Part shown: in pieces, positions 1-64,000 of the stretch | Layout: each line of letters begins with the position of its first letter | Numbering within the stretch: the first letter of the stretch is position 1 | Assembly: GCA_040772225.1 (NCBI GenBank) | Contig: JAXGYO010000004.1 | Span: 12,233 to 76,232, forward strand | DNA length: 64,000 nt | Direction of reading: 5' to 3' | Source of the DNA: Anaerolineae bacterium | Lineage (GTDB): Bacteria > Chloroflexota > Anaerolineae > UBA1429 | Translations under genes and position numbers: made by a program | Notes under the pieces: model-generated | What the model was told of the DNA's origin: nothing | The model's input: only the letters and a program-made list of their open reading frames with translations | Database searches by the model: none

Positions 1-170
1 CGTTCCGTACGCACGGCGGTGGCGGCGCCGGCCACGCCGAGAGCGATCTCGCGCAGCTCTGTCCCGACGCGATCGTCAAGCCAGGTCTGGCCGTGCGCGG
101 CAATGGGGACCCGGCGCTCGCAGCGCAGATCACCGCGTGGCTGGCCCGGATCGGCGTGGTCAAGGTATAG
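1..170 (+). CDS. Flavodoxin-like protein, C-terminal part (runs off window start)
   Basis: Manual translation from nt 3: FRTHGGGGAGHAESDLAQLCPDAIVKPGLAVRG...ITAWLARIGVVKV*, resembling the Flavodoxin_4 C-terminus (F-x-T-H-GG-x-G...L..LCP...GLA.RG...WL). Confidence 0.65.
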   Translation, partial: FRTHGGGGAGHAESDLAQLCPDAIVKPGLAVRGNGDPALAAQITAWLARIGVVKV

Positions 171-547
171 GGTTCCGCCTTTGCGCCGGGATGCGATCCC
201 GCCCAAGACCCCGAGGCGCCTCGTGAGGCAGCCTGGTTCTTTCGCACTCCCTGCGTCCTGCCTGCGCTGTCTGCCTGCCCCTCTCGCTCAGGTTCTGGGT
301 GCGGCGCCACACGCTCGGGCCCCAGCCGCCCCTCCCCAGGCTGGCGACTGGGGAGTCAGGATGTCAGGGCCTTTCATGGCACCGCGATCGGGTAATGGGG
401 CCTCCCGCAGCACCACAGGGCAATGCTTACGGCCGAACATGATAGAATAGAGACAGCCTGCGGAAGTCAGATCTGAACGCGCAGATCGCGCTGGACAACC
501 GCCACTCGCATGCAGGGCGTTTCCGTGGGCATACACTCCCCCAGGAG

Positions 548-1558
548 GTGAGCATGGACATGAGGCAGTGGATTACGGACAACATTCAGGCGCGGGTGAA
601 AAAGCCGCTCCCCATTCTGTCCTTTCCGGCGATCCAACTGCTGGGCATCACGGTCAGAGAGCTGATCTCCAGCAGCACCAGACAGGCGGAAGGGATGCGG
701 CTCGTTGCCGAACGCGTGGATGCCGCCGCTGCAGTCAGCATGATGGACCTCTCGGTTGAAGCCGAGGCCTTTGGCTCCACGATCAGGGTCTCCGACGATG
801 AGGTGCCCACAGTCTACGGCCGCATCGTGACCTCGACGGAGGACGCAGAGGCGCTCCCTGTGCCCGACGTCCACGCAGGACGCACGGGCCGGTACGTCCA
901 GGCCATCCATCTCGCCAAACAGCAGATCTCGGATCGCCCGGTGTTGGCGGGCATGATCGGGCCGTTCTCCCTGGCCGGGCGCCTGCAGGACCCCTCCGAG
1001 GCCATGATGGCCTGTTATGATCGACCCGAGATGGTGCATCTGGTGCTGGAAAAGGCGACGCAGTTCCTCGCCGCCTACGCGCTGGCCTATCGCGAGGCGG
1101 GCGCGGACGGTGTCGTGATGGCGGAGCCGCTGGCAGGCGTCCTGTCGCCCAGACTTGTCGACAGTTTCTCCTCTGCTTACATCAGGCGCATCGTGCGAGC
1201 GGTCCAGTCCGAGTCGTTCGGCGTTTTCTACCACAACTGCGGCAACAACGTGCCAAAGCTCGTGGACTCGATCAAGACCATCGGCGCTTATGGTTACCAC
1301 TTTGGCAACGCCATCGAATTGAAGCAGGTGCTGGAACGGATGCCCGAGGACGTACTGGTCATGGGCAATGTGGATCCGGCCACTCAGTTTCGCAATGGAA
1401 CCCCGGAATCCATCCGCGCGGTCACGCTGTCGCTGCTGGAAACCTGCACCGTTCACCGCAACTATGTCGTCTCATCGGGCTGCGACATTCCTCCGCTCTC
1501 ACCGTGGGAGAACATCGACGCCTTTTTCGCCGCGACCCGCGAGTTCTATGCTCGGTGA
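548..1558 (+). CDS. Uroporphyrinogen decarboxylase / MtaA-CmuA family methyltransferase
   Basis: DLSVEAEAFG, GPFSLA, HNCG Zn-binding motif and SSGCDIP; RBS AGGAGG just upstream. Confidence 0.85.
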   Translation: MSMDMRQWITDNIQARVKKPLPILSFPAIQLLGITVRELISSSTRQAEGMRLVAERVDAAAAVSMMDLSVEAEAFGSTIRVSDDEVPTVYGRIVTSTEDAEALPVPDVHAGRTGRYVQAIHLAKQQISDRPVLAGMIGPFSLAGRLQDPSEAMMACYDRPEMVHLVLEKATQFLAAYALAYREAGADGVVMAEPLAGVLSPRLVDSFSSAYIRRIVRAVQSESFGVFYHNCGNNVPKLVDSIKTIGAYGYHFGNAIELKQVLERMPEDVLVMGNVDPATQFRNGTPESIRAVTLSLLETCTVHRNYVVSSGCDIPPLSPWENIDAFFAATREFYAR

Positions 1559-1596
1559 CCGCAGGCCCACCGCTGGCGGAAGGGCCTGCCGGGCGT

Positions 1597-2280
1597 TTAT
1601 TGTGCGGCCGCCCCTGCGGGCGGCTCATCGCTGATCCACGTGTCATAGTTGGCAATATCGCGGTCGAGCACCAGCCTGCACAGCAGTACCCGCCACCAGG
1701 GGCCAGGATCGGCCAGCATCTTGTGACTGCCCTCCAGACGTTTGAGGACCGTCAGCAACGCGATTCCCCAGCAGGTGAGCACCACGACCTCCGGTTGGTG
1801 TCGGAATGCGGCAAAGAGCGGCAGCGTCAGGAAACCGACCAATCCCACCGCCGCCGCCGCCGGCGGCACGAGCCGCCCCGCGGCCAGATGCCCGAGCATC
1901 CAGATCACGCCGGGGGAGAACAGGTTCAGCAGAATGCCCAGCGCGGTCGCCACGCCACGGCCGCCGCGCAACCCGAGAAACAGCGACCAGTTGTGCCCCG
2001 CCATGGCTGCCAGACCAACAAGGCCGCAGACCAGGAGAGGCTGGCCCAGGCGGCGCGCCAGAAGCACGGGCAGCGCGGCCTTGGCCACGTCCAGAACACC
2101 CACCGCGATCATTCCGGCCACGCCGTAATAGTTATACACGTTGGATGCGCTAAGCTTGCCACTGCCCCGTGCGCGCAGGTCGATGGCATCCCGATGGCGG
2201 CCAAGCAAATAGGAATAAGAGACTGACCCCGAAAGGTAGCCCAGCAGCAAAAGCAGGCCGGGAAGCAACCAGTCAGGCAT
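1597..2280 (-). CDS. plsY: Glycerol-3-phosphate acyltransferase PlsY family
   Basis: GYLSGS, DLRARGSGKLSASN, DVAKA, GHNWS.F.GLRGGRGVAT motifs; ATG at 2280 overlaps the degV stop (TGATG). Confidence 0.85.
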   Translation of the reverse strand: MPDWLLPGLLLLLGYLSGSVSYSYLLGRHRDAIDLRARGSGKLSASNVYNYYGVAGMIAVGVLDVAKAALPVLLARRLGQPLLVCGLVGLAAMAGHNWSLFLGLRGGRGVATALGILLNLFSPGVIWMLGHLAAGRLVPPAAAAVGLVGFLTLPLFAAFRHQPEVVVLTCWGIALLTVLKRLEGSHKMLADPGPWWRVLLCRLVLDRDIANYDTWISDEPPAGAAAQ

Positions 2281-3137
2281 CAGGCATCCTCCGCCACGCT
2301 CCAGGCGATGCCCAGAAGCGCGGGCCCTGTGTGCGCCCCCATGACCGGCGTCAGGTGCGACATGACGAACTCGATACAATTGGGCATGGCACGCATCCGT
2401 TCGGCCAATGCCTCGCCATCCTCGGGCTGGTCGGCGTGAAAGACCGATGCGCGAAAGGGGCGCTCCCCGACAGCGCGCTGCACGGCCCGGACCATACAGT
2501 CCGCGGAGCGGGCGTGGTTGCGGGCGACGGCTACAGGCGCCACGGAGCCATTGGCTATCGTTACCACCGGCTCAACGTGCAGGCGCGAGTTCACCATGCG
2601 AGCCACGGACGTGCCGCGCCCCAGCCGAATCAGGTGCTCCAGCGTCTGGAACGCGCCCACCAGCCCCGACCGCCCCCGGCAAGCCTCGGCGGCTGCGGCA
2701 ACTTCCTCGAGCGTGCCGCCGCGCTGGGCCAGGCGCGCCGCCTCCAGCACGCAAAAGCCTTCGGCCATCGCGGCGCAGCGCGTGTCGACGATCCGCACGG
2801 GCACCGGCGCGACTTCGGCGGCGAGCGTGGCTACGGAGACGATGCTGGTGAGCATGCGCGAGGCGAACACGCCTACGATACCATCGGCGCGCGCCGCTGC
2901 CCGCGCATACGCTTCGGCAAAGGCGGCGGGCGTGGGAACCGACGTGGATGGCTTTGTATCCCGTTCCTTGAACAGACGGTAGAACGCCTGCGGAGTGATA
3001 TCCACCCCGTCGAGATAGGTCTCGCCATCCCACGCCAGCACCAGTGGCACCACCTCCAGATCATAGGCCTTGGCCAGGTCGGGCGGAATGCTGGCGATGC
3101 TATCGGTGACCACCGCGATGTGCCTTGAATCCGTCAT
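2280..3137 (-). CDS. DegV family fatty-acid binding protein
   Basis: IAVVTDS, YLDGVDI, PSTSVP, LEHLIRLGR and MGAHTGP motifs. Confidence 0.9.
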   Translation of the reverse strand: MTDSRHIAVVTDSIASIPPDLAKAYDLEVVPLVLAWDGETYLDGVDITPQAFYRLFKERDTKPSTSVPTPAAFAEAYARAAARADGIVGVFASRMLTSIVSVATLAAEVAPVPVRIVDTRCAAMAEGFCVLEAARLAQRGGTLEEVAAAAEACRGRSGLVGAFQTLEHLIRLGRGTSVARMVNSRLHVEPVVTIANGSVAPVAVARNHARSADCMVRAVQRAVGERPFRASVFHADQPEDGEALAERMRAMPNCIEFVMSHLTPVMGAHTGPALLGIAWSVAEDA

Positions 3138-3331
3138 CTACTCCCCCACTTTGCTTCTCGAGCTGACCGCGGAAACTATCGTGCGCTGCGGTGTTATGAT
3201 AGCCTGCAGCGCACGGTACGTCAACGGTGTCACAGGGCTTGAAGCCGATATTGCCACCGGAGCGATTTGGCGCCAGGCGCATCTCGCCCTGCCATCCCCC
3301 GGATACCGTCTGCAGAAAAAGAGTCACGATC

Positions 3332-4635
3332 TTGAAGCAAACAGATGCACGTCAGGGCAGTTGGATCAACCGGTTCCCGGTTTACTACGGCTGGGTGATC
3401 CTCGTGGCGGCATGGCGGTCCAGATTATGTCGAGCCCTGGCCAGACCTATACCACGTCGATCTTCATCGAGCGCTTTATCGCCGATTTGGGTCTCTCGCG
3501 CACCCTGGTGAGCACGCTGTACACGATCGGCGCCCTGTGCGGCGGCCTGGCCAAGGGGCTGGTGGGACGGCGTGTAGACCGGTACGGGGTTCGGACCATG
3601 GCGGCGATTACCGGCGTGCTGTTTGGCCTGGCCTGCCTGTACATGAGCTTTGTCAATGGCGCCTGGATGCTGGGCCTGGGTTTTGTGCTGATCCGGATGC
3701 TGGGCCAGGGCAGCCTGAGCCTCACCGCCAGTAACGCCATCAACCGCTGGTGGGTGCGCCGCCGCGGCACGATCATGGGTATCTCTGGCGTGGCTGTATC
3801 GCTGCTGGGCGTGGGCACCTTCCCCGGCCTGGTACACGCCCTGATCGGCACATACGACTGGCGCGTGGCCTACCGCATCCTCGCCGTTGCCGTGTGGGTC
3901 ATCGTGGTGCCGGTGACCGCACTGCTGCTTCGCAACGCACCCGAAGAGCATGGCCTGCTGCCGGATGGCGGGCTGGGCGAACGGCAGGCATCGCGGCAGT
4001 CCCGGGGCTGGGTGGAGGAACACTGGACGCTGAGCGAAGCACTCCACACCCGTGCCTTTTGGATCGTGGCCGCGGGCCTGGCCAGCATGTCGATGCTGGG
4101 CACCGGACTCACCTTTCACATGGTCAGCATCTTTGAGGATAGCGCCCTGCCTGCCTCGGTGGCCGCAGCGGCCTTTGTGCCCGTGGCGATGGCGGCGGCG
4201 GGCGTGCGCCTGGGCGGCGGATACCTCGTGGACCGGCTGGGGGCGCGCTGGATTCTCGCCACCGCCCTGGTGTTGCAGGCTGCCTCCCTGCTCATGGCCC
4301 CCTTTCTCACAACACAGGCGATCGCGCTCGCCTATGGCGTCGTACTGGGCGCCACGCAGGGACTACAGGCCGCGGTGGGCGGCGTGATCTGGCCGATGTA
4401 CTATGGCCGGCAGCATCTGGGCGCCATCACCGGCGTCAGCTCCATGATCCTGATCATCGCCTCGGCGCTCGGGCCGCTGCCCATGGGCATCGCCCGTGAC
4501 CTGCTGGGCGACTATCGGATGGCCCTCACCGTGGCTGCGGCACTGCCTTTGCTGCTGGCGGTGGCAGCCGCGACGCTGCGGCGGCCGGTGCGCAGCAGGA
4601 GTATTCGCCCGGCCAGCCAGCATCAAGGAGGATGA
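3332..4635 (+). CDS. MFS transporter with a 1-nt frameshift near 3410
   Basis: N-terminus MKQTDARQGSWINRFPVYYGWVILVA is in one frame and GMAVQIMSSPGQT... continues in another; about 12 hydrophobic segments and a GRRVDRYGVR motif A. Confidence 0.8.
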
Positions 4636-5186
4636 ACACGGGTTCCGCTCACTGCCGTCATCTCGTGTCAACTACGACAGTCCATCCATCTCGCTGGTGT
4701 CATGGCACAAGTGTCTCTATCTCGTGCCCGGCAGGTTACCAACGCGTCCGCATCATCTGGCCGTTAACGCCATGGGTTGACGCATGCCGGCGTATGGCTT
4801 GACATCGTACGAGTGGCCGAATAGGCTGTTACCGCGCTTTGCCTAAAGCGGCCGGCGCGATCTCATCAAGCAATAGACCGAGTCCAGCCGCCTGCTTGCC
4901 TCTAGCTCGGACGGCGATCGCCCAGGAAAAGTCATGATAACGCTATGTGACCACCCCGATGAGCACTGGCCCAGACTCACGATAATGGCCAGAGCCCCGG
5001 TAATCCTGCACAACCGAACTGGCTCGAGTGGTAGCTGGATCGCGATCGCCGGTGACAGGTACGGGTGCGCTGCGGAGTATCGAGGCGGCCGCCTGGGCGG
5101 CCGCCTGGCAGCCATTCTACGCCAGGGGGCGAGAACACTATTGAGCAGTGTCTCCATACCGGCCACAAAGCAGGTGCAATAGTCAC

Positions 5187-7748
5187 ATGGCCACGGCAGA
5201 GCCGCACACTGGTCTCGCTACCTCGCGCGCTTCACAGGCATTACTGGCTGGCCCGCTGATACACTGGCTGCCATCCGCTCTCCTGGTCCTGCTCGTCGTG
5301 GCACTGTACCATCCTGCGTTCCAGTTTGGTTTCTGGTACGATGATCCCGTACCCAACCTCTCCACTATCGAATCGCACACGGCCCTGGACCTTGTGCTGC
5401 CCGTGCAGTCATTCGGCTACTACAGGCCAGTGACTATGCTCACGCTCTGGGCACTGGTACGCGCGTTTGGCGGCTACAATGCTCTGTTCTGCCACGGTCT
5501 GTCGATCTTCTTACACGTAGCCAATGCGTTGCTTCTCGTCCGTGTACTGCAGCGCTACTCCTTCTCGCCGCTGCTAGCCTGGATCGCAGGGTTAGCCCTG
5601 GCCGTGATCCCGGTGGCCCCTCAGGCAGTGGCCTATTTTGCCGGCATCTTTCACCCCCTGGTACTCTTCTGGCTGCTGCTGGCACTCCTGGCGCAGCGCC
5701 GAGCCGCCGCAGATCACGCTACCGCCCCGGTTGTCGCGAGTACCGTTCTCCTCGCCCTCGCTGCCGGCACGCATGAGCTCGGTGTCGCCATCGCGCCGCT
5801 GGTGATCATCAGCCCCTGGGTGCTTGAAGCAGACAGCTTGGAACTCGGCCTGACGAGGCAGCGCGGCCACCCGAGCCGGCACCGCATCCCCTGGACCAGC
5901 CTGTGCCTGCCGATGGCGGGCCCGCTTCTGTACCTCGCCATTCTTGCCCTGGCCCCGGGAGAGGCAGGCGAGTTCCTCCTGCAGCCCGGAGTGCTCGAGC
6001 GAATCCGCATACTCTCGCAGCCGATCCTCTATCCGCTGCTACTGGTGGCCCGGCCGCTGACCACGAACCCATTGCCCATAGCCCTGGCCACCCTGCCTGG
6101 TCTGGCTGTCGCGGCCATTCTGCTACGACGTCGCCAGAACCTGCGACTTGGCCTGTGGGCGCTTGCCTGGTTCGCGCTGGCCGTGCTTCCAAGTGTGCTG
6201 CTGCTGGAAGTCGACTATGTGGCGCATGGCCCCCGACTCGGCTATGTGGCCGGTGCGGGCGCTGCGGTGGGCTGGGCGGCAACGATAGAGGCGCTTTGGC
6301 ACCGCGCGCGCCGTGGGCCCCTGGCGTCAAGAGCGCTCTGCGTGCTGGGGGCCGGCAGTCTGGGCGCAGCGCTCCTGCTGCTTCCCTTGCCCGCCGTGCG
6401 CCAGCATGTGGCCTTGCTTGGCCACACCTCCCGCCTGGTCACCAGAATGGCCGATGTTGCACAGGAGTCACCACCGGATCAGCCCCTATTCTGGGTCAAC
6501 TTGCCCTACTACTGGACACCAGCCGACGTCTATGGGTCAAGTTGGCGACCCTACCTTCCCTGGTATCGCTGGGCAGAGATCGTGATTCCTGACTACTCCA
6601 GCGCCCAGGCCGTGGCGCACGCGAACGGCGCCGACAACCAGCCTATGCATCAGGTCCGTTTTCCTGGCTACAACCCCACATGGGTCACCACTGGGGAAGA
6701 GGTTTCCGCGACACGGCTGCGCTCGCTGGCAGAGCAGGCACGCGTGTTCGTGCTCGACCTGCCCTCGGCCAGCTACTATGACCTCAGTGCGGCCTGGACA
6801 GCCGCAAAAGCGGGGGCAGACGCGCTGACAGGCCCGTCCTTTGTCGCGCCTCTACTCGCCCCGCCCGAGTACCCAACCGAATCCGAGCTCGCGGCCAAAC
6901 GACCTCTAGACTGCCGCTCAGCCGGAGGCCTTACGCTGACCGGCATCCTACCCTCGCCTATGGAGCTCGTGCCCGGTGAGAGCACAGAGTTGCTGCTCTT
7001 TTGGCAGCTCGACGCTTCCTCCAACAACATAGAGCCAGTGCTCGACATAGTGGTGCGCGATCGTACAGGCGCCAGGCTGTTTGAGGCGACGCGCCCCCTA
7101 GTGCACGGTTTGCCCCTCTACTTGTGGAGGCAGGAGCAAGCCTACGTCACACGCCTGCCAATCACCATTCCGCCTGGGGCCATCACGGGTGATGGCTCGC
7201 TGGAGGTTATCCTGCACGACACCCAGGGTGCCCGTTTAGCCCTGGAAGGATGTGGTTTGGCGACTGGCACCGCTGCCGTGCAGCTCTCCGTGCTGCTCGG
7301 CGCCAGCAGCCTCGCTAGCAGTCAAGATCTGGCTTCTATGCAAACCCGGGAGGTGACATTCGATGATCACCTTCGCCTGCTGGGGCATGCTGCCCTCTCT
7401 ACGTCGGCATCTGCTGGAGATGTACTGCCCCTGACCCTGTACTGGCGGACCGAGGCAACTCCCGACTGTGACTATACCGTGTTTCGGCAGGTGCTCGACG
7501 CCTCAGGAGCCGTCGTTGCGCAGCTCGACAGCCAGCCCAATAGCGGACTCTATCCCACCTCGACATGGTCGTCTGGAGTGGTGGTGCGTGACACAGCAAG
7601 ACTGGAACTGCCCGCACTGCTGCCTGCCGGGGAGTACCGCGTCGTCGTTGGTCTCTACGATCCTTCCACCCTGGAGCGGTTACGCGTGCTCGATCCATCC
7701 TCGCCCGATAACGCCGTCGAGATCGCAGCATTTACTGTCCGCGATTAG
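5187..7748 (+). CDS. Large membrane GT-C-like glycosyltransferase with C-terminal extracytoplasmic domains
   Basis: FWYDD and YYRPV motifs, multiple TM helices, C-terminal LTLYW...DYTVF..LD...YPTSTW...VGLYD domain. Confidence 0.65.
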   Translation: MATAEPHTGLATSRASQALLAGPLIHWLPSALLVLLVVALYHPAFQFGFWYDDPVPNLSTIESHTALDLVLPVQSFGYYRPVTMLTLWALVRAFGGYNALFCHGLSIFLHVANALLLVRVLQRYSFSPLLAWIAGLALAVIPVAPQAVAYFAGIFHPLVLFWLLLALLAQRRAAADHATAPVVASTVLLALAAGTHELGVAIAPLVIISPWVLEADSLELGLTRQRGHPSRHRIPWTSLCLPMAGPLLYLAILALAPGEAGEFLLQPGVLERIRILSQPILYPLLLVARPLTTNPLPIALATLPGLAVAAILLRRRQNLRLGLWALAWFALAVLPSVLLLEVDYVAHGPRLGYVAGAGAAVGWAATIEALWHRARRGPLASRALCVLGAGSLGAALLLLPLPAVRQHVALLGHTSRLVTRMADVAQESPPDQPLFWVNLPYYWTPADVYGSSWRPYLPWYRWAEIVIPDYSSAQAVAHANGADNQPMHQVRFPGYNPTWVTTGEEVSATRLRSLAEQARVFVLDLPSASYYDLSAAWTAAKAGADALTGPSFVAPLLAPPEYPTESELAAKRPLDCRSAGGLTLTGILPSPMELVPGESTELLLFWQLDASSNNIEPVLDIVVRDRTGARLFEATRPLVHGLPLYLWRQEQAYVTRLPITIPPGAITGDGSLEVILHDTQGARLALEGCGLATGTAAVQLSVLLGASSLASSQDLASMQTREVTFDDHLRLLGHAALSTSASAGDVLPLTLYWRTEATPDCDYTVFRQVLDASGAVVAQLDSQPNSGLYPTSTWSSGVVVRDTARLELPALLPAGEYRVVVGLYDPSTLERLRVLDPSSPDNAVEIAAFTVRD

Positions 7749-7868
7749 CCCGGTGCTCGCCAGCATAGCAGTTCGCAATCACGCTTGCGCGTTGATTGCA
7801 TCTCGAGTACACTGACAGCGCTGTCCGCAGTGGCGGTCCGCCGCCGCGATACTTACCGGGGGGTAAAC

Positions 7869-9752
7869 ATGGTACGATCCTTTCACAACAAGATCCTGCG
7901 CGTGAACCTGACCGACAGGACCATCAAGGTCGAAGAGCCGGGAGCGGTGTTCTTCCGGCGCAACATGGGCGGCTGGAATATCGTCGCCAATGTCCTGCTC
8001 AAAGAGGTGCCCGCGGGCGCCGACGCACTGGGCCCTGAGAACAAGATCATCTGGGCGCCCGGCGTGCTCACCGGCCTGGCCATCAGCGGCGCCAGCCGCA
8101 GCGCCGTGGGCGCGAAATCGCCCCTCACCGGCGGCTTTGGCGTCGGCGAGGCGGGCGGGTTCTTCCCCAACGAGTTCAAAAAGGCCGGTTTCGACGCCCT
8201 GATCGTCGAAGGCGTCGCGGACAAGCCCGTGTACCTCTGGATCAAGGACGGCGAGGTCGAGATTCGTGACGCCGCCGCCTACTGGGGCAAGACCACCAAG
8301 GAAACCCTGGAGGGCATCCGCGCCGAGCTGGGCGACCGCCGCATCCAGATGTCGCTGATCGGCCCCGGCGGCGAGAACATGGTCAAGTACGCCTGCATCA
8401 TGAACGAACTCAAGGACTCGCACGGGCGCACCGGCATGGGCGCCGTCATGGGCAGCAAGAACCTCAAGGCCGTGGCCGTGCGCGGCACCATGATGATCGA
8501 CGGCGCAGAACCCGAAGTCATCCGCGAGATGGCCCGCGACTTTGCCAAAGATGTCCGCGAGGGCGTCCGCAACAAGGGCATGTCCACCGAGGGCACCGGC
8601 GGCGGCGACCTCACCGGCGGCCTGCTGCAGGGCAACCTGCCCGTCAAGAATTTCCGTGACGGCGAGTGGGAAGACATCGACGATCTGAGCTTTATCGTCA
8701 AAAAGATCGGCATCAAGATGGAGGCCTGCGCCGCCTGCGCGGTGCACTGCAAAAAGGTCGTCAAGGCCGAAGGCGTGGACTCGGATTACGGCGGAGCAGA
8801 GTACGAGACGCTGGGCGCGCTGGGCTCCACCTGCGGCGTCGGCGACCTCACGTGGGTCTCGCGCGGCAACCAGGCCTGCAACGCCAACTCGCTGGACACC
8901 ATCGGGACCGGCGTGACCATCGCCATGGCCATGGAGGCCTTTGAGCGCGGCGACCTGACGCTGGAGGACACCGATGGCATCGACCTGCGCTTTGGCAACG
9001 GCGAAGCCATGGTCCAGATGATCGAAAAGATCGCCCACCGCGAGGGCCTGGGCGACATCCTGGCCGAGGACATGGCCACCGCGGCGCAAAAGATCGGTGG
9101 CGACGCCTGGACCTATGCGGTCCACACCAAGGGGCAGGCCTATCCCATGCACGAGCCCCGGCTCAAGCGCGGCCTGGCCATCGGCTATGCGGTCTCGCCC
9201 ACCGGCGCGGACCACTGCCACTCGCTGCATGACACCTGGATGCCCAACGCTGACGAGGAGGGCTTTATCCTGGGGCACGGCATGCGCGGCCTGGGCGTGC
9301 TGGAGCCAGTGGCGCTGGAAGATCTCGGCCCGGCCAAGGTCAAGGCCCTGATGCTCAACCAGATCGCCTCGGTGATCGGCAACTGCCTGACGCTGTGCAA
9401 CTTTCCCCAGTGGAGCATGGACGAGCAGGTCAAGATGCTCCGGGCCGCCACCGGCTGGCAGGACATCACCGTTTACGAGCTGATGAAAGTCGCCGAGCGG
9501 GCCATCAACCTGTCGCGGGTATTCAACATGCGCGAGGGCTGGACCGTGGAGGACGATCGCCTGGCGGAGCGCTCTTACACACCCACCATCGGCGGCGCGC
9601 TGGCCGACGGCGGCATCGACCGCGAGGAACTGCGCGAGGCCGTGCAGACCTACTATGGCATGATGGGCTGGGACTCGGAGACGGGCAAGCCCTCGCCGTG
9701 GAAGCTGGCCGAGCTGGACATCGCCTGGGCGGAGCAGTACCTGCCCAAGTAG
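7869..9752 (+). CDS. aor: Aldehyde:ferredoxin oxidoreductase (tungstopterin AOR family)
   Basis: KILRVNLT, KSPLTGG, IGPGGEN, GRTGMGAVMGSKNLKA, CAACAVHC, EYETL motifs; strongly biased codon usage. Confidence 0.92.
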   Translation: MVRSFHNKILRVNLTDRTIKVEEPGAVFFRRNMGGWNIVANVLLKEVPAGADALGPENKIIWAPGVLTGLAISGASRSAVGAKSPLTGGFGVGEAGGFFPNEFKKAGFDALIVEGVADKPVYLWIKDGEVEIRDAAAYWGKTTKETLEGIRAELGDRRIQMSLIGPGGENMVKYACIMNELKDSHGRTGMGAVMGSKNLKAVAVRGTMMIDGAEPEVIREMARDFAKDVREGVRNKGMSTEGTGGGDLTGGLLQGNLPVKNFRDGEWEDIDDLSFIVKKIGIKMEACAACAVHCKKVVKAEGVDSDYGGAEYETLGALGSTCGVGDLTWVSRGNQACNANSLDTIGTGVTIAMAMEAFERGDLTLEDTDGIDLRFGNGEAMVQMIEKIAHREGLGDILAEDMATAAQKIGGDAWTYAVHTKGQAYPMHEPRLKRGLAIGYAVSPTGADHCHSLHDTWMPNADEEGFILGHGMRGLGVLEPVALEDLGPAKVKALMLNQIASVIGNCLTLCNFPQWSMDEQVKMLRAATGWQDITVYELMKVAERAINLSRVFNMREGWTVEDDRLAERSYTPTIGGALADGGIDREELREAVQTYYGMMGWDSETGKPSPWKLAELDIAWAEQYLPK

Positions 9753-9774
9753 GCGTCACGGGGGCGCGCTATAG

Positions 9775-9810
9775 GGAGAGGGGTGGACCGCACGCCCCTC
9801 TCCTTTTGTT
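9775..9810 (+). terminator. Intrinsic terminator after aor
   Basis: GGAGAGGGG-loop-CCCCTCTCC stem followed by TTTTGTT. Confidence 0.65.
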
Positions 9811-9900
9811 GACCATAGACCGTGGACGATGGACCATAGACCATAGACCGTGGACGATGGACGATGGACCATAGACCATGGACCGCGGACGGCGGACGAT
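9809..9900. repeat. Degenerate 7-bp tandem repeat (GACCATA/GACGATG/GACCGTG)
   Basis: About 13 consecutive heptamers are directly visible. Confidence 0.85.
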
Positions 9901-9907
9901 GAGCTTC

Positions 9908-10470
9908 GGAGCGCTGGCTTCAGCCTGCTCCCTTCCCCCGTTGTGGCGTGCGGATTTCTCGGGGCGCGGGCCGCCTGGCCCGCCCTCCGCCCGCCGGAGC
10001 GCCGCTTTTCCTGGACCGCCGACATTAGCGATGTACCCATCGCCGTCGGCCCACCGTACCGCCGACACTCCTGTCGGCCCACCGGCCCGCCGACACTCCT
10101 GTCGACCCCGGCCCGCCGACATTAGCGATGTACCCATCGCCGTCGGCCCCGGCCCGCCGACATTAGCGATGTACCCATCGCCGTCGGCCCCGGCCCGCCG
10201 ACATTAGCGATGTACCCATCGCCGTCGGCCCCGGACCGCCGACATTAGCGATGTACCCATCGCCGTCGGCCCACCGGACCGCCGCTTTTCCTGGACCGCC
10301 GACATTCTTGTCGGCTCCGGACCGCCGACATTAGCGATGTACCCATCGCCGTCGGCCCCGGACCTTCTGAGAAACGTTTCACCAGCCACCCCACCGCTAC
10401 ACAGCCCCCATTTCGCACGCTTCACTGCCGCTCGTAGCTCTGCCCCAGAGCCGACAGGAATGTCGGCGGT
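9908..10470. repeat. REP cluster (GGACCGCCGAC...GTCGGC family, including nested-hairpin variant)
   Basis: About 6 copies of GCCGACATTAGCGATGTACCCATCGCCGTCGGC, simple GCCGACA(C/T)TC(C/T)TGTCGGC copies and one inverted copy near 10450. Confidence 0.85.
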
Positions 10471-10569
10471 CCATCATGTAGCCCTGGCCCGGGCGCGTAC
10501 GGCCCACCTCGCTCCTTACATCTCCTCGCCGTGCACACTGAGCATCCCAGCGACCTCCCCGTCCCGCGT

Positions 10570-10715
10570 AATAGGCAGCGCAAATCGGACCATACTCGGG
10601 TCCGACAACGCCACCCTCCTTGTCGATCACCGGCTCCATGGGGCCGGCGCCCGTGTCCTGCTCCACGGCGATGGCATAATAGTTGTGCTCAAACTCCATG
10701 ACCTCCGCGCCATCG
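10570..10715 (-). pseudogene. Internal fragment of an uncharacterised protein gene lying between repeat arrays
   Basis: Protein-like stretch AEVMEFEHNYYAIAVEQDTGAGPMEPVIDKEGGVVGPEYGP with no plausible start; bounded by repeats. Confidence 0.45.
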
Positions 10716-10938
10716 AGTCGCCTCACAGGTTGATGCGGGCCTGGCGGCCCGCGCCCCATCGAGTCGCTTCACATCCCGATGCGGGCCAGGCGGCCCGCGC
10801 CCCGTCGAGTCGCCTCACAGGTTGATGCGGGCCAGGCGGCCCGCGCCCCGTCGAGTCGCCTCACATCCCGATGCGGGCCAGGCGGCCCGCGCGCCGTCGA
10901 GTCGCTTACAGGTTGATGCGGGCCAGGCGGCCTGCGTC
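10713..10938. repeat. 46-bp tandem repeat x5 containing a GCGGGCC-AGGC-GGCCCGC hairpin
   Basis: TCGAGTCGC(C/T)TCACA(GGTT/TCCC)GATGCGGGCCAGGCGGCCCGCGCCCCG with alternating variants. Confidence 0.85.
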
Positions 10939-10980
10939 CAAAAGTCCTATCCTGTCCATCCTGTCTATCGATGCTAATGT

Positions 10981-11562
10981 CTACACCCGGATCACGCGCC
11001 CCTCGCGCCGTGGCTTGGCATGGGGCGCTTCGCCGTCACGGTAGCCCAGCACGATGTGGCAGATGGGCGCATAGTTCTCAGGGAGCCCCCACTCCTGCAG
11101 CAGACGCTGGCCCAACTCGCCCGCAAAGGTCGACTCGGCGCGGGCCACCAGGCAGGAGCCGATCCCCAGCGCGTGCGCCGCCAGCATCATGTTTTCCCCC
11201 ATGCAGTAGCAGTCGCCGGGGCCGTTGGCCATGCCGCGCGGCGCAAACAGCGAGATCACCGCGGGCGCGCCATAGAACGCACTGGGGATATTCGGGTCGT
11301 CGGCGATGCTGGGCTGCTCTGTCGACACGCGAAAAGCCGACGCCGCGCCGGGCGCACCAAACGCGCCCCGGTTGGCGCGTCCCAGTGCATCGTTGAGTTC
11401 CGCATCCTGGCATACCACCATGACCCCCGATTGCCGCCCCCCGGCCCCCGGCGCCCAGAGCCCCGCATCGATGATCTGCTGCAGAATCTCCTCAGGGATC
11501 TGCTCCGGCGTATACTTGCGGATCGACCGGCGCGTGCGGATCGTTTCCAGCACGTCGTTCAC
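10981..11562 (-). CDS. Nitroreductase family protein
   Basis: IRTRRSIRKY, WAPGAGGRQ, FYGAP, NMMLAAHALGIGSC, IVLGY; RBS AGGAGG. Confidence 0.92.
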   Translation of the reverse strand: MNDVLETIRTRRSIRKYTPEQIPEEILQQIIDAGLWAPGAGGRQSGVMVVCQDAELNDALGRANRGAFGAPGAASAFRVSTEQPSIADDPNIPSAFYGAPAVISLFAPRGMANGPGDCYCMGENMMLAAHALGIGSCLVARAESTFAGELGQRLLQEWGLPENYAPICHIVLGYRDGEAPHAKPRREGRVIRV

Positions 11563-11582
11563 GCGACCACCTCCTGTACTTT

Positions 11583-11690
11583 GGACCGCCGACGGCGACG
11601 GTTACATCGCTCTGGACCGCGGCCATTCTCTTGGACCGCCGACATTCTTGTCGGCTCTTGTGTAAAGGCCGACAGGAATGTCGGCGCTCC
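11583..11690. repeat. REP doublet (REPIN-like) downstream of RAYT1
   Basis: GGACCGCCGACATTCTTGTCGGC followed by inverted GCCGACAGGAATGTCGGCGCTCC. Confidence 0.85.
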
Positions 11691-11692
11691 GT

Positions 11693-12301
11693 CTATTCTT
11701 GGCTTTGCCCCTCGTACGGCACATGCCACATCCGGTCTACACCGGCCACCCTGCGTGCACTGCCGTACCGCCACTCGGCCGGAGCCTCCACGAGTCCCGC
11801 CTTAACAGGGTTGTTGTGCACGTACAGCACGGCGTTCTCCAGGTGGGTCACGTCGCGGATGTAGCGATCATAGTACTCCCTGTGCCAGAGTGTGCCCTGT
11901 CGACCCAATAGCGCGTTCACCTGCCTGGCCGAGTAGCCTTTCCAGTTCTGCAGCATGCGCGCCAATGGCGTCCCACCGAGGGTTTCGACAACCACATGCA
12001 CGTGGTTCGGCATGATCACCCAGGCCAGCAGGGCGTAGCGTGTGCCGTCATAATGCAGCAGCGTCTCCTCGACGATCTCCGCCACGCGCTCGTCAGCCAG
12101 CAGGCACCCGCCCCAGCCCTGGTCCAGCAGCGCCTGAACCCGGGCCCGCCGCGCGCCCTCGGGTACATCGACTGCCTGCCCCTCCTGGAGCAACCGCAAC
12201 GGCAGGCTGTCCGCCAGGTGGAATGTCACCGCCTGGATCAGTCCCGGCTCGTCACGATGCGGCAGATAACCGCGGGTATACCAGCCCCGGTGTGATGTCA
12301 T
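11693..12301 (-). mobile_element. REP-associated tyrosine transposase (RAYT, Y1 HUH family), copy 1
   Basis: RGYLPH, VTFHLADSLP, WVIMPNHVH (HUH), WKGYSA, LWHREYYDRYIRD, YVHNNPVKAGLV, WRYGSA; flanked by REP doublets. Confidence 0.9.
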
Positions 12302-12385
12302 TTGTCCTGGCCTCCGCTGAAGAACAGCCCCCTGCTCACTCCAGGATGTTACACACCTTCCCCAACCGCGCGCAAGTGAGACAAT

Positions 12386-12528
12386 GGACCGCCGACGGCG
12401 AAAGTCAGACACTGGACCGCCGACATTCTTGTGGAGCGCCGACATTCCTGTGGAGCGCCGACATTCTTGTGGAGCGCCGACATTCTTGTCGGCTCTTTGT
12501 CAAGAGCCGACAGGAATGTCGGCGGTCC
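12386..12528. repeat. REP cluster upstream of RAYT1, with 19-bp tandem half-REPs
   Basis: GCCGACATTC(C/T)TGTGGAGC x3, then a full inverted doublet ending in GTCGGCGGTCC. Confidence 0.85.
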
Positions 12529-12538
12529 CACGCGCCAC

Positions 12539-12568
12539 TTGCACACCCCCACCTCGGCATGCTAGACT
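12539..12568 (+). promoter_or_regulatory. Putative sigma70 promoter for chrA
   Basis: TTGCAC-N18-TAGACT with TG extended -10. Confidence 0.35.
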
Positions 12569-12604
12569 CGCGCAACTCACCACTCAGAGAGGATCGTCTC
12601 ACCG

Positions 12605-13873
12605 ATGACAACCACCGCCCCGGACACCGACCGCCGCACCCGCCTCTGGGAGGTCTGCCTGCTCTTTTTAAAGCTGGGCGCCACCGGCTTTGGCGGGCCC
12701 GCCGTCACCATCGCCATGATGGAGGACGAGGTCGTCCACCGCAAACAGTGGCTCACGCGCCCGTACTTTCTGGACCTGGTGGGCACCACGAACCTGATCC
12801 CCGGCCCCAACGCCACCGAGATCGCCATCCACGTGGGGTACCTGCGCGCCGGCTGGCCCGGCCTGATCGCCGCCGGCGCCTGCTTTATCGTCCCCGCCGC
12901 GCTGATCACCATGGCCTTCGCCTGGGCGTATGTCACCTACGGCGCCCTGCCCGCGGTGGTGCCTTTCCTGGCGGGGATCAAGCCCGCCGTGCTGGCCGTG
13001 ATCGTCGCCGCGCTCTGGCGACTGGGCCTCACGGCCATCGCGGGACGCTCCAGCGCCGGGACCGCCCCCGTCGACTCCGCGCAGGCTCGCGTCACCCGCT
13101 GGAAACTGATCGCCATGGGCCTGGCCGTGCTGGTCGCGTCGCTCCTGGGCGTCAACGAGATCCTGGCGCTCTTTGCCGGGGGGATCCTGGGGATGCTCTG
13201 GCTGCGCGCTGCCCACGTCCGCGACCGGCTGCAACGCCCGGGCGGGGGGACGCTGGGCGCGCTGGCGCCGGGCCTCGGGCTGAGCCTCGCGCGCCTCACG
13301 GCCGCCGGGACGCCCCTGTCCGCCGTTGCGGCGGCCGCGACCTCGGCTCCCACCGTCGCCGGGCTGTTCCTGTTCTTTCTGAAGGTCGGCGCCGTGATGT
13401 ACGGCAGCGGCTATGTCCTGGTGGCCTTTCTGCAGGGCGGGCTGGTCGACCAGTTGGGCTGGCTCACCCAGCAGCAGTTGCTGGATGCCATCGCCGCCGG
13501 GCAACTCACCCCCGGGCCGCTGCTCTCCACCGCCACCTTCATCGGCTATCTCCTGCTGGGGATCCCCGGCGCCATCGTGGGCACCCTGGGCGTGTTCCTG
13601 CCCTCGTTCATCTTTGTGGCCGCGCTGAGCTCCGTGGTCCCCCGCCTGCGCCGCTCCCCCTGGGCCGCGGCCTTCCTGGACGCCGTCAACGTCTGCGCCC
13701 TGGGCCTCATGGCCGCCGTGGCGTTCAAGCTGGGCGCCGCCACCGTCACCACCTGGCCCGCGCTGGCCATCGCCCTCCTCGCCGCGCTGGTCGCCCTGCG
13801 TTGGAAGGTCAACAGCGCCTGGCTGGTCCTGGGCGGCGCGCTGGCGGGGTGGATCGTGAGCCTGGTGGTGTAG
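12605..13873 (+). CDS. chrA: Chromate efflux transporter (CHR family, long chain)
   Basis: FLKLGATGFGGP, NLIPGPNATE, FLKVGAVMYGSGYVL, GQLTPGPL. Confidence 0.92.
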   Translation: MTTTAPDTDRRTRLWEVCLLFLKLGATGFGGPAVTIAMMEDEVVHRKQWLTRPYFLDLVGTTNLIPGPNATEIAIHVGYLRAGWPGLIAAGACFIVPAALITMAFAWAYVTYGALPAVVPFLAGIKPAVLAVIVAALWRLGLTAIAGRSSAGTAPVDSAQARVTRWKLIAMGLAVLVASLLGVNEILALFAGGILGMLWLRAAHVRDRLQRPGGGTLGALAPGLGLSLARLTAAGTPLSAVAAAATSAPTVAGLFLFFLKVGAVMYGSGYVLVAFLQGGLVDQLGWLTQQQLLDAIAAGQLTPGPLLSTATFIGYLLLGIPGAIVGTLGVFLPSFIFVAALSSVVPRLRRSPWAAAFLDAVNVCALGLMAAVAFKLGAATVTTWPALAIALLAALVALRWKVNSAWLVLGGALAGWIVSLVV

Positions 13874-13889
13874 AGGGAACGGACGGAAT

Positions 13890-14100
13890 TAACATGGATG
13901 GACAGGGGCGCCGAGTACGGCGCTGACAGGATAGGATCCGGACAAGAGCGTAACATACTCGTAGGGGCAGACCCCGGCATGCCGGTGGCGCGGTGCCCGC
14001 CCCTATTCCTGGCGGCGTGATTGCCGTCTGTGGCCCGCTCCCCGCTGCGGACGGCGACCCTCTCCCATTTACTGGGGAGGGGACGGGGGTGAGGGCTGGT
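13890..14100. repeat. Mosaic of three palindrome/repeat families upstream of DUF559
   Basis: ATGGATGGACAGG...GACAGGATAGGAT, GTAGGGGCAGACCC..., and CCCTCTCCC-N-GGGGAGGGG...GGGGTGAGGG. Confidence 0.6.
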
Positions 14101-14174
14101 GGAGGCAAGGGGGCTGGTTTCGCTTTCCCTGCCACCTACAATCACCTGGTGACCACTTACCGGAGGCACGCACG

Positions 14175-14582
14175 ATGCGCGATGGCAGCGACCCCGATTT
14201 CGTTCAGGAACACCGCTTCATCCGCACCTCAGAACGCATGCAGGGACTGGCGAGGGAGCTTCGCCAACGCATGACGCCCGCGGAGCGTATGCTCTGGCAG
14301 TCGTTGCGCGGGCACCAACTCGGCGGCCTGGCCTTCCGCCGCCAGCATCCGTTTCGGTTCTGCATCGTGGACTTTTACTGTCCCGCGCGGCGGCTGGTCG
14401 TCGAGGTGGATGGGCCCATTCACCTGTCTGAGCGGCAAGCCGATGCCGAACGAGACGCCGCCCTGAGAGAACTGGGGCTGCGGGTGCTGCGCGTGACAAA
14501 CGACGATGTGCTCAACGATCTGCCCGGCACACTGGAACGCATCCGGCGTGCGTGTGAGGAACAGGCGCATAGACAGGAATAG
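14175..14582 (+). CDS. DUF559 / Vsr-like endonuclease domain protein
   Basis: ARELRQRMTPAERMLW..LR, FRRQHP, IVDFYC, LVVEVDGPIH, RDAALRELGLRVLR. Confidence 0.9.
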   Translation: MRDGSDPDFVQEHRFIRTSERMQGLARELRQRMTPAERMLWQSLRGHQLGGLAFRRQHPFRFCIVDFYCPARRLVVEVDGPIHLSERQADAERDAALRELGLRVLRVTNDDVLNDLPGTLERIRRACEEQAHRQE

Positions 14583-14585
14583 GTC

Positions 14586-14665
14586 GTAGCCCTCACCCCG
14601 CCGCGGACGGCGACCCTCTCCCGTTTACGGGAGAGGGTGGCGAGCGCAGCGAGCCGGGAGAGGGC
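14586..14665. repeat. CCCTCACCCC...CCCTCTCCC-N-GGGAGAGGG hairpin element downstream of DUF559
   Basis: Near-direct repeat of 14042-14082 (GCGGACGGCGACCCTCTCCC-N-GGG(A/G)GAGGG). Confidence 0.75.
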
Positions 14666-14677
14666 TTGGCCTCCGCC

Positions 14678-14707
14678 TTGACAACGCCCCCTCGCCGCTC
14701 GTAGACT
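14678..14707 (+). promoter_or_regulatory. Putative sigma70 promoter for mod
   Basis: TTGACA-N18-TAGACT about 40 nt upstream of the ATG. Confidence 0.45.
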
Positions 14708-14744
14708 CCCCTGTGTCGTTGCTCACGCCCGAAAGGATGCACGC

Positions 14745-16658
14745 ATGTCCAAACCAGAACCCCTCGCCACGCCGCCGTCCCACGAGGAGCTGCGGCTGCA
14801 GCGCCTGCGCGCGCTGTACCCGGAACTCGACACCGAAGGCGGGCGCGTCGATCCCCAACGCCTGGCCGGCCTCATTCCAGGCGACTCGCTGGACCCCGGT
14901 CCCGAACGCTATGGCCTCTCGTGGAACGGCAAGCGCGCCGCCCAACAGGCCCTGGCGCTCGGTCCCACCGGCGCCCTGCGCCCCTGCCCGGAAGAGTCCC
15001 TGGACTGGGAGACCACGCGCAACGTCTTTATCGAGGGCGAGAACCTGGAGACGCTGCGCATCATGCTCAAGCCCTACTTTCGCAAGGTCAAGATGATCTA
15101 TATCGACCCGCCCTACAACACCGGCGGCGATTTCATCTACAAAGACAACTATACCGCGCCGGTGGCGGACTATCTGAAAAAGACGGGCCAGGCGGACGAG
15201 GCGGGCAACCTGCTGGTCTCGAACCCGGAGAGCTCGGGGCGCTACCACTCCGACTGGCTGACGATGATGTACCCCCGGCTGGCGCTGGCCCGCGAGCTGC
15301 TGCGCGAGGACGGCGTGCTCTTTTGCTCCATCGACGACCACGAGGTCCACAACCTGCGCCTGCTGCTCAACGAGGTGTTCGGGGAGGAGAACTTTGTCGC
15401 GGCAATCGCCTGGGAGCGGGCGGACAGCCCTCGGATGGATGCCGACTACTTCTCAACGAAGCACGAGTACGTGCTGTGCTGCGCCAGAAACCTGGCTGCG
15501 TTCAGAGTGATCCGGTCTGAGTACGAGGGAGAAGAAGTTCCCGATCACTACAATCGAGTGGATGGCCATGGTAGACGATACTATCTGAAGCCTCTTCGCG
15601 CGATGGGCGGACAGGGCGAGACTAGAGAAGCACGCCCCAACCTGTATTACGCGATCAGCGCACCGGACGGGAGCGAGGTATTCCCAAAGCTCGAGGACGG
15701 ACGCGATGGCGCCTGGAGGTGGGGCCAGGAGAAACTGGCTCGCGAGCGCGCAAGAATCGAGTGGACAGGGTCAGCATCCGAGTGGACGCCATATTACCGT
15801 ATCTACGCAGATGAGAGTCACGGCAGGCCCCCGGAGACCATGGTATTTGCGAAAGATGTAGGGAGCAACCGTACCGCCACGGCGGAACTGAAGGCCCTCT
15901 TCGATGAGGGTCGACCGTTTGACGCCCCGAAACCAGTCGGGCTCCTGAAGCACTTGGTCAGTATGGCATGCGATCCGGAATCGCTCGTACTCGATTTCTT
16001 CTCTGGCTCCGCCACCACGGCCCACGCCCTAATCGATCTTAACAACGCCGACGGCGGCAACCGGCGCTACATTCTTGTGCAGCTCCCTGAGCCGACTGAA
16101 CGCGAGGACTACCCCACCATCGCCGACATCGGCAAGGAGCGTATCCGGCGGGTGGCGGCGCGCATCCGCGAGGAGCGCGCGGGCCAGCTCGACCTGGAGC
16201 AGCGCGAGACGCCGCTGGACCTGGGGATGCGGGTGTTCAAGCTGGGCGCCAGCAGTCTTGCGGACAACAGGCACGAGGCGACCACGGAGGGTCGCCCCGA
16301 CCAGGACGGCGATTATGCCGCCGCACTGCAGGGCTCGCTGGACACGCTACTGCCCGATTGGCGCCCTGAGGACCTGCTGTGGGAGGTGCTCCTGAGAGAG
16401 GGGTTGCCGCTGGACTGCCGTATCGAGACACTGACCGCGGGTCCGCAGACGGTGTACCGCGCCACCGACCCCGACACGGACGGCGACGGCGCCGAGCGCC
16501 GTCTGTACGTCTGCCTGGACGACGCCGTGAGCGACGAGCCGCTGGTGGCCCTGCTGGGCGAGGACCGTAACGCCCGGCTGGTCTGCCGCGAGTCGGCGCT
16601 GGCCGACGACAGCGTGGCCCAGAACCTGGCGCTGCATTGCCGGCTGGTGACGCTGTGA
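14745..16658 (+). CDS. mod: Type III restriction-modification methyltransferase subunit
   Basis: ERYGLSWNGK, IYIDPPYNTG, HSDWLTMMYPRL, LDFFSGSATTAHA (beta-class m6A MTase), adjacent to res. Confidence 0.93.
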   Translation: MSKPEPLATPPSHEELRLQRLRALYPELDTEGGRVDPQRLAGLIPGDSLDPGPERYGLSWNGKRAAQQALALGPTGALRPCPEESLDWETTRNVFIEGENLETLRIMLKPYFRKVKMIYIDPPYNTGGDFIYKDNYTAPVADYLKKTGQADEAGNLLVSNPESSGRYHSDWLTMMYPRLALARELLREDGVLFCSIDDHEVHNLRLLLNEVFGEENFVAAIAWERADSPRMDADYFSTKHEYVLCCARNLAAFRVIRSEYEGEEVPDHYNRVDGHGRRYYLKPLRAMGGQGETREARPNLYYAISAPDGSEVFPKLEDGRDGAWRWGQEKLARERARIEWTGSASEWTPYYRIYADESHGRPPETMVFAKDVGSNRTATAELKALFDEGRPFDAPKPVGLLKHLVSMACDPESLVLDFFSGSATTAHALIDLNNADGGNRRYILVQLPEPTEREDYPTIADIGKERIRRVAARIREERAGQLDLEQRETPLDLGMRVFKLGASSLADNRHEATTEGRPDQDGDYAAALQGSLDTLLPDWRPEDLLWEVLLREGLPLDCRIETLTAGPQTVYRATDPDTDGDGAERRLYVCLDDAVSDEPLVALLGEDRNARLVCRESALADDSVAQNLALHCRLVTL

Positions 16659-17185
16659 TCGGGCGGGCGGCGCGTTTCTGGGCGACCACAGAGGGTGGTC
16701 CCTACGATGGGGTGCGGCGTGTCTCAGCCCCCGCCCCTGTCCCCTCCCCCGTTGACGGGGGAGGGGAACGCAACCGCAGGTTGCGCGGGGTGAGGGCGTT
16801 TGGCGCCGCCCATCCTATTCATCCTGTATATCGATTTTCGTTTTCCTGGGCTGACACGGTGGTCAGCCCCTACGATGGGGTGCGGCGTGTCTCAGCCCCC
16901 GCCCCTGTCCCCTCCCCCGTTGACGGGGGAGGGGAACGCAACCGCAGGTTGCGCGGGGTGAGGGCGTTTGGCGCCGCCCATCCTATTCATCCTGTATATC
17001 GATTTTCGTTTTCCTGGGCTGACACGGTGGTCAGCCCCTACGATGGGGTGCGGCGTGTCTCAGCCCCCGCCCCTGTCCCCTCCCCCGTTGACGGGGGAGG
17101 GGAACGCAACCGCAGGTTGCGAGGGGTGAGGGCCTGCCGGGCGGTGCCGCGCACCCGTCGCCCCAAAGGGCTGGTGACGCTGTGA
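16642..17185. repeat. Insert with 168-bp tandem repeat (about 2.6 copies) bounded by a 17-bp direct repeat GGCTGGTGACGCTGTGA
   Basis: TACGATGGGG recurs at 16703, 16871 and 17039; direct repeat at 16642-16658 and 17169-17185. Confidence 0.9.
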
Positions 17186-19959
17186 AACTGCGCTACGATC
17201 CCAATCTGGACTATCAGGTCGAGGCCGTCAACGCGGTGGCGGAGCTCTTTGCCGGCCAACCCTACGTCGAGGCGGGTGCACGGCAGGACCCCGGCGCCTG
17301 GCAAAGCGGCGCGGGCATGTTCGTCGTGGGAAACCGGCTGGACCTGCCGCCGGAGCAGTTACAGGCCAACCTGCATGAGGTACAGGCGGGTCAGAGCCTC
17401 TTTGCGGACGATGCGCTGCGAACGATCACCCAGGACGTGCATCTCGGCGCGCTGGACGGACCGGTCACCTTTTACAACTATGCCGTCGAGATGGAGACCG
17501 GCACCGGCAAGACGTATGTCTATCTGCGCACGGCGCTGGAGCTGGCCCGCCGCTATGGGCTGCGCAAGTACATCATCGTCGTGCCTTCGGTGGCCATCCG
17601 CGAGGGCGTGCTGAGCGCGCTTCGGGGCACCTACGACCACCTGAGCGCGCTGTTCGGCGGGCAGCCCTACGGCTATGGCGTGTATGACTCGGCCAACCTG
17701 GGCCGCGTCAAGGCCTTCAGCGAGTCGCGCCAGGTGGATATCCTGGTGATGACCCTGCAGTCCTTCAACACCGAGGACAATGTCATCCGCCGCGCGGCGG
17801 ACCGCTTCATGGGGCTGGAGCCCATCCGCCAGTTGCAGGCGGTGCGCCCGGTGCTGATCCTGGACGAGCCGCAGAACATGGAGTCAGAAAACAGCATCGC
17901 GGCGCTCGCGGCGCTCAATCCGCTCATGGCGCTGCGCTACAGCGCCACCCACCGCGACCCTTACAACCTCGTCTATCGCCTCACGCCGGCCGAGGCGCAC
18001 CGGCGACGGATCGTCAAGACCGTTCGCGTGGCGGGCGCGCGGCTGGCGGACGCCGATGACCTGCCCTACATCCAGGTCAACGCGATCCGCTCCGGCAAAA
18101 AGACCATCGAGGCCAGCCTGCGGCTCTCGGTGCTGGACAGCGACGGCGCCATCAACCTGAAGACGGTGACCGTGCGCCCGGGAGCGCGACTGGAGGAGCT
18201 CACTCACCGCAGCCTGTATGCCGGCCTGCGCGTGGAGGAGCTGGACCTGGGGGCCGGGGTGGTCCGCTTGAGCAGAGGCGTCACGATTCCGGTGGGCGAG
18301 GCCGTGGGCGATTATCACGAGGCCATCTTTCAGGCCCAGATCGAGGAGACCGTCGCCCGCCACCTGCGCAAACAGGAGGAGGTGCGCGGGCGGGGCATCA
18401 AGGTGCTTTCGCTCTTTTTCATCGATCGCGTCGCCAACTACTGGATGGAGGACGGCCAGACGCAAGCGCCGCTCATCCGCCGCCTCTTTGACGAGGCCTA
18501 TGAGCGACTGAAAGCCGGGTATGAGGCGTGGCGCGATCTATCGGCGCAGGATGTGCAGGCGGGCTATTTTGCCTCCAGCAGCAAGACCAGCCTCAACCCT
18601 GTGGACACCGGCGGGACGTCGCAGCGCGACCGCGACGCGTACGACCTGATCATGCGCGACAAAGAGCGGCTGCTCTCCTTTGACGATCCGCACGCCTTTA
18701 TCTTTACCCACTCGGCGCTCCGCGAGGGGTGGGACAACCCCAATGTGTTCCAGATCTGCACGCTCAACCAGACCGTGTCCACCGCGCGCAAGCGGCAGGA
18801 GATCGGGCGCGGCGTGCGCATACCCGTGGATCAGCAGGGCCAGCGCGTGTTCGACGAGCGACTCAACGTGCTCACGGTGGTGGCTAACCAGTCGTACCGG
18901 GCCTTTGTGGCCGAGTACCACGACGAGGTGCTGGCCGCCAGCCGGACACAGATTCAGGCGCACTATGGCGTGCCACCGGAGGAGCTGAGCGAGGCGCAGC
19001 GCGAGGAGGCGGCGCGCCTCTACGGCGCGGAGGCCGCCCCGGCGCCGGAGGACGCCCGTGACGAGATCAGGGTGACGCTCCGCAGCGAGCGCTACGAGTC
19101 GGCTGACTTTCAGGCGCTTTGGAACGCCATCGCCGCCAAAGCGCGCTACCGGGTGCGCATCGACACCGAGGCGCTTGTGTCGCGGGTGTTGGCGCGCTAC
19201 GCAGAGCTGCGGGTGAGCGCCCCGCAGGTCGTCGTCGAGTACGGCCACCTCATCGGCGAGGACGGCAAGCCCGGGCTCCAGAGCGGCGAGGGAACAACGG
19301 TCACCGTTGGCCCGCCGCGCGAGCGACCCAACCTGCTGCTCCTCGTGAGTGAGATGCTGGCCGCCAGCACGCCGCCGCTGCGCATCACGCGCCGGACCAT
19401 CCTGCGCATCCTCCAGTCGCTGCCGGAGGCCATCCGAGAGGGGATGGCGGTCAATCCCACGGCCTTTGCCACGGCCCTGACACGGGTCCTGGCGGAGGAG
19501 TTGCGCCGCGAGATGGTCCACGAGATCAGCTATGTGCCGACGGGTGAGGCGTGGGACCGCGCCAAACTCGAAGAGAGCTTTGAGCGGCTGCAGCGCGCGC
19601 TCGAACCCAGCGCGGGCAAGGCCCTGTACGACCACGTCGACGTGGACTCGGAGATCGAGCGGCAAGTCGCGCGGGCGCTGGAGGCGCACGAACGGGTGCG
19701 GCTGTATCTCAAGCTGCCGCGCTGGTTCCAGGTGGCCACCCCTTACGGCGGCTACGCCCCCGACTGGGCCATCCTCGTCGAGCGCGACGGCGGAGCGGAC
19801 TGCGTGAAACTGATCCGCGAGACCAAGGCCAGCGCGAGCAGCGAGGACCTGCGGGGCCGGGAGGCGGCAGCCATCGCCTGCGGCCGCGAGCATTTCCGGG
19901 CGCTGGGCGTCGAGTACGCCGTGGCAACCGGGCCGGAGAGCCTGCGGCTGGAAGGGTAG
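17182..19959 (+). CDS. res: Type III restriction endonuclease subunit
   Basis: VEMETGTGKTYVY, ILDEPQ, LRYSATH, LREGWDNPNVFQIC, QEIGRGVR, C-terminal PDWA...ETK nuclease. Confidence 0.93.
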   Translation: MKLRYDPNLDYQVEAVNAVAELFAGQPYVEAGARQDPGAWQSGAGMFVVGNRLDLPPEQLQANLHEVQAGQSLFADDALRTITQDVHLGALDGPVTFYNYAVEMETGTGKTYVYLRTALELARRYGLRKYIIVVPSVAIREGVLSALRGTYDHLSALFGGQPYGYGVYDSANLGRVKAFSESRQVDILVMTLQSFNTEDNVIRRAADRFMGLEPIRQLQAVRPVLILDEPQNMESENSIAALAALNPLMALRYSATHRDPYNLVYRLTPAEAHRRRIVKTVRVAGARLADADDLPYIQVNAIRSGKKTIEASLRLSVLDSDGAINLKTVTVRPGARLEELTHRSLYAGLRVEELDLGAGVVRLSRGVTIPVGEAVGDYHEAIFQAQIEETVARHLRKQEEVRGRGIKVLSLFFIDRVANYWMEDGQTQAPLIRRLFDEAYERLKAGYEAWRDLSAQDVQAGYFASSSKTSLNPVDTGGTSQRDRDAYDLIMRDKERLLSFDDPHAFIFTHSALREGWDNPNVFQICTLNQTVSTARKRQEIGRGVRIPVDQQGQRVFDERLNVLTVVANQSYRAFVAEYHDEVLAASRTQIQAHYGVPPEELSEAQREEAARLYGAEAAPAPEDARDEIRVTLRSERYESADFQALWNAIAAKARYRVRIDTEALVSRVLARYAELRVSAPQVVVEYGHLIGEDGKPGLQSGEGTTVTVGPPRERPNLLLLVSEMLAASTPPLRITRRTILRILQSLPEAIREGMAVNPTAFATALTRVLAEELRREMVHEISYVPTGEAWDRAKLEESFERLQRALEPSAGKALYDHVDVDSEIERQVARALEAHERVRLYLKLPRWFQVATPYGGYAPDWAILVERDGGADCVKLIRETKASASSEDLRGREAAAIACGREHFRALGVEYAVATGPESLRLEG

Positions 19960-20054
19960 AGCCGCGGAGCGTGGTGCGCACCCTGCGGGCCAGTGGCAGT
20001 CGGAGGGACGGTCTCCGACCGTCCTCGGTCCAGGGATGCCCGGTCTCGACCGGC

Positions 20055-20891
20055 CTACACCGTCCAGGTGATCAGCGCTGAACGCATCGAGGGCGGCCAC
20101 ACGAACTGCCCGCCGTCCCAGGTCAGCCGCTCGGTGAGCAAGCCCCGCAGGTAGTCGTCGTGCTCCGATGGCCCGTGCAGGCCCAGCTTGCGTTTGGTTT
20201 CGTCCAGCGCCTCTTCGATGGACGCGTTCTTCCACTCGCCCCAGGCGCCGGTGTTTTCCATCAGCACGTCGGGGAAAATGCCCATCTGCACGAGCGCGTT
20301 GTAGGCGATGGTCCCGTTAGGGCTGTCGTGCGGCTGGCCCCAGACCCGCATGGCCGCATCCGCCATGACGCCATCGGGCAGCGGCATGCGCACCAGCAGG
20401 CAGACCCGCCGCCGGGTGACGTCCAGAATGCGCCGCACAAAGTGCGGGAAATCGGGATAGCCGTACATGGCGTGTGCGCACAGCGTCACGTCATGTGGCT
20501 CTACCACGGCATCGGGCCATCCGCCGTACACCACCGAGACATTATCGAGTTCCCAGGAGGCGACATTCTCCTGAAGCACCTCCAGCATCGCTCTGGAAGG
20601 ATCGACGGCCGTCACGTGCCTGGCCTTTTGCGCCAGCAGCAACGTCCACGACCCGGTCCCCGCGCCGATGTCCAGCACGGTGGTGTCGCCATCCACCTGG
20701 CTCTGCACATAGTCGCGGCTGGAATCGGGACGGGCCCAGCGCCGCAGGACGCGCTCGTGAAACTGCCTCGCGCGTTCGCGCCAGGCATCGCCCTCTCCCG
20801 CATTGATCGTCGTCGGCTCCGGTGCGTGCGGGTCCTTGCGCGCCTCCGCAAGCTGTCGCCAGAGGCGGATGTAGTCAGTGATGGGTTCCAT
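20055..20891 (-). CDS. Class I SAM-dependent methyltransferase
   Basis: VLDIGAGTG and VTAVDPS..ML motifs; co-oriented downstream of the ABC genes. Confidence 0.85.
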   Translation of the reverse strand: MEPITDYIRLWRQLAEARKDPHAPEPTTINAGEGDAWRERARQFHERVLRRWARPDSSRDYVQSQVDGDTTVLDIGAGTGSWTLLLAQKARHVTAVDPSRAMLEVLQENVASWELDNVSVVYGGWPDAVVEPHDVTLCAHAMYGYPDFPHFVRRILDVTRRRVCLLVRMPLPDGVMADAAMRVWGQPHDSPNGTIAYNALVQMGIFPDVLMENTGAWGEWKNASIEEALDETKRKLGLHGPSEHDDYLRGLLTERLTWDGGQFVWPPSMRSALITWTV

Positions 20892-20902
20892 GTCTGCTCC
20901 AG

Positions 20903-20968
20903 TATTTCAGATTTCAGATTGCAGATTGCAAATCTAGGATTCTAGATGGCAGAGTGCAGATGCCAGAC
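20903..20968. repeat. 7-bp tandem repeats (CAGATTT/CAGATTG type) downstream of the four-helix-bundle gene
   Basis: ATTTCAGATTTCAGATTGCAGATTGCAAATCTAG...; inverted counterpart at 21552-21600. Confidence 0.75.
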
Positions 20969-20989
20969 GAAAGTGGTGTCTGTAATGCT

Positions 20990-21436
20990 TTAGCTGGGAT
21001 CGGATGGTTGTTCGATTACTGGCGATTGTATGTCATACTCGGCTAACGACTCTGCCAGTCTGTGGCCATCCGGACGAGAGTGCAGGTACGCGATGAACCC
21101 GTGCAACTGGCGGCTGCAGCTCCGCGCGGACTCTGAGACCTCATCAAGGGTCTCCTGGCTGATATAGCCAGCGTCCAGGGCGACATACAACTGCGCACGG
21201 ACTTCGCCCGCCGAGCCCTTTGCATAGCCGAGATACCGCTGGAACTGGGACGGACTGTCGCTCTCAAAGCCCTCGGCGATGTTGGACATGATGGAAACGG
21301 CCGATCGGCGAATCTGGTCACGCAGCCCATAGTCCCTTGACCACATGGATTCGCCAGTCAGTTCATAAACCCTGCGCGTGAGCAGGCGTGCGGTGACCCA
21401 AACGGGCAAATCCTCAAACTGCCGTATCGCTGCCAT
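20990..21436 (-). CDS. Four-helix-bundle protein (23S rRNA IVP / Avd-like family)
   Basis: FEDLPVW, DYGLRDQIRRSAVSIMSNIAEGF, YAKGSAGEVRAQLYVALDAGYI. Confidence 0.92.
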   Translation of the reverse strand: MAAIRQFEDLPVWVTARLLTRRVYELTGESMWSRDYGLRDQIRRSAVSIMSNIAEGFESDSPSQFQRYLGYAKGSAGEVRAQLYVALDAGYISQETLDEVSESARSCSRQLHGFIAYLHSRPDGHRLAESLAEYDIQSPVIEQPSDPS

Positions 21437-21551
21437 GTTCCCCCCTTTGGATGCTGCGCATCCCTGCTATTCATCCCCGCAGATGGCTTGAGACTGATCC
21501 GTGCTGCTGTGCGGCTTGACGAGCATTGTAGCAAGCCCGGTCGCCCAGTCG

Positions 21552-21600
21552 TAATCTCCCATCTGCCATCTGTAATCTGCAATCTGCAATCTGCGATCCG
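21552..21600. repeat. 7-bp tandem repeats (AATCTGC type) upstream of the four-helix-bundle gene
   Basis: CATCTGCCATCTGTAATCTGCAATCTGCAATCTGCGATCC. Confidence 0.75.
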
Positions 21601-21608
21601 CGCCCCCC

Positions 21609-22388
21609 TCACTCATGCACCATCACCATCTTGCGGCCTTCGACGTCGACGACCTGCACGGGGACGTCATAGGTGGCAGTGAGGAGTTTGCTGGTCATGA
21701 CCTCCGCGACGGGACCGTGGGCGATGACGCGCCCGTTGCGCATGAGCAGCACATGGGTAGCGATGGCGGTGGCGGCGTTGGGGTCGTGGGTGGTCCACAG
21801 GATGGTGCGCCCCTGGCTGCCCAGCGAGCGCATCACACCCAGCACGCGCCGGGCATTGGCCAGGTCCAGGTGCGAAGTGGGCTCATCCAGCAGCATCACC
21901 TCGGGCGCCTGCGTCAGGGCACGGGCCACCGTCGCGAGTTGCTTTTCGCCGCCGCTAAGCGACGTCACCGGACGGTGCGCCAGCGCCGCAATGCCCACGC
22001 TCTCCAGCGCCGACTGCGCCACGGCGCGGTCCTCCTCGCGCGGCAGCGACAACAGGTTCAGATAGGGGGCGCGGCCCAGGAGCGCGTACTCGAACACGTT
22101 CAGCTCAAAGGTGACGTGCTCGTCCTGGGGCACCAGCCCCATGATCTGGCTCAGCTCGCGCCGGCTGAACCCGTGCTGCGCGCGGCCGCCCACATGCACC
22201 GCGCCCGATTCCGGCTGCAGCAGCCCCAGCAGCACGTGCATCAGCGTGGACTTGCCGGACCCGTTGGGCCCCAGGATGGCGGTGATGCTGCCGGATCCGA
22301 TGGCGGCGGTCACGGCGTCGAGCGCGGGCTGGCCCTCGGGCACGTAGCGAAACGTCACCTGACGGATATCGATGGCCGGTGGTGTCAT
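21609..22388 (-). CDS. ABC transporter ATP-binding subunit (FecE/BtuD/MolC-like)
   Basis: GPNGSGKST, LSGGEKQ, LLDEPTSHLD, THDPN. Confidence 0.92.
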   Translation of the reverse strand: MTPPAIDIRQVTFRYVPEGQPALDAVTAAIGSGSITAILGPNGSGKSTLMHVLLGLLQPESGAVHVGGRAQHGFSRRELSQIMGLVPQDEHVTFELNVFEYALLGRAPYLNLLSLPREEDRAVAQSALESVGIAALAHRPVTSLSGGEKQLATVARALTQAPEVMLLDEPTSHLDLANARRVLGVMRSLGSQGRTILWTTHDPNAATAIATHVLLMRNGRVIAHGPVAEVMTSKLLTATYDVPVQVVDVEGRKMVMVHE

Positions 22389-22398
22389 GATCGTGCCC

Positions 22399-23433
22399 TC
22401 ACCGGCGCATCCCCGTGCCATCGCGGATCATCAGCGCCATAAAGATCGCCGCACCGAGCATCGACGTGAGAATACCCAGCGGCAGCTCACCCGTGAGGGC
22501 CGTGCGCGCGATGTCATCGCAAAAAAGGGTGAACACGGCGCCCAACAGCATGGCGCCGGGCAGCGCGCGCTGCGCATCAGAACCCACCCAGCGGCGCGCG
22601 ATATGCGGCACGATCAGCCCCACCCAGCCGATCAGGCCCGTCTTGGACACCACCGCGGCCGTGGCGAGCACCGCCGCCAGGAGCAGCACCAGGCGCTCCC
22701 GGCCCGCGGAGACGCCGAGCGAGTAGGCCGTCTCATCCCGCAGTGAGAGCAGATTAAGCCGCCAGCGCAGCAGCAGGATGACCAGCAGACAGGGCAACAC
22801 GACAGGTGCGATCTGCAGGATATCGGCCCAGGTGAGGCTCCAGAGGCCGCCCAGCATCCAGAAGGTGATCTCAGGAAGCTGCCGCAGCGGGTCGGCGGCG
22901 TACTTGAGCAGGCTGGTCCCCGAGGAGTACAACGCTGACACGGCGATACCGGCCAGCACCAGGCGCAGCACCCAATCCCCATAGCGGATCCGGGTGCCGA
23001 GCATGTAGGAGCTCACGAGGCCAAGGACGCCAAAGAAAGCCGCCGCCAGCTGGATGGTGAGCGGCGCGCCGCCCAGCGCCACGATGGCCAGCGAGGCGCC
23101 GAAAGAGGCGCCGGCGGAAACCCCCAGGAATCCAGAGTCCACCAGCGGGTTGCGAAAGATCATCTGAAAGCACACGCCCGAGGCGGCCAGCACCATGCCC
23201 ACCATCACGGCGCCCAGGATCCGCGGGAGGCGCAGATTCAGCACCAGCCGTTGCGCCAGCGGGTCGTCTGTGATCGCCGAGAGGGGCGTCCAGTATGGCC
23301 CGGGATAGCGCCCCAGAAAGAGTGACACGCCCGCCAGCGCCAGCAGCGCGATCGCCAGGATCGCCACACGCCGGCGACCCTGGCGTTCCTGCTCAGAAAC
23401 CCCGGGCAGTGGCTCCCTGCTGAGCTCAGTCAA
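22399..23433 (-). CDS. ABC transporter permease (FecCD/BtuC/MolB-like)
   Basis: LRLPRILGA, QMIFRNPLVD..FLGVSAGA, IGWVGLIVPHIAR, ELPLGILT. Confidence 0.92.
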   Translation of the reverse strand: MTELSREPLPGVSEQERQGRRRVAILAIALLALAGVSLFLGRYPGPYWTPLSAITDDPLAQRLVLNLRLPRILGAVMVGMVLAASGVCFQMIFRNPLVDSGFLGVSAGASFGASLAIVALGGAPLTIQLAAAFFGVLGLVSSYMLGTRIRYGDWVLRLVLAGIAVSALYSSGTSLLKYAADPLRQLPEITFWMLGGLWSLTWADILQIAPVVLPCLLVILLLRWRLNLLSLRDETAYSLGVSAGRERLVLLLAAVLATAAVVSKTGLIGWVGLIVPHIARRWVGSDAQRALPGAMLLGAVFTLFCDDIARTALTGELPLGILTSMLGAAIFMALMIRDGTGMRR

Positions 23434-24940
23434 CGTTCATCTCGAGCCGCGGCAGGATATGCGCGTCAAAGGCGGCACTATCCATCCCGTACATGTCACC
23501 AAACCAGGACCGCACGACAGCGTCCATGTCGATAGCATGAGGGGCGCCTTCTCCGAACAGGTCGGGATGCAAGCGTGTGGCCAGCCACTGCACGCCCAAA
23601 ATCCAGCGCGGCTCGGGCTGGTCCCAGCCAAAGACATCCCGCGGAAAGGCGTACAGCTCGTCATTCTGCACCGCCTGCAGTGCCGACCAGTTCTCATCTG
23701 CCTTGAGACCGTCGATCACCTCGCGCGGCTGCAGATCGTGGTCAACAATGACGAACAGCTTTTCGGGGTTCCATTGCGCGATCTGCTCAAAGTTTGTCAC
23801 CGTCCAGCCGTCGGTGGGCGCCGCGGCGTTCAGCCAGACAGCCTCGCCGCCGGCACGTACGACCTCAGCCGTCTGCATCCAGGCGCCGGCCGGAACCTTG
23901 ACGGCAATCTCGCCGCCGCGGCTGCTGTACGAAACCAGCAGCGTCCGCGGCTTGCTGGCGACATCCGCCAGCCCGGCGTCGATCTTGTCAAGCGCGCCCT
24001 GGTACCAGGCGGCGATCTCCTCGGCTCGGCCGGGGTTACCCAGCACGGCGCCGATATTGGCCAGATCGGTAAAGAAGGCGTCCATGCTCTCAAGATTGAC
24101 ATACAGGTAGGGAATCCCCGCCTCTGTCAGTCCCTTACCCGTTTCGTTCTCGATGATCCCCTTCATGATCACCAGGTCGGGCGCCATGGTAGCGATCTGC
24201 TCCACGTTCGGGTTCGCCGCCGTGGTCGGCACGCTATCAAAGACGGGGTCCACCATGGGGAGGAACTCGCTGGCGGTGGCAGCCCGCGATTCGGTCGCAG
24301 TCAGCCGCTCCCGGCCCTCCTCGAACATGTAGAGGATATGCAATGTCATGTGCGGCCCGGTTCCCACGACCATGATGCGGCCCGGCAGCGCGTCGAGCGT
24401 GACCGTACGGCCGGCAGCGTCCGTGAGCGTGAGGGGCTCATCCAGTGCGATGGGTTCGATACCCTGGGGGGCAGCCGATGTATCAGCCGCCTCCGGGCCC
24501 ACGATCTCCGCCACGTCCCGCACCCAGGTGCTCTTGGCCAGCGTGGGGATCAGGGCATCCAGCGTGCCCTCGTCCGAGTAGCCGAGCACGGCGGTGCCGT
24601 CCAATTCGGCAATGGTTACATTGGCGGAGTAGCCATCGCTGGCCACCAGGGATACCGTCTCGGGAAGTGTGCCGCCGCCGGCGTCTGCCGCGTCATTGAG
24701 CAGCGCCAGCAAACCAACCCCTGTAGCGGTGCGGTCGCCGGATGTGGCCGTCACCTGTTCCAGGGCCTGGAGATCGGCCAGCGCATAATCCACACCCAGA
24801 GCGGTGATGACGGTAGCCCCAGTAACACCGGCATCAACCTCAGCCACGGGCGCAACCGTCTCGGCAGACTGGCAGGCGGAGATCAGCAGGACGAACAACA
24901 AGAGGGTACTCAGAAGTAATCGAGAGGTTCGAGCTGACAC
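23426..24940 (-). CDS. ABC substrate-binding lipoprotein (class III, Peripla_BP_2) with an extra N-terminal sulfite-oxidase-like domain
   Basis: Lipobox LISAC; N-terminal domain with LVASDGYSA...WVRDV; then TDAAGRTVTL, NVEQIATMAPDLV, AVQNDELY, WLATRLHPDLF. Confidence 0.85.
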   Translation of the reverse strand: MSARTSRLLLSTLLLFVLLISACQSAETVAPVAEVDAGVTGATVITALGVDYALADLQALEQVTATSGDRTATGVGLLALLNDAADAGGGTLPETVSLVASDGYSANVTIAELDGTAVLGYSDEGTLDALIPTLAKSTWVRDVAEIVGPEAADTSAAPQGIEPIALDEPLTLTDAAGRTVTLDALPGRIMVVGTGPHMTLHILYMFEEGRERLTATESRAATASEFLPMVDPVFDSVPTTAANPNVEQIATMAPDLVIMKGIIENETGKGLTEAGIPYLYVNLESMDAFFTDLANIGAVLGNPGRAEEIAAWYQGALDKIDAGLADVASKPRTLLVSYSSRGGEIAVKVPAGAWMQTAEVVRAGGEAVWLNAAAPTDGWTVTNFEQIAQWNPEKLFVIVDHDLQPREVIDGLKADENWSALQAVQNDELYAFPRDVFGWDQPEPRWILGVQWLATRLHPDLFGEGAPHAIDMDAVVRSWFGDMYGMDSAAFDAHILPRLEMNVD

Positions 24941-25041
24941 GGTAGCAGTTCCTTCCTGATGAGTGTTCAGGAAAGGAAAAGAGGCGACGTCAGGCCGTAG
25001 AGCCGCGGGGGGTAATGCAAGCTCTCAGCGAAACATGCGCC

Positions 25042-25166
25042 ACCTTTCCTTTCCAAGCGCGGGAGGCGCCGGGGTTTCCCCCTGCACCCTTGAAGCAAAG
25101 CCGTAAGGCTTTGCTCGTCGGCCGCGCGCCATGCTTTGCAGTTTAGGACACGCGGCTCGAAAAGGT
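25042..25166 (-). ncRNA. Moco (molybdenum cofactor) riboswitch, copy 1
   Basis: Minus strand CCTTTTCGAGC...CCTAA...AGCAAAGCC-TTAC-GGCTTTGCT (P3)...AGGGTGC.GGGGGAAACCCC.GCGCCTCCCGCGCTTGGAAAGGAAAGG fits the Moco RNA consensus (CGAG, CCUAA, GGGU, GAAA loop, GCCUCCC, UGGAAAGG). Confidence 0.8.
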
Positions 25167-25239
25167 GGTCTCTATTGATTAGCCAAACTATACGATGACC
25201 GGGCAACACGTCAAGCACTGCGCCCGGCGCAGCATCAGC

Positions 25240-25725
25240 CTACTTGGCGCTGATGCTGACGACGTCGTCAACCCACGCGCTCTTGGCGACGGTGGGAATG
25301 ATCGCGTTGAGCTTGCCGTCCTCAACTACTAGAACCGCGGTGTCGTCGATCTCGGCCACGGTCACGTCAGCGGAATACCCATCGGACGCCACCAGGCTGA
25401 TCGTCTCTGCAGTAACTCCGGCGGCCTCCAGAACGGCCATCAGGCTGATACCGGTCACGTCCCCATCTTCAGTACTGGCGGTGGCTGTGGCAAGTGCCTC
25501 GAGCTCGGCCATACTGAAAGCCTTACCGGCGACCGTGAGCGCGGAGTCAGCGGCCGCCTCGGAGGCTGCGACTTCGTTCGCATCCTTGGTCTTGGCGCTC
25601 TCAATCAGAGCCTGAGCCGCAGGCGATGTGGCGGTGGCCCCGCCGTCGCCCGAGCAGGCCACCAGGGCGAGGGACAGCAGCATGAGGGCAACAACGAGCA
25701 AAGTGATAGTACGGGACTTGAACAC
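25240..25725 (-). CDS. Lipoprotein with a stand-alone sulfite-oxidase-like (Cys-less) domain
   Basis: GTG start after AAAGGAG; lipobox LVAC; TGISLMAVLEAAG...ISLVASDGYSADV...IIPTVAKSAWVDDV, clearly paralogous to the SBP N-terminal domain. Confidence 0.75.
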   Translation of the reverse strand: MFKSRTITLLVVALMLLSLALVACSGDGGATATSPAAQALIESAKTKDANEVAASEAAADSALTVAGKAFSMAELEALATATASTEDGDVTGISLMAVLEAAGVTAETISLVASDGYSADVTVAEIDDTAVLVVEDGKLNAIIPTVAKSAWVDDVVSISAK

Positions 25726-25821
25726 AGGTCTCCTTTCGCGGTCACGGATCATGTTATCGGGGATAGGGGCGCGGCGATGGCCCATAGAGGCAGATTACCC
25801 TGAAAGCCCATCGGTGCGCTT

Positions 25822-25942
25822 GCCTTTCCTTTCCATGGTGGGAGGCATCCGGGTTTCCCGGGACACCCTCGGCAGCGACAACCTAGCGCTGCGCCGGCGG
25901 TCAGGCCCTGTCATACGAATTAGGCCCAATCGCTCGAAAAGA
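25822..25942 (-). ncRNA. Moco riboswitch, copy 2
   Basis: Minus strand CTTTTCGAGC...GGCCTAA...GCAGCG-N-CGCTGC (P3)...AGGGTGTCCCGGGAAACCCGGATGCCTCCCACCATGGAAAGGAAAGG. Confidence 0.8.
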
Positions 25943-26193
25943 CATCAACGCGAACACAGCGAGTATAGCCGCAGCTTTTACATCCGTCAAATGGCGGACT
26001 CGCCGTCCGCGCTGGCGTGTTCACTCATCAAAAACCTGACTTTTGCTGGTCGAATCCGCCGGCTGACCAATGCCGGGTCGCGAGTCATCACATATATCAC
26101 AGTACCTTGCTCTATTCTACTAGGTATCGGGCGCCACGGCGAGCGCTCTTTGGTCGCCCTTGCAGCCAACAGCGTTGGTAACGGGGAGGTGCC

Positions 26194-26666
26194 ATGGGTA
26201 CACATACAGAAACCATCGATCTGGCGCACCGCCGTACCCTCAGGGCGCCTGTGGAGCGCGTGTGGCAGGCATAGACAGACTGCAGCATCCTGCGGCGCTG
26301 GTGAGGACAGCGCGAGTACACGTCACGGCACTGCGACATGGCCCTGAGGGTGGGAGGCAGCTATCTGTTCAGCGTGCAGGCGCCAGAGAGCCAGGGCGGC
26401 CAGATGTACTATTCCACCGGCCAGTACGAGGAGATAGACGCGCCCCGCCATCTGGTGTTCGGCGACTATTTCGCGGATTCCGGCAGCAACATCGTTCCCG
26501 TTGAGCAGAGGGGCATGGGCCAGGGTTCCCGGCTCAACCCCGCGTCATCCCGGACCTGACACCTCATGCCGGCGGCACGGTCATGACCATCCGGCATCCT
26601 GGCTGGCAGCCCGGGGGGATGGACGAGTCACTCGACAAGCTCGAGCGCATACTGGCCACTCTGTGA
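26194..26666 (+). pseudogene. SRPBCC/AHSA1-like domain pseudogene
   Basis: RTLRAPVERVWQA*TDCSILRRW*G...DMALRVGGSYLF...GQYEEIDAPRHLVF...ESLDKLERIL; two Trp codons mutated to stops and a disrupted 3' half. Confidence 0.75.
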
Positions 26667-26751
26667 TAGACCGTTCGGGCTTGCCTGCGCGGACGATGCC
26701 AGTAAACTGCCATTGGCAGCAGTTCACTGACTCGCTTCAGCAGGAGGCGCG

Positions 26752-27333
26752 ATGACAATCGATGACCCGTCCGCGGTATCGCCGGGCGAGATCTGCGACC
26801 TGCTTACGACCCTGCCCTCCGGCCGTCGCTGGCTCGGCATCCTCACAGGGTGGCGCGGCAGAGGCAAGACCACGTGGTGCAGCGCCCTCGCGAGTGTAGC
26901 CCGCGCGCGCGGCCTCGCCGTCGCCGGCCTGCTCTCACCGGGCATCTTTGACACGAACAGCCTGCCGGTGGCGGAGCGCATCAAGCTCCGCATCGATCTG
27001 GTTGACCTGGCGACGGGATACAGCCGGGTCCTGGCGACGCCCGGCGACCCCCATGCGGAGGGGCACGGGATGCGCTGGCACTTTATCCAGGAGACGATCG
27101 CGTGGGGCAATGCGGCCCTGTCATCGGCGGACGCCGCGGACCTGGTCATCATCGATGAGCTGGGCCCCCTGGAGCTGACCCACGGCCGTGGCCTGACTGC
27201 CGGTGTCGAACTGCTCGACGAGCACAGGTATTCCTGCGCCGTGGTCGTCATCCGGCCCGAACTGGTCGCGCAAGCGCAGGCGCGCTGGCCCGAGGCGGTC
27301 GTGCTTACGGTGCCGGCATGGGACGACGAATGA
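26752..27333 (+). CDS. Nucleoside triphosphatase (THEP1/DUF2478-like)
   Basis: Walker A ILTGWRGRGKTT, VAGLLSPG, LVIIDELGPLE. Confidence 0.8.
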   Translation: MTIDDPSAVSPGEICDLLTTLPSGRRWLGILTGWRGRGKTTWCSALASVARARGLAVAGLLSPGIFDTNSLPVAERIKLRIDLVDLATGYSRVLATPGDPHAEGHGMRWHFIQETIAWGNAALSSADAADLVIIDELGPLELTHGRGLTAGVELLDEHRYSCAVVVIRPELVAQAQARWPEAVVLTVPAWDDE

Positions 27334-27526
27334 GAGCGCAGTAACCCGCACCCCGTGTACCGAGTGTGAATCCCGAGCGGCAGCGTGCCCTTTGCTCCGC
27401 ATCGATTTGCGCAAGGAACTGCGCACGACCGCGGGCCGCGTCGCAGGGCTGGCGAGGGGGCGCCGCCCGCATCTGCTGCAGCATCTCGATCAGATCCTGT
27501 TCCCGGGGCTGTTTGCGATATCGCAT
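27305..27526 (-). pseudogene. Possible anti-sigma N-terminal remnant
   Basis: Overlaps the ECF end; DLIEMLQQMRAAPPR...AARGRAQFLAQ followed by abrupt degeneration. Confidence 0.3.
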
Positions 27527-27910
27527 CGTTGTTTCTCTTCCATCCAGAGACCGCGCAAGGCCTTGCGCAGATTCCGAAAAGCGTGCGTTTGCAGCGCGCG
27601 GGTGGCTTGAGCCGATCGGCCGAGGTACTCTGCCACCTGATTATGGGACCAGTCCTCCAGAAAACGGAGCTCCACCACGGTGCGCTGCTCCTCGGGCAGC
27701 CCCAAAAGGGCGCGGCGCAGTTGCTCCTGCCTCTGATGCTCCAGAAGGGCACGCTCAGGATCAGCTTCCCCTGCGGAAGGCCAGTCGTCGTCGATGGCTT
27801 CAGTCTGCCGGTGCGTCCGGTAGTGATCCACCTCCCGGTTATGCGCCGTGCGGTACAGATAGGCCCGCACATTGCCGCTGAGCAACCGGTGCCTCACCAC
27901 CTTCAGCAGC
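27490..27910 (-). pseudogene. 5'-truncated ECF sigma factor
   Basis: End of region 2 (RAYLYRTAHNREVDHYR) and region 4 (LPEEQRTVVELRFLEDWS..VAEYLGRS..ATRALQ) are present; the N-terminus is replaced by a tandem repeat. Confidence 0.75.
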
Positions 27911-28062
27911 CGGCCCTGGAGCGCCGGCCCTGGAGCGCCGGCCCTGGAGCGCCGGCCCTGGAGCGCCGGCCCTGGAGCGCCGGCCCTGGAGCGGCCCCTG
28001 GAGCGCCGGCCCTGGAGCGCCGGCCCTGGAGCGCCGGCCCTGGAGCGCCGGCTTTAGCCGGT
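27909..28062. repeat. 14-bp tandem repeat GCCGGCCCTGGAGC (about 10 copies) ending in REP GGAGCGCCGGCTTTAGCCGG
   Basis: Directly visible; abuts the RAYT2 stop codon. Confidence 0.88.
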
Positions 28063-28689
28063 ATCCCCTCCCCTCGTTCGCGTCCCGTCCTGCTGATCCT
28101 GTGTCAGGAGCGCATGGAACATCGAATCTACCGTCTCCACGCGCCTCGCACTCCCAAACCGCCACTCCCGCGGGTCTGACACCAATCCAGCCTTGACCGG
28201 ATTGTTGTGCACATAAAGCACCGCGCGCTGGAGATGATTCTCATCCCGAATGTACCGGTCATAATACTCCCGCGCCCAAACGCCGCCCTGTCGCCCCAAC
28301 ACGAGGTTAGCTTGCCTCGCTGTGCCACCTTTCCAGCTCTGCAGGATGCGCGCCAGCGACCACTCGCCCAGCGCTTCGATCAGAACGTGGACATGATTGG
28401 GCATCACCACCCATGCCAGGAGCACGTACCGGGAACCATCACCAGCCAGTAGCGCCTCCTCGACCACCTCCGCCACGCGCGGATCCCTCAGAAGGCAAGA
28501 GCCCGCACCTGCGTCCATCAGGCGTTGGGCACGCGCTCGCCCGGACACGTCTGCCTCGCCCTCGGAGGCCATCAGAGAAAGCAGAGCAGCCGGGAGACTG
28601 TCCACCAGGCGGAAGGTAATGGCCTGGATCAGCCCCGGCTCATCGCGGTGCGGCAGACGGCGGCGGTACCAGCCCTTGTGCTCTGTCAT
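28054..28689 (-). mobile_element. REP-associated tyrosine transposase (RAYT), copy 2
   Basis: RRLPHRDEPG, ITFRLVDSLP, VVMPNHVH, WAREYYDRYIRD, YVHNNPVKAGLV; close paralog of copy 1. Confidence 0.9.
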
Positions 28690-28864
28690 TGCACCCAGTC
28701 CTTCCTTTGGCGGTCAGCGCCCACTTACGGCAACAGACCTGGAGTGCTATCTGTAGCGGGCCAGCTATGCGCCTGGCGGACCGCCCTCGCGCTACCGCAT
28801 TGAATGCGCGTCTTGCACTATTGCCCACCGTATGCAGACGCCTGAACCGGTCAAGCCAGCGCTT

Positions 28865-29047
28865 GTATCCTGAGGGGAGCCGGCGCTCGTGGTGAGCCTG
28901 TCCTACGCCGCCATGGTTGGGGAGGAACGGGCACTCGTCCGGCAGTTCGGCGCAGCCTATCAGGGTTATGTGGGCTACGTACCCAGGGCCAACGCCATCG
29001 CGGGCGTGACTAGACTCCGCCGCCGGCGCAGCGCCGGTGTCAGGTAG
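28865..29047 (+). pseudogene. 3' remnant of an isoprenylcysteine-methyltransferase-family gene
   Basis: PALVVSLSYAAMVGEERALVRQFGAAYQGYVGYVPR fits the EE..L...FG..Y..Y...VPR motif. Confidence 0.6.
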
Positions 29048-29059
29048 TGGCGCCAGGCC

Positions 29060-29536
29060 TCAGCCGAGCGTCTCCAGCGCGTCCAGGTCGGCGGCCAGCA
29101 TTGCCCTGGCATCGGCGTCCGGGATGCGCTCCAGCCAGCGGCGCGCCTCGGCCATCTGCTGGGCGTAACGCGCCTGATCTCCGCCAACCTGCGCAGCCTG
29201 TGCCAATGCCTCGTAAGCATAGCCCACGTAAAAGGGCCCCAGGCCATGGCTCCTCTGCAGGCAGCGTTCACCATAATGCGTCGCCAGCGATGCGTCCCCG
29301 GCGAGGGCATACGCCCGCGAAAGCTGCCAGTACATCACCGACTCGCTCTCCGCATTGCGGTCGGTGCGCTGCAGCCAGTGCCACGCGGCGGCATGCACTG
29401 CATGCAACATCCAGTCCGTCTCCTCGGGGGAACGCTCCGTCCGGTCGATCAGCTCCCAGGCGCAGCTGAAGCAGTCTGCAGAGTAATAGCGATGAACCGC
29501 CTCCGGATCAAACCCCAGATCCTCTTCCGATTCCAT
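29060..29536 (-). CDS. Conserved hypothetical helical protein
   Basis: HRYYSADCFSCAWELID...MLHAVHAAAWHW...WQLSRAYA...YAYEALA; purine-rich RBS. Confidence 0.65.
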   Translation of the reverse strand: MESEEDLGFDPEAVHRYYSADCFSCAWELIDRTERSPEETDWMLHAVHAAAWHWLQRTDRNAESESVMYWQLSRAYALAGDASLATHYGERCLQRSHGLGPFYVGYAYEALAQAAQVGGDQARYAQQMAEARRWLERIPDADARAMLAADLDALETLG

Positions 29537-29606
29537 CTCTGCCCTCTCCCTCTTGTACACGACCCCGCGCCGGAAGCCACGGGCATCAGCACCCTGACCG
29601 CGGGCG

Positions 29607-31064
29607 CTAAGCCTCCGCGAGCCCCACGAATTCACGTCCGGCGACCTCATCCCAGCCCACATTCGGGTGCAGCGACATGGTCATGGTGTCCCCCTCAAAG
29701 CGGTAGCGTGCCGTGGGATGGAAGGGCGTCTCGGGGTAGCACAGCGTAAAGGCAAAAGTGCGCTCGTCCTCCCAGGCGCCGCTGCAGGCCACAGGACGCT
29801 CCCGCTGCTCACGAATCGTGCGGCTGGGGTAGAAACCCATCCCGGTCATCGACTCGCGCCAGCCGCCATTCAACGCTACGGGCACTGCGTGTGTGCCCAG
29901 CGTATCCCGGGTGGTGTAGAGCGCCTCATCGGATCCAAACGACAGGGAGATGCTGCCAATGCCGGACTCGGCGTCGAAACGGTAGGTCCGCCCGGAAACC
30001 GCTGCGGCCATAGGACAGGACGGCTCTCCCGCAGGCGGCGCGATCCGCAGGCCGCCGAGTTGCTCCCGCAGGGCCGCCTGCACCACCGTCGACTCGGGCA
30101 GCGTCGCGTCGCCCATCGCGGGCAACAGAATCTCCCAGACGGCATCCAGGACCGCCTGCAGGTCGCGCACGCCGCTGGTGAGCGCCAGCACGGCGTCCTG
30201 CTCGGGCATGACGATGCAGTACTGCCCAAAAGCGCCATCGCCGCGGTAGGCGCCGTGGCGGCACATCCAGAACTGGTAGCCATAGCCCTGCTGCCAGTCG
30301 GGGCTCTCGCGCATCGAGTTGTCCGAGTGGAAGGTTGTTGCGGTTTTGACCCAGGCCTCGGGCAGCAGTTGCTCCTCGCCCCAGCGACCCTTTTGCAGGT
30401 AGAGCTGCCCAAACCGGGCGATATCCTCGGTGCGCAGATTCAGCCCCCATCCGCCGGTGTTGATCCCCGCCGGACAGACGTCCCAGCGCGGCGCAGCGAT
30501 GCCCAGCGGGTCAAAGAGCCGCGGCTGCAGATAGTCCACCACCCGCTGGCCGGTGACCTGCTGCACAATCGCGGAGAGCATGTAAGTGGCCCCGGTGTTG
30601 TAGCAGAACAGCGACCCGGGCGGGTTCGTGACCGGGCACTCGAGGAACGCGCGCCGCCAGTTGCCGTCCTCCCGCGAGAGCAGCGCCGGCAACGTATCTT
30701 CGCTGTGGCCCGTATTCATGCTCAGCAGGTGGCGGATACGCATCGTCTCCAGATACAGGCCCGGGGCAGCGGGGGCGAACTCGGTAAAGTAGGAGAGCAC
30801 GAAATCGTCCACCGTAAACAGCCCTTCCGCTACCGCCAGACCCACCGCCGTGGAAGTGAACGACTTGCTGAGCGAAAAGAGCATGTGCGGTCTGTCCGCG
30901 CGATAGGGCGCCCACCAGCCCTCGGCAGCCACCTGGCCGTGGCGCAGCAGCATCAGACTGTGCGCCCCGCCCTCTTTGCTCTGCAGCCTCTCCACCAGCG
31001 CGCTGATCGCGCCGGAGGGAATACCCACGGCCTCGGGAGTCGTACGGACGAGTTCCTGCAACAT
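29607..31064 (-). CDS. Serine hydrolase, beta-lactamase class C-like
   Basis: FSLSKSF (SxxK), FCYNTGATY, YGYQFW, YRGDGAFGQ; RBS GGAGG. Confidence 0.9.
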   Translation of the reverse strand: MLQELVRTTPEAVGIPSGAISALVERLQSKEGGAHSLMLLRHGQVAAEGWWAPYRADRPHMLFSLSKSFTSTAVGLAVAEGLFTVDDFVLSYFTEFAPAAPGLYLETMRIRHLLSMNTGHSEDTLPALLSREDGNWRRAFLECPVTNPPGSLFCYNTGATYMLSAIVQQVTGQRVVDYLQPRLFDPLGIAAPRWDVCPAGINTGGWGLNLRTEDIARFGQLYLQKGRWGEEQLLPEAWVKTATTFHSDNSMRESPDWQQGYGYQFWMCRHGAYRGDGAFGQYCIVMPEQDAVLALTSGVRDLQAVLDAVWEILLPAMGDATLPESTVVQAALREQLGGLRIAPPAGEPSCPMAAAVSGRTYRFDAESGIGSISLSFGSDEALYTTRDTLGTHAVPVALNGGWRESMTGMGFYPSRTIREQRERPVACSGAWEDERTFAFTLCYPETPFHPTARYRFEGDTMTMSLHPNVGWDEVAGREFVGLAEA

Positions 31065-31095
31065 ACGGCTACCTCCATAGATTAGGTCTGCATCG

Positions 31096-31124
31096 ATACT
31101 AACGCGCCGCGGCCAGCCGGTCAA
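31096..31124 (-). promoter_or_regulatory. Putative sigma70 promoter
   Basis: TTGACC-N17-TAGTAT about 30 nt upstream of the serine hydrolase ATG. Confidence 0.5.
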
Positions 31125-31235
31125 GAGGTGACAGGTGGCGCCCGGCGGTCGCAGCCCGCCACAGCACGCGTTGGCGCAGGGGCTTGCCCACGGCCCGGTT
31201 CGCCCTGTGACCCCCATGCTCTCGCGATACCCCCG

Positions 31236-31271
31236 CAACAGAAAAGGGCCGGCATGAACGCCAGCCCCTTA
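31236..31271 (-). terminator. Intrinsic terminator after the rhodanese-like gene
   Basis: Minus strand AAGGGGCTGGCGTTCATGCCGGCCCTTTTCTGTT. Confidence 0.6.
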
Positions 31272-31306
31272 CACTGCTTCACCACAGACCTGATGCGTGC
31301 CTTGTG

Positions 31307-31822
31307 CTACTCTCCGGCCGGCAGCAGCGGCAGACCAGCCGCCTCCCAGGCATCCATCCCGCCATCCAGGTCATAAATCCCCGAGTAGCCAAAGCTGACC
31401 AGCTTCTCGGCGCCTTTCTTGCTGAACTCGCCATCGGCACTATAGAGGACGATCATCGCCTCGCGGTCCGAAATCTCGCCCAGATGCTGCGGAATCTCTG
31501 CGTAGGGAATGAACAGGTCCGTACCCTCGATCTGGGCCTCAGGCTTGGGCTCGGCATTGATCACCGTGATGTCCTCAGCAACCAGCATCTGTTCCAGGTC
31601 CTCGGGAGAGATGAGCTGGTAGCTGCCCCCGGGCGCCTCGACAGGCTCGCCGTAGGTAGCTGCAGGACCCACCACCGGCGCTGCCGCCCCACCCTGGGTG
31701 GATCCAGTTGCGCCACCAGCATTGGTCGCCGGCTGGGCAGCCGGCTCGCTGCCCCCGCAGGCGGACAGCAAAAGCGAGACGATCAAAAGCATCAGGACGG
31801 ACCAGACGGATCGGCGCTGCAT
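31307..31822 (-). CDS. Rhodanese-like domain lipoprotein lacking the catalytic Cys
   Basis: Lipobox LSAC; IEGTDLFIPY, IVLYSADGEFS, GYSGIYDLDGGMDAWEAAGLPL. Confidence 0.75.
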   Translation of the reverse strand: MQRRSVWSVLMLLIVSLLLSACGGSEPAAQPATNAGGATGSTQGGAAAPVVGPAATYGEPVEAPGGSYQLISPEDLEQMLVAEDITVINAEPKPEAQIEGTDLFIPYAEIPQHLGEISDREAMIVLYSADGEFSKKGAEKLVSFGYSGIYDLDGGMDAWEAAGLPLLPAGE

Positions 31823-32256
31823 GCGGACCTCCTTGTGACGGAACGGGTGGCGGACACGCGGCCCTGGCGCGGCACTCTGCGGTAGACGACGGATACGACA
31901 ACACTCGTAATGGTGAACAGTATATGCAAAAGCACTCCGCTTTCCAAGACGCATCTTTATTCTCAGTCGCAGCCTTATGCACTGCATACCTGTTGGGCGC
32001 CCGGCACGTTTGCTAGAGTGCACCAAACGCCATCTAGACACGAGCCTGACCCCAAAACACCTCCCTGGCTTTGCCGATTGGCATCACCTGCGCCTGTTCA
32101 CGCGACACGGCGCCATCCGGGCCGGCGCCAGCGGAATACCTGGCGTGATCCCTCTGTACATCCAGCGCAAGGCCACCTGCAAGGGCACGATGCATTTGTC
32201 CGCCTGCGGGCGCGCCGCTATACTCGGCAGGCAAGCTCAGTCAGAGGGTTACCACG

Positions 32257-34596
32257 TTGGTTGCTCAAGGAGATGCAGCGATCTTGACATCCCAGGACAG
32301 CCTGTACAGGCCCCCCAGGTGGTGCCGGATCGCGCTCGTGCTCACGCTGTATGTCGCCCTCGGTGGAATATACCTCTTCACCACGCCCCTGTTTGAGACT
32401 CCCGACGAGTATACCCACTATGAGTATGTTCGTTTCGTCGCCGAGAATCGCAGCCTGCCCCCTCTCTTTGTCTCTACCCTAGAATGGGAGCAGGGCCAGC
32501 TGCACCAGCCCCCGCTGTACTATACCCTGTGCGCCCTTTTGGCGGGAGGTCTTGATTCACCACACTGGCAGGACGCCTATCCGCGCAACCCCTACGCCGC
32601 ACTGGGCCTGCCCGAGTCCCCGGGAAACAAGAACGCCGTGCTCCGCGCCGCCTCGCCCACCCTGGAGTCAGCACGGACAACAACCGCCGTACGCATGCTG
32701 CGCGCGTTCTCCCTTGTGTGTTCAGCGATCACCGTCTGGCTTGCTCACCAAACGGCGTTGACGGTTTTTCCAGGGCGCCCCTGCCTGGCCCTTGCGACCG
32801 CGGCCCTTGTGGCCTTCAACCCCCAGTTCCTCTTTATCAGTGCCAGCGTGAATAACGATGTGCTCGTCACCGCGCTCGCCTCAGCCGTGCTACTGCTGGC
32901 TGTCCGGGTTGCGCGCACCGGAGGGCACGCCTACGGCACGCCCCTCGCCATGGGCGCCCTGGCAGGGCTGGCGGCGCTCTCCAAGATCAGCGGATTGGCC
33001 AGCCTGGCCCTCGTCCCTTGCGCCTATCTACTGCATTATGTCGCAGACGGCACTCAGCGCCGCGAGCGCCTCTGGCCAGAGGCCATCCGGCCGACGCTAC
33101 TGGCATCTGGTACGGCCGCGCTGGTGGCAGGATGGTGGTTTCTCCGCAACGCCATTGTTTACAACGACGTCCTGGGCATGGCCCAATACACGCGCACCTT
33201 TGCGGTGCATACTGAGCCACTATCACTTGTCGAGTCCCTTATCGTCATGTACGAGGCAATCCCCTCCTACTGGGGCGTGTTTGGCTGGATGAATGTGCTC
33301 GCGCCGGCGCCCTACTATGAACTCGTGACTGCCCTGACCATCGTTGCCGCGTTAGGCCTGAGTCTGCGAGTGTCCAGGGCATGGCGCCGCAGACCGAGGC
33401 TGGATGATCCCGCCGTGCGCGCCGGCGCCGTTGCCGCAATCTGGGCCACGGTGATGCTGGGCCTGATCCTGCGCTGGACACAGACGATTGCGCGCACGCA
33501 AGGGCGGCTCCTCTTTCCCGCAGCCGGCGTCCTGGCCCTGGCCATGGCGCTGGGCATCACCGGCTGGCTCCCGCGGCGCGGCAGACAGCCGGCGCTGCTG
33601 GTGCTCTGTGCCCTGCTTCTCGTGGCAGCCGCCGCGATGCCGTGGCTGGTCATAGCGCCCGCCTACGCTGCCCCGCCGCGCGTTGCCATCGAAGCATTGC
33701 CCGCCGATCTGCCCCGCCTGAACATCCGGTTCGATGACGAGATCATGCTGCTGGGAGCGCAGATCCTCACCGAGGAGGCCCAGCCCGACGGGGATGTCTG
33801 GGTGCGTCTGTATTGGCTCACCGAAACGCCCCTCACGACGAGCTTTACCGTCGCGCTTCAGCTTGTGGGCGCCAGCGGCGAGCGCCTGGGAGGCGTCGAC
33901 ACGCTGCCCGCGATGGGCCGTTATCCGACCACCGCCTGGTCTCCGGGCGAGGTGCTGGTCGACGACTGTGCGCTCGCAGTCGCCCCGGATGCCGCCGGCC
34001 CCGTGGCCGCAGACATACGCGTCTCACTCTATGCCGGCAGCCACACGGACACCCTGGAAGCGCGCGATGCGATGGGGAACGCCCTCGGGGGCTCGGTCAG
34101 TATCGGCCGCATCCGGCTGCCTGGCGTCGTCGCCTGGGAGAATAGAGCCCCCGGGCGGGGCCATTCCGCCAGCTTTGGCGAGATGCTGCGCCTGCACGGC
34201 TACGACCTCACCGCCCTGGAGGCTGACAGCGGTACCGGCACACTGGCCTTGGCTCTGTACTGGGAGTGCCTGGCGCGGCCGAAGGCGTCCTACACGGTAT
34301 TTGTTCATCTTCTCGATGAGAACGGCGAACGGATCGCTCAGGGTGATGCGCCTCCGCTGGGCGGCGCTTTCGATACCCTGTTCTGGCGACCCGGCGACCG
34401 CGTCTATGATCGTTATGACATCAGGGTGCCGGAGGGCAGCCCAACCCAGGACCTCACCCTGAGGGTCGGGCTGTACGAGCCGCTGAGCGGCGCGCGCCTG
34501 CCCGTGACAGGCAGCCAACCGGCCAGAGATTATGTCGACATCGGCCCTTTTGCCATCACACCGGGAGGCGTAGCCTTCGATGCCGAAGCTCACTGA
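32257..34596 (+). CDS. GT-C / family 39-like glycosyltransferase with C-terminal domains
   Basis: PLFETPDEYTHYEY, HQPPLYY, FISASVNND, QGRLLFP, two LYW...TVF domains. Confidence 0.75.
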   Translation: MVAQGDAAILTSQDSLYRPPRWCRIALVLTLYVALGGIYLFTTPLFETPDEYTHYEYVRFVAENRSLPPLFVSTLEWEQGQLHQPPLYYTLCALLAGGLDSPHWQDAYPRNPYAALGLPESPGNKNAVLRAASPTLESARTTTAVRMLRAFSLVCSAITVWLAHQTALTVFPGRPCLALATAALVAFNPQFLFISASVNNDVLVTALASAVLLLAVRVARTGGHAYGTPLAMGALAGLAALSKISGLASLALVPCAYLLHYVADGTQRRERLWPEAIRPTLLASGTAALVAGWWFLRNAIVYNDVLGMAQYTRTFAVHTEPLSLVESLIVMYEAIPSYWGVFGWMNVLAPAPYYELVTALTIVAALGLSLRVSRAWRRRPRLDDPAVRAGAVAAIWATVMLGLILRWTQTIARTQGRLLFPAAGVLALAMALGITGWLPRRGRQPALLVLCALLLVAAAAMPWLVIAPAYAAPPRVAIEALPADLPRLNIRFDDEIMLLGAQILTEEAQPDGDVWVRLYWLTETPLTTSFTVALQLVGASGERLGGVDTLPAMGRYPTTAWSPGEVLVDDCALAVAPDAAGPVAADIRVSLYAGSHTDTLEARDAMGNALGGSVSIGRIRLPGVVAWENRAPGRGHSASFGEMLRLHGYDLTALEADSGTGTLALALYWECLARPKASYTVFVHLLDENGERIAQGDAPPLGGAFDTLFWRPGDRVYDRYDIRVPEGSPTQDLTLRVGLYEPLSGARLPVTGSQPARDYVDIGPFAITPGGVAFDAEAH

Positions 34597-37087
34597 GGCC
34601 CGAGCGCGATACATCCTCATCCTCCTGACGCTGCTGGCGGCCGGCCTCTTTCTCTTCCGCATCGATGCCAAGAGCATCTGGTGGGACGAGAGCCTGAGCC
34701 TCCTCCGAGCGCAGAACGATCTGAACTATATACTCAGCAACCGCCTGGACCTGGGCCCGACGCTCACCATAGACCAGCACCCTCCCCTTTACTTTTTGCT
34801 CCTCCACGCCGTCATCTCTGTCTGGGGAGAGAGCGACATTGCGCTCAGAGTTCCCAGTGCCCTGTTTGCGACCCTCACGGTGCCCCTGCTGTACCTGCTC
34901 GGCAAACGCATGGCAGGATACCGGGTGGGTCTCATCGCTGCGCTGTGGGGCACCCTGTCGCCCATGCTGCTCTGGTATGCGCAGGAAGTACGCATGTACA
35001 CCATGGTGACGGCACTGGGAGCCCTGGGCACCTACAGCTGCTGGCGCGCTGTCTCTGATCGCAAAATGCGCTGGCTGGTCGCCTTTGCCGCTACAGCCAT
35101 TCTCGGCACCAGCACACTGCACTTTTACTGGCTACTACTGGGGATGCAGTTGCTCTATGGTATGATGCTTTTATCTGGACACCGGGACACGCGCTCCCGG
35201 CTGACACGCCGCACCGCAATCCTTGCCGCAGGGACGGTGATCCTGATGGCCGTCCTGCTCCTCTGGCATGCGCCAGCCCCGATGCGCGCCCTGGTGAACG
35301 AGCCGCTGCCCAGCCGGCCCTTTATCCCGCTGGATGAGATGCTGCTGGATGCCCTGCGCTCCTTCTCGCTGGGCCTGACTGTCAACGACCGCGAGACGTT
35401 GCCCGCTCAGATGGTGTTTCTGATCGTCTATGTGATCGGTCTCATCGCGTACTGGCGCGCCGCACCCGCAGGCTCCGACGCCGAACTCTGGCGCCGGTCG
35501 CGCAAGGCAAACATGCTGATGCTCGTCGCGTTTCCCATCATACCGCTGCTCTTTTTCTATGCCGTCTCGTTCTTCAAGCCCCTGTACATGGGCAGCCGCT
35601 ACATCATACTTTTCAGCACGTCCTTCTATCTGGGGCTGGCACTCGGTATCGAAGCCCTCTGGCACAGGGCCAGGCCGGTCGCCCTCGCCGCCCTCGTGCT
35701 CTTGTCGGCGGCGATGATCTACTCGGACGTGCGCTACCACGTCCACCCTGACTATGCCACCAAAGAGGACCACCGCTCATCGGCACAGATCGTCATGGCC
35801 GGCGAGTTGCCCGGGGATGCGGTCGTCGTAACGGCGCCGGAGAACCTCACCGCCTTTGAGCACTATTACGAGGGGATGCTACCGGTCACGCCTCTCCCGG
35901 AACAACCGCTCAGCATGCCGCGCGCGGACCGAGTGGCCTCTTCCCTGCAACAACTGACGTCCGAGTACGACCGCCTGTGGCTCGTGCACTGCCGTCCCCA
36001 GTGGTCCGATCCGAATGACCTCGTGATGCAGTGGATAGACGCCAACCTGCTGCTCCTCGAACGCACCGTGCTGCCCTCGTATGGCTCCTATGCGACCGTC
36101 GCCCTGTACGCCACGCGTTCACCGATCGGCGCGGCGGAGGAGCAGGAACGAATCCTGGCCACCTGTTCGGAGAAGCTGGCATTGCTGGATTGGTCGGCCC
36201 AGTATCTGGATCAAAGCGGCCATGCGGTAACGATCGATCGCCAACAATTCCAGGCGGCAGCACCGGCGGCGACGCCGCCGGTTCCCGGGGGACATGCACT
36301 GGGTATCCGCCTGCGCTGGCAAGTGCTGGCGCCGCTGGATGCCTTCAAGGCCTCGTTGCGCCTTGTCGATGACGGGGGCCGGGTATGGGCGCACAACGAC
36401 GACCGCCTGATCTATGCGCTACCCTCGCAGGAGTGGCCTACCGGTGTTGCCGTGGAACATGATTTTTCGCTGACGCTTCCCCCCGGAACGCCTCCCGGCA
36501 CCTACGCCCTGACGCTGCTCCTTTATCGCGAGGACGACCTCGAACCTCTGGCCTGCCCGCCGTTGGCTGAGCGGGGCGAGCTCATCGCGCTGGGTCGGAT
36601 CACCGTCGGCGCCACGCCTGCCACGCGCACGCCCGCAGCGAACAGCCTGGCACCGGACGAGGCACAGCGCCCATGGCCCGTCGACGGCCTGGGCCCCTTC
36701 CGCGTAGCAGGCTACCATCTCGGTGTGAGCGCTCGGACCGCAGTGACACCGGGCGCGACGTTTCCGCTCTCCCTCTGGTTACTTGCCGCGCAGGAGGCCC
36801 ACGGCGACTATGAACTGGTCGTTCACTGGTCACAGGGCCGTGACGTAAAGGCGCGGCAGGTCATCCCTCTTGCCGGTGGCGAAAGGCAGCCCGCCGAACC
36901 GCTGCTCAGCCTCAGCACCCTCGGCGTTCCCGATAGCCTGCCCCCGGGCACCTATGACTTGCACCTGCTACTCTACGATCGGCGCGAGGCCATGTTCCTG
37001 CGCGCCCGCATGGGGGCCGTGCCGTGGCCCTCGCGCGCGCTCCCTCTGGGCCGTGTCACTGTGCAGGCGGCTGCGGGCGGGGGATAA
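34580..37087 (+). CDS. GT family 39 (PMT/ArnT-like) glycosyltransferase
   Basis: SIWWDE, HPPLYFLLL, ALRVPSA, WYAQEVRMY. Confidence 0.8.
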   Translation: MPKLTEARARYILILLTLLAAGLFLFRIDAKSIWWDESLSLLRAQNDLNYILSNRLDLGPTLTIDQHPPLYFLLLHAVISVWGESDIALRVPSALFATLTVPLLYLLGKRMAGYRVGLIAALWGTLSPMLLWYAQEVRMYTMVTALGALGTYSCWRAVSDRKMRWLVAFAATAILGTSTLHFYWLLLGMQLLYGMMLLSGHRDTRSRLTRRTAILAAGTVILMAVLLLWHAPAPMRALVNEPLPSRPFIPLDEMLLDALRSFSLGLTVNDRETLPAQMVFLIVYVIGLIAYWRAAPAGSDAELWRRSRKANMLMLVAFPIIPLLFFYAVSFFKPLYMGSRYIILFSTSFYLGLALGIEALWHRARPVALAALVLLSAAMIYSDVRYHVHPDYATKEDHRSSAQIVMAGELPGDAVVVTAPENLTAFEHYYEGMLPVTPLPEQPLSMPRADRVASSLQQLTSEYDRLWLVHCRPQWSDPNDLVMQWIDANLLLLERTVLPSYGSYATVALYATRSPIGAAEEQERILATCSEKLALLDWSAQYLDQSGHAVTIDRQQFQAAAPAATPPVPGGHALGIRLRWQVLAPLDAFKASLRLVDDGGRVWAHNDDRLIYALPSQEWPTGVAVEHDFSLTLPPGTPPGTYALTLLLYREDDLEPLACPPLAERGELIALGRITVGATPATRTPAANSLAPDEAQRPWPVDGLGPFRVAGYHLGVSARTAVTPGATFPLSLWLLAAQEAHGDYELVVHWSQGRDVKARQVIPLAGGERQPAEPLLSLSTLGVPDSLPPGTYDLHLLLYDRREAMFLRARMGAVPWPSRALPLGRVTVQAAAGGG

Positions 37088-37089
37088 CG

Positions 37090-37375
37090 CGCGCCGAGCG
37101 AGGCTACCAGTGGCTGGTAACCCAACGCCCGGAGGACGGCGCCTGGCCCACCGGCCGCGCCTCGGGCGACTATCGGCGTGTCGCCGGCTGCCGCACTCAC
37201 GCTGGGGCTGCCGCTCCAACACCACCGGCGCGCTGCTGTGCCTGGCTCTGCATCCCGTGCGCAGCCACAGCCCCGAGGCCTGCCGCGCGCTGGAGCACCT
37301 GCTGGGCCGCGAGACGCGAGAGGCCTACGCGGTGGGGTTCGAGATGGCGCGGCTGATCGGCGCCGAACCGACACG
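37090..37375 (+). pseudogene. Fragment resembling a prenyltransferase/squalene-cyclase repeat protein
   Basis: AERGYQWLVTQRPEDGAWP (QW-type repeat), frameshifting into HSRWGCRSNTTGALLCLALHP. Confidence 0.45.
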
Positions 37376-37399
37376 AGCGGCGGCGGTACCAGGCAGGTT

Positions 37400-37592
37400 A
37401 GGTCACGGGTCGAAGGTCGCAGGTCGAAGGTCCAATGTCCGGACACAGTCCTTTGCCATCCGCACCCGTGTGACGCTCATTGAGGCCGCTTGGCTTCCGC
37501 CACGGACCGCCGACATTCCTGTCGGCTTTGTTCTCTTGGGCGCACACGGTGGTGCGCCCCTACGACTGGACCGCGGGCTTACCGCCCGCCTC
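37400..37592. repeat. Heptamer run plus three REP types
   Basis: GGTCGAA-type heptamers, GGACCGCCGACATTCCTGTCGGC (37504), inverted GTAGGGGCGCACC..GTGCGCCC, GGACCGCGGGCTTACCGCCCGC (37568). Confidence 0.7.
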
Positions 37593-37686
37593 CGAATCCA
37601 CGCCGCACACGACGTTGGGCACCGTTTGAACTGCATACCTGAACCTGCGGTTCACCGCCGGCCTTGGGCTGGAGCAGCGTCCGGCC

Positions 37687-38502
37687 CTATTCCAGAGATT
37701 CTGCCACCCTCAAAAGCTCCTCGAACTGCAGACCGAGGTTGTGAGCCTCCAGCAGATAGGTCACCCCATCCTCCTCCCAGGTGAGATAGGCGTCGTCCGC
37801 CCGCTCGTCCCACAGGAGACTGCCCATACGGATGCTGGGATCGCCCGTACCATCGTCCTGCCAGCCGCCGTGCACATAGACCCCCGGCAGGCCCCTGACG
37901 CTCACCGCCTCCTCCGCCGCGCTGGCCAGCACCGGGGGAGCGCTGAGCAGCCCCTCGCTGGCATGCATCACGAGGATACCGTCGCCGGGGCCGGGAGCCG
38001 CCACCTGGCTGTAGTAGATCCCGAGCTTGGGGCCATACGCGTCGTCCGGCATCGAATTCTCGGTGATCGATACGCGCGTGTGAGCAAACTCCTCAGGCAA
38101 CCAGGTGGGGAGCCTGACGTCAAAGCCGATCCGGCCCCGTGCCTCCTCGACCGTCAGCGCAGGGGGCTCGCCAGCGACGCGTGTCACCTCGAGCTTTGCG
38201 CTCTGCACGCTGCCATCCTCCTCAACAGTCGTGTCGACGAGCGCGATGCCCATGCGCTGCAGGATGCCCTCCCCAAAGGCGCGCACGCCCGGCACCAGCG
38301 CCAGCGACCCCGCCAGGAGCAGCACGAGCGCTACAGCCGCGAGAGCACGCGTGGCGGACGCGGGCAGGCGCGCTCCCAGGATGGCTCGCGGCGGGCGCGT
38401 GGCCCGGTCCTGGATGCGAGGCCACAGATCGATGGTCGCTCGGGGCGCCTGTTCTTCCGCCACGCTCTGCAACAACCAGTGCGAACCGCTTCTTGTTCTC
38501 AT
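37687..38502 (-). CDS. Putative anti-sigma factor (single TM, DUF4367-like C-terminus)
   Basis: DLWPRI N-terminus, TM helix, LPTWLPEEF, LTWEEDGVTY...ELLRVAESL; follows an ECF gene. Confidence 0.65.
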   Translation of the reverse strand: MRTRSGSHWLLQSVAEEQAPRATIDLWPRIQDRATRPPRAILGARLPASATRALAAVALVLLLAGSLALVPGVRAFGEGILQRMGIALVDTTVEEDGSVQSAKLEVTRVAGEPPALTVEEARGRIGFDVRLPTWLPEEFAHTRVSITENSMPDDAYGPKLGIYYSQVAAPGPGDGILVMHASEGLLSAPPVLASAAEEAVSVRGLPGVYVHGGWQDDGTGDPSIRMGSLLWDERADDAYLTWEEDGVTYLLEAHNLGLQFEELLRVAESLE

Positions 38503-38517
38503 CAGCTTTTCCTTTCC

Positions 38518-39075
38518 CTACTTGAATCCGTCCAGCATCGTCCGCAAGCGCGCCCGGGCCTGGCTCAGATGCCAGCGCAGCGTCCCTGGTGCGCAGTTCA
38601 ATCTGCCGGCTGCTTCTTCCGTGCTCAGGTCCGAGTAGTAACGCGCGACGACCGCAGCCCGCTGGGAGGGCGAGAGCCTGGCGATAGCCTTTCGCATGGC
38701 CACCACCAACTCCTGCCGCTCCAGGGCATCCTCCGGCTCTCTCGGGTTTTGGGCCAGTTGCCGCAGGGTGCCCTCATAGTCCCCAACCTCATCGGGTTTC
38801 AGCGGCAGGTGGCGTCCCTGGCGAACGGCGGCCTTGATCGCATCATGGACGACGAGCCGCATGAACCAGGGCCGGAACGGGCGCGCTGCATCAAAGCCGC
38901 GGATGGCGGTGCGTAACCGCAGGTAGGCTGCCTGTACGACATCCTCCGCCATGTCCCGATCCCTCGTGACGAGGACTGCGGCCTGGACGGCCTCCACCTG
39001 GTGGAGTTCGACCAGCGCCTCCAGGCCTGCGATGTCACCTGCTTTCAGCCGGGCGATTGCCTCTGCCTCATCCAT
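38518..39075 (-). CDS. ECF RNA polymerase sigma factor
   Basis: AEDVVQAAY, FDAARPFRPWF, LSPSQRAAVVARYY, GTLRWHLSQAR; RBS GGGAGG. Confidence 0.9.
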   Translation of the reverse strand: MDEAEAIARLKAGDIAGLEALVELHQVEAVQAAVLVTRDRDMAEDVVQAAYLRLRTAIRGFDAARPFRPWFMRLVVHDAIKAAVRQGRHLPLKPDEVGDYEGTLRQLAQNPREPEDALERQELVVAMRKAIARLSPSQRAAVVARYYSDLSTEEAAGRLNCAPGTLRWHLSQARARLRTMLDGFK

Positions 39076-39289
39076 GCCTCCCCTTTCGTGCTGGCCGAGC
39101 GCTCTACTCATACTATCCCTGAGCGACAGCAAACGTTGGGGGCAAAACTGGCCCCGCCCGGTGTCCGCCGCGGCGCGCGGTCGCCCATAGTCCTTCGTCC
39201 ACGGTCCCTCATCTTCCCCCTTTACCTCCCCCGCCCCCCGTCGAAAGATAGCACGCACTGGAATCGCCCTTTTCCCCCCGGAGCCACCC

Positions 39290-39445
39290 ATGCCCATCGA
39301 GATCCGTGGGGCGCGCGAACACAACCTCAAGGACATCGACGTGACCATCCCTGATGGCCTCACGGTGATCACGGGCGTCAGCGGCTCGGGCAAAACGTCG
39401 CTGGCGTTCGATACGCTCTACCCCGAGGCGCGACTCGGAGTATGA
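39290..39445 (+). pseudogene. UvrA-family N-terminal remnant (51 aa)
   Basis: [40 protein letters not shown], then stop. Confidence 0.8.
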
Positions 39446-39540
39446 CCGCAGGCACCCGCTACGAGATGACCAATAGCACTGGCGCCCGTGAGCAGCTCCT
39501 GTCATGATACACAGAGTTCACTCACAGAAGGAGTCCGTAC

Positions 39541-40953
39541 ATGCTTCAGAAACTGCGCCTCGCGCTCGCCGTAACGGTCGTGGTAGCGGCTATGCTGGCT
39601 GCCGGATGTAGTGCAGCCGCGCCCGCCACGGCGGCTGAGCCGGCCGCCCCGATCCAGGTGACCATCGCACGGGGAGACGTGGCCTACACGACGACAGCCA
39701 GTGGCACACTTACCGCAGATACCACGAACCTCGCCTTTGAGATAAGCGGCCCCGTCGCCAGCGTGCTCGTAAAAGAGGGCAGCGCTGTCGCCGCGGGCGA
39801 TCCGATCGCCACGCTCGACCAGAAGCAACTGGAAGATGCCATCTTGAGCGCCGAGCTGACCCTGGAAACGGCCAGGGTTCAGTTGGAGCAGGCCAACGAG
39901 CCGGCGAGCGCGGCAGATATCGCCTCCGCACGTGCCAGCCTCGCGCAGGCGCAAGTCGCGCTGTCCGCGCTGTTTGAGGATCCGACGGACGCCGACCGCC
40001 AGGACGCACAGCTCAGGGTAGACCAAGCCAGAAACAGCCTGTGGGCGCAGCAGGCCCAACGCGATGCCACCGCCGGCAATCCGAACGCTTCGGGTGCATC
40101 CGTCGACGCGGCTCAGGCCGCTGTGCTCAATGCTGAAGTAGCCGTGCAACAGGCGCTGCTGGCGCAGAGCCGTCTGGACGAGCCCCCCACCGAGAGCGCC
40201 ATCGCGGCAGCCAAGGCTCAAGTGGCCTCTGCCCAGGCCAATCTCGACCGACTGCTGGAACAACCTGACGCGTTGGCCATCTCCGGCGCAGAGATCGGTG
40301 TCAGACAGGCCGAGCTCGCCCTCACACAGGCCCAGGATCGCGTCGCCGACGCTACACTGCGCGCACCGTTTGACGGTGTGCTGACGTCCGTCTCAGTCGT
40401 AGTAGGGGAATACGCCGTAGCGAACCAGCCGGTTGCTGTGCTCGCGCGGCCAGACTCTACGTACGTCAACGCCATGATCGACGAGATCGATGTGGTCGAC
40501 TTGAGAGAGGGACAGAAGGCCACCGCAACCTTTGATGCCCTACCCGAGCGCCAGCAGGCAGCAGAGTTGACTTTTCTCTCCCCGCAGGCGCGCTCGACTT
40601 CGGGCATTCCCGCCTACGAGGCGCACATCACTCTGGCTGAGCCCGACCCTGTACTGAGGTTGGGGATGACGGCCAACGTCGAGGTGATCATCGCTGAGGC
40701 CCGGGACGCGGTCCTGGTGCCCAATCAGGCACTGATAGCGGATCGTGATACGGGACAGTACTTTGTCACGGTGACCGGCGGCCTGGGCAGCCACAAGCAA
40801 GAGGTGACGCTGGGCATCCAGGGCGAGGACTATGCGGAGGTGCTCGACGGTCTATCCGAGGGAGACACAGTCGAGCTGGTTTCCGTGGCGACGGCCACTG
40901 ACTCCGCGTCCGGCTTCCCCAGGGGGGCGGGCGGCATGGGGGCGTTTCAATGA
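39541..40953 (+). CDS. Efflux membrane fusion protein (HlyD/MacA-like lipoprotein)
   Basis: Lipobox AAGC, VLVKEGSAVAAGDPIATLD, long coiled coil, TLRAPFDG, GMTANV, LVPNQAL. Confidence 0.88.
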   Translation: MLQKLRLALAVTVVVAAMLAAGCSAAAPATAAEPAAPIQVTIARGDVAYTTTASGTLTADTTNLAFEISGPVASVLVKEGSAVAAGDPIATLDQKQLEDAILSAELTLETARVQLEQANEPASAADIASARASLAQAQVALSALFEDPTDADRQDAQLRVDQARNSLWAQQAQRDATAGNPNASGASVDAAQAAVLNAEVAVQQALLAQSRLDEPPTESAIAAAKAQVASAQANLDRLLEQPDALAISGAEIGVRQAELALTQAQDRVADATLRAPFDGVLTSVSVVVGEYAVANQPVAVLARPDSTYVNAMIDEIDVVDLREGQKATATFDALPERQQAAELTFLSPQARSTSGIPAYEAHITLAEPDPVLRLGMTANVEVIIAEARDAVLVPNQALIADRDTGQYFVTVTGGLGSHKQEVTLGIQGEDYAEVLDGLSEGDTVELVSVATATDSASGFPRGAGGMGAFQ

Positions 40954-41630
40954 TCATCGATGCCAGGCACCTGACCAAGGTCTACAAGCTGGGCCAGGTG
41001 GACGTACACGCGCTGCGCGGCGTCTCACTGCAGGTCGAGGCGGGCGAGTTCCTGACCATCATGGGACCGTCCGGCTCGGGCAAGTCAACGCTGATGAACA
41101 TGGTGGGCTGCCTGGACGTGCCCACCTCGGGCACCTATGAGCTGAACGGCGTGGACGTCAGCAGCCTCAAGCCCCGCGACTTGGCGCGAATCCGCCTGCA
41201 CGATATCGGCTTTGTGTTTCAGGGATTCAACCTTCTGCCTCGCACCAAGGCGATCCAGCAGGTAGAGCTACCTCTCTCGTATTCCGGCGTCCACCTGGGC
41301 GATCGTCGCCGCCGCGCACGCGAGGCGCTGGAACGCGTCGGATTGGGAGATCGACTGAACCATCGCCCGGATGAGCTCTCTGGAGGCCAACAGCAGCGCG
41401 TGGCTATCGCTCGGGCGCTTGTCACCAACCCGTCTATCATCCTGGCGGACGAGCCTACGGGAAACCTGGATTCCCACACCGGGGCCGAGGTCTTGAGGCT
41501 GTTCCAGGAACTCAACAGACAGGGCATCACTATGGTCTTTGTGACCCATGACGCGGAGATCGCCTCCTTCAGCCGACGCATCATGCACCTGCGGGATGGG
41601 CTGATCGAGCGCGACGAACCTGTGCACTAG
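40950..41630 (+). CDS. ABC transporter ATP-binding protein (MacB/LolD-like)
   Basis: GPSGSGKST, LSGGQQQRVAIARAL, LADEPTGNLD. Confidence 0.93.
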   Translation: MIIDARHLTKVYKLGQVDVHALRGVSLQVEAGEFLTIMGPSGSGKSTLMNMVGCLDVPTSGTYELNGVDVSSLKPRDLARIRLHDIGFVFQGFNLLPRTKAIQQVELPLSYSGVHLGDRRRRAREALERVGLGDRLNHRPDELSGGQQQRVAIARALVTNPSIILADEPTGNLDSHTGAEVLRLFQELNRQGITMVFVTHDAEIASFSRRIMHLRDGLIERDEPVH

Positions 41631-41640
41631 GGAGACTGCC

Positions 41641-42858
41641 ATGAACCTGTGGGAAGAAATCCGCACGGCGCTCGGCTCCGTGTTTCAGAACAAGCTCCGA
41701 ACTGCGTTGACGATGCTCGGCATCGTGATCGGCGTGGCCGCGGTCATCGCTCTCTCCGGCCTTGGTGAGGGCGTGACGGCCATGGTGACCAGCGAGATCG
41801 AGGGCATCGGCTCCAACATCATCATGATCTCGGCCCGTCAGAGCAGCGATTCGACCCGTCCGGCGGTCCTCACCAATGCCGATGCCGAGGCCTTGGCAAA
41901 CCCATTGAGTGCGCCTGACGTCTCGGCTGTGGCCCCACAGGTTACTTTCCCTGCAACGGTGGTTCAGGGGAGTACCACAAGCAACTTTACCGTGATCGGC
42001 ACCAATCAGTATCTCGATGACATTATGGCCATGGAGCCCGCTATGGGAGGCTTTCTCGCCGCGCATGACCTCACAGACTATGCGCGTGTTGCCGTCCTGG
42101 GGTGGGAGGCCTACAGCACACTTTTCGACGACGGCGTCTATCCCATCCAGCAGAACGTCACGATTGACGGCGTGCGATACACCATAGTGGGTGTGGCCGA
42201 GAAGCAGGGCGGCATGATGGGCACGGACAATAACATCTGGATCCCTCTGACCACTGCTCAGAACCGCCACTATACGCAAAAGACCCTCTCGGGCGAGCGC
42301 ACGCTGACCATGATCCTCGCGCAGTCGCGCTCACCGGAGCTTTCCGACGAGGCGACCCGGCAGATCACCGGCATCCTGCGCCGAGAGCACAAGCTCGGCG
42401 AGTCGGACCCTGATGACTTTACAGTCACTGCACAGGAGGACATCCTGAATCTGGCCAGCAGTATCACGGGCACCCTGACTCTCTTCTTGGGCGCCATAGC
42501 CGGAATAAGCTTGCTCGTAGGAGGTATCGGCATCATGAATATCATGCTCGTCACGGTCACAGAGCGCACGCGCGAGATCGGCATCCGCAAGGCAATCGGC
42601 GCGCCGCCATCCACGATCATGGTGCAATTCGTCATCGAGGCTCTGTTACTGACCCTGCTTGGCGGGGTGATCGGCATGCTCTTGGGTTCGTGGGGCGCCA
42701 GCGCCCTGGGCACTGTGATCGGCGTGACGGCCGAGATCACCCCACAGATTCTCTTGCTGGCCACGGGCGTATCGGCCGCCATAGGGATCCTGTTTGGCAC
42801 CTATCCCGCTGCCCGCGCTGCCCAGCTCAACCCAATCGAAGCGTTGCGCCATGAGTAG
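41641..42858 (+). CDS. ABC transporter permease (MacB/FtsX-like)
   Basis: LTMLGIVIGVAAV, GGIGIMNIMLVTVTERTREIGIRKAIGA, LNPIEALRHE. Confidence 0.93.
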   Translation: MNLWEEIRTALGSVFQNKLRTALTMLGIVIGVAAVIALSGLGEGVTAMVTSEIEGIGSNIIMISARQSSDSTRPAVLTNADAEALANPLSAPDVSAVAPQVTFPATVVQGSTTSNFTVIGTNQYLDDIMAMEPAMGGFLAAHDLTDYARVAVLGWEAYSTLFDDGVYPIQQNVTIDGVRYTIVGVAEKQGGMMGTDNNIWIPLTTAQNRHYTQKTLSGERTLTMILAQSRSPELSDEATRQITGILRREHKLGESDPDDFTVTAQEDILNLASSITGTLTLFLGAIAGISLLVGGIGIMNIMLVTVTERTREIGIRKAIGAPPSTIMVQFVIEALLLTLLGGVIGMLLGSWGASALGTVIGVTAEITPQILLLATGVSAAIGILFGTYPAARAAQLNPIEALRHE

Positions 42859-42898
42859 CCGGCGCGCGCACAAGTGATTTCGTCGCCGGCCACGGACC

Positions 42899-42926
42899 TT
42901 GCGTTTGGCCTGCGGGGCCTTATACT
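42899..42926 (+). promoter_or_regulatory. Putative promoter giving a leaderless transcript for the kinase gene
   Basis: TTGCGT-N16-TATACT with the ATG 6 nt downstream and no SD. Confidence 0.4.
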
Positions 42927-42932
42927 GTGCCC

Positions 42933-44174
42933 ATGAGCTATTCTTTCCAGGCCGTACGCGACGCGAAACGCGTGTACGTCATCGTCGGGCTGATTCGCTG
43001 CTTGCTGGTTGGTATAGCCGCAACCGGCATTGTGCTGGTTCGCCACGCAACCACCGGCGCGCCCCTCATGGCGTTCCTGGTCAGCGCCCTATTGGTAGCG
43101 TTGGCGCTCTTGCCGGTGCCCGTCCGCGCCTTGCGCGGCTGGTTGGCGTTCGTACTGGCGACCGATATGGGTCTGATGAGCCTGCGCCTGCTGCCCGACT
43201 CTAGTATCACGGCACGCGCGGCCCCCGAGTGGTTTGCCGGAGCGGCGGACGTCACGGTCGCCGAGCCCTTTCTCTTTGTGCTGGTGCCACTCCTGCTGCT
43301 CGCCTGGGCCTATGGCAAGCCAGGGGCTCTGTTCGGTACCCTCTGGGCTGCTGCGATCCAACTGGGGGGAGCGGTCCTGTGCGTAGCCAGGCTGGACGCT
43401 GCCCCAGTCATCATCGCCGATGCGCTGGGGCGCATCGTGCTTATGCTCTCTATCTCGCTCATCATCGCGGTCCTCGCGGGGAGACAGCGTGCGCAGATCG
43501 ATGAGTTGGAGCGTGCCCACCAGCGGCTGGCGACCCATGCCGCTACGCTCGAGCAATTGGCTGTCAGCCGAGAACGCAACCGTATGGCGCGCGACTTGCA
43601 TGACACGCTCGCTCATTCACTGGCTGCGCTGACCATCCACCTCCGGGCGCTGCGAACCGCGCTCGACCACGACCCGCAGGAAGCCACCGAGCTGGCCAAC
43701 GAGGCCGTCGAGATTGCCCGCGCCGGCCTGGTAGAATCTCGCCAGGCCATCCAGGCGCTGCGCTCGGACCCCCTGACCAACCTGGGGCTTGTGGGCGCCA
43801 TTCGGGGTGAACTGGAAAGCCTGCGGGCAAGACTCGGCATCCACGTCGAACTGCTCGTCTCCGGCGAGTCTATCGATCTGAGTGCCGAGCGAGAACTCAC
43901 TGCCTGGCGCATCGTCGAGGAGGCTCTCCGCAACGTCGAGCGCCACGCTATGGCTACCAGGGTCGAGGTGCGGCTGGCCTACGGGAGCGATCGCTTTGTA
44001 CTCGTTGTGGAGGATGACGGACAGGGGTTCGATGCGGCCGACGCCGGAGCCAGCCAATTCGGGCTGGCAGGCATGCGCGAGCGGGCCAGCCTCACCGATG
44101 GCGAACTGGTGATCGTGACGACGCCAGGCCATGGAACCTCGGTACGCCTCACCTATCCGGGAGGTGGCCTGTGA
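42933..44174 (+). CDS. Sensor histidine kinase (HisKA_3, NarX/DesK-like)
   Basis: ERNRMARDLHDTLAH, EALRNVERHA, DDGQGFD, FGLAGMRERA; N-terminal TM helices. Confidence 0.9.
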   Translation: MSYSFQAVRDAKRVYVIVGLIRCLLVGIAATGIVLVRHATTGAPLMAFLVSALLVALALLPVPVRALRGWLAFVLATDMGLMSLRLLPDSSITARAAPEWFAGAADVTVAEPFLFVLVPLLLLAWAYGKPGALFGTLWAAAIQLGGAVLCVARLDAAPVIIADALGRIVLMLSISLIIAVLAGRQRAQIDELERAHQRLATHAATLEQLAVSRERNRMARDLHDTLAHSLAALTIHLRALRTALDHDPQEATELANEAVEIARAGLVESRQAIQALRSDPLTNLGLVGAIRGELESLRARLGIHVELLVSGESIDLSAERELTAWRIVEEALRNVERHAMATRVEVRLAYGSDRFVLVVEDDGQGFDAADAGASQFGLAGMRERASLTDGELVIVTTPGHGTSVRLTYPGGGL

Positions 44175-44854
44175 CGGACATACGGGTGCTCGTGGTCGAT
44201 GATCAAGAGATCGTGCGCAGGGGAATCGCCGTGCTTCTCGAGTACGCAGAAGGGATCACCGTCGTGGGTCAGGCCGGCAACGGCGAACAGGCCGTCGCAC
44301 AGGCCGGGGCTCTGCAGCCCGACGTGGTTCTGATGGACCTGATAATGCCGGTGCTGGGCGGCATCCCGGCGACGCGGCGCATCCTGGCCGAGCACCCTGG
44401 AATGCGCGTCATCATCCTCACCACGTACGACGCCGACGATTTCGTGTTTGAGGGCATCAAGGCGGGCGCACAGGGCTACCTGCTAAAGGACGCCCCGGGC
44501 GAGGAGCTGGCCGATGCGATCCGCAGAGTCTACGCCGGCGAGTCACGGCTGGACGGCCGCGTAGCCAACAGCGTTCTCGGCGAGTTCCGTCGCCTGGCGA
44601 TTTCGGCCCCGTCGTACCCCTCGGCCGGGAGTTATGGCAGGCCAGACATGGTCCTCGAACCATTGAGCGATAGGGAGCAACAGGTGCTGGAACTGCTCGC
44701 TCAAGGCATGACCAATCGCGAAATAGCCGACGGCATGCATTTGGCCGAGGGCACCGTCAAGAACTATGTGAGTGCGATCATCGCCAAACTGCAGGCCAAC
44801 GATCGCACCCAGGCCGTGATCACGGCCCTCAAACGAGGTCTCGTCGACCTCTAG
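44171..44854 (+). CDS. NarL/LuxR family response regulator
   Basis: VLVVDDQ, DVVLMDL, LSDREQQVLELLAQGMTNREIA, GTVKNYVS. Confidence 0.93.
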   Translation: MTDIRVLVVDDQEIVRRGIAVLLEYAEGITVVGQAGNGEQAVAQAGALQPDVVLMDLIMPVLGGIPATRRILAEHPGMRVIILTTYDADDFVFEGIKAGAQGYLLKDAPGEELADAIRRVYAGESRLDGRVANSVLGEFRRLAISAPSYPSAGSYGRPDMVLEPLSDREQQVLELLAQGMTNREIADGMHLAEGTVKNYVSAIIAKLQANDRTQAVITALKRGLVDL

Positions 44855-45461
44855 GCAAGCGGTATTCTTCGTCGTCGCCATGTCCGCCTCGCACGGCGGC
44901 CTCCCGGCGCGCCGTTCGCAGGCCCCCTCCGCGTAACCCGCCCGATCGCAACCAGCCCCACATCCCCTCACCGGCGACCACGCCTGGCGCCCCCGCGTCA
45001 CTGCCGCCCGGAACGCCCGCCCATCACGCTGACCGCCCTGCTGACGGCGCTGCGCCGGCCCCCGGTCGGCGCGCTGATGCAGACGCGCGGCCCCTGGTCG
45101 CTGGGTGCCGTCAGCGCCCTCATCATGGCCGCGCTGATCCCGGTGGCGCTGCGGACCGTGGTCAAAAACCCGCAGGCGACGTCAGAGAAGGCGTCGGCAG
45201 CGACCTGGACCGCAAGGCAGCCCCGCCAACCCCCCTGGCGGAAACAGTCTCCTGCGGATGTGGACACCGGGCGCCTTGAGGCAGCGGCACCCAAGTGCCG
45301 GCGTGCCCGCCGGAGTGCAAGCGATGTACTCATCGCCCCGCGCCCCAATTGACCGCCCGGCTGACGTGCCCCCGGACCGCCGGCTTTAGCCGGTGGTGAC
45401 CCCACGAGGCCGTCCAGACGCTCCAACGTTCAAACCTTCAAACGTTTGAGCGTGCCGCCGC

Positions 45462-46733
45462 TCACACGACCCGCCCGTCCGCCCAGTCCATGAATTGCTC
45501 CCAGTCCCAGTCGTTCACGCCGTGGCTCCCCGCGCGCAGGTGGTAGGCCAGCGTGCTGTGCACCGGCGCGTGCACGGCAGGCATCTCACGCACGGCCAGC
45601 CCCTCGCTGCCCAGCAGGCGGTAGACCGGATCGGCGCCCAGCGCCCCCAGGAACTCGCCCCGCGGGTCGGACCAGAGATCGTCTTCAGCGCTGGCGATGT
45701 AGACGGGCCGCGGCGCGGAAAGCGCGATCAGCATGTGCTGGTCGTAAGGCAGCGCGTCCTCGTTATCGTTGTAGGCGTGGAACGCCTTGCAGAACCAGTG
45801 AGGGAAGGTCGTATTGATGCGCGCCACCGTCTCGCCGAACCGCCGGCGGGAGAGGGCCGCGCCGCCGCACCCCGACTCGTTGGGGCTGATCGCGCCCCAA
45901 CGCGCATCCAGCGCCCCCGCCCAGAGCGCGGCCTTGCCGAGGCGAGAGGTGCCGTGGGCGATGATCCGCGCCGGGTCAAGGTCTGGGTCCGTCACGAGAT
46001 AGTCCAGCATGCGGCACATCCCCCAGGCCCAGGCGGCCAGCACGCCCCACTCGTCGGGCGCCGGCACCTCGCCCGGCGCGAGATAGGCCGTGAATACGCC
46101 GTGGTTGAACACGTCCGGCCGGTCAGGCGCGATATCGCCGCAACAGGCGTTGGCCACGGCATGACCCCGCGCCAGGATGCGCTCCACGGGCATGGAGCCG
46201 GGCCAGGTGTTGCGGCTGCGCTCTGTGGCGCGGTTGTCCACGATCCCCATGTCTCCCCGGCCAAAGCGCCCCATATCGGGCGCCCAGCCGTCGAATAGCG
46301 CCACCCCCGGGTCAGCAGTGATGGACTGGTTACCGAGGTAATTGAGCCCCACCCAGGTGGCGGGCGGCCGCGAGACGCCGTTGGGGATATAGAGCAGCAG
46401 GTCGATCTTGGGAGTATCGCCGTCCGTAAGATAGATCCGCACCTCCTTGCGGGTGGCACGGCCTCCCAACGCCTGACGGTCCACGTTACGCAGTTCAAAG
46501 CGCATCCCCGCGGGCGGCTCGGGCGAGCGCCCGAACAACTGTTCCTCGCACAGGCGGAACACCTCCGGGCGGCGTTTCTGCCACCAGACGGCGGCATCGG
46601 TCACCGGCATCCCGTCGGCGCACACCAATGGGTCCGGCAGGGTATAATCGGGAACCAACGCCTCGTCGAGCAGCGTTCCCGCGGGGTAGCTGGCCTTGAT
46701 CTTCTCGAGTTCCGCGCGTCGTTCCTCGTCCAT
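45462..46733 (-). CDS. CE15 glucuronoyl esterase-like alpha/beta hydrolase
   Basis: YTLPDPL, AWAWG..RMLDYL, GTSRLGKAALWAGA, SGCGGAALSRR, DQHMLIAL.APRP, DLWSDPRGEF. Confidence 0.85.
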   Translation of the reverse strand: MDEERRAELEKIKASYPAGTLLDEALVPDYTLPDPLVCADGMPVTDAAVWWQKRRPEVFRLCEEQLFGRSPEPPAGMRFELRNVDRQALGGRATRKEVRIYLTDGDTPKIDLLLYIPNGVSRPPATWVGLNYLGNQSITADPGVALFDGWAPDMGRFGRGDMGIVDNRATERSRNTWPGSMPVERILARGHAVANACCGDIAPDRPDVFNHGVFTAYLAPGEVPAPDEWGVLAAWAWGMCRMLDYLVTDPDLDPARIIAHGTSRLGKAALWAGALDARWGAISPNESGCGGAALSRRRFGETVARINTTFPHWFCKAFHAYNDNEDALPYDQHMLIALSAPRPVYIASAEDDLWSDPRGEFLGALGADPVYRLLGSEGLAVREMPAVHAPVHSTLAYHLRAGSHGVNDWDWEQFMDWADGRVV

Positions 46734-46809
46734 AGCGTCACCTCCAGCGGTGTGGTGTGCGATGCAGTACAGCGCGAGTGTAGCGCGGAATGGAGGACGG
46801 GGCCAGTGA

Positions 46810-46866
46810 CGGATGGAGGATGGACCATGGACAATGGACGATGGACCACGGACGATGGACGATAGC
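46810..46866. repeat. 7-bp tandem repeat (GGACGAT/GGACCAT)
   Basis: Same heptamer family as 9809-9900. Confidence 0.75.
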
Positions 46867-46906
46867 CGGAGGCGACGGGACGCCCGCGGTCCGCGGAGGG
46901 GTTCCC

Positions 46907-48221
46907 TGGAGGGTCAGCCTCTGGCTGACCCACGTGAGAGGGCGGGCTGTAACGCCGCGGTCCACAGAGGGACTCCCTGGAGGGTCGGTCTCCGACCGAC
47001 CCTCGGTCAGTCAGAGACTGACCGTCCAACAAGAGGGGCGGGCTGTAACGCCGCGGTCCGTCCAACAGAGGGGCGGGCTGTAACGCCGCGGTCCTGGAGG
47101 GTCGGTCTCCGACCGACCCTCGGTCAGTCAGAGACTGACCGTCCAACAGAGGGGCGGGCTGTAACGCCGCGGTCCACAGAGCGACTCCCTGGAGGGTCGG
47201 TCTCCGGACCCTCGGTCAGTCAGAGACTGACCGTAGGGGCGGGCTGTAACGCCGCGGTCCACAGACGCCTGGAGGGTCGGTCTCCAGAGACTGACCGTCC
47301 AACAGAGGGGCGGGCTGTAACGCCGCGGTCCACAGAGGACTCCCTGGAGGGTCGGTCTCCGACCGACCCTCGGTCAGTCAGAGACTGACCGTCCAACAGG
47401 AGGGGCGGGCTGTAACGCCGCGGTCCACAGAGCGACTCCCTGGAGGGTCGGTCTCCGACCGACCCTCGGTCAGTCAGAGACTGACCGTCCGGAGGGGCGG
47501 GCTGTAACGCCGCGGTCCACAGAGCGACTCCCTGGAGGGTCGGTCTCCGACCGACCCTCGGTCAGTCAGAGACTGACCGTCCAACAAGAGGGGCGGGCTG
47601 TAACGCCGCGGTCCACAGAGGGACTCCCTGGAGGGTCGGTCTCCGACCGACCCTCCTCCGTCCAACAAGAGGGGGCGGGCTGTAACGCCGCGGTCCACGG
47701 AGCGACTCCCTGGAGGGTCGGTCTCCGACCGACCCTCGGTCAGTCAGAGACTGACCGTCCAACAAGAGGGGCGGGCTGTAACGCCGCGGTCCACAGAGGG
47801 ACTCCCTGGAGGGTCGGTCTCCGACCGACCCTCGGTCAGTCAGAGACTGACCGTCCAACCTGTAACGCCGCGGTCCACAGAGGACTCCTGGAGGGTCGGT
47901 CTCCGACCGACCCTCGGTCAGTCAGAGACTGACCGTCCAACAGGAGGGGCGGGCTGTAACGCCGCGGTCCACGGACTCCCTGGAGGGTCGGTCTCCGACC
48001 GACCCTCGGTCAGTCAGAGACTGACCGTCCAACAGGAGGGGCGGGCTGTAACGCCGCGGTCCACAGAGGGACTCCCTGGAGGGTCGGTCTCGACCGACCC
48101 TCGGTCAGTCAGAGACTGACCGTCCAACAAGAGGGGCGGGCTGTAACGCCGCGGTCCACAGAGCGACTCCCTGGAGGGTCGGTCTCCGACCGACCCTCGG
48201 TCAGTCAGAGACTGACCGTCC
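46907..48221. repeat. BIME-like tandem array, about 96-bp unit, about 15 units
   Basis: Unit GGGCGGGCTGTAACGCCGCGGTCC-ACAGAG(G/C)GACTCCCT-GGAGGGTCGGTCTCCGACCGACCC-T-CGGTCAGTCAGAGACTGACCGTCC-AACAAGAG; several units are internally deleted. Confidence 0.92.
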
Positions 48222-48229
48222 AGCAGGCG

Positions 48230-49228
48230 CTACCCCGCCGGCTTGATGTCGATCACCGGGCTGCCGTCCCAGGCGTCCAGGCCGGCGACGACCAGGGCGT
48301 ACGGCTCAACCGCCAGGATCTCCACCCGTGTGACGCCGATGGGCGAGAGCCGTCGCGGGCTGCGCAGGCTGAATACACCCGTGGGAGGATTGCGTGGATC
48401 GCCGAACCGCCGCTGCTGCAGAGGCACGATCTCGGGAGAGCGGTGGAAGTAGAACAGCACATCGACGCTGTGGCCGGCCGCCAGGCCGAGCAGCGCGTCC
48501 GCATAGGCCGGGTCGATCTCCAGCCGCGAGCGCGCGCTGCGCACCCGCGGGGGCGAATCGGGCGAAAGTTCGTTGCGCACCACACCGATCGCCGTGACGG
48601 CCAATCCCTCCGCCGGGCGCGCGGGCGCACAGGCTGCGCACAGGCGCCGTCCGTCCACGTCCGTCAGCCGCGAGGCCATCACCAGCGCGCCGCAAGCGTC
48701 GCACGCTACCGAGGGCTCCATGCGCGCGTGGGGCGGAGCCGGATAGTTTTCGAGCGTCTCAATGCGGAAAAGCGTCTCCAGCGGGCGCTCCAGGACCGCG
48801 TATCCGCGCCCCTCCCACAGCGTCGTGTAGGTCGCGCGATCCGCGGCGCTGGCGTTGCCCGCCCGAATGCGGCCGACCAGCGCCTTTTGCTCCGCGGTCA
48901 TGTCGTCGGGCTGCGGCAGGCAGGTCATTCGGATAGCCAAACCGTTCCGACGGTCGCTGTCAGAACGTCTGAGGAAGGTATACACGTTGCGGCACCGGTC
49001 CAGGTGGATCAGGTTGCCCTTGCCGTAGGTGCAGCCCAGGATGACCTGGATGGCATCCGCGGCGCAGTTGGCGGCCTCGATGATCGCGACCAACTCCTCG
49101 TCCTCGGCACGCCCGCCCAGGCGCTCGAGCACCGCTTCGGACAGGCGGATGCCGGTGGCCAGCCCGGGGCAAAAGTGACCGTGAAAGGCGATGACATCAG
49201 GAACGTTGATGACCGGATGGGTATACAC
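48230..49228 (-). CDS. FmdE family protein fused to a zinc finger and a TsaA/TrmO domain
   Basis: FHGHFCPGL, CAADAIQVILGCTYGKGNL, CDACG...LCAAC, GVFSLRSPRRLSPIG, GLDAWDGSPVIDIKP. Confidence 0.85.
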   Translation of the reverse strand: MYTHPVINVPDVIAFHGHFCPGLATGIRLSEAVLERLGGRAEDEELVAIIEAANCAADAIQVILGCTYGKGNLIHLDRCRNVYTFLRRSDSDRRNGLAIRMTCLPQPDDMTAEQKALVGRIRAGNASAADRATYTTLWEGRGYAVLERPLETLFRIETLENYPAPPHARMEPSVACDACGALVMASRLTDVDGRRLCAACAPARPAEGLAVTAIGVVRNELSPDSPPRVRSARSRLEIDPAYADALLGLAAGHSVDVLFYFHRSPEIVPLQQRRFGDPRNPPTGVFSLRSPRRLSPIGVTRVEILAVEPYALVVAGLDAWDGSPVIDIKPAG

Positions 49229-49469
49229 GCGGCTCCTTGTCCTGGTTAGCGCGGATCTGATGTAATGACCATAGCCATCAGGCCGATCCTGTCAAAGGCT
49301 GACCCACGGCCAGCTCCAGGCGCACGGCGCCTGTACAGAAGAGGTAAATCCGGGTATGCTCAAGGCAGATCCGGGCCGCCCTGCTTCCCCATCGCTCGTG
49401 AACGGCCTCCGGCCCCGCCCGCGCCGCCAGCGCGTCGTCCTGTCACCGCCGGCGAAAGAGAGGAGTCCC

Positions 49470-49735
49470 CTGGTTTAAATATCTACAAAGACTGCCGTAA
49501 TCCCGTCCTCCCGCCCTATGTGCACATCGCCGACCCGGAAGCCCATGTCATGCCCGATGGCCGCCTGTATGTCTATGGGTCCTGGGACCGGATCGACGAA
49601 ACGTATTGCAGCCGGCAGTACCGCGTGTTTTCTACGGCCAGCATGGTGGACTGGACCGACCACGGCGTCTCGTTCGATGCTCAGGATGTCCCCTGGATGA
49701 ACGACCCCGATGCGCCGCGCTATCCCCACGGCGAG
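49470..49735 (+). pseudogene. GH43 glycoside hydrolase N-terminal remnant
   Basis: NPVLPPYVHIADPEAHVMPDGRLYVYGSWD...YRVFST..MVDWTDHG, then runs into 8-bp and 7-bp repeats. Confidence 0.7.
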
Positions 49736-49910
49736 GGACTTGCTGTACGGCGTGACGGTGGCGTAGGGCGCGGCAACGTGCCAACGTGTGAACGTGCGAA
49801 CGTTGGAGCGTTGAGGCCCGACGACGGCCCATAGACCATGGACCCTTCTGTCATCTGCAATCAGAAGTCTGTAACCTGAAACCTGAAACCCCTGTTCCGC
49901 CGGAGGCTCT

Positions 49911-50720
49911 ATGCCCGACAACCTCACTGCCCTCCACCGCGAGACCGGCCGCACGTGGGATGTCACCGCTGCACTCTATGAGCGCGACGAGGCGCGCGAC
50001 ATCGAGCGCCTGCGCGCCGGCTGGACCTCGATCCTGCCCGCGGAGGAGCCGCTGCTGCGCGAACACCTGCCCTGCGGGCGCGCCCTGCATCTGCAGTGCG
50101 CCGGCGGCACCGACACGCTCTCCCTCTGGAAACTGGGCGCCCGGCTGGTCGTCGGCGTCGACATCTCCGAGCGCATGATCGCCGTCGCCCGGCGCAAGGC
50201 CTCGGCCCTGGGCGCGCCGGCGACCTTTATCGCCTGCGACGTGCTGGATACGCCCCACTCCTTCGACCGGACCGTAAACCTGCTCTATACGGGCAAGGGC
50301 GCCCTGCCCTGGATGATGGACCTGGATGCCTGGGCGGCCGTGGTCGCCCGCCTGCTGGCTCCCAAAGGGTGCCTGTTCGTGCACGAGGGCCACCCGCTGG
50401 ACTGGGTCTGGGACCTGGACGCGGAGGACTATCGCCTGAGCGCGCGCACCGGCAGCTATTTCCAGCAGGAGCCGGTGGCCGACCGCAACTGGCCCGCCAC
50501 GGCGGACGTAGTGCAGGAGCGTGCCGCTGAGGAAGAGCTGCATGTCCACGAGCATCAGTGGACCCTGGGCCAGATCGTGACCGCCGTCGCGGATGCGGGT
50601 CTGCACATCGAGCGCCTGGTCGAGCACCCCGAGCCCTTCTGGGACCAGTTCCCGCACCTGCGACCCGAGCTGATCCCGCTTCTGCCGCACTCCTTTACGC
50701 TGGTGGCGAGCAGGGGCTAG
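49911..50720 (+). CDS. Class I SAM-dependent methyltransferase
   Basis: LHLQCAGGTDTLSL, GVDISERMI, YTGKGALPW, LFVHEGHP. Confidence 0.88.
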   Translation: MPDNLTALHRETGRTWDVTAALYERDEARDIERLRAGWTSILPAEEPLLREHLPCGRALHLQCAGGTDTLSLWKLGARLVVGVDISERMIAVARRKASALGAPATFIACDVLDTPHSFDRTVNLLYTGKGALPWMMDLDAWAAVVARLLAPKGCLFVHEGHPLDWVWDLDAEDYRLSARTGSYFQQEPVADRNWPATADVVQERAAEEELHVHEHQWTLGQIVTAVADAGLHIERLVEHPEPFWDQFPHLRPELIPLLPHSFTLVASRG

Positions 50721-50777
50721 CCCGTCGCCCATAAGGGGCGCGGGCGGCTCGAAAGCCGGTTGTACTCCGCGACGGAC

Positions 50778-51544
50778 GGACCGCCGACATTCCTGTCGGC
50801 TCCGACTGTCGGCTTGCGCCCTGTGGAGGCAGACTCGCATACTGTATATGATGGCTACGGGTCGCCCCCGGACTGGTTCAGCGTTCCCTGGAGCGCGGGT
50901 TCCTACCCGAACGGGCCATGTAGCCCGCTCCGAGCCACGACAAGCGGGGTACCCTGCCCCAGCGGCGGTCAGGGAACCTCCGCTGGGGCGCGGCGCAGCC
51001 GCCAGGTCAGGAGCCGACAGGAATGTCGGCGGTCCAGGCGGTCCGTAGCCTGGGCTTGCGGGTCGCTCTGAACACCAAAGCACGGTACTCTGCCAAGGTC
51101 CCCATGGGGCGCAGACATAGGACAGCCTGCTTCAGGATGCCATTGTCCGCGGGGCGGCTGCGCCGCCGGGTTCGGAGCCGACAGGAATGTCGGCGGTCCA
51201 GACGCTCCTGGTCCGTGGCCCATTGCCAGCCACGCACACCAGAGCAGTGCTCTGCGGCGCGTCCGATGGGGCGCGGACATAGGACAGCCTGCCTCAGGAT
51301 GCCATTGTCCGCGGGGCGGCGCAGCCGCCGGGTCAGGAGCCGACAGGAATGTCGGCGGTCCAGACGCTCCTGCTGAGTGGGCTTGTGGTTCGCTCCGAAC
51401 ACGAAAGCGCGGTGCTCTGCCAAGGCTCCCAGGGGCCGCAGCAGCAGGTCCTCGATGATGCGGGCGTAGCGATAGCAGGAAAGCAAGCCGACAGGAATGT
51501 CGGCGGTCCAGGCGCTCCTGCTGAGTGGGCTTGTGCTTCGCTCC
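50778..51544. repeat. REP cluster with about 165-bp duplicated units
   Basis: Forward REP at 50778; inverted GCCGACAGGAATGTCGGCGGTCC near 51013, 51178, 51339 and 51487, with repeated linker CATAGGACAGCCTGC..CAGGATGCCATTGTCCGCGGGGCGGC. Confidence 0.85.
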
Positions 51545-51680
51545 GGCGTACATCAGGTCGCGCTCGCGCGGCGCCCGCAGGGGGGCGTCCCAGTCCACGA
51601 GGTGGAGCCCGCCCGCGGCATCCACCAGCACGTTGCCGGCGTGCAGGTCCGTGTGGCAGACCACCAGCGGCCGCCCAGAC
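51445..51680 (-). pseudogene. Near-identical partial copy of the phosphotransferase gene, interrupted by a REP
   Basis: 51545-51680 matches 55565-55700 and 51445-51485 matches 55433-55473. Confidence 0.85.
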
Positions 51681-51749
51681 AATCCGTCCGGCCCTCTCGG
51701 ACCGGACGGATTTGCGCGGTGATATCGCGTTTCGAGCCTGAGTTGTGGC

Positions 51750-54700
51750 TCAGGGCATCGGGGCGCCCTTGGCCATGAACGGGAACCAGTAGAGTTGCTT
51801 GTAGAACAGGCTGATAGGCGCCAGATAGGCCTGCGCGCCATCGTCGTTGTTCGGGTTGCCGGCATAGTCCAAGATCATCAGACCGACCGGCTTGGCCAGG
51901 TTATAGCCACTGACCCTGTTGACCCAGGCCAAGAACCAGGTCTCTGGCTCGCTCGGGCCAGGATCTCCGTCGTAGGACCACCAGAGGGGCAGGTCGAGAT
52001 AGTCGAACCGGCCCGCAGGGGTGACATCCGGTGTGCCATACTGATCCCAGCCCACGAGCTGGTAGGCAAACGCGCTGTTACTCGGTCCCAAATCCTGCCA
52101 GGCAGGCGGCAGGTACCACTCCATCAGGGAATTGTTGTAGTCACTCCAGATTGTGTAGGGGCTCGCCAGATACAGCATACTCGTCGCCAGATCGACCTGG
52201 ACAACGACCCAGGTGTTGCTGTCGTCTCCCGTCAGGTACCAACCATAGTTAAAGTTGAAATCGACATAATCCCAGACGCCGTCATTAGTGGGATCGAGAT
52301 AAAGGTCGAATTCACTGAAGTAGGGCTGCGGTACGTGCCAGGGCGCCCAGGTGTTGATTGCAGCGCCGAGCACGTATCCGTATTCCTCGCCGCTCCAGAC
52401 ATAGTCCATCCCAAACATGCGCACGCTAGCGTTCGGCGCCACGGCTGGGTTCGGCGCATCGGTGGCCACGAGAGCCGGGTAAGCCCACAGACTCGAGGTG
52501 ACAGGCCCACTGGCACTAACCTCCAGCGTGGCATAGTCAAAGATCGGGTGGATGATTTCCTCATCCCCGGTGACATCCAGAACGGCATAGGGCTTGACCT
52601 GGCCATAGAAGGGGACTCTGGCGATCAGGGAGAGTCCGTTGGCCGCCTCCGCACCCTCCGCTCCGTAACCCATCGTGGGCATGAAGGTGAGATAGCCAAA
52701 GTACTCTTCCAGTGCATCGTACCCCATGGGCACGAGCGTCAGATCGAAAGTGATCGCCACATCGACGGTAGCCTGGCCGTTGGCCGGTACCGTGACCCGA
52801 TCGGGGGTGATGTCCACAAGTACACCCTCGTTCTCGGAACCATCCTGCAGGTCGACGGACACATCCAGTTCGAGGTCCTCGGTACTATTGTTGTAGAGCG
52901 TGACTGGCCCGCCCACGGTGACCGTCATCGCGCTGCTGTACTCGACGCCCCAGTTGCCGAGGCTCACCAGATCCTGGTCGGCGATCGCCAGGAGTTCTGT
53001 GGTGGTGGCCGCGTACGGGTCCACGCGGCCGCTGCCGGCCAGCGGAATCACCGTGTCGTCGGCGAGATCCACCGCGGTGTTCATGATGGCCGCCTTGACC
53101 ATCTCCGGCGTCCAGTCCGGGTGCGCCTCGCGCACGAGCGCCGCGACACCGGCTACATAAGGCGCGGCCATGGAGGTGCCGCTCATGCTCACGCCGGTGG
53201 TGCCGCTTCCCATGTCCGCCGCAAAGATACTTACGCCGGGCGCCGCGACCTCGGGCTTGAGGAAGGAGTCATAGCCGCGCGGGCCCCGCGAACTGAAACC
53301 AGCGATGTTGTCGGCCGGCACGTAGGGGTCCGGGACCGTCGTTACCTGGTCAACTGCGGACACGTGGATAACCATCCCGTCGGCCGGGACCAGATTCACA
53401 CCATCCTCAAGTGTGATAAAGCCGGCAGGGATTGCCACAGAACTGCCGGACATGCTCGTACGGCCGGCCATAGGCGTATTGTTGTAGATGATGGCTCCGA
53501 CAGCCCCTAAAGCAGCAGCGTTATTTACCTTGTCTGAAAAGGCGCAGGTTCCACGCTGGATCAGGGCCAGGGCGCCGTCGAGAGCATCTGCCGCGATCCC
53601 TGAGGTATCACAGAGCGTGTTAACCGTAGCGCCAGGCAGGTCACCCGCATACAGCATCGTACCCGTGATCGCTGAGGTGAACTGCCCCGTTCCGTTATCG
53701 AACGCTGGCGGCTGGTAGATGATGTTGGTCTGCGTGATCAGACCGGACCCCACAACACTGACCGTGGGACCGGTCAACATGCCGGTGGTTGTAGCCGCCA
53801 CCGAAATGGCGCTGCTGGCCACGCCGGGTGAGCCGGTGATATAGCTGTAGGGGCCCTCATTGCCGGCTGAAGCCACGACGACAATCCCCGCTGCGCTGGC
53901 GGCGTCCGTCGCCGCCACATCCGGATCCAGCGGATCCGCGGAGCCAAAGGGTGAGCCCAGCGACATGTTGATCACGTCCGGGTAACCGAAAACAATATAG
54001 TTCTCGGTCGCCATCTCCAGGGCGTCCATGGTCAGGGAGGTGCTGCCACCCTTGCCGAACACCTTGTAGGCGATGAGGCCGGCGGCAGGGGCCACGCCGG
54101 GCTGCAACGTAGGCGTGACGGCAGGCCGGCCGCGATCGCGGCCACGTGTGTGCCGTGGCCGTACTCATCCAGCGGATCGTTGTCCGGGCGGGGCGTATAG
54201 ATGTCGGGATCGTCGCTGCCGGCGTCATAGTTCGTGCCGGCAAAGTCATAGCCGCCGATCACTTTCCAGGTGGGGAAAGAGTCAGGTTCGCGCACGTCCG
54301 GGTCGTTGTTGGCATAGTCGGCGGGATCGCCGCTGCCGCCAAACGCTGCGTGCGTATAGTCGATGCCCGTGTCGATGATGCCGATCACGAGGCCGTCACC
54401 CGTGTAGCCCAGATCAGCGACCCGGTTTCCAATGCTTGCCAGCGAGGCCGGCTCTGCCAGGCTGGGGGTATGAATCGGCGCCCGGCGGACGCTGACGACG
54501 CCCGGCAGGGCCGCGATTTCAGCCAGCCGGTTGGCGGGCACGCTGACCTGGATACCGTTATAGACCGTGTCATAGCGGGAGATTTCGCGCGCGCCCAAAG
54601 CCGTGGCCTGCGCCATCACCTGCGTCTGCGCGACCTCGAGCCCGCGCCGGTAGCTGTCCAGCGAAGCCTGCGCCATCACCTCGCCGGAGGCCTTGGCCTC

Positions 54701-55018
54701 AGCATACACGAGGGCTGCAGGCTGCTCCTCGAGCTGGATAATGACCAGCACCTCGCGATCGACCAGCCCCTCCAGGGCGCGGGGCACATATCCTGTACGG
54801 GCCACGAACTCATCCACCGTGAGGCCATCCCCGAAAAAGTCGAGGACCTCCTGCGGAAGCAACTCGGGCAGAGGTCGCGCTGTCCGGTCCACCGGCGTCA
54901 GGTCCGCACGGGAGACAGGCCCCTGCGCCATCAGACTGGCGGGCACCAGTGAAAGCAAGAGAGACAGAATCATCAGGGTCGCAATGAGGCGAGTCAGAGT
55001 CGTTCTGGCACTGGACAT
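51750..55018 (-). CDS. Secreted S8 subtilase with I9 and PA domains (1-nt frameshift near 54120)
   Basis: Signal peptide; IIDTGIDYTH (Asp) and HGTHVA (His) in the upstream frame; GVAP, VVASAGN, RGTCAFSDK (PA) and SGTSMAAP (Ser) in the downstream frame. Confidence 0.88.
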
Positions 55019-55300
55019 TTTCTACTCCTTCGCTGATAGAAACTCGAGAGCAACGGGCAGGCACACAGTGGGAACTATGTACATCCGCTCTATTCTATCA
55101 AGTGCACAGAGCAGATGCAAGCAAAATGTAAAAGTCCACAATTTCCGCGCGTTCGCGGCCCGATGCGTGCCGGCGTGTAAAGAGAGGCATCTCCGAGCCT
55201 TGTCCCCGGCAGCCCCGCCCTGGACCGCGGGCGTCCCGCCCGCTCCGGTTCTGCTATCTGCAATCCCAAACCTGAAACCTGCAACCCTCAACCTGTAAAA

Positions 55301-56308
55301 CTAGCCCCCATCCCCCGCCCGCGCGCACTCCAGCGTGCCGCCGGGTTCGAAATTCGCCAGCATATAGTGCAACGCCTCCGCCCGGTCCGGGCTGGCCACG
55401 TCGCCGCGCAGCAGATCGTCCGCGTAGATCGCCAGGTCCTCGATGATGCGGGCGTAGCGATAGTAGGAAAGCAGACCGCTGTCCACAGGGATGTCACCGT
55501 AGCCGGCGTAAAAGAGCGCCTTCTCCTCGGCGGGGGAGCGGTGGTTTCCGAACTGCCCGCCGCAGGCGTACATCAGGTCGCGCTCGCGCGGCGCCCGCAG
55601 AGGGGCGTCCCAGTCCACGAGGTGGAGCCCGCCCGCGGCATCCACCAGCACGTTGCCGGCGTGCAGGTCCGTATGGCAGACCACCAACGGCCGCCCAGAC
55701 GATCGGGCATAGGCCGCCAGCGCGTCGGCGCGCTCCAGCAACGCAACGATCTCATGCCGGTACGCCCGCAGGCCGCCCATGGCCTCGACCGCCAGGGCGT
55801 CGATGGGCACCGTGCTCTCCAGTTCCGCCATGATCGCGCGCAGGCGCAGGCGCCACCGATCGGGGAAGGTCTCGACGGGGATGGCTGCCAGCAGGTCGTC
55901 CGACAGCGCGGCCTCATGCATACGGCGCACGGCGGCGCCCAGGGCCTCCCACTGCGCATCGTTGAGCGGCGCCTCGTAACCGTTGCGCGCCTCCACCCAG
56001 GGCAACACGCTCAGGCGGAACACGCCGAGCGGCGCTGAGAGCCCGCCCTCGCAGGTACGCAGTGGCAGGACGATCCCCGGGACACCGGCGGCGTGCAGCG
56101 CGGCGGGGAGTTGCACGGCCACCTCGTTCCAGGGACCCGAGCGCAGGCGGCAAAAGAACGACTCGCCGCTGGCGGTCTCGGCGCGGTACAGCGCCGTGCC
56201 GTAATCGGCGCCCAGCGGCAGAAAGGCCACCGACGTGACGTCTAGGCCATAGGCGACGCGCAGATGTGCGGCCAACGCCTCGTCTGAGATGTCAGGGCGA
56301 GTGAGCAT
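55301..56308 (-). CDS. Aminoglycoside phosphotransferase family protein (APH(9)-like)
   Basis: FLPLGAD, CHTDLHAGN (Brenner motif), LVDWDAP.RAPRERDL, FYAGYG, YYRYARIIEDL. Confidence 0.85.
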   Translation of the reverse strand: MLTRPDISDEALAAHLRVAYGLDVTSVAFLPLGADYGTALYRAETASGESFFCRLRSGPWNEVAVQLPAALHAAGVPGIVLPLRTCEGGLSAPLGVFRLSVLPWVEARNGYEAPLNDAQWEALGAAVRRMHEAALSDDLLAAIPVETFPDRWRLRLRAIMAELESTVPIDALAVEAMGGLRAYRHEIVALLERADALAAYARSSGRPLVVCHTDLHAGNVLVDAAGGLHLVDWDAPLRAPRERDLMYACGGQFGNHRSPAEEKALFYAGYGDIPVDSGLLSYYRYARIIEDLAIYADDLLRGDVASPDRAEALHYMLANFEPGGTLECARAGDGG

Positions 56309-56489
56309 GGACTTGCTCCACGGATACGTGCTGCCGTTTGGGTCGCATATCGGCACGGGAGACACGGGCGGTCAAGGTATTCAACAGAGACTTTGTCTCG
56401 CCAGAACGGTAGAAAGCAGCCTCAACGGGACGTGGACCCGGGCCCGCCATGGCATCCCCGAGCGGCGCCTGAGCGAGAACACCGGCCAC

Positions 56490-56800
56490 GGACCGCCGAC
56501 ATTCCTGTCGGCCCAGCCCCGGACCGCCGACATTCCTGTCGGCCCAGCCACGCACCGCCGACATTCCTGTCGGCCCAGCCACGCACTGCCGACATTCCTG
56601 TCGGCCCGGCCACGCACTGCCGACATTCCTGTCGGCCCGGCCACGCACTGCCGACATTCCTGTCGGCCCGGCCACGCACTGCCGACATTCCTGTCGGCCC
56701 GGCCACGCACTGCCGACATTCCTGTCGGCCCGGCCACGCACCGCCGACATTCCTGTCGGCCCAGCCCCGGACCGCCGACATTCCTGTCGGCCCAGCCCCG
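56490..56800. repeat. 31-bp tandem REP array x10
   Basis: GCCGACATTCCTGTCGGC + CC(A/G)GCCACGCAC(C/T), repeated head to tail. Confidence 0.92.
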
Positions 56801-56977
56801 CCTCGCCTGTACTCTGCGCCCGCTGTACTCTGCGCCATTGCCCATCGATGTGAATGGCTAGCCTGCTTTCTGCCCGCAGCTCAGCTTGGCTCACCGGAGG
56901 CGGGCCAGCGGCCCGCGCCCCGTTCGCTATTTATCGTGTCCATCCTGTCCATCGATGTGCATGCTCGCTGCCCCTGC

Positions 56978-59900
56978 CTAGCGCGTCACCAGCGGCAGGA
57001 ACACGGTGTAGCCCCCCTCGCGGAACACATTAATCACCCGGTGCCCCATCGGGTCCACATAGCCCACGGCCACATCCTGGCCGGGCCGCAGGTCCCACCC
57101 TGCGGCGCCGAGATCGCAGGTAAAGTCCGCGCCGCCAGTGGGCAGATCGAACCAGATCTCGGGACCGCCGTCAACCCAGACCGCGCACCAGGCCGCAGCC
57201 TCAAAGGCGCCGGGCAGGCTGATCGTGCCCGCGACGCTGTCGCCAGCGAGGTCCAGGAGGCCGGCGATCTCGCCGAGCTGCACCTGCGCCTCGCTCCCGT
57301 TGTCCACCTCGCCATAGACCCAATCCCCCGGCTCGAGATCCGGTTGCTCCGGCGCCCAGGGGTCCCCCAGTATCGTGGTAAAGCCGGTCCAGCCGCCCCA
57401 CCCGGGCACCACCTGACTGGTGACATTCGCGGTAGCTATATCCGTCTTGCCGTCGGACTCGGCTACAGTGAAAGCAGCCGTGTGCCCGAGTTCGTAGGGC
57501 GCATTGACCCAGTCGTGGCCATAGTTGACCTCCAGCAGGAGGTCGAGCGAGCTGAGCGGGCGCGCCCAGACCACCCATACCGCGGCCTTGCCCTCCTCCA
57601 CTCGCATGACGCCGGTGGCTCCCTGCGGGATGTCGTCCAGGCCCGCCAGATAGCTGCCGTCCGCGCCGGTCCAGGCCATGCCGTTGCCGCCCCAATCACC
57701 GTGAATCTCCACCAGACGATAGGCAAGGCGGCCCCCCACCTGGCCCGTGACCTCGTCGGTGGCGCTGTCAGCCAGGGCGGTAAAGGGATCCGGCACGACC
57801 AGGCTCAGCGGGTACGCTCCGGCGCCGGCCGCCAGCGTGAGCGCATCGCCGGGCGCGAGTTCGCCCAGGTCCTCCACCGCCCAGCAGCCACCGCAAGCCG
57901 GATCCGCCCAGGCGTTGAACGTGCCCGACGGCGTGGTCACCACGATCTCGGTCCCCGGAATCGCCCCGCCGGTGATCCGCGACGGCCCGCGATCGTTGAC
58001 CCAGGTCTCGACCCACTGCAGGGGGCTCGGGGGCACCGAGACGGTCGAATAGCTGTTGTCCGCCGGGTTCACATCGCCTGCAGGCAGCATGGTCTCCGCC
58101 ACGTTGGTGTACGTCAGCCCGGAGTCGGGGTCATCGACGCTAACAGAGTACCCCATCCAGATGCGCTCGCCGGGGTACAGCTCGGTCAGTTCGACGATGA
58201 GCGTGTCGTGTAGCGTGCCGGTGATGACCTTAATGGCCTGTATCCGCTCCGGCTCCAAACTCAACGCCAGGTCTCCTGCATACGTCGTGCCTACGGGCAG
58301 CGTATCCGTAAAGGGCACACCGCTGACTATCACGCTGCCCAGGTTGTCCAGGAGGACGTCATAGTGGATGTGTTCGGCGTCCCACCAGGTGGCTGTCTTG
58401 GTCAGGGCCAGGTTAGGGCCGGACGCATTGAGCAGCACGGCAGGCTCCGCGAGATTATCGTCATAGCGCAGCTCCGGATCGGCTGTCGTTACCTCGACCG
58501 TGTTGACCAGCACAGTTCCTGGAGTTGCGTCCGTATCGATCGTCAGCATGACGCCCATGTTGAACTCGCGCCCGGGATCCAGACCGGGTATCTCCCACGA
58601 TACCTGCGAAGGGCCGATCAGATAGGGCGGAAACGGAGTCGTCCCCCAGAAAGAAGACTCCCACGACTTTGCAAAGCTCGTGCCCAGCGGCAGCGTGTCC
58701 TCGATGTTGATGGGCCCCGATGCAATGTTGCCCTCGTTGCGCACGACGATCTCATAGCGCAGCACGCCCCCCGGCACCAGCCGCCCCCCGCTAAGCGTTT
58801 TGGCCACAGTGAGGTTCATCCAGGGCACGCTCACCGGCGCCTCCCAGTAGGCCACGTTGTCGTCCGGCGTCAGGTCGTTCCCGCCGGTGAGCGTGGCCGT
58901 GTTGCTGATCGGGGACAGAACGGGCAGATCCGCGGCCAGCATTGCGACTGGCCTGATGGTCACGCACCCGCCGGGATCTAGCGCGGGAAACTCCCACGTC
59001 CCCCCATCCGGGCCGAACGCCACCTCGGTCCAGCCTGGCTCGTTGCCCGACCAGCGAATCAGTGACTGGCCGGGGCCGGGCGTATCGGTGACCGTGAACG
59101 CCCCGCTGCTGGTGGAGCCGCTGTTGCACACCGCCACGCCGTACTCTAGCGGCTGGCCGGCGGCCGGCCGTCCCAACGCGGCCCACTTGCCAATATTGAG
59201 CTGCGTATCGTTCGCGGCCAGCGTCCATTGCTGCGTATGCGTGCGCTCCCCGACCTCGCTCGCCGAAAAGGAGCTCGTCTCTGCCGTGAGGCTCACGCTG
59301 AGCATGTCGCCGGCGGCGCCCTGGGCACCATAGTACACCTCGAAGGCCACACGATCGCCAGGAGTCAGTGTGCCCAACTCCCACAGCAGCGTACCGGCGT
59401 CCGCCACGGGCGCGATGCCCGAGGTATCAGAGAGATACTGCAGGCCGGTGCCGGCACTCTGTGCAGCGCGCACCGTCACGTCGTCCGCGACGCTGTCGCC
59501 CTCATTACGCACCTCCAGCCACAGACGGGCGTTCCCGCCAGGTGCCGCTATGCTGTCCGAGCCGGCTCCCAGCAGCAGCCGCGCCGCCGGCAGGGCAAAG
59601 ACGTCGATCACCCTGTCCTGATCGGGCTCGAGATACATCACACCGATGGCCTGGCCCGGTTGCACGTCCCACTCGGTGAGAGGGTCCCAGCTGCAGCTAT
59701 AGGACGTGGAACCGTCTACCGCAGCGGAAGACACCTTCACCGGCGCATCGGCGATCCCGGCGTCCCAGGCGCCCCAGGGATGGCACTCGACGGTTACCGT
59801 GCTGCCGGGGTCCGGCGCGATCTCGAGCGCCGTCACCGTGCCGCTGACGCTGTCGGCCGCCACGTCCAACACGCCGCTGATGGTGCCCACCGCCAGCGTG

Positions 59901-60901
59901 GTCGACTGCGTGCCCGTGGCAAAGATCACTCTATCGCCAGGCAGGATGTCCGGCTCTGAGGGCAGCCACTCGTGCGGCTCCACGTCAAAGCCGTCCCCAC
60001 CCCATCCGGCCCAGGGCTCACTCTCCGCGCTGGCGGTCGCTTTCAGGGTGCCTCCCGAGTCGCGCACCTCCACCGTGTAGACCGTGCCCACGTCCGCGTT
60101 AGCGCCAGCCGTGTTGTGGCCCGCATTCACTCTCATCCAGGGCCAAACGGGGACATTGATGACGTTGTCGCCGTCCGGCTCAAAGTAGCGCAGGGCCACC
60201 ATCTGCCCGCGTTGCAGGTCCCAGCCCACGCTGGTCCAGTCACAGACCACACTGCCGCCATCCGGGTCGACATAGACGTGGATGGGGTCGGGCCCCGTCC
60301 CGGACTCGAGCCAGACCTCGCACAGGACCGTCAGCGGGTCTGTGAACCAGGGAGCGTGCAGCGTGGCCTCCACCCGATCGGTATCTTCGTTCAGCATACT
60401 CACGCGGATCTCACCCACCTGCTCGATGACTGCTGTCGCACCGGTATCGAGGTTCTCGGCTTCGACAGCGTCGCCCGGAGCCATGTCCGGCCTCATGCCC
60501 GCCGACCAGCCGCCGTCATCGGTGATAAAGGAGCCGTCGCCCTGAGCGGTGATGCGGGTCTCATCCTTGACCACACCGCCGCTGTCGAGCACGGCGATCC
60601 GCACACTAGAGTCGGGCGCGGTATAGCCGCTCACCCAGTTATGCGCATAGTTGACCTCGATCAGGAGCGCCGGCGCATCTGGAGCCACATCCACACGCGG
60701 GCCGCTGGCCGCCGCTGAATAAACAAGGCCTGCCGTCACCAGCGGGCCCATCAAAAGAAGACAAAGCAGAATCACTCCCCACCGGGTCGGGCGGGCCTCC
60801 GGTCCAGGCGAGGACTCCTCGCCGGTGCCCGGTAGCCGGTAAGCCGTCACAACATCCCCACGCGTCGCACTGTGCTGTCCGTAACCTACCGCACCATACA
60901 T
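56978..60901 (-). CDS. Large secreted/surface protein with DUF11-type repeats and C-terminal FLPLVTR motif
   Basis: N-terminal hydrophobic segment; repeated VNYxHxWV and WDLQxGQxVxVxYxEPDGDxV modules; DUF11-like K...Y.I.V.N.G......DTLP.G units. Confidence 0.75.
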   Translation of the reverse strand: MYGAVGYGQHSATRGDVVTAYRLPGTGEESSPGPEARPTRWGVILLCLLLMGPLVTAGLVYSAAASGPRVDVAPDAPALLIEVNYAHNWVSGYTAPDSSVRIAVLDSGGVVKDETRITAQGDGSFITDDGGWSAGMRPDMAPGDAVEAENLDTGATAVIEQVGEIRVSMLNEDTDRVEATLHAPWFTDPLTVLCEVWLESGTGPDPIHVYVDPDGGSVVCDWTSVGWDLQRGQMVALRYFEPDGDNVINVPVWPWMRVNAGHNTAGANADVGTVYTVEVRDSGGTLKATASAESEPWAGWGGDGFDVEPHEWLPSEPDILPGDRVIFATGTQSTTLAVGTISGVLDVAADSVSGTVTALEIAPDPGSTVTVECHPWGAWDAGIADAPVKVSSAAVDGSTSYSCSWDPLTEWDVQPGQAIGVMYLEPDQDRVIDVFALPAARLLLGAGSDSIAAPGGNARLWLEVRNEGDSVADDVTVRAAQSAGTGLQYLSDTSGIAPVADAGTLLWELGTLTPGDRVAFEVYYGAQGAAGDMLSVSLTAETSSFSASEVGERTHTQQWTLAANDTQLNIGKWAALGRPAAGQPLEYGVAVCNSGSTSSGAFTVTDTPGPGQSLIRWSGNEPGWTEVAFGPDGGTWEFPALDPGGCVTIRPVAMLAADLPVLSPISNTATLTGGNDLTPDDNVAYWEAPVSVPWMNLTVAKTLSGGRLVPGGVLRYEIVVRNEGNIASGPINIEDTLPLGTSFAKSWESSFWGTTPFPPYLIGPSQVSWEIPGLDPGREFNMGVMLTIDTDATPGTVLVNTVEVTTADPELRYDDNLAEPAVLLNASGPNLALTKTATWWDAEHIHYDVLLDNLGSVIVSGVPFTDTLPVGTTYAGDLALSLEPERIQAIKVITGTLHDTLIVELTELYPGERIWMGYSVSVDDPDSGLTYTNVAETMLPAGDVNPADNSYSTVSVPPSPLQWVETWVNDRGPSRITGGAIPGTEIVVTTPSGTFNAWADPACGGCWAVEDLGELAPGDALTLAAGAGAYPLSLVVPDPFTALADSATDEVTGQVGGRLAYRLVEIHGDWGGNGMAWTGADGSYLAGLDDIPQGATGVMRVEEGKAAVWVVWARPLSSLDLLLEVNYGHDWVNAPYELGHTAAFTVAESDGKTDIATANVTSQVVPGWGGWTGFTTILGDPWAPEQPDLEPGDWVYGEVDNGSEAQVQLGEIAGLLDLAGDSVAGTISLPGAFEAAAWCAVWVDGGPEIWFDLPTGGADFTCDLGAAGWDLRPGQDVAVGYVDPMGHRVINVFREGGYTVFLPLVTR

Positions 60902-61092
60902 CGTTTGCCTCCTCTTGCGCCACGCCCACCAGATCCTTGGTCCGAGTTGCGATAGACATTATAGCATGGAACAACTGTCTGTGACCGCGATTCGCCCACA
61001 CAACAGGGTGAACCTGGCTCCGCTGGACACCCGGGCCGCGCGGCCCTATGATGGCGCTGATCAGGTTTTCCCTTACCGCAAAGGAGTTGCCC

Positions 61093-61560
61093 ATGCCACG
61101 CGTTACCATCGACATGCCCGCGCCCGATTTCACCCTGGCCGATTATGCCGGGCAGCCCGTATCGCTCTCTGACTTTCGCGGCCAAATCGTGCTCCTGGTG
61201 TTCAACCGCGGCTTCGCTTGACCTTTCTGCCGCCGGCACATGGCGCAGTTGCGCCAGGATCATGAGCAGTTCGTAGCCCGAGGCGTGTCGGTCGTCGTCG
61301 TTGGCCCCGAGGACACCGCAGCCTTCAAAGGCTATTTCGAGAAGGAAAAACTGCCGTTTGTGGGGCTGCCCGACCCAACAAGCACGGTGCTCAAGTTATA
61401 TGGCCAGGAGGTCAACCTGTTCAAGCTGGGGCGCATGCCCGCCCAGGTGCTCATCGATCGCGAGGGCATCGCGCGTTATGTCCACTATGGCCACAGCATG
61501 AGCGACATCCCCGAGAACGGCGAGATCCTCGCGCTGATGGAGGGGCTCGAGGGCAGCTGA
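61093..61560 (+). CDS. Peroxiredoxin-like AhpC/TSA selenoprotein (UGA read as Sec at 61219-61221)
   Basis: RBS AAGGAG; MPRVTIDMPAPDFTLADYAGQPVSLSDFRGQIVLLVFNRGFA-U-PFCRRHMAQL... is in frame with the downstream ORF; UxxC motif. Confidence 0.85.
61222..61265 (+). promoter_or_regulatory. Candidate bacterial SECIS element
   Basis: Hairpin TGGCGC-AGTT-GCGCCA about 20 nt 3' of the UGA, with G in the apical loop. Confidence 0.55.
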
Positions 61561-61694
61561 GAGTCTGAACGTCTGAACCTCCTACAGACAGAGCAACCAG
61601 GGGTCTGCAACGTGGGAACGTGCCCCCATCGGAGATACAAGCGCGGGCTTTAGCCCGCTCTCGATCTTGCGCCCATTCCGTACGCGCAGCCCTT

Positions 61695-62606
61695 CGACCG
61701 CCGACATTCCTGTCGGCTCCGGAGCGCCGGCATCCGCTGTACCCAGCGGCACCGCCAAGCACCTGGCCGGGCGCGGAGTACAACTCCGCGCCCCAGGATC
61801 TCCCTGGACCGCCGACATTCTTGTCGGCCCCGGTAAGGGTCGGTCACTGACCGACCCTCCAAGCCACGCCCCAGGACCTCCCTGGACCGCCGACATTCTT
61901 GTCGGCTCCGGAGCGCCGGCATCCGCTGTACCCAGCGGCACCGCCAAGCACCTGGCCGGTCGCGGAGTACAACTCCGCGCCCCAGGATCTCCCTGGACCG
62001 CCCACATTCCTGTCGGCCCCGGTAAGGGTCGGTCAGAGACCGACCCTCCAAGCGCGCGCACCAGGCCCCCTGGACCGCCGAATCCGCTGTACCCAGCGGC
62101 ACTGTCGGCCCCGGAGCGCAGGCATCCGCCGTACCCGGCGGCACTGTCGGCCCCGGTGTGGGTCGGTCAGAGACCGACCCTCCACTCCGCGCCCCAGGAT
62201 CTCCCTGGACCGCCGAATCCGCTGTACCCAGCGGCACTGTCAGCGGCACCGGAGCGCCGCCATCCGTAAGGCGGCACTGTCGGCGAATCCGCTGTAAGGG
62301 TCGGTCAGAGACCGACCCTCCAAGCCGCGCCCCAGGACCCCCTGGACCGCCGAATCCGCTGTACCCAGCGGCACTGTGTCGGCATCCCTGTACCCGGCGG
62401 CAGCGCAGGCATCCGCCGTACCCGGCGCCCACACTGTCGGCCCGGTGTGGGTCGGTCAGAGACCGACCCTCCAAGCCGCGCCCCAGGACCCCCTGGACCG
62501 CCGAATCCGCTGTACCCAGCGGCACTGTCGGCTCCGGAGCGCGCCATCCGCTGTACCCAGCGGCACTGTCGGCCCCGGTAAGGGTCGGTCAGAGACCGAC
62601 CCTCCC
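61695..62606. repeat. Composite REP array (about 190-bp duplicated units, then shorter variants)
   Basis: GGACCGCCGACATTC(C/T)TGTCGGC, CCGCTG-TACC-CAGCGG and GGGTCGGTCAGAGACCGACCCTCC modules repeated. Confidence 0.88.
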
Positions 62607-63144
62607 TCAGCGCGCCGCGAAAGCCCTGGAGGCATAGTACGAGGGCGCGCCGTTGTGGTACAAAAAGACCCTGCCGTAGCGGCGATCACAAAAGAGCGCC
62701 CCGCCCAAGGCCCTGACATCCGGGGTGTGACCCCCAGCTCGACGTCTTGAGATCGAACTCCCCCAGCGTCTGCAGTTGGCGATACTGCTCCTCCGTCAGA
62801 AGCGCGATGCCCATGGCCGCCGCCATGTCGAGCACGTTCTCCTCCGGTCGGGCGACCTTGCGCGAGTCCTGCGCCGCGCGGTCGTAACAGGCATTCCGTC
62901 GCCCCAGCGGGCTCTCAGCGGAGCAATCCGGTGCGCAGCGAAGCGACCTCGCCCGTCGCCGGATCATGGCCGACCGCATCCGCTCCGCCGCCCGGTCTCT
63001 CCATCTCAGAGAGCGACCACCTTCTGTGGGTTGACGTTCAGCCCGCCTGCAGTTGGTCCCACACCAGACCCATGTGTCGGCCCATGTTCTGCTGGCCTTG
63101 AGCACGCTGATGAGCGCATCCTGCTGTTCTGCGGACAGCGGCAT
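62606..63144 (-). pseudogene. DUF4256 family gene with multiple frameshifts
   Basis: DCSAESPLGRR..CYDRAA, MAAAMGIALLTEEQYRQLQTLGEFDLKTSSW; ALGGALFCDRRYGRVFLYHNGAPSYYA in another frame. Confidence 0.75.
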
Positions 63145-63506
63145 GGGAGGTCCTGCTCCGGAGGTCGGGGAAGGACGATCTGTATTGCGTATAACCGGTA
63201 GACTACAGGGTCGTCGAGTAGACAGACCAAGGCAACCCAAGCGCCCTGCCCGTTGGCGTCAAGGGTCATCAGTTGTCCTGCCGCCCCCGGCCCCAGGACC
63301 CATCTCTGGCGCGTCGGTGCACATCCTGCGTTCGCGGCTTGCGCCCCGCTGCCGAATTGCCGACGAGCTTTGGGGCGCAAGCCCGCGACAGCGGCGGAGG
63401 CCCTTGATAGTATCCCACCAGTCTCAGCGGACGTTCGCGTCCGCGCCTCCATCTTGTACGCCCGGACTTTGCGCCCCGTTGTCGTGGCGCGGCGCAGGAG
63501 GTGCCC

Positions 63507-64000
63507 ATGCCCGCTCATCGAACCCGTCTCACCCTCGCCCGCCGCATCCTCACGGTGCTGCTCCTGTCGCTGCTGGGCGCCTGGTCGCCCCAGCCGGTCG
63601 CACGCGCCGAACAAACGATCCCCGCTGCAGTGTATGCTGCGCTCGTCGCGCTGTACAACGCCACCGATGGGCCGAACTGGACGAACACGTGGACGGTCCC
63701 CACGGAAGACCCCTGTGGGTTGTATGGGGTAACGTGCACGGATGGACGTTACAAAACTTGCCCTTGGGTGGAACAAGACGCGATGACCTGCCGCCCGAGC
63801 TTGAGCCCTGCAGGACCTCAACCTCGATGGCAACCAGCTCACCGGCGTCATCGAGCGAGCTGGGCTCCTCCTCGGTCAGCGAGGGGCGCGCCTGAGTACC
63901 CTGACGACCTCAACCTCCCACTGGCCGGCGCCATCCCGAGCGAGCGTGGGCAACCTGAGTCCTGACGGATCTCACCTTGCGCAACCAGCGGACCGCGCCA
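63507..64000 (+). CDS. Secreted leucine-rich-repeat protein, N-terminal part (frameshifted, runs off window)
   Basis: Signal peptide; AALVALYNATDGPNW...PCGLYGVTC LRR N-cap; broken LPPEL / GNQLTG / GAIPSE repeats. Confidence 0.7.

Follow-up and report, generated by a model that had tools for sequence, protein, structure and literature searches.

A Repeat Block between Duplicated Stop/Start Junctions in a Type III Restriction-Modification Operon of an Anaerolineae Bacterium

Between the mod and res genes in a Type III restriction-modification operon from the genome considered here lie 510 bp of G+C-rich tandem repeats, bounded on each side by a copy of the same 17 bp. I hold it somewhat more probable than otherwise that a noncoding block of hairpin-bearing repeats was inserted, as a one-off event, into a GTGA overlap of the two genes, that 17 bp were duplicated, and that res initiates its own translation. 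The block would be 2.6 copies of a 168-bp unit made of REP-type palindromes, placed in the stop/start overlap of the operon, and the palindromes appear to be of the kinds that fill the accessory contigs of the genome. All coordinates below are those of the window, i.e., the whole 64,000-nt stretch of DNA that was analyzed.

A preliminary description of the region had proposed both an inserted repeat block and a possible relay of translation through it. The first of these is supported: the junction is duplicated, the hairpins are of REP type, both genes are intact, and the architecture of a relay is present. The second loses much of its force, in that the open frame across the insert occurs at chance level and res has its own Shine-Dalgarno (SD) sequence.

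The Operon and Its Duplicated Junction

The assignment of mod and res to a Type III restriction-modification operon is made from the domain content of their products. Mod matches PF01555 at residues 115–434 of 637 (E = 8.4e-32), Res matches PF04851 (1.2e-10), for the superfamily-2 helicase ResIII, and PF19778 (4.3e-32), for a C-terminal endonuclease domain, and res lies directly 3' of mod on the same strand. The features of the operon are as follows.

14678–14707, plus strand: promoter-like site TTGACA-18-TAGACT, upstream of mod, the sole sigma-70-like match in 14400–17600
14745–16658, plus strand: mod, Type III methyltransferase subunit (637 aa, N6_N4_Mtase), whose C-terminus reaches the end of its homologs in alignment
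16642–16658, plus strand: first copy of the 17-mer, encoding the last Mod codons, (R)LVTL, and TGA, and holding GGTGA and the GTG at 16655 that opens a 176-codon frame
16655–17185, plus strand: the stop-free 176-codon frame, from GTG 16655 to a TGA (17183–17185) that overlaps the res GTG at 17182
17169–17185, plus strand: second copy of the 17-mer, with the res SD GGTGA (17173–17177), a 4-nt spacer, the res GTG (17182) and the TGA that closes the 176-codon frame
17182–19959, plus strand: res, Type III restriction subunit (925 aa, ResIII helicase and RE_endonuc), whose alignment with homologs begins at residue 1

The 17-mer, GGCTGGTGACGCTGTGA, had been reported at the end of mod and at the start of res, and the two copies are indeed exact, with 527 bp from start to start. 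They are the only ones in the whole genome (3,140,101 bp), counting exact and one-mismatch copies. The expectation of a second copy within 1 kb, based on composition, is 1e-7, and the duplication is far above chance level. The edges of these perfect direct repeats are sharp: beyond the two copies, identity falls to 30% and 23% over 30 nt, which marks the sequences there as unrelated. Removal of one 17-mer and the 510-bp insert would yield a GTGA overlap, as the preliminary description had it, and the same arrangement is seen in 3 of 27 tight mod/res junctions in homologous loci. Spacing between the genes is −4 to +15 nt in 25 of those 27.

Judged from the alignments, mod and res are both intact despite the insert, and they would remain so because the copies of the junction keep the end of the one and the start signals of the other. 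The mod stop codon (TGA, 16656–16658) is overlapped by GTG 16655, and the left 17-mer would preserve the C-terminus of Mod together with this stop. The right 17-mer would preserve the res SD GGTGA (which lies inside the last codons of mod), the spacer and the GTG. The last codons of mod read AAGGT(G) in 6 of the 27 tight homologous junctions, as counted by eye, and the res SD sequence therefore normally lies within mod.

The 3' end of the 16S rRNA is GATCACCTCCTTTCT. For res, the SD duplex is predicted at −11.6 kcal/mol, as compared to −9.6 for mod and −9.2 for the start of the 176-codon frame. Of 5000 random genomic 19-mers, 2.6% attain the value of res. A strong ribosome-binding site belonging to res itself had been named beforehand as evidence against a relay, and a site of this description is what the second 17-mer contains. 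Initiation of res is most likely at this duplicated site, independently of mod. The promoter-like site upstream of mod probably drives transcription of the two genes together. The predicted sequestration of the res start is uninformative: the region is mostly paired, with a mean unpaired probability of 0.26, but the prediction for a hypothetical empty site is also 0.26, and shuffles fold about as stably as the local sequence (z = −0.42).

The duplicated junction might also have been made by a repeat-induced misjoin during assembly. Short-read assemblers have difficulty with tandem repeats of 168 bp, and the short-read contigs do break inside the repeat. Nonetheless, an artefact is very improbable. 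All three DNA runs, each from a different study, have contigs that span the left junction and are continuous from mod across 16658/16659 to 16729 with 0–1 differences. Contigs beginning at 17105, 17163 and 17167 lead from the last part of the insert into the second 17-mer and on into res. One contig from an RNA library (16327–16751) also runs from mod into the insert, with seven differences, two of them in the first copy of the 17-mer (16642 and 16644); DNA carry-over may account for this contig, which hence is no proof of transcription and is silent on level or processing. Misassembly had been raised earlier as a possible objection, but the left junction recurs in independent samples and hence is not a misjoin. 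The assembled copy number is 2.6. The repeat contigs have about 2–5 times the depth of the flanks in X1, X3 and X5, a figure that reflects not copy number but contig depth summed with that of other organisms.

Anatomy of the Insert

The insert is built of three complete or partial units between two short arms, and each unit carries three hairpins.

16659–17168, unstranded: 510-bp insert, 68.6% G+C, in which arms of 16 nt (left) and 35 nt (right) enclose 2.6 tandem 168-bp units
16675–17133, unstranded: tandem units, at 16675–16842, 16843–17010 and 17011–17133 (the last partial)
16684–16705, minus strand: GTAG-tagged palindrome of unit 1, with variant stem GACCAC/GTGGTC
16848–16873, minus strand: GTAG-tagged palindrome of the family GTAGGGGC-NNNN-CACCGT-NNNN-GCCC, with a second copy at 17016–17041 and relatives on contigs C3 and C4
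16740–16767, unstranded: second hairpin, a perfect 13-bp stem, TCCCCTCCCCCGT/ACGGGGGAGGGGA, with more copies at 16908–16935 and 17076–17103
16769–16785, unstranded: third hairpin, CGCAACCGCAGGTTGCG, with more copies at 16937–16953 and 17105–17121

Tandem Repeats Finder gives a period of 168, 2.6 copies and 99% matches at 16700–17133, in agreement with the unit length given earlier, which was also correctly said to be a multiple of three (3 × 56). Units 2 and 3 differ by one base across their common part, and the main difference between units 1 and 2 is that unit 1 has another first hairpin. On the minus strand, the first hairpin of each unit is GTAG plus a palindrome, and its family has about 12 relatives, with compensatory stems, on C3 and C4. 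The family of the second hairpin has about 13 copies in the genome, and other hairpin families of the same genome have 52–85. By their sequence, then, the hairpins of the insert are members of low-copy REP-like families of their own genome. The genome also has seven Y1_Tnp matches above cut-off, several of them within hairpin arrays.

A consensus scan of the insert, with sigma-70 as the one promoter type considered, detected neither a sigma-70-like promoter nor an intrinsic terminator, no terminal inverted repeat joins the two ends among the inverted-repeat pairs listed, and Rfam returned sub-threshold matches only. A 25-nt likeness between mod (16277–16301) and unit 1 (21/25) was set aside as about what chance would give, by estimate, in 7.5 kb of such composition.

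A DUF559 gene just upstream of mod lies between two 52-nt direct repeats, both of the second-hairpin type. A general link between the hairpin and DUF559 is not supported: none of 16 hairpin loci in other genomes has a DUF559 relative within about 1.5 kb.

Distribution of the Repeat Unit and of Empty Sites

One earlier proposal had made the block a cassette with gene junctions as its insertion sites. The searches argue for a different view, that the 168-bp unit is a sequence of a single locus and not a recurrent cassette. Within its own genome, the unit finds its own locus and one 40-nt hairpin on C3, and the genome offers no donor for the arms and spacer. Twelve of the 401 genomes of the class (400 besides this one) have matches, all of at most 70 nt and nearly all to the second hairpin, the one portion of the unit that has relatives in genomes besides its own; the unit as a whole was not found in the 400. 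A search of plasmids gave no match, a search of phages gave one marginal match of 45 nt (E = 1e-3), and an exact 22-mer of the unit has no match in metagenome and viral contigs.

The genome was also scanned for sharply bounded exact direct repeats 15–60 nt long and 60–4000 nt apart. This produced 300 pairs, mostly within hairpin arrays among the matches listed, and a repeat block at a gene junction was seen in none of the six non-array pairs inspected.

An empty site, for which the preliminary description had suggested comparing orthologous mod-res loci, was found in none of 41 relatives, 401 genomes of the class, 80 homologous loci or four sequencing runs. The DNA search of the 41 relatives returned nothing that crosses the junction, its strongest match apart from self being 128 nt at 80% inside res, and an exact 26-mer of the right junction has no match in metagenome contigs. 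A scan of genome contigs with Res as the query reached at most 54% identity, and relatives are encoded in 599 of 600 candidate stretches of other genomes, many with mod directly upstream. Since neither an empty-site allele nor a second insertion of the unit came to light, a single insertion event is inferred from the sequence rather than observed.

In the homologous loci, the mod-res junction is repeatedly a landing place for defence-type cargo genes, a pattern of possible interest for the mapping of defence islands. The cargo in the gap includes AAA_21, Fic, RhuM, Bro-N, ApeA-HEPN and a second methylase. The junction is duplicated in none of the 25 homologous loci with a long, cargo-bearing gap.

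The Open Frame across the Insert

The 176-codon frame that runs from GTG 16655 to the TGA overlapping the res start is present as described, and it is the sole stop-free frame of the six in the insert, the others having 3–5 stops each. Its openness is at the level of chance. In architecture-matched nulls, 36% of 5000 dinucleotide shuffles leave the frame open, as do 46% of 5000 GC-matched genomic units set in the same architecture. Among the tandem arrays of the genome with periods of at least 40, 32 of 42 have at least one open spanning frame, and the seven arrays of 400–600 nt have 16 open frames out of 42. The open frame across the insert is about what chance leads one to expect in GC-rich DNA.

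The frame also has no coding signature as judged by GC content at codon positions 1/2/3, which is.71/.63/.70, compared to.69/.45/.82 for mod and.71/.44/.88 for res. The 176-aa product has no Pfam match and no relative among proteins of 96–308 aa. The frame is most simply explained as a side effect of the G+C content, 69%, together with a unit length that is a multiple of three. Ribosomes could well traverse it, but these results do not support selection for their passage or a need for it. If the register at both ends is counted as one chance in three, the joint chance comes to about 0.12–0.15, or to about 0.05 with a unit of 3n as a condition, low enough that selection for a relay should not be dismissed. 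It is possible that ribosomes are carried in this way from mod to res. More generally, long open frames across G+C-rich repeat arrays call for a null model before they are called genes or selected relays.

Possible Effects and Origins

The architecture invites comparison with the MIRUs of mycobacteria. Ribosomes that end mod would reinitiate at GTG 16655, cross the hairpins in frame and reinitiate at the res GTG, so that the insert is tolerated or used because coupling persists, and gain or loss of 168 bp would tune the Res:Mod ratio. This fits the GTGA overlaps at both ends, their exact register, the 3n unit, the presence of the sole open frame on the right strand, and the same GGTGA SD sequence at the start of the frame. 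The predicted pairing of the res start would favor dependence on upstream ribosomes, and the same logic is described for MIRUs in the portion of PMC12548453 considered here. I nevertheless think a relay unlikely, in view of the frequency of open frames in the matched nulls and in arrays of comparable length, the lack of coding signature, an SD sequence for res stronger than that of mod, an accessibility of the res start predicted to be equal with and without the insert, and the restriction of the unit to one locus. Should it be true, the MIRU principle would extend to another lineage and to a restriction system, where it matters for self-protection which of Mod and Res is made first and in what ratio the two are made. 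The fullest version, in which a REP-derived minisatellite of variable copy number duplicated the junction of SD, start and stop as a MIRU-type device outside mycobacteria, its frame of 56 codons per unit relaying ribosomes and its unit number setting the Res:Mod ratio, is a long shot. The block might instead act as an RNA barrier or processing site that lowers or delays res relative to mod, a safe arrangement for a restriction system, the open frame being irrelevant. Intercistronic REP elements alter the relative expression of the genes that flank them. The region containing the insert (16630–17300) has a predicted fold of −393.5 kcal/mol, much more stable than that of shuffles (z = −8.1), the insert includes three perfect 13-bp G+C stems, and it stands between a protective gene and a dangerous one. 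Small repeats are known to participate in the control of gene expression, and one MIRU is transcribed within a polycistronic mRNA (according to the part of PMC3184786 consulted). On the other hand, the consensus scan found no terminator-like site in the insert, and the RNA-library contig that enters it shows neither level nor processing. Such attenuation is a tentative but reasonable possibility. On the reading favored above, the net effect is likely to be a structured spacer that loosens rather than preserves the coupling of mod and res.

The length of the duplication raises the question of its origin. Target duplications of bacterial transposons are usually shorter than 17 bp, and the duplication here is unusually long. 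Integrase core sites are closer to it in length, and the 17-mers could be the core of an att-type site-specific or homology-driven integration, the 510 bp being the remnant of an integrating element or a non-autonomous rider on one, rather than the product of transposition-like target duplication. The perfect repeats with sharp edges and the recurrent arrival of cargo at homologous junctions are consistent with this, but no recombinase lies beside the insert, the genome has no third copy of the 17-mer, the cargo-bearing homologous loci lack a duplicated junction, and the content of the insert is REP-type hairpins. I regard integration of this kind as improbable. If the plain reading is true, that of a noncoding repeat block inserted once into the overlap, the locus is a natural example of an operon of overlapping genes that survived an insertion, in which only a duplication of the shared stop, SD and start, here 17 bp, leaves both genes working.

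Comparison with Known Systems

The idea of a relay is itself already known from mycobacterial MIRUs (PMC12548453, in the portion considered). There, the open frame of the MIRU overlaps the downstream start, and it has been proposed that an insertion leaves the expression of the downstream gene nearly unchanged (PMC12548453, PMC3184786). The insert resembles MIRUs in being tandem noncoding units between co-oriented genes of an operon, in the overlap of its frame with the downstream start by −4 nt (GTGA at 16655–16658 and 17182–17185), and in the short direct repeats that flank the filled site, although these are 4 bp in MIRUs and 17 bp at mod/res. It departs from them in size (168 bp per unit, as compared to about 40–100 bp; PMC3184786) and in dispersal, MIRUs having about 40–50 loci per genome and the 168-bp unit just one in 3.14 Mb. 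It departs from them also in its content, GTAG-tagged and other G+C-rich palindromes.

The spread of REPs by the Y1 type of transposase is not known to make a target duplication, and the 17-bp duplication is for this reason at odds with an origin by REP/RAYT spread. The elements of the insert are similar to REPs and BIMEs, being short, G+C-rich, imperfect palindromes, some tagged with GTAG, arrayed outside of genes, and the Y1_Tnp matches in the genome, several in hairpin arrays, recall the association of REPs with RAYTs. REP superfamilies tagged with GTAG and CGTC have been described (PMC3733652), as have REP-associated tyrosine transposases (PMC2817692). According to the part of the latter source considered, REPs usually number more than 100 per genome, far above the roughly 12 copies of the GTAG family and 13 of the second-hairpin family. 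With MITEs the insert shares small size, lack of coding content, a stable RNA fold, flanking direct repeats and an intergenic site in an operon (PMC3184786). It differs from them in having no terminal inverted repeats (among the pairs listed), a single copy and no parent insertion sequence, and its 17-bp duplication is much longer than the 5 bp given for one element in the portion of PMC3184786 consulted.

Stop/start overlaps of the form NTGA, the kind associated with termination-reinitiation coupling, are common in prokaryotic operons (PMC6728339, PMC12548453, as far as the portions considered go), and both ends of the 176-codon frame are overlaps of this sort, GTGA in each case. What sets the mod/res junction apart, as known here from sequence, is that repeat DNA with a 176-codon frame links two such overlaps in series, where the ordinary overlap joins two real genes.

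The duplicated junction

The two genes at the junction form a Type III mod-res pair:

14745-16658: mod, product of 637 aa with an N6_N4_Mtase domain
17182-19959: res, product of 925 aa with ResIII helicase and RE_endonuc domains

The 17-mer GGCTGGTGACGCTGTGA occurs at 16642-16658, at the end of mod, and again at 17169-17185, at the start of res, and the 3,140,101-bp genome contains no further copy, exact or with one mismatch. From composition, the expectation for another copy within 1 kb would be about 1e-7. The 30-nt flanks of one copy are unlike those of the other (30% and 23% identity), so the edges of the repeat are sharp. The duplication is real and non-random.

Between the copies lies an insert of 510 bp (68.6% G+C), in which a 168-bp unit is repeated 2.6 times (16700-17133; 99% matches by Tandem Repeats Finder). 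The stop codon of mod (TGA, 16656-16658) is overlapped by a GTG at 16655, which opens a frame of 176 codons, here called the relay frame, that ends at the TGA at 17183-17185, itself overlapping the res GTG at 17182. In each of the remaining five frames the insert has three to five stops. The preliminary description, made by a model from the sequence alone, was accurate in all of this: the pair of 17-mers, the unit, the GTGA overlaps, and the open frame.

Presence in independent samples

Part or more of the stretch is present in 20 public runs from 12 studies of anaerobic digesters, wastewater and the like, and four of the runs were compared with the window contig by contig. Contigs from three DNA runs in three studies continue from mod through the first 17-mer into the insert (from 16200 or 16365 to 16729, with 0-1 differences), and none of the contigs in the four runs leads straight from mod into res. 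At the res end, contigs begin at 17105, 17163 or 17167 and run on into res. The longest extends 28 letters beyond the insert edge, as against the 31 of the bridging rule, which leaves the right junction supported without a formal bridge. Every contig breaks within the repeat, so that the assembly's figure of 2.6 copies is provisional. A contig from an RNA library (16327-16751) carries G16642A and C16644T, giving a variant of the first 17-mer unlike that of the window. Misassembly had been raised at the outset as a danger to the whole case; with the left junction crossed in three studies and no direct join found, it is very improbable that an artefact of assembly created the duplicated junction.

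The mod-res junction in homologous loci

Species-representative genomes were scanned for Res, and relatives of it are encoded in 599 of the 600 candidate stretches. The best 80 of these loci were retained, the closest Res among them having 54% identity, and the last 250 residues of Mod and first 250 of Res were aligned to them. Since in most loci Mod aligns up to its last residue and Res from residue 1, both genes in the window are complete, with res truly starting at GTG 17182. The junction is tight in 27 loci, bears a gap of 241-2971 nt in 25, and has an unresolved res start in one; the rest have no upstream Mod match (23, many cut at a contig end) or lack the Res N-terminus (4). The spacing lies between -4 and +15 nt in 25 of the 27 tight junctions, three of these 25 having the NTGA overlap at -4. 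A GTGA overlap is among the normal states of this junction.

A duplicated junction was found in none of the 25 long-gap loci, where the longest common words are 4-8 nt, all inside the local null. The frequency of such gaps makes the mod-res junction a recurrent landing place of defence-type cargo. Often there is an extra gene, namely AAA_21 (AbiEii-like ATPase), a second N6_N4 methylase, Fic/DOC, ApeA-HEPN, Bro-N or RhuM (cargo was noted in loci L014, L016, L028, L038, L050, L057 and L067); one further product matches 23S_rRNA_IVP under the family cut-off. The homologue from Neisseria viridiae (L090, 3760-4000) has a non-coding 241-nt spacer, whose translation resembles the intergenic repeats known from Neisseria. 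If it is one of these, repeat DNA occupies the mod-res junction here as well, in this case without duplication of the junction.

Composition of the insert and search for other copies

Each unit consists of three palindromes and an A+T-richer spacer. The first palindrome carries, on the minus strand, the tag GTAG ahead of a hairpin (units 2 and 3: GTAGGGGCTGACCACCGTGTCAGCCC; unit 1: GTAGGGACCACCCTCTGTGGTC), and has about 12 relatives on contigs C3 and C4 of the same genome, alike in tag, outer stem and loop and with compensatory inner stems (for example GTAGGGGCGCACCACCGTGTGCGCCC, in 8 copies). The second, a perfect 13-bp stem (TCCCCTCCCCCGT/ACGGGGGAGGGGA), is a member of a loose genomic family (about 13 copies). 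It alone of the unit's parts is matched in other genomes, one of which, of the same genus, has the second and third hairpins together, with compensatory changes.

Across the genome there are 42 tandem arrays with a period of at least 40, concentrated on its smaller contigs (C3-C9) and composed of several hairpin families (e.g., GCCGACA..TGTCGGC, 85 copies; GACGGTC..GACCGTC, 61 copies). The Y1 (IS200/IS605-type) transposase family has seven matches in the genome, several within hairpin arrays, an arrangement that looks like REP-RAYT-type systems; one match (C5:79833-80066) is inside arrays C5:78598-81366. Examples are:

47139-48227 (C4:59371-60459): tandem array
61696-62377 (C4:73928-74609): tandem array
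11810-12091, minus strand: Y1 match
28201-28431, minus strand: Y1 match
C3, C4, C5: also with Y1 matches

From its hairpins, the arrays and the Y1 matches, the insert is a small array of REP-type elements.

The preliminary description had proposed a recurrent cassette, for which the searches gave no evidence. The unit is confined to one locus in its genome, where unit, spacer and both arms have no match elsewhere. Unit matches at E <= 1e-5 occur in 12 of 401 genomes of the class, its own included, the non-self matches all being of at most 70 nt and nearly all to the second hairpin. The plasmid search gave no match and the phage search a single marginal one of 45 nt; scans of metagenome and viral contigs with an exact 22-mer found nothing. 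Among the pairs listed in a genome-wide search for sharply bounded exact direct repeats, hairpin arrays predominate, and the six non-array pairs examined from that list were all unrelated things. In public runs X3 and X5, metagenome contigs have loose ends at window 17008 and 17040: the start of the unit is joined there to a related but different spacer (about 18 of the first 21 bases the same, then divergent), and the first hairpin runs on into other sequence. These samples may therefore hold variants or relatives of the unit.

The relay frame and chance

With arms kept, three copies of one unit and the frame set by the GTG, 36% of 5000 shuffled units (dinucleotide-preserving) left the relay frame without a stop, as did 46% of 5000 168-mers drawn from the genome at matched GC. 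The register (527 = 3n+2) contributes, by inference, a factor of about 1/3, for a joint chance of about 0.12-0.15, or roughly 0.05 if the 3n unit is counted as an extra condition; these figures are weak support for a relay, the feature being chosen after the fact. Other evidence also speaks for chance. At codon positions 1/2/3 the relay frame has a G+C of.71/.63/.70, as compared with.69/.45/.82 in mod and.71/.44/.88 in res; the 176-codon product has no Pfam match and no relative among the 96-308-aa proteins of a large collection. At least one frame is open over the entire array in 32 of the 42 tandem arrays, as are 16 of 42 frames in the seven arrays of 400-600 nt, some of which arrays may be within real genes. 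G+C-rich repeat DNA yields the relay architecture about four times in ten.

Start signals of res and transcription

The 3' end of the 16S rRNA (GATCACCTCCTTTCT) pairs with GGTGA at 17173-17177, within the second 17-mer and 4 nt ahead of the res GTG, so that res has the start signal of its own that might tell against a relay. Over the 19 nt preceding res, the best predicted duplex has -11.6 kcal/mol, which 2.6% of 5000 random 19-mers of the genome attain; the mod start has -9.6 and the relay start -9.2. What makes the res duplex more stable is AAAG, at the insert's right end. Six of the 27 tight homologous junctions, read by eye, have AAGGT(G) in the last mod codons, so that mod normally contains the ribosome-binding site of res. 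The 17-bp duplication is just long enough to include it.

The scan of the insert revealed neither a sigma-70-like promoter nor an intrinsic terminator, and the sole promoter-like site found is upstream of mod (14678-14707). Directly upstream of that site is a DUF559 gene (14175-14582; 135 aa; Pfam E = 8.5e-33), the genome's one match to DUF559. Two direct repeats of 52 nt (87% identity, 556 bp apart) bracket it (14030-14637), each a complete G+C-rich palindromic element of the type of the insert's second hairpin.

Origin and working of the insert

I consider it probable that a REP-type array was inserted once into a former GTGA overlap, that res starts by itself, and that the open frame is incidental. 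The 17-bp duplication, made or kept along with the insertion, would leave mod its last codons and stop, and res its Shine-Dalgarno sequence, spacer and start, both genes remaining on one transcript. The duplication may have arisen by a staggered break with fill-in, by a template switch in replication, by a tandem junction duplication that an array then filled, or by att-type integration, each of which is possible. REP spread via Y1 transposases does not explain it, since such spread is not known to produce a duplication.

A working relay, in which ribosomes pass from mod to res through the insert, I regard as unlikely. The relay architecture is present and the duplication real, as the preliminary description had it, but the recurrent cassette it envisaged is not found and res has its own start signals. 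The insert might instead be a structured spacer reducing res relative to mod, a doubtful proposition though less so than the relay, and compatible with an incidental frame and a self-starting res. The predicted RNA fold of 16630-17300, which contains the insert, is -393.5 kcal/mol (z = -8.1; equalled by none of 20 shuffles). The local fold at the res start is no better than shuffles (z = -0.42), and the predicted accessibility of that start is low (mean unpaired 0.26), the same with and without the insert.

Comparison with known systems

Mycobacterial MIRUs, according to PMC12548453, have an internal ORF coupled to the gene at -4 nt spacing, likely minimizing the effect on expression; in that text, the idea of the preliminary description is already the published view of MIRUs. 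They are described in PMC3184786 as units of about 40-100 bp in some 40-50 copies per genome, with tetranucleotide direct repeats, transcribed within polycistronic mRNA and with ends that overlap adjacent genes. Measured against these accounts, the window element is MIRU-like in architecture but differs in unit size and dispersion, and it is flanked by a repeat of 17 bp. As a single copy without terminal inverted repeats, it is no MITE. In content it comes nearest to REP/BIME arrays: an intercistronic REP-type array with a MIRU-like layout.

Follow-up and report, generated by a model that had tools for sequence, protein, structure and literature searches.

The locus described here lies in a 64,000-nt window of an Anaerolineae bacterium genome (contig JAXGYO010000004.1, positions 12,233 to 76,232). 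On the sequence evidence it encodes, with a probability we put at roughly 55%, a salvage system for the Mo or W pyranopterin cofactor (Moco/Tuco) or for a metal-loaded derivative close to it, which would be switched off by intracellular cofactor. The salvage reading is based on the loss of early synthesis genes in relatives that retain Moco/Tuco enzymes and genes of late maturation. The chances are about even that the locus represents the first dedicated uptake route in bacteria for a finished Mo or W pyranopterin cofactor. The proposed parts share those even chances with the route as a whole: a BtuCD-type importer in the Moco/Tuco-riboswitch regulon, a new subfamily of TonB-dependent receptors in diderms, and Cys-less PruR-like capture domains in monoderm Chloroflexota.

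Table 1 Features of the locus and its flank (window positions)
Feature	Position	Strand	Basis or remark
Moco riboswitch aptamer 1	25810..25951	-	leader of small lipoprotein gene; P3 present; RF01055
Surface lipoprotein, 161 aa from GTG start	25240..25725	-	ORF and homologue starts
Moco riboswitch aptamer 2	25030..25175	-	leader of transporter operon; P3 present; RF01055
Riboswitch 2 expression platform	24930..25060	-	predicted from folds
SBP N-terminal PruR-like domain, residues 43-146	24503..24814	-	50% identity to lipoprotein domain
Lipoprotein SBP, 504 aa, PruR-like domain and class III (PF01497) core	23426..24940	-	
Type II ABC importer permease, FecCD/BtuC family	22399..23433	-	NCBIfam
ABC ATPase	21609..22421	-	NCBIfam heme/corrinoid/FecE-type
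Four-helix-bundle protein, TIGR02436	20990..21436	-	NCBIfam
Class I SAM-dependent methyltransferase, last gene of operon	20055..20891	-	weak generic matches
P-loop NTPase, PRK13695-like	26752..27333	+	NF010248; divergent from lipoprotein riboswitch

An Rfam cmscan of the whole window returned exactly two matches over threshold (RF01055 gathering score 36), both to RF01055 and both on the minus strand. Aptamer 2 scored 67.8 bits (E = 3.5e-14) and aptamer 1 scored 64.9 bits (E = 2.4e-13), each over the full model (1-135). The sequence-only reading had proposed two Moco-motif RNAs, one ahead of the small lipoprotein and one ahead of the SBP-permease-ATPase-(four-helix insert)-methyltransferase series, and the covariance search bore out both the RNAs and their placement. 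Both alignments show a paired P3 stem, which has been described as marking the Moco class and as missing from the Tuco class (Regulski 2008). In the folds of riboswitch 2, the P1 3' strand GGAAAGGAAAGG is able to pair with the downstream CCUCUUUUCCUUUCC, which alternatively pairs with the Shine-Dalgarno region AGGAAGGAA of the SBP gene, ahead of its GTG start. The anti-sequestor hairpin of this leader has a predicted energy of -52.4 kcal/mol (z = -3.73; as good in 0 of 200 shuffles), and the sequestor hairpin across the SBP Shine-Dalgarno region one of -18.2 kcal/mol (z = -2.54). As modeled, the two hairpins are mutually exclusive, and from them we infer an OFF logic for riboswitch 2. The lipoprotein leader gave nothing significant when folded over 25715-25840 (z = -0.66). 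The genome's other two Moco riboswitches precede a mogA-moeA-moeA-moaA-moaC-MOSC operon and a TupB-ATPase-TupA operon; since these govern Moco synthesis and Tup genes, the locus appears to belong to a Moco-starvation regulon.

The lipoprotein ORF spans 25240-25785 (minus strand), and its GTG at 25725 is preceded by AGGAG. As 15 of 15 homologues start at VFKSR/MFKTR, this GTG is most likely the real start. A Sec/lipobox signal (LVAC) and a low-complexity linker precede a single PruR-like SUOX-fold domain without Cys. Together in one operon, the FecCD-family permease, the ABC ATPase and the PF01497 SBP constitute a type II importer. The permease is assigned to the BtuC/FecC family by NCBIfam (BtuC 1.8e-53, FecC 8.7e-50), in agreement with the importer class named by the sequence-only reading, and the ATPase matches heme/corrinoid/FecE-type models at E = 1e-57 to 7e-64, all of these matches falling under the curated cut-offs. 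Among 80 related loci, a permease homologue lies directly 3' of the SBP gene in 69, an ATPase homologue is present in 63, and the SBP-permease-ATPase order is kept in 63 to 69. Methyltransferase homologues (44-76% identity) occur in 23 of the 80, mostly directly after the ATPase; neither the PDB nor NCBIfam yielded an informative relative of this protein. The four-helix-bundle protein scores 107 bits against a TIGR02436 cut-off of 24 and has a homologue in none of the 80 loci, by which comparison its gene is a genome-specific insertion that stands outside the system. On the same kind of comparison the P-loop NTPase (NF010248, E = 1.8e-9), for which no PDB relative was found, is a recurrent neighbor of the SBP family, with tblastn homologues in 13 of 80 loci. 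At L061 a riboswitch-controlled operon has such an NTPase (NF010248, E = 6.5e-15) flanked by a receptor gene and the SBP gene, and L078 has the same gene cluster at the NTPase position.

Residues 81-178 of the lipoprotein and 43-146 of the SBP are 50% identical (E = 3e-25), confirming the earlier proposal that the lipoprotein domain is repeated at the SBP N-terminus. The AF2 model of the lipoprotein (m7b6ff95587ee) has 93 residues with pLDDT of at least 90, and 10-residue block means of 88-95 over residues 81-170. Foldseek placed PruR chains at ranks 1-7 (E = 1e-4 to 9e-4; top matches 7kp2, 7kos, 7kom and 7rkb), followed by SorT and sulfite oxidases, whose match probabilities of 0.93-1.0 indicate a Moco-binding fold. 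PruR was also matched by sequence profile A2 (7kom, E = 8e-5; 7kos, E = 6e-4). The Mo-ligating Cys of SUOX enzymes is absent: the sole Cys is C44 in the lipoprotein (long-ORF numbering) and C23 in the SBP, both in the lipobox, and the region of the SUOX Cys-bearing hairpin is shortened in the lipoprotein-type domain. The models thus support a Cys-less SUOX/PruR-type fold for the lipoprotein and the SBP N-domain, which, being carried on Sec-type lipoproteins, is predicted to be an extracellular, non-catalytic binder. The sequence-only reading had anticipated both the sulfite-oxidase-like fold without Cys beyond the lipobox and the non-catalytic surface role, with PruR now the nearest structure. 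Of the 72 listed SBP homologues, 11 carry both PF00174 and PF01497.

PruR of Agrobacterium, Vibrio and Klebsiella is a periplasmic pterin-binding protein that, like the domain described here, is small and secreted and falls in a Cys-less branch of the SUOX fold. Its pterin-contact residues are N102, Y104 and W160, together with a PW motif, and N102 and Y104 touch the pterin ring (PMC11194511). All 24 aligned homologues share the SBP residues D102-G103-Y104 without variation, and the corresponding D135-G136-Y137 of lipoprotein-family profile A1 aligns with PruR N102-x-Y104 (N-D-Y); the N/D-x-Y contact motif appears to be kept. W171 of the lipoprotein and W138 of the SBP resemble PruR W160 in their distance from the C-terminus, although they are unaligned with it and replaced by Q or R in some relatives. 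PruR has ~140 residues and the present domain ~100, and the PW motif is not present in the aligned lipoprotein-family profile. The operon partner of PruR is a DcpA-type periplasmic domain, whereas here the partners are ABC importer genes; unlike PruR, the domain is lipid-anchored, SBP-fused or tandem-repeated, and under Moco riboswitches. The likeness raises the alternative that the system takes up or senses a non-Moco pterin (monapterin/neopterin type) or a Moco precursor or breakdown product (cPMP, Form A): the best structural match binds small pterins in a cleft described as too short for Moco (PMC11194511), and the SUOX hairpin that carries the Cys is even shorter here. We regard this as quite improbable given the Moco riboswitch control, the missing PW motif and DcpA-like partner, and the carrier genomes without MoeA and MoaE, which would be unable to turn cPMP or MPT into finished Moco. 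TupA-type SBPs also carry the PruR-like domain, fused at their C-terminus (L124, L128, L134), so that it may serve oxyanion capture. This weakens the earlier step from SUOX-like domain to pterin binder, of which the fold assignment itself stands. Fusions to ModA-type SBPs were hinted at by an atlas lead.

PF01497 is found in all 72 SBP homologues. Profile searches of the PDB with the SBP gave 4ovk (E = 1.3e-35), as well as 4hn9, 4pag and 4mo9, and MolA (3psa) at E = 4.6e-20; with the SBP AF2 model (pLDDT 81.9), Foldseek listed 4hn9, 4ovk and 4pag first and MolA at rank 6 (E = 5.9e-17). By these comparisons MolA is the closest characterized relative of the SBP core, three SBPs without characterization being nearer in the profile search. 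MolA is the SBP of MolABC (HI1470-72) of Haemophilus influenzae, a Mo/W-related importer of the same type II class; it binds molybdate and tungstate, with K221, R264, Y114 and Y301 as oxyanion contacts (bioRxiv 10.64898/2026.10.15.759412). A MolABC-like importer for the free oxyanions, forming a second route beside TupABC with the PruR-like domains as extra surface oxyanion binders that would make capture more efficient, is an unlikely reading that still carries real weight. It would suit the TupA-type fusions and the window genome, which with mogA and moeA is able to use the oxyanion. On the other hand, the MolA match lies mainly in the C-terminal lobe (query 375-483, with one weaker stretch besides) and MolA has no PruR-like domain; the present family is riboswitch-controlled, and riboswitch control is not mentioned in the portions of the MolABC literature consulted.

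Annotation would point to iron. NCBIfam matches of the SBP are weak and fall on heme, siderophore and B12 SBPs, the named homologues are labeled iron complex transport SBPs by their sources, and in Eubacterium limosum two transporters of the 'Fe ABC-type' that follow Tuco riboswitches (fetABC1/2) are read as iron uptake by the authors who described them (PMC11725836). To judge from that published description, the E. limosum genes share with our locus a pyranopterin riboswitch 5' of an iron-type ABC importer, the sole printed case of such an association that we found, but their riboswitches lack P3. We consider an iron or siderophore importer merely co-regulated by Moco/Tuco very improbable. 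The neighbors of the related loci are Mo-related (XdhA-type enzymes, XdhC, MoeA, MocA, YqeC), an OFF switch would boost iron uptake only at low Moco, and neither the PruR-like fusion nor the pattern of auxotrophy has an iron rationale.

A covariance model built here (R1) and run on the 80 related loci gave strong matches in 24, of which 23 lie upstream of an operon with an SBP of the family. The Rfam model matched the same places in 12 loci (L010, L017, L028, L030, L034, L037, L040, L041, L043, L053, L061 and L078), which span Chloroflexota, Aminicenantes, Acidobacteriota, Thermodesulfobacteriota and others; conservation of riboswitch and importer thus extends across phyla. In auxotroph genomes the other Moco riboswitch is directly 5' of a TonB-dependent receptor gene. 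All five receptor proteins scanned match TonB-B12 or heme receptor models, similar N-termini were seen at four further places in three further genomes, and at L061 and L078 the receptor gene lies within the same operon as the SBP gene. In the auxotrophs P3 is missing from the riboswitches of the receptor and present in those of the importer, an odd combination if the two serve as steps of one pathway. Metal chelates are the classical cargo of FecCD/FhuD-type machinery and of TonB-dependent receptors, and Foldseek lists CeuE, YiuA and FeuA, which bind siderophores or Ni-His, among the structural neighbors of the SBP. An importer for chelated or complexed Mo or W (metallophore-bound metal, thiomolybdate) is nonetheless improbable, as genomes without MoeA and MPT synthesis would be unable to use the metal, and no metallophore synthesis genes were seen adjoining the loci examined.

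The distribution of Moco synthesis genes was surveyed in 50 genomes carrying this SBP family. Both moaA and moaC scored over cut-off in 30 of 50, each counted separately; the two are absent together in 18, moeA is missing as well in 15 of these, and MoaE was found in none of the 18. One of the 18 (G023) is a complete 4.07-Mb chromosome. AOR-family genes are nevertheless present in 17 and XDH-family genes in 13 of these 18 genomes. Of five auxotroph genomes checked closely, all have a MocA-like and four an XdhC-like gene (adjacent in three), TupA and ModA were found in none, and the sole TIGR00177 match is CinA-like and under cut-off. The system is thus present in genomes that lack early biosynthesis and retain cofactor-dependent enzymes and late steps. 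All 10 loci that combine a riboswitch with an SBP lacking the N-domain are in genomes without moaA, moaC and moeA, compared with 8 of the other 40 carriers lacking moaA and moaC, relatives that are not independent. The L010 SBP, 61% identical to the window SBP, has the N-domain, and its genome likewise lacks moaA, moaC and moeA. When 80 SBP cores were placed in a tree, the window SBP fell in the half (support 100) that contains the auxotroph riboswitch clade. Within the class Anaerolineae, moaC is absent in 11 of 60 SBP-family carriers versus 26 of 291, a weak link between carrying the family and lacking moaC.

These genomes also bear on the oxyanion alternative. The auxotrophs without ModA and TupA could have this importer as their sole metal importer, which favors it. 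However, the 15 carriers without moaA, moaC, moeA and moaE have no pterin to load and keep the importer all the same; many carriers thus appear unable to use free oxyanion, unlike what would be expected of MolABC carriers, and a small oxyanion would not usually call for a TonB-dependent receptor controlled by the same riboswitch. The window genome itself has moaA, moaC, mogA, two moeA and a riboswitch-controlled TupABC; it is therefore not an obvious auxotroph, and its gene content does not require cofactor uptake. The suggestion in the sequence-only reading that intact Moco or MPT is imported consequently fares unevenly: it gains strong indirect support from close and distant relatives of the SBP, under the same riboswitch, in genomes that lack moaA, moaC, moeA and moaE but retain Moco/Tuco enzymes and genes of late maturation, and loses from the window genome and from MolA as the nearest characterized SBP.

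Under the salvage reading, both riboswitches would leave their genes translatable when Moco is scarce, and the surface lipoprotein and the SBP N-terminal domain, as Cys-less, PruR-like remnants of a Moco-binding fold, would capture the ligand outside the cell. The ligand, which we infer to be the cofactor or a close derivative, may then be handed to the class III SBP core and imported by the BtuCD-type permease and ATPase; in diderm relatives, the riboswitch-controlled TonB-dependent receptor would perform the capture instead. The window organism, with most synthesis genes, might use the system as a supplement, by analogy with B12 producers that import B12. The BtuB-BtuFCD system for B12 is likewise governed by a riboswitch for the finished cofactor that represses a TonB-dependent receptor and a class III SBP/type II importer, and it is likewise found in producers and in auxotrophs keeping only late steps. 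It differs in that the riboswitch here is RF01055, the proposed cargo is Moco/Tuco and monoderm members add PruR-like capture domains, and BtuF is distant from the SBP (profile E about 2e-5, against 1e-35 for the nearest SBP without characterization). Finished Moco is also acquired from other organisms by Caenorhabditis elegans through its diet, although this is an animal and protein-bound Moco is the form proposed to be taken up. Free Moco is considered very labile (PMC9026282), which speaks against the salvage reading.

According to reviews, the lability of Moco obliges every cell that uses it to synthesize its own de novo, with C. elegans as the sole known exception (PMC9026282). If the salvage reading is true, a riboswitch-marked importer would overturn obligatory de novo Moco synthesis for microbes and would account for working genomes that have AOR and XDH enzymes and lack moaA, moaC and moeA. 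Moco auxotrophy and cross-feeding would then be common among uncultured anaerobes, for example Aminicenantes, Acidobacteriota, Thermodesulfobacteriota and Anaerolineae, and Moco or a stabilized form of it would be an exchanged public good like B12, joining the cofactors that structure anaerobic communities via cross-feeding. It would also provide an annotation rule separating such transporters from iron and B12 importers, and the SBP, the receptor and the PruR-like domain would become candidate Moco-binding and Moco-stabilizing proteins of relevance to work on Moco deficiency.

A scan of the whole 64 kb against Rfam matched a single family, the Moco riboswitch RF01055, at two sites, both on the minus strand. 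The sequence-only reading had placed one such element before a small lipoprotein gene and another before a transporter operon, and this was borne out in both cases. The P3 stem recorded for the two aptamers marks the Moco riboswitch class according to the accessible text of Regulski 2008. Translation of the lipoprotein most likely begins at the GTG at 25725, which follows an AGGAG and corresponds to the start in 15/15 homologues. For comparison, 298 relatives of the operon's substrate-binding protein (SBP) were found by scanning one genome per species, and 80 loci were kept. The four-helix-bundle gene has a counterpart in none of these 80, indicating that it is an insertion. Family and solved-structure searches with the methyltransferase and the P-loop NTPase returned no informative family or relative for either protein. 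S-methylation by TPMT is the reaction from which urothione arises.

Features of the locus and of the Moco synthesis operon in the same genome
Feature	Position	Strand	Remarks
Moco riboswitch, SBP operon leader	25030-25175	-	RF01055, 67.8 bits (gathering score 36), full length, P3 present
Moco riboswitch, lipoprotein leader	25810-25951	-	RF01055, 64.9 bits (gathering score 36), full length, P3 present
Lipoprotein ORF	25240-25785	-	downstream of the 25810-25951 aptamer
SBP operon, gene order		-	after the 25030-25175 aptamer: 504-aa lipoprotein SBP, FecCD/BtuC permease, ABC ATPase, TIGR02436 four-helix-bundle gene, class I SAM methyltransferase
TIGR02436 four-helix-bundle gene	20990-21436	-	between ATPase and methyltransferase genes
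Class I SAM methyltransferase	20055-20891	-	recurs in 23/80 related loci, in most of them directly after the ATPase gene
PRK13695-like P-loop NTPase	26752-27333	+	recurs in 13/80 related loci, in 10 of them directly after the ATPase gene
Moco synthesis operon, own genome (G000)	G000:C2:1036199-1041137 = L005:5199-10137

Elsewhere in the window, ORF translation revealed a ~55-aa unit three times over at 16637-17185 (+); around 27872-28165 it shows short 'ERRPWSAGPGAPAL' units that also recur. Both patterns suggest that the DNA itself is tandemly repeated. At its N-terminus, the ORF at 28054-28689 (-) seems to resemble a REP-associated tyrosine transposase. The operon is adjoined by a 925-aa ORF (17182-19959, +), helicase-like or restriction-subunit-like as judged by eye from its translation.

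Residues 81-178 of the lipoprotein and 43-146 of the SBP are 50% identical (E 3e-25), and each protein contains one Cys, that of the lipobox. The AF2 model of the lipoprotein domain is confident (10-residue block mean pLDDT of 88-95 across residues 81-170), and in the PDB it matches seven PruR 'pterin-binding protein' chains best, with SorT and further sulfite oxidases next. PruR was reached by sequence profiles too, and 11 of the 72 SBP homologues listed carry the PF00174 annotation. The duplicated Cys-less, sulfite-oxidase-like surface domain proposed earlier is thus confirmed. Its invariant D-G-Y aligns with PruR N102-x-Y104, and in the accessible text of PMC11194511 N102 and Y104 touch the pterin ring in neopterin complexes; import of other pterins is a rival reading to which we give a small share. 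The domain here has neither the PW motif of PruR nor the Cys hairpin. The Sec lipoprotein signal peptides of both proteins, the PruR/SUOX-type fold and the missing hairpin all point to a predicted extracellular, non-catalytic binder, which may bind either the oxyanion or the pterin cofactor. ModA holds its oxyanion without charged residues.

The PruR-like domain extends beyond the importer, being present in 23/151 genomes of the class Anaerolineae. It forms the C-terminus of TupA-type SBPs at three loci (L124, L128, L134), and seven of the proteins scanned are lipoproteins with two or more tandem copies. Further loci named beside these fusions and tandem-copy lipoproteins are L133, L135, L138, L139, L141, L147 and L149, and ModA-type fusions are also listed as an atlas lead. 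Many of the TupA-type fusions and tandem-copy lipoproteins stand behind Moco riboswitches. Such occurrences argue that the domain is a general module of Mo/W acquisition. Together, the fusions and tandem lipoproteins seem to make up a hitherto undescribed Chloroflexota family of surface proteins for Mo/W acquisition.

In the predicted fold of the SBP leader, the P1 3' strand of the riboswitch can form a hairpin with a pyrimidine stretch farther downstream (-52.4 kcal/mol, z -3.7), and the same stretch, when free, masks the Shine-Dalgarno of the SBP gene (-18.2 kcal/mol, z -2.5). With this layout the leader would act as a translational OFF switch. The lipoprotein leader gave no significant alternative fold. 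The other two Moco riboswitches of the organism's own genome, which is 99.65% complete, precede a mogA-moeA-moeA-moaA-moaC-MOSC operon, holding moaA, moaC, mogA, two moeA and a MOSC-domain gene under one control, and a TupB-ATPase-TupA operon; their placement on synthesis and TupABC operons indicates that the window locus belongs to the response to Moco shortage.

To count aptamers among the relatives we used a covariance model, R1, built from an alignment of 20 aptamers (A4) that replaced the four-sequence A3, too poor for modelling. A regex screen was dropped as a count, having found fewer sites than R1. Strong R1 matches occurred in 24/80 loci, in 23 of which they lie upstream of an operon with a family SBP, and Rfam's own model agrees at 12 of the R1 sites so placed. 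Riboswitch-controlled members with the N-domain are found in Chloroflexota; those without it come from Aminicenantes, Acidobacteriota, Thermodesulfobacteriota and MAGs labelled Eubacteriales. Where the riboswitch is absent, genes near the SBP encode, among others, XdhA-type enzymes, XdhC, MoeA, MocA and YqeC, tying the whole SBP family to Mo metabolism. A tree of the 80 SBP cores (quick method, midpoint root) is divided in two by one branch with support 100: the window falls in the half that holds all N-domain riboswitch loci as well as a riboswitch clade of auxotroph genomes, a clade without the methyltransferase, and the other half is nearly riboswitch-free. Among individual loci, L079 has tandem Moco aptamers (19-149 and 212-349) before a single SBP gene, and L014 has a divergent pair (2075-2204, - strand, and 2340-2547, + strand) flanked by three N-domain SBP genes, with an XdhC-like gene inside the operon. 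Among the three other genomes of the organism's genus (G118, G181, G290) the SBP family is present in G118 only, so the importer is accessory there; G181 has only a tandem-domain lipoprotein.

The biosynthesis genes of genomes carrying the SBP family bear most directly on the cargo. Both moaA and moaC exceeded the cut-off in 30/50 carrier genomes each, and 18/50 lack the two together, among them G023, a complete 4.07-Mb chromosome. MoeA is also absent from 15 of these 18 (threshold E 1e-20 or better) and MoaE was found in 0/18, yet the AOR family is present in 17/18 and the XDH family in 13/18. All 10 loci that combine a riboswitch with an SBP lacking the N-domain reside in genomes without moaA, moaC and moeA, as does L010, an N-domain locus whose SBP is 61% identical to that of the window. 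A closer check of five such genomes (G023, G025, G037, G047, G048) found TupA in 0/5 and ModA in 0/5, and the sole TIGR00177 match was CinA-like and below cut-off; MocA-like genes are present in 5/5 and XdhC-like chaperones in 4/5, as an adjacent pair in three. Early steps gone with late steps and enzymes kept are the signature of a salvager. The closest characterised SBP is MolA, an oxyanion binder, with the uncharacterised 4ovk, 4hn9 and 4pag closer, and this counts against salvage and favours a MolABC-like oxyanion importer; free oxyanion would, however, be useless to the auxotrophs because they have neither MPT nor MoeA, and we regard that alternative as unlikely. Import of a chelated metal receives a smaller share again.

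In auxotroph genomes, the other Moco riboswitch lies directly upstream of a TonB-dependent receptor gene. All five receptor proteins scanned scored 84-106 bits against models of TonB-B12 or heme receptors, and similar N-termini occur at four further places in three further genomes. At loci L061 and L078 one riboswitch precedes a single operon of receptor gene, NTPase gene and SBP-permease-ATPase. Receptor riboswitches lack P3 ('Tuco' type) whereas importer riboswitches have it ('Moco' type), a contrast seen in L105, L098 and L102 versus L093 and L108 (genomes G023, G047 and G025). This difference may mean that Tuco and Moco pools are both sensed.

For the window locus itself, several observations count against salvage: its own organism has most synthesis genes and TupABC, and the PruR-like domain also occurs outside this importer. 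The tie of the SBP family to moaC loss across the class is weak (11/60 vs 26/291, Fisher p 0.04, with relatives not independent), and not one riboswitch is present in four high-quality Anaerolineae genomes that carry the SBP family but lack moaA and moaC; the strong auxotrophy signal is limited to the riboswitch-controlled half of the tree. The own genome gave no MoaE or MoaD match, and tblastn with MoaE ORFs of related Chloroflexota found nothing in it. We rejected this absence as a gap filled by the importer: class genomes with moaC lack MoaE in 12/40 cases with the SBP family vs 20/40 without. Missing from 32/80 such genomes whatever their transporter status, MoaE is a lineage trait unlinked to the importer. 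In MoaE-less lineages the MPT synthase may be an unknown enzyme or one that has diverged strongly; a candidate for this role is the MOSC gene of the synthesis operon.

In the literature searched we found no bacterial Moco importer, with the proviso that the supplementary gene tables of Regulski 2008 and PMC11725836 may list such transporters; the accessible text of a review (PMC9026282) names C. elegans as the only organism known for Moco uptake. The nearest printed case, in the accessible text of PMC11725836, is E. limosum, where a pyranopterin riboswitch accompanies 'Fe ABC-type' transporters read as iron uptake. For the window locus, an iron importer is a minor contender. In the accessible main text of Regulski 2008 'siderophore' and 'iron' occur only in the reference list, which includes a FhuD structure paper. 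We put the probability that the window locus takes up finished Moco or Tuco through its BtuCD-type importer at roughly 0.55, and give the same reading more weight for the auxotroph clade. As judged from sequence, the SBP family would most likely import the finished Mo/W pyranopterin cofactor, the window locus being the monoderm version with PruR-like capture domains.
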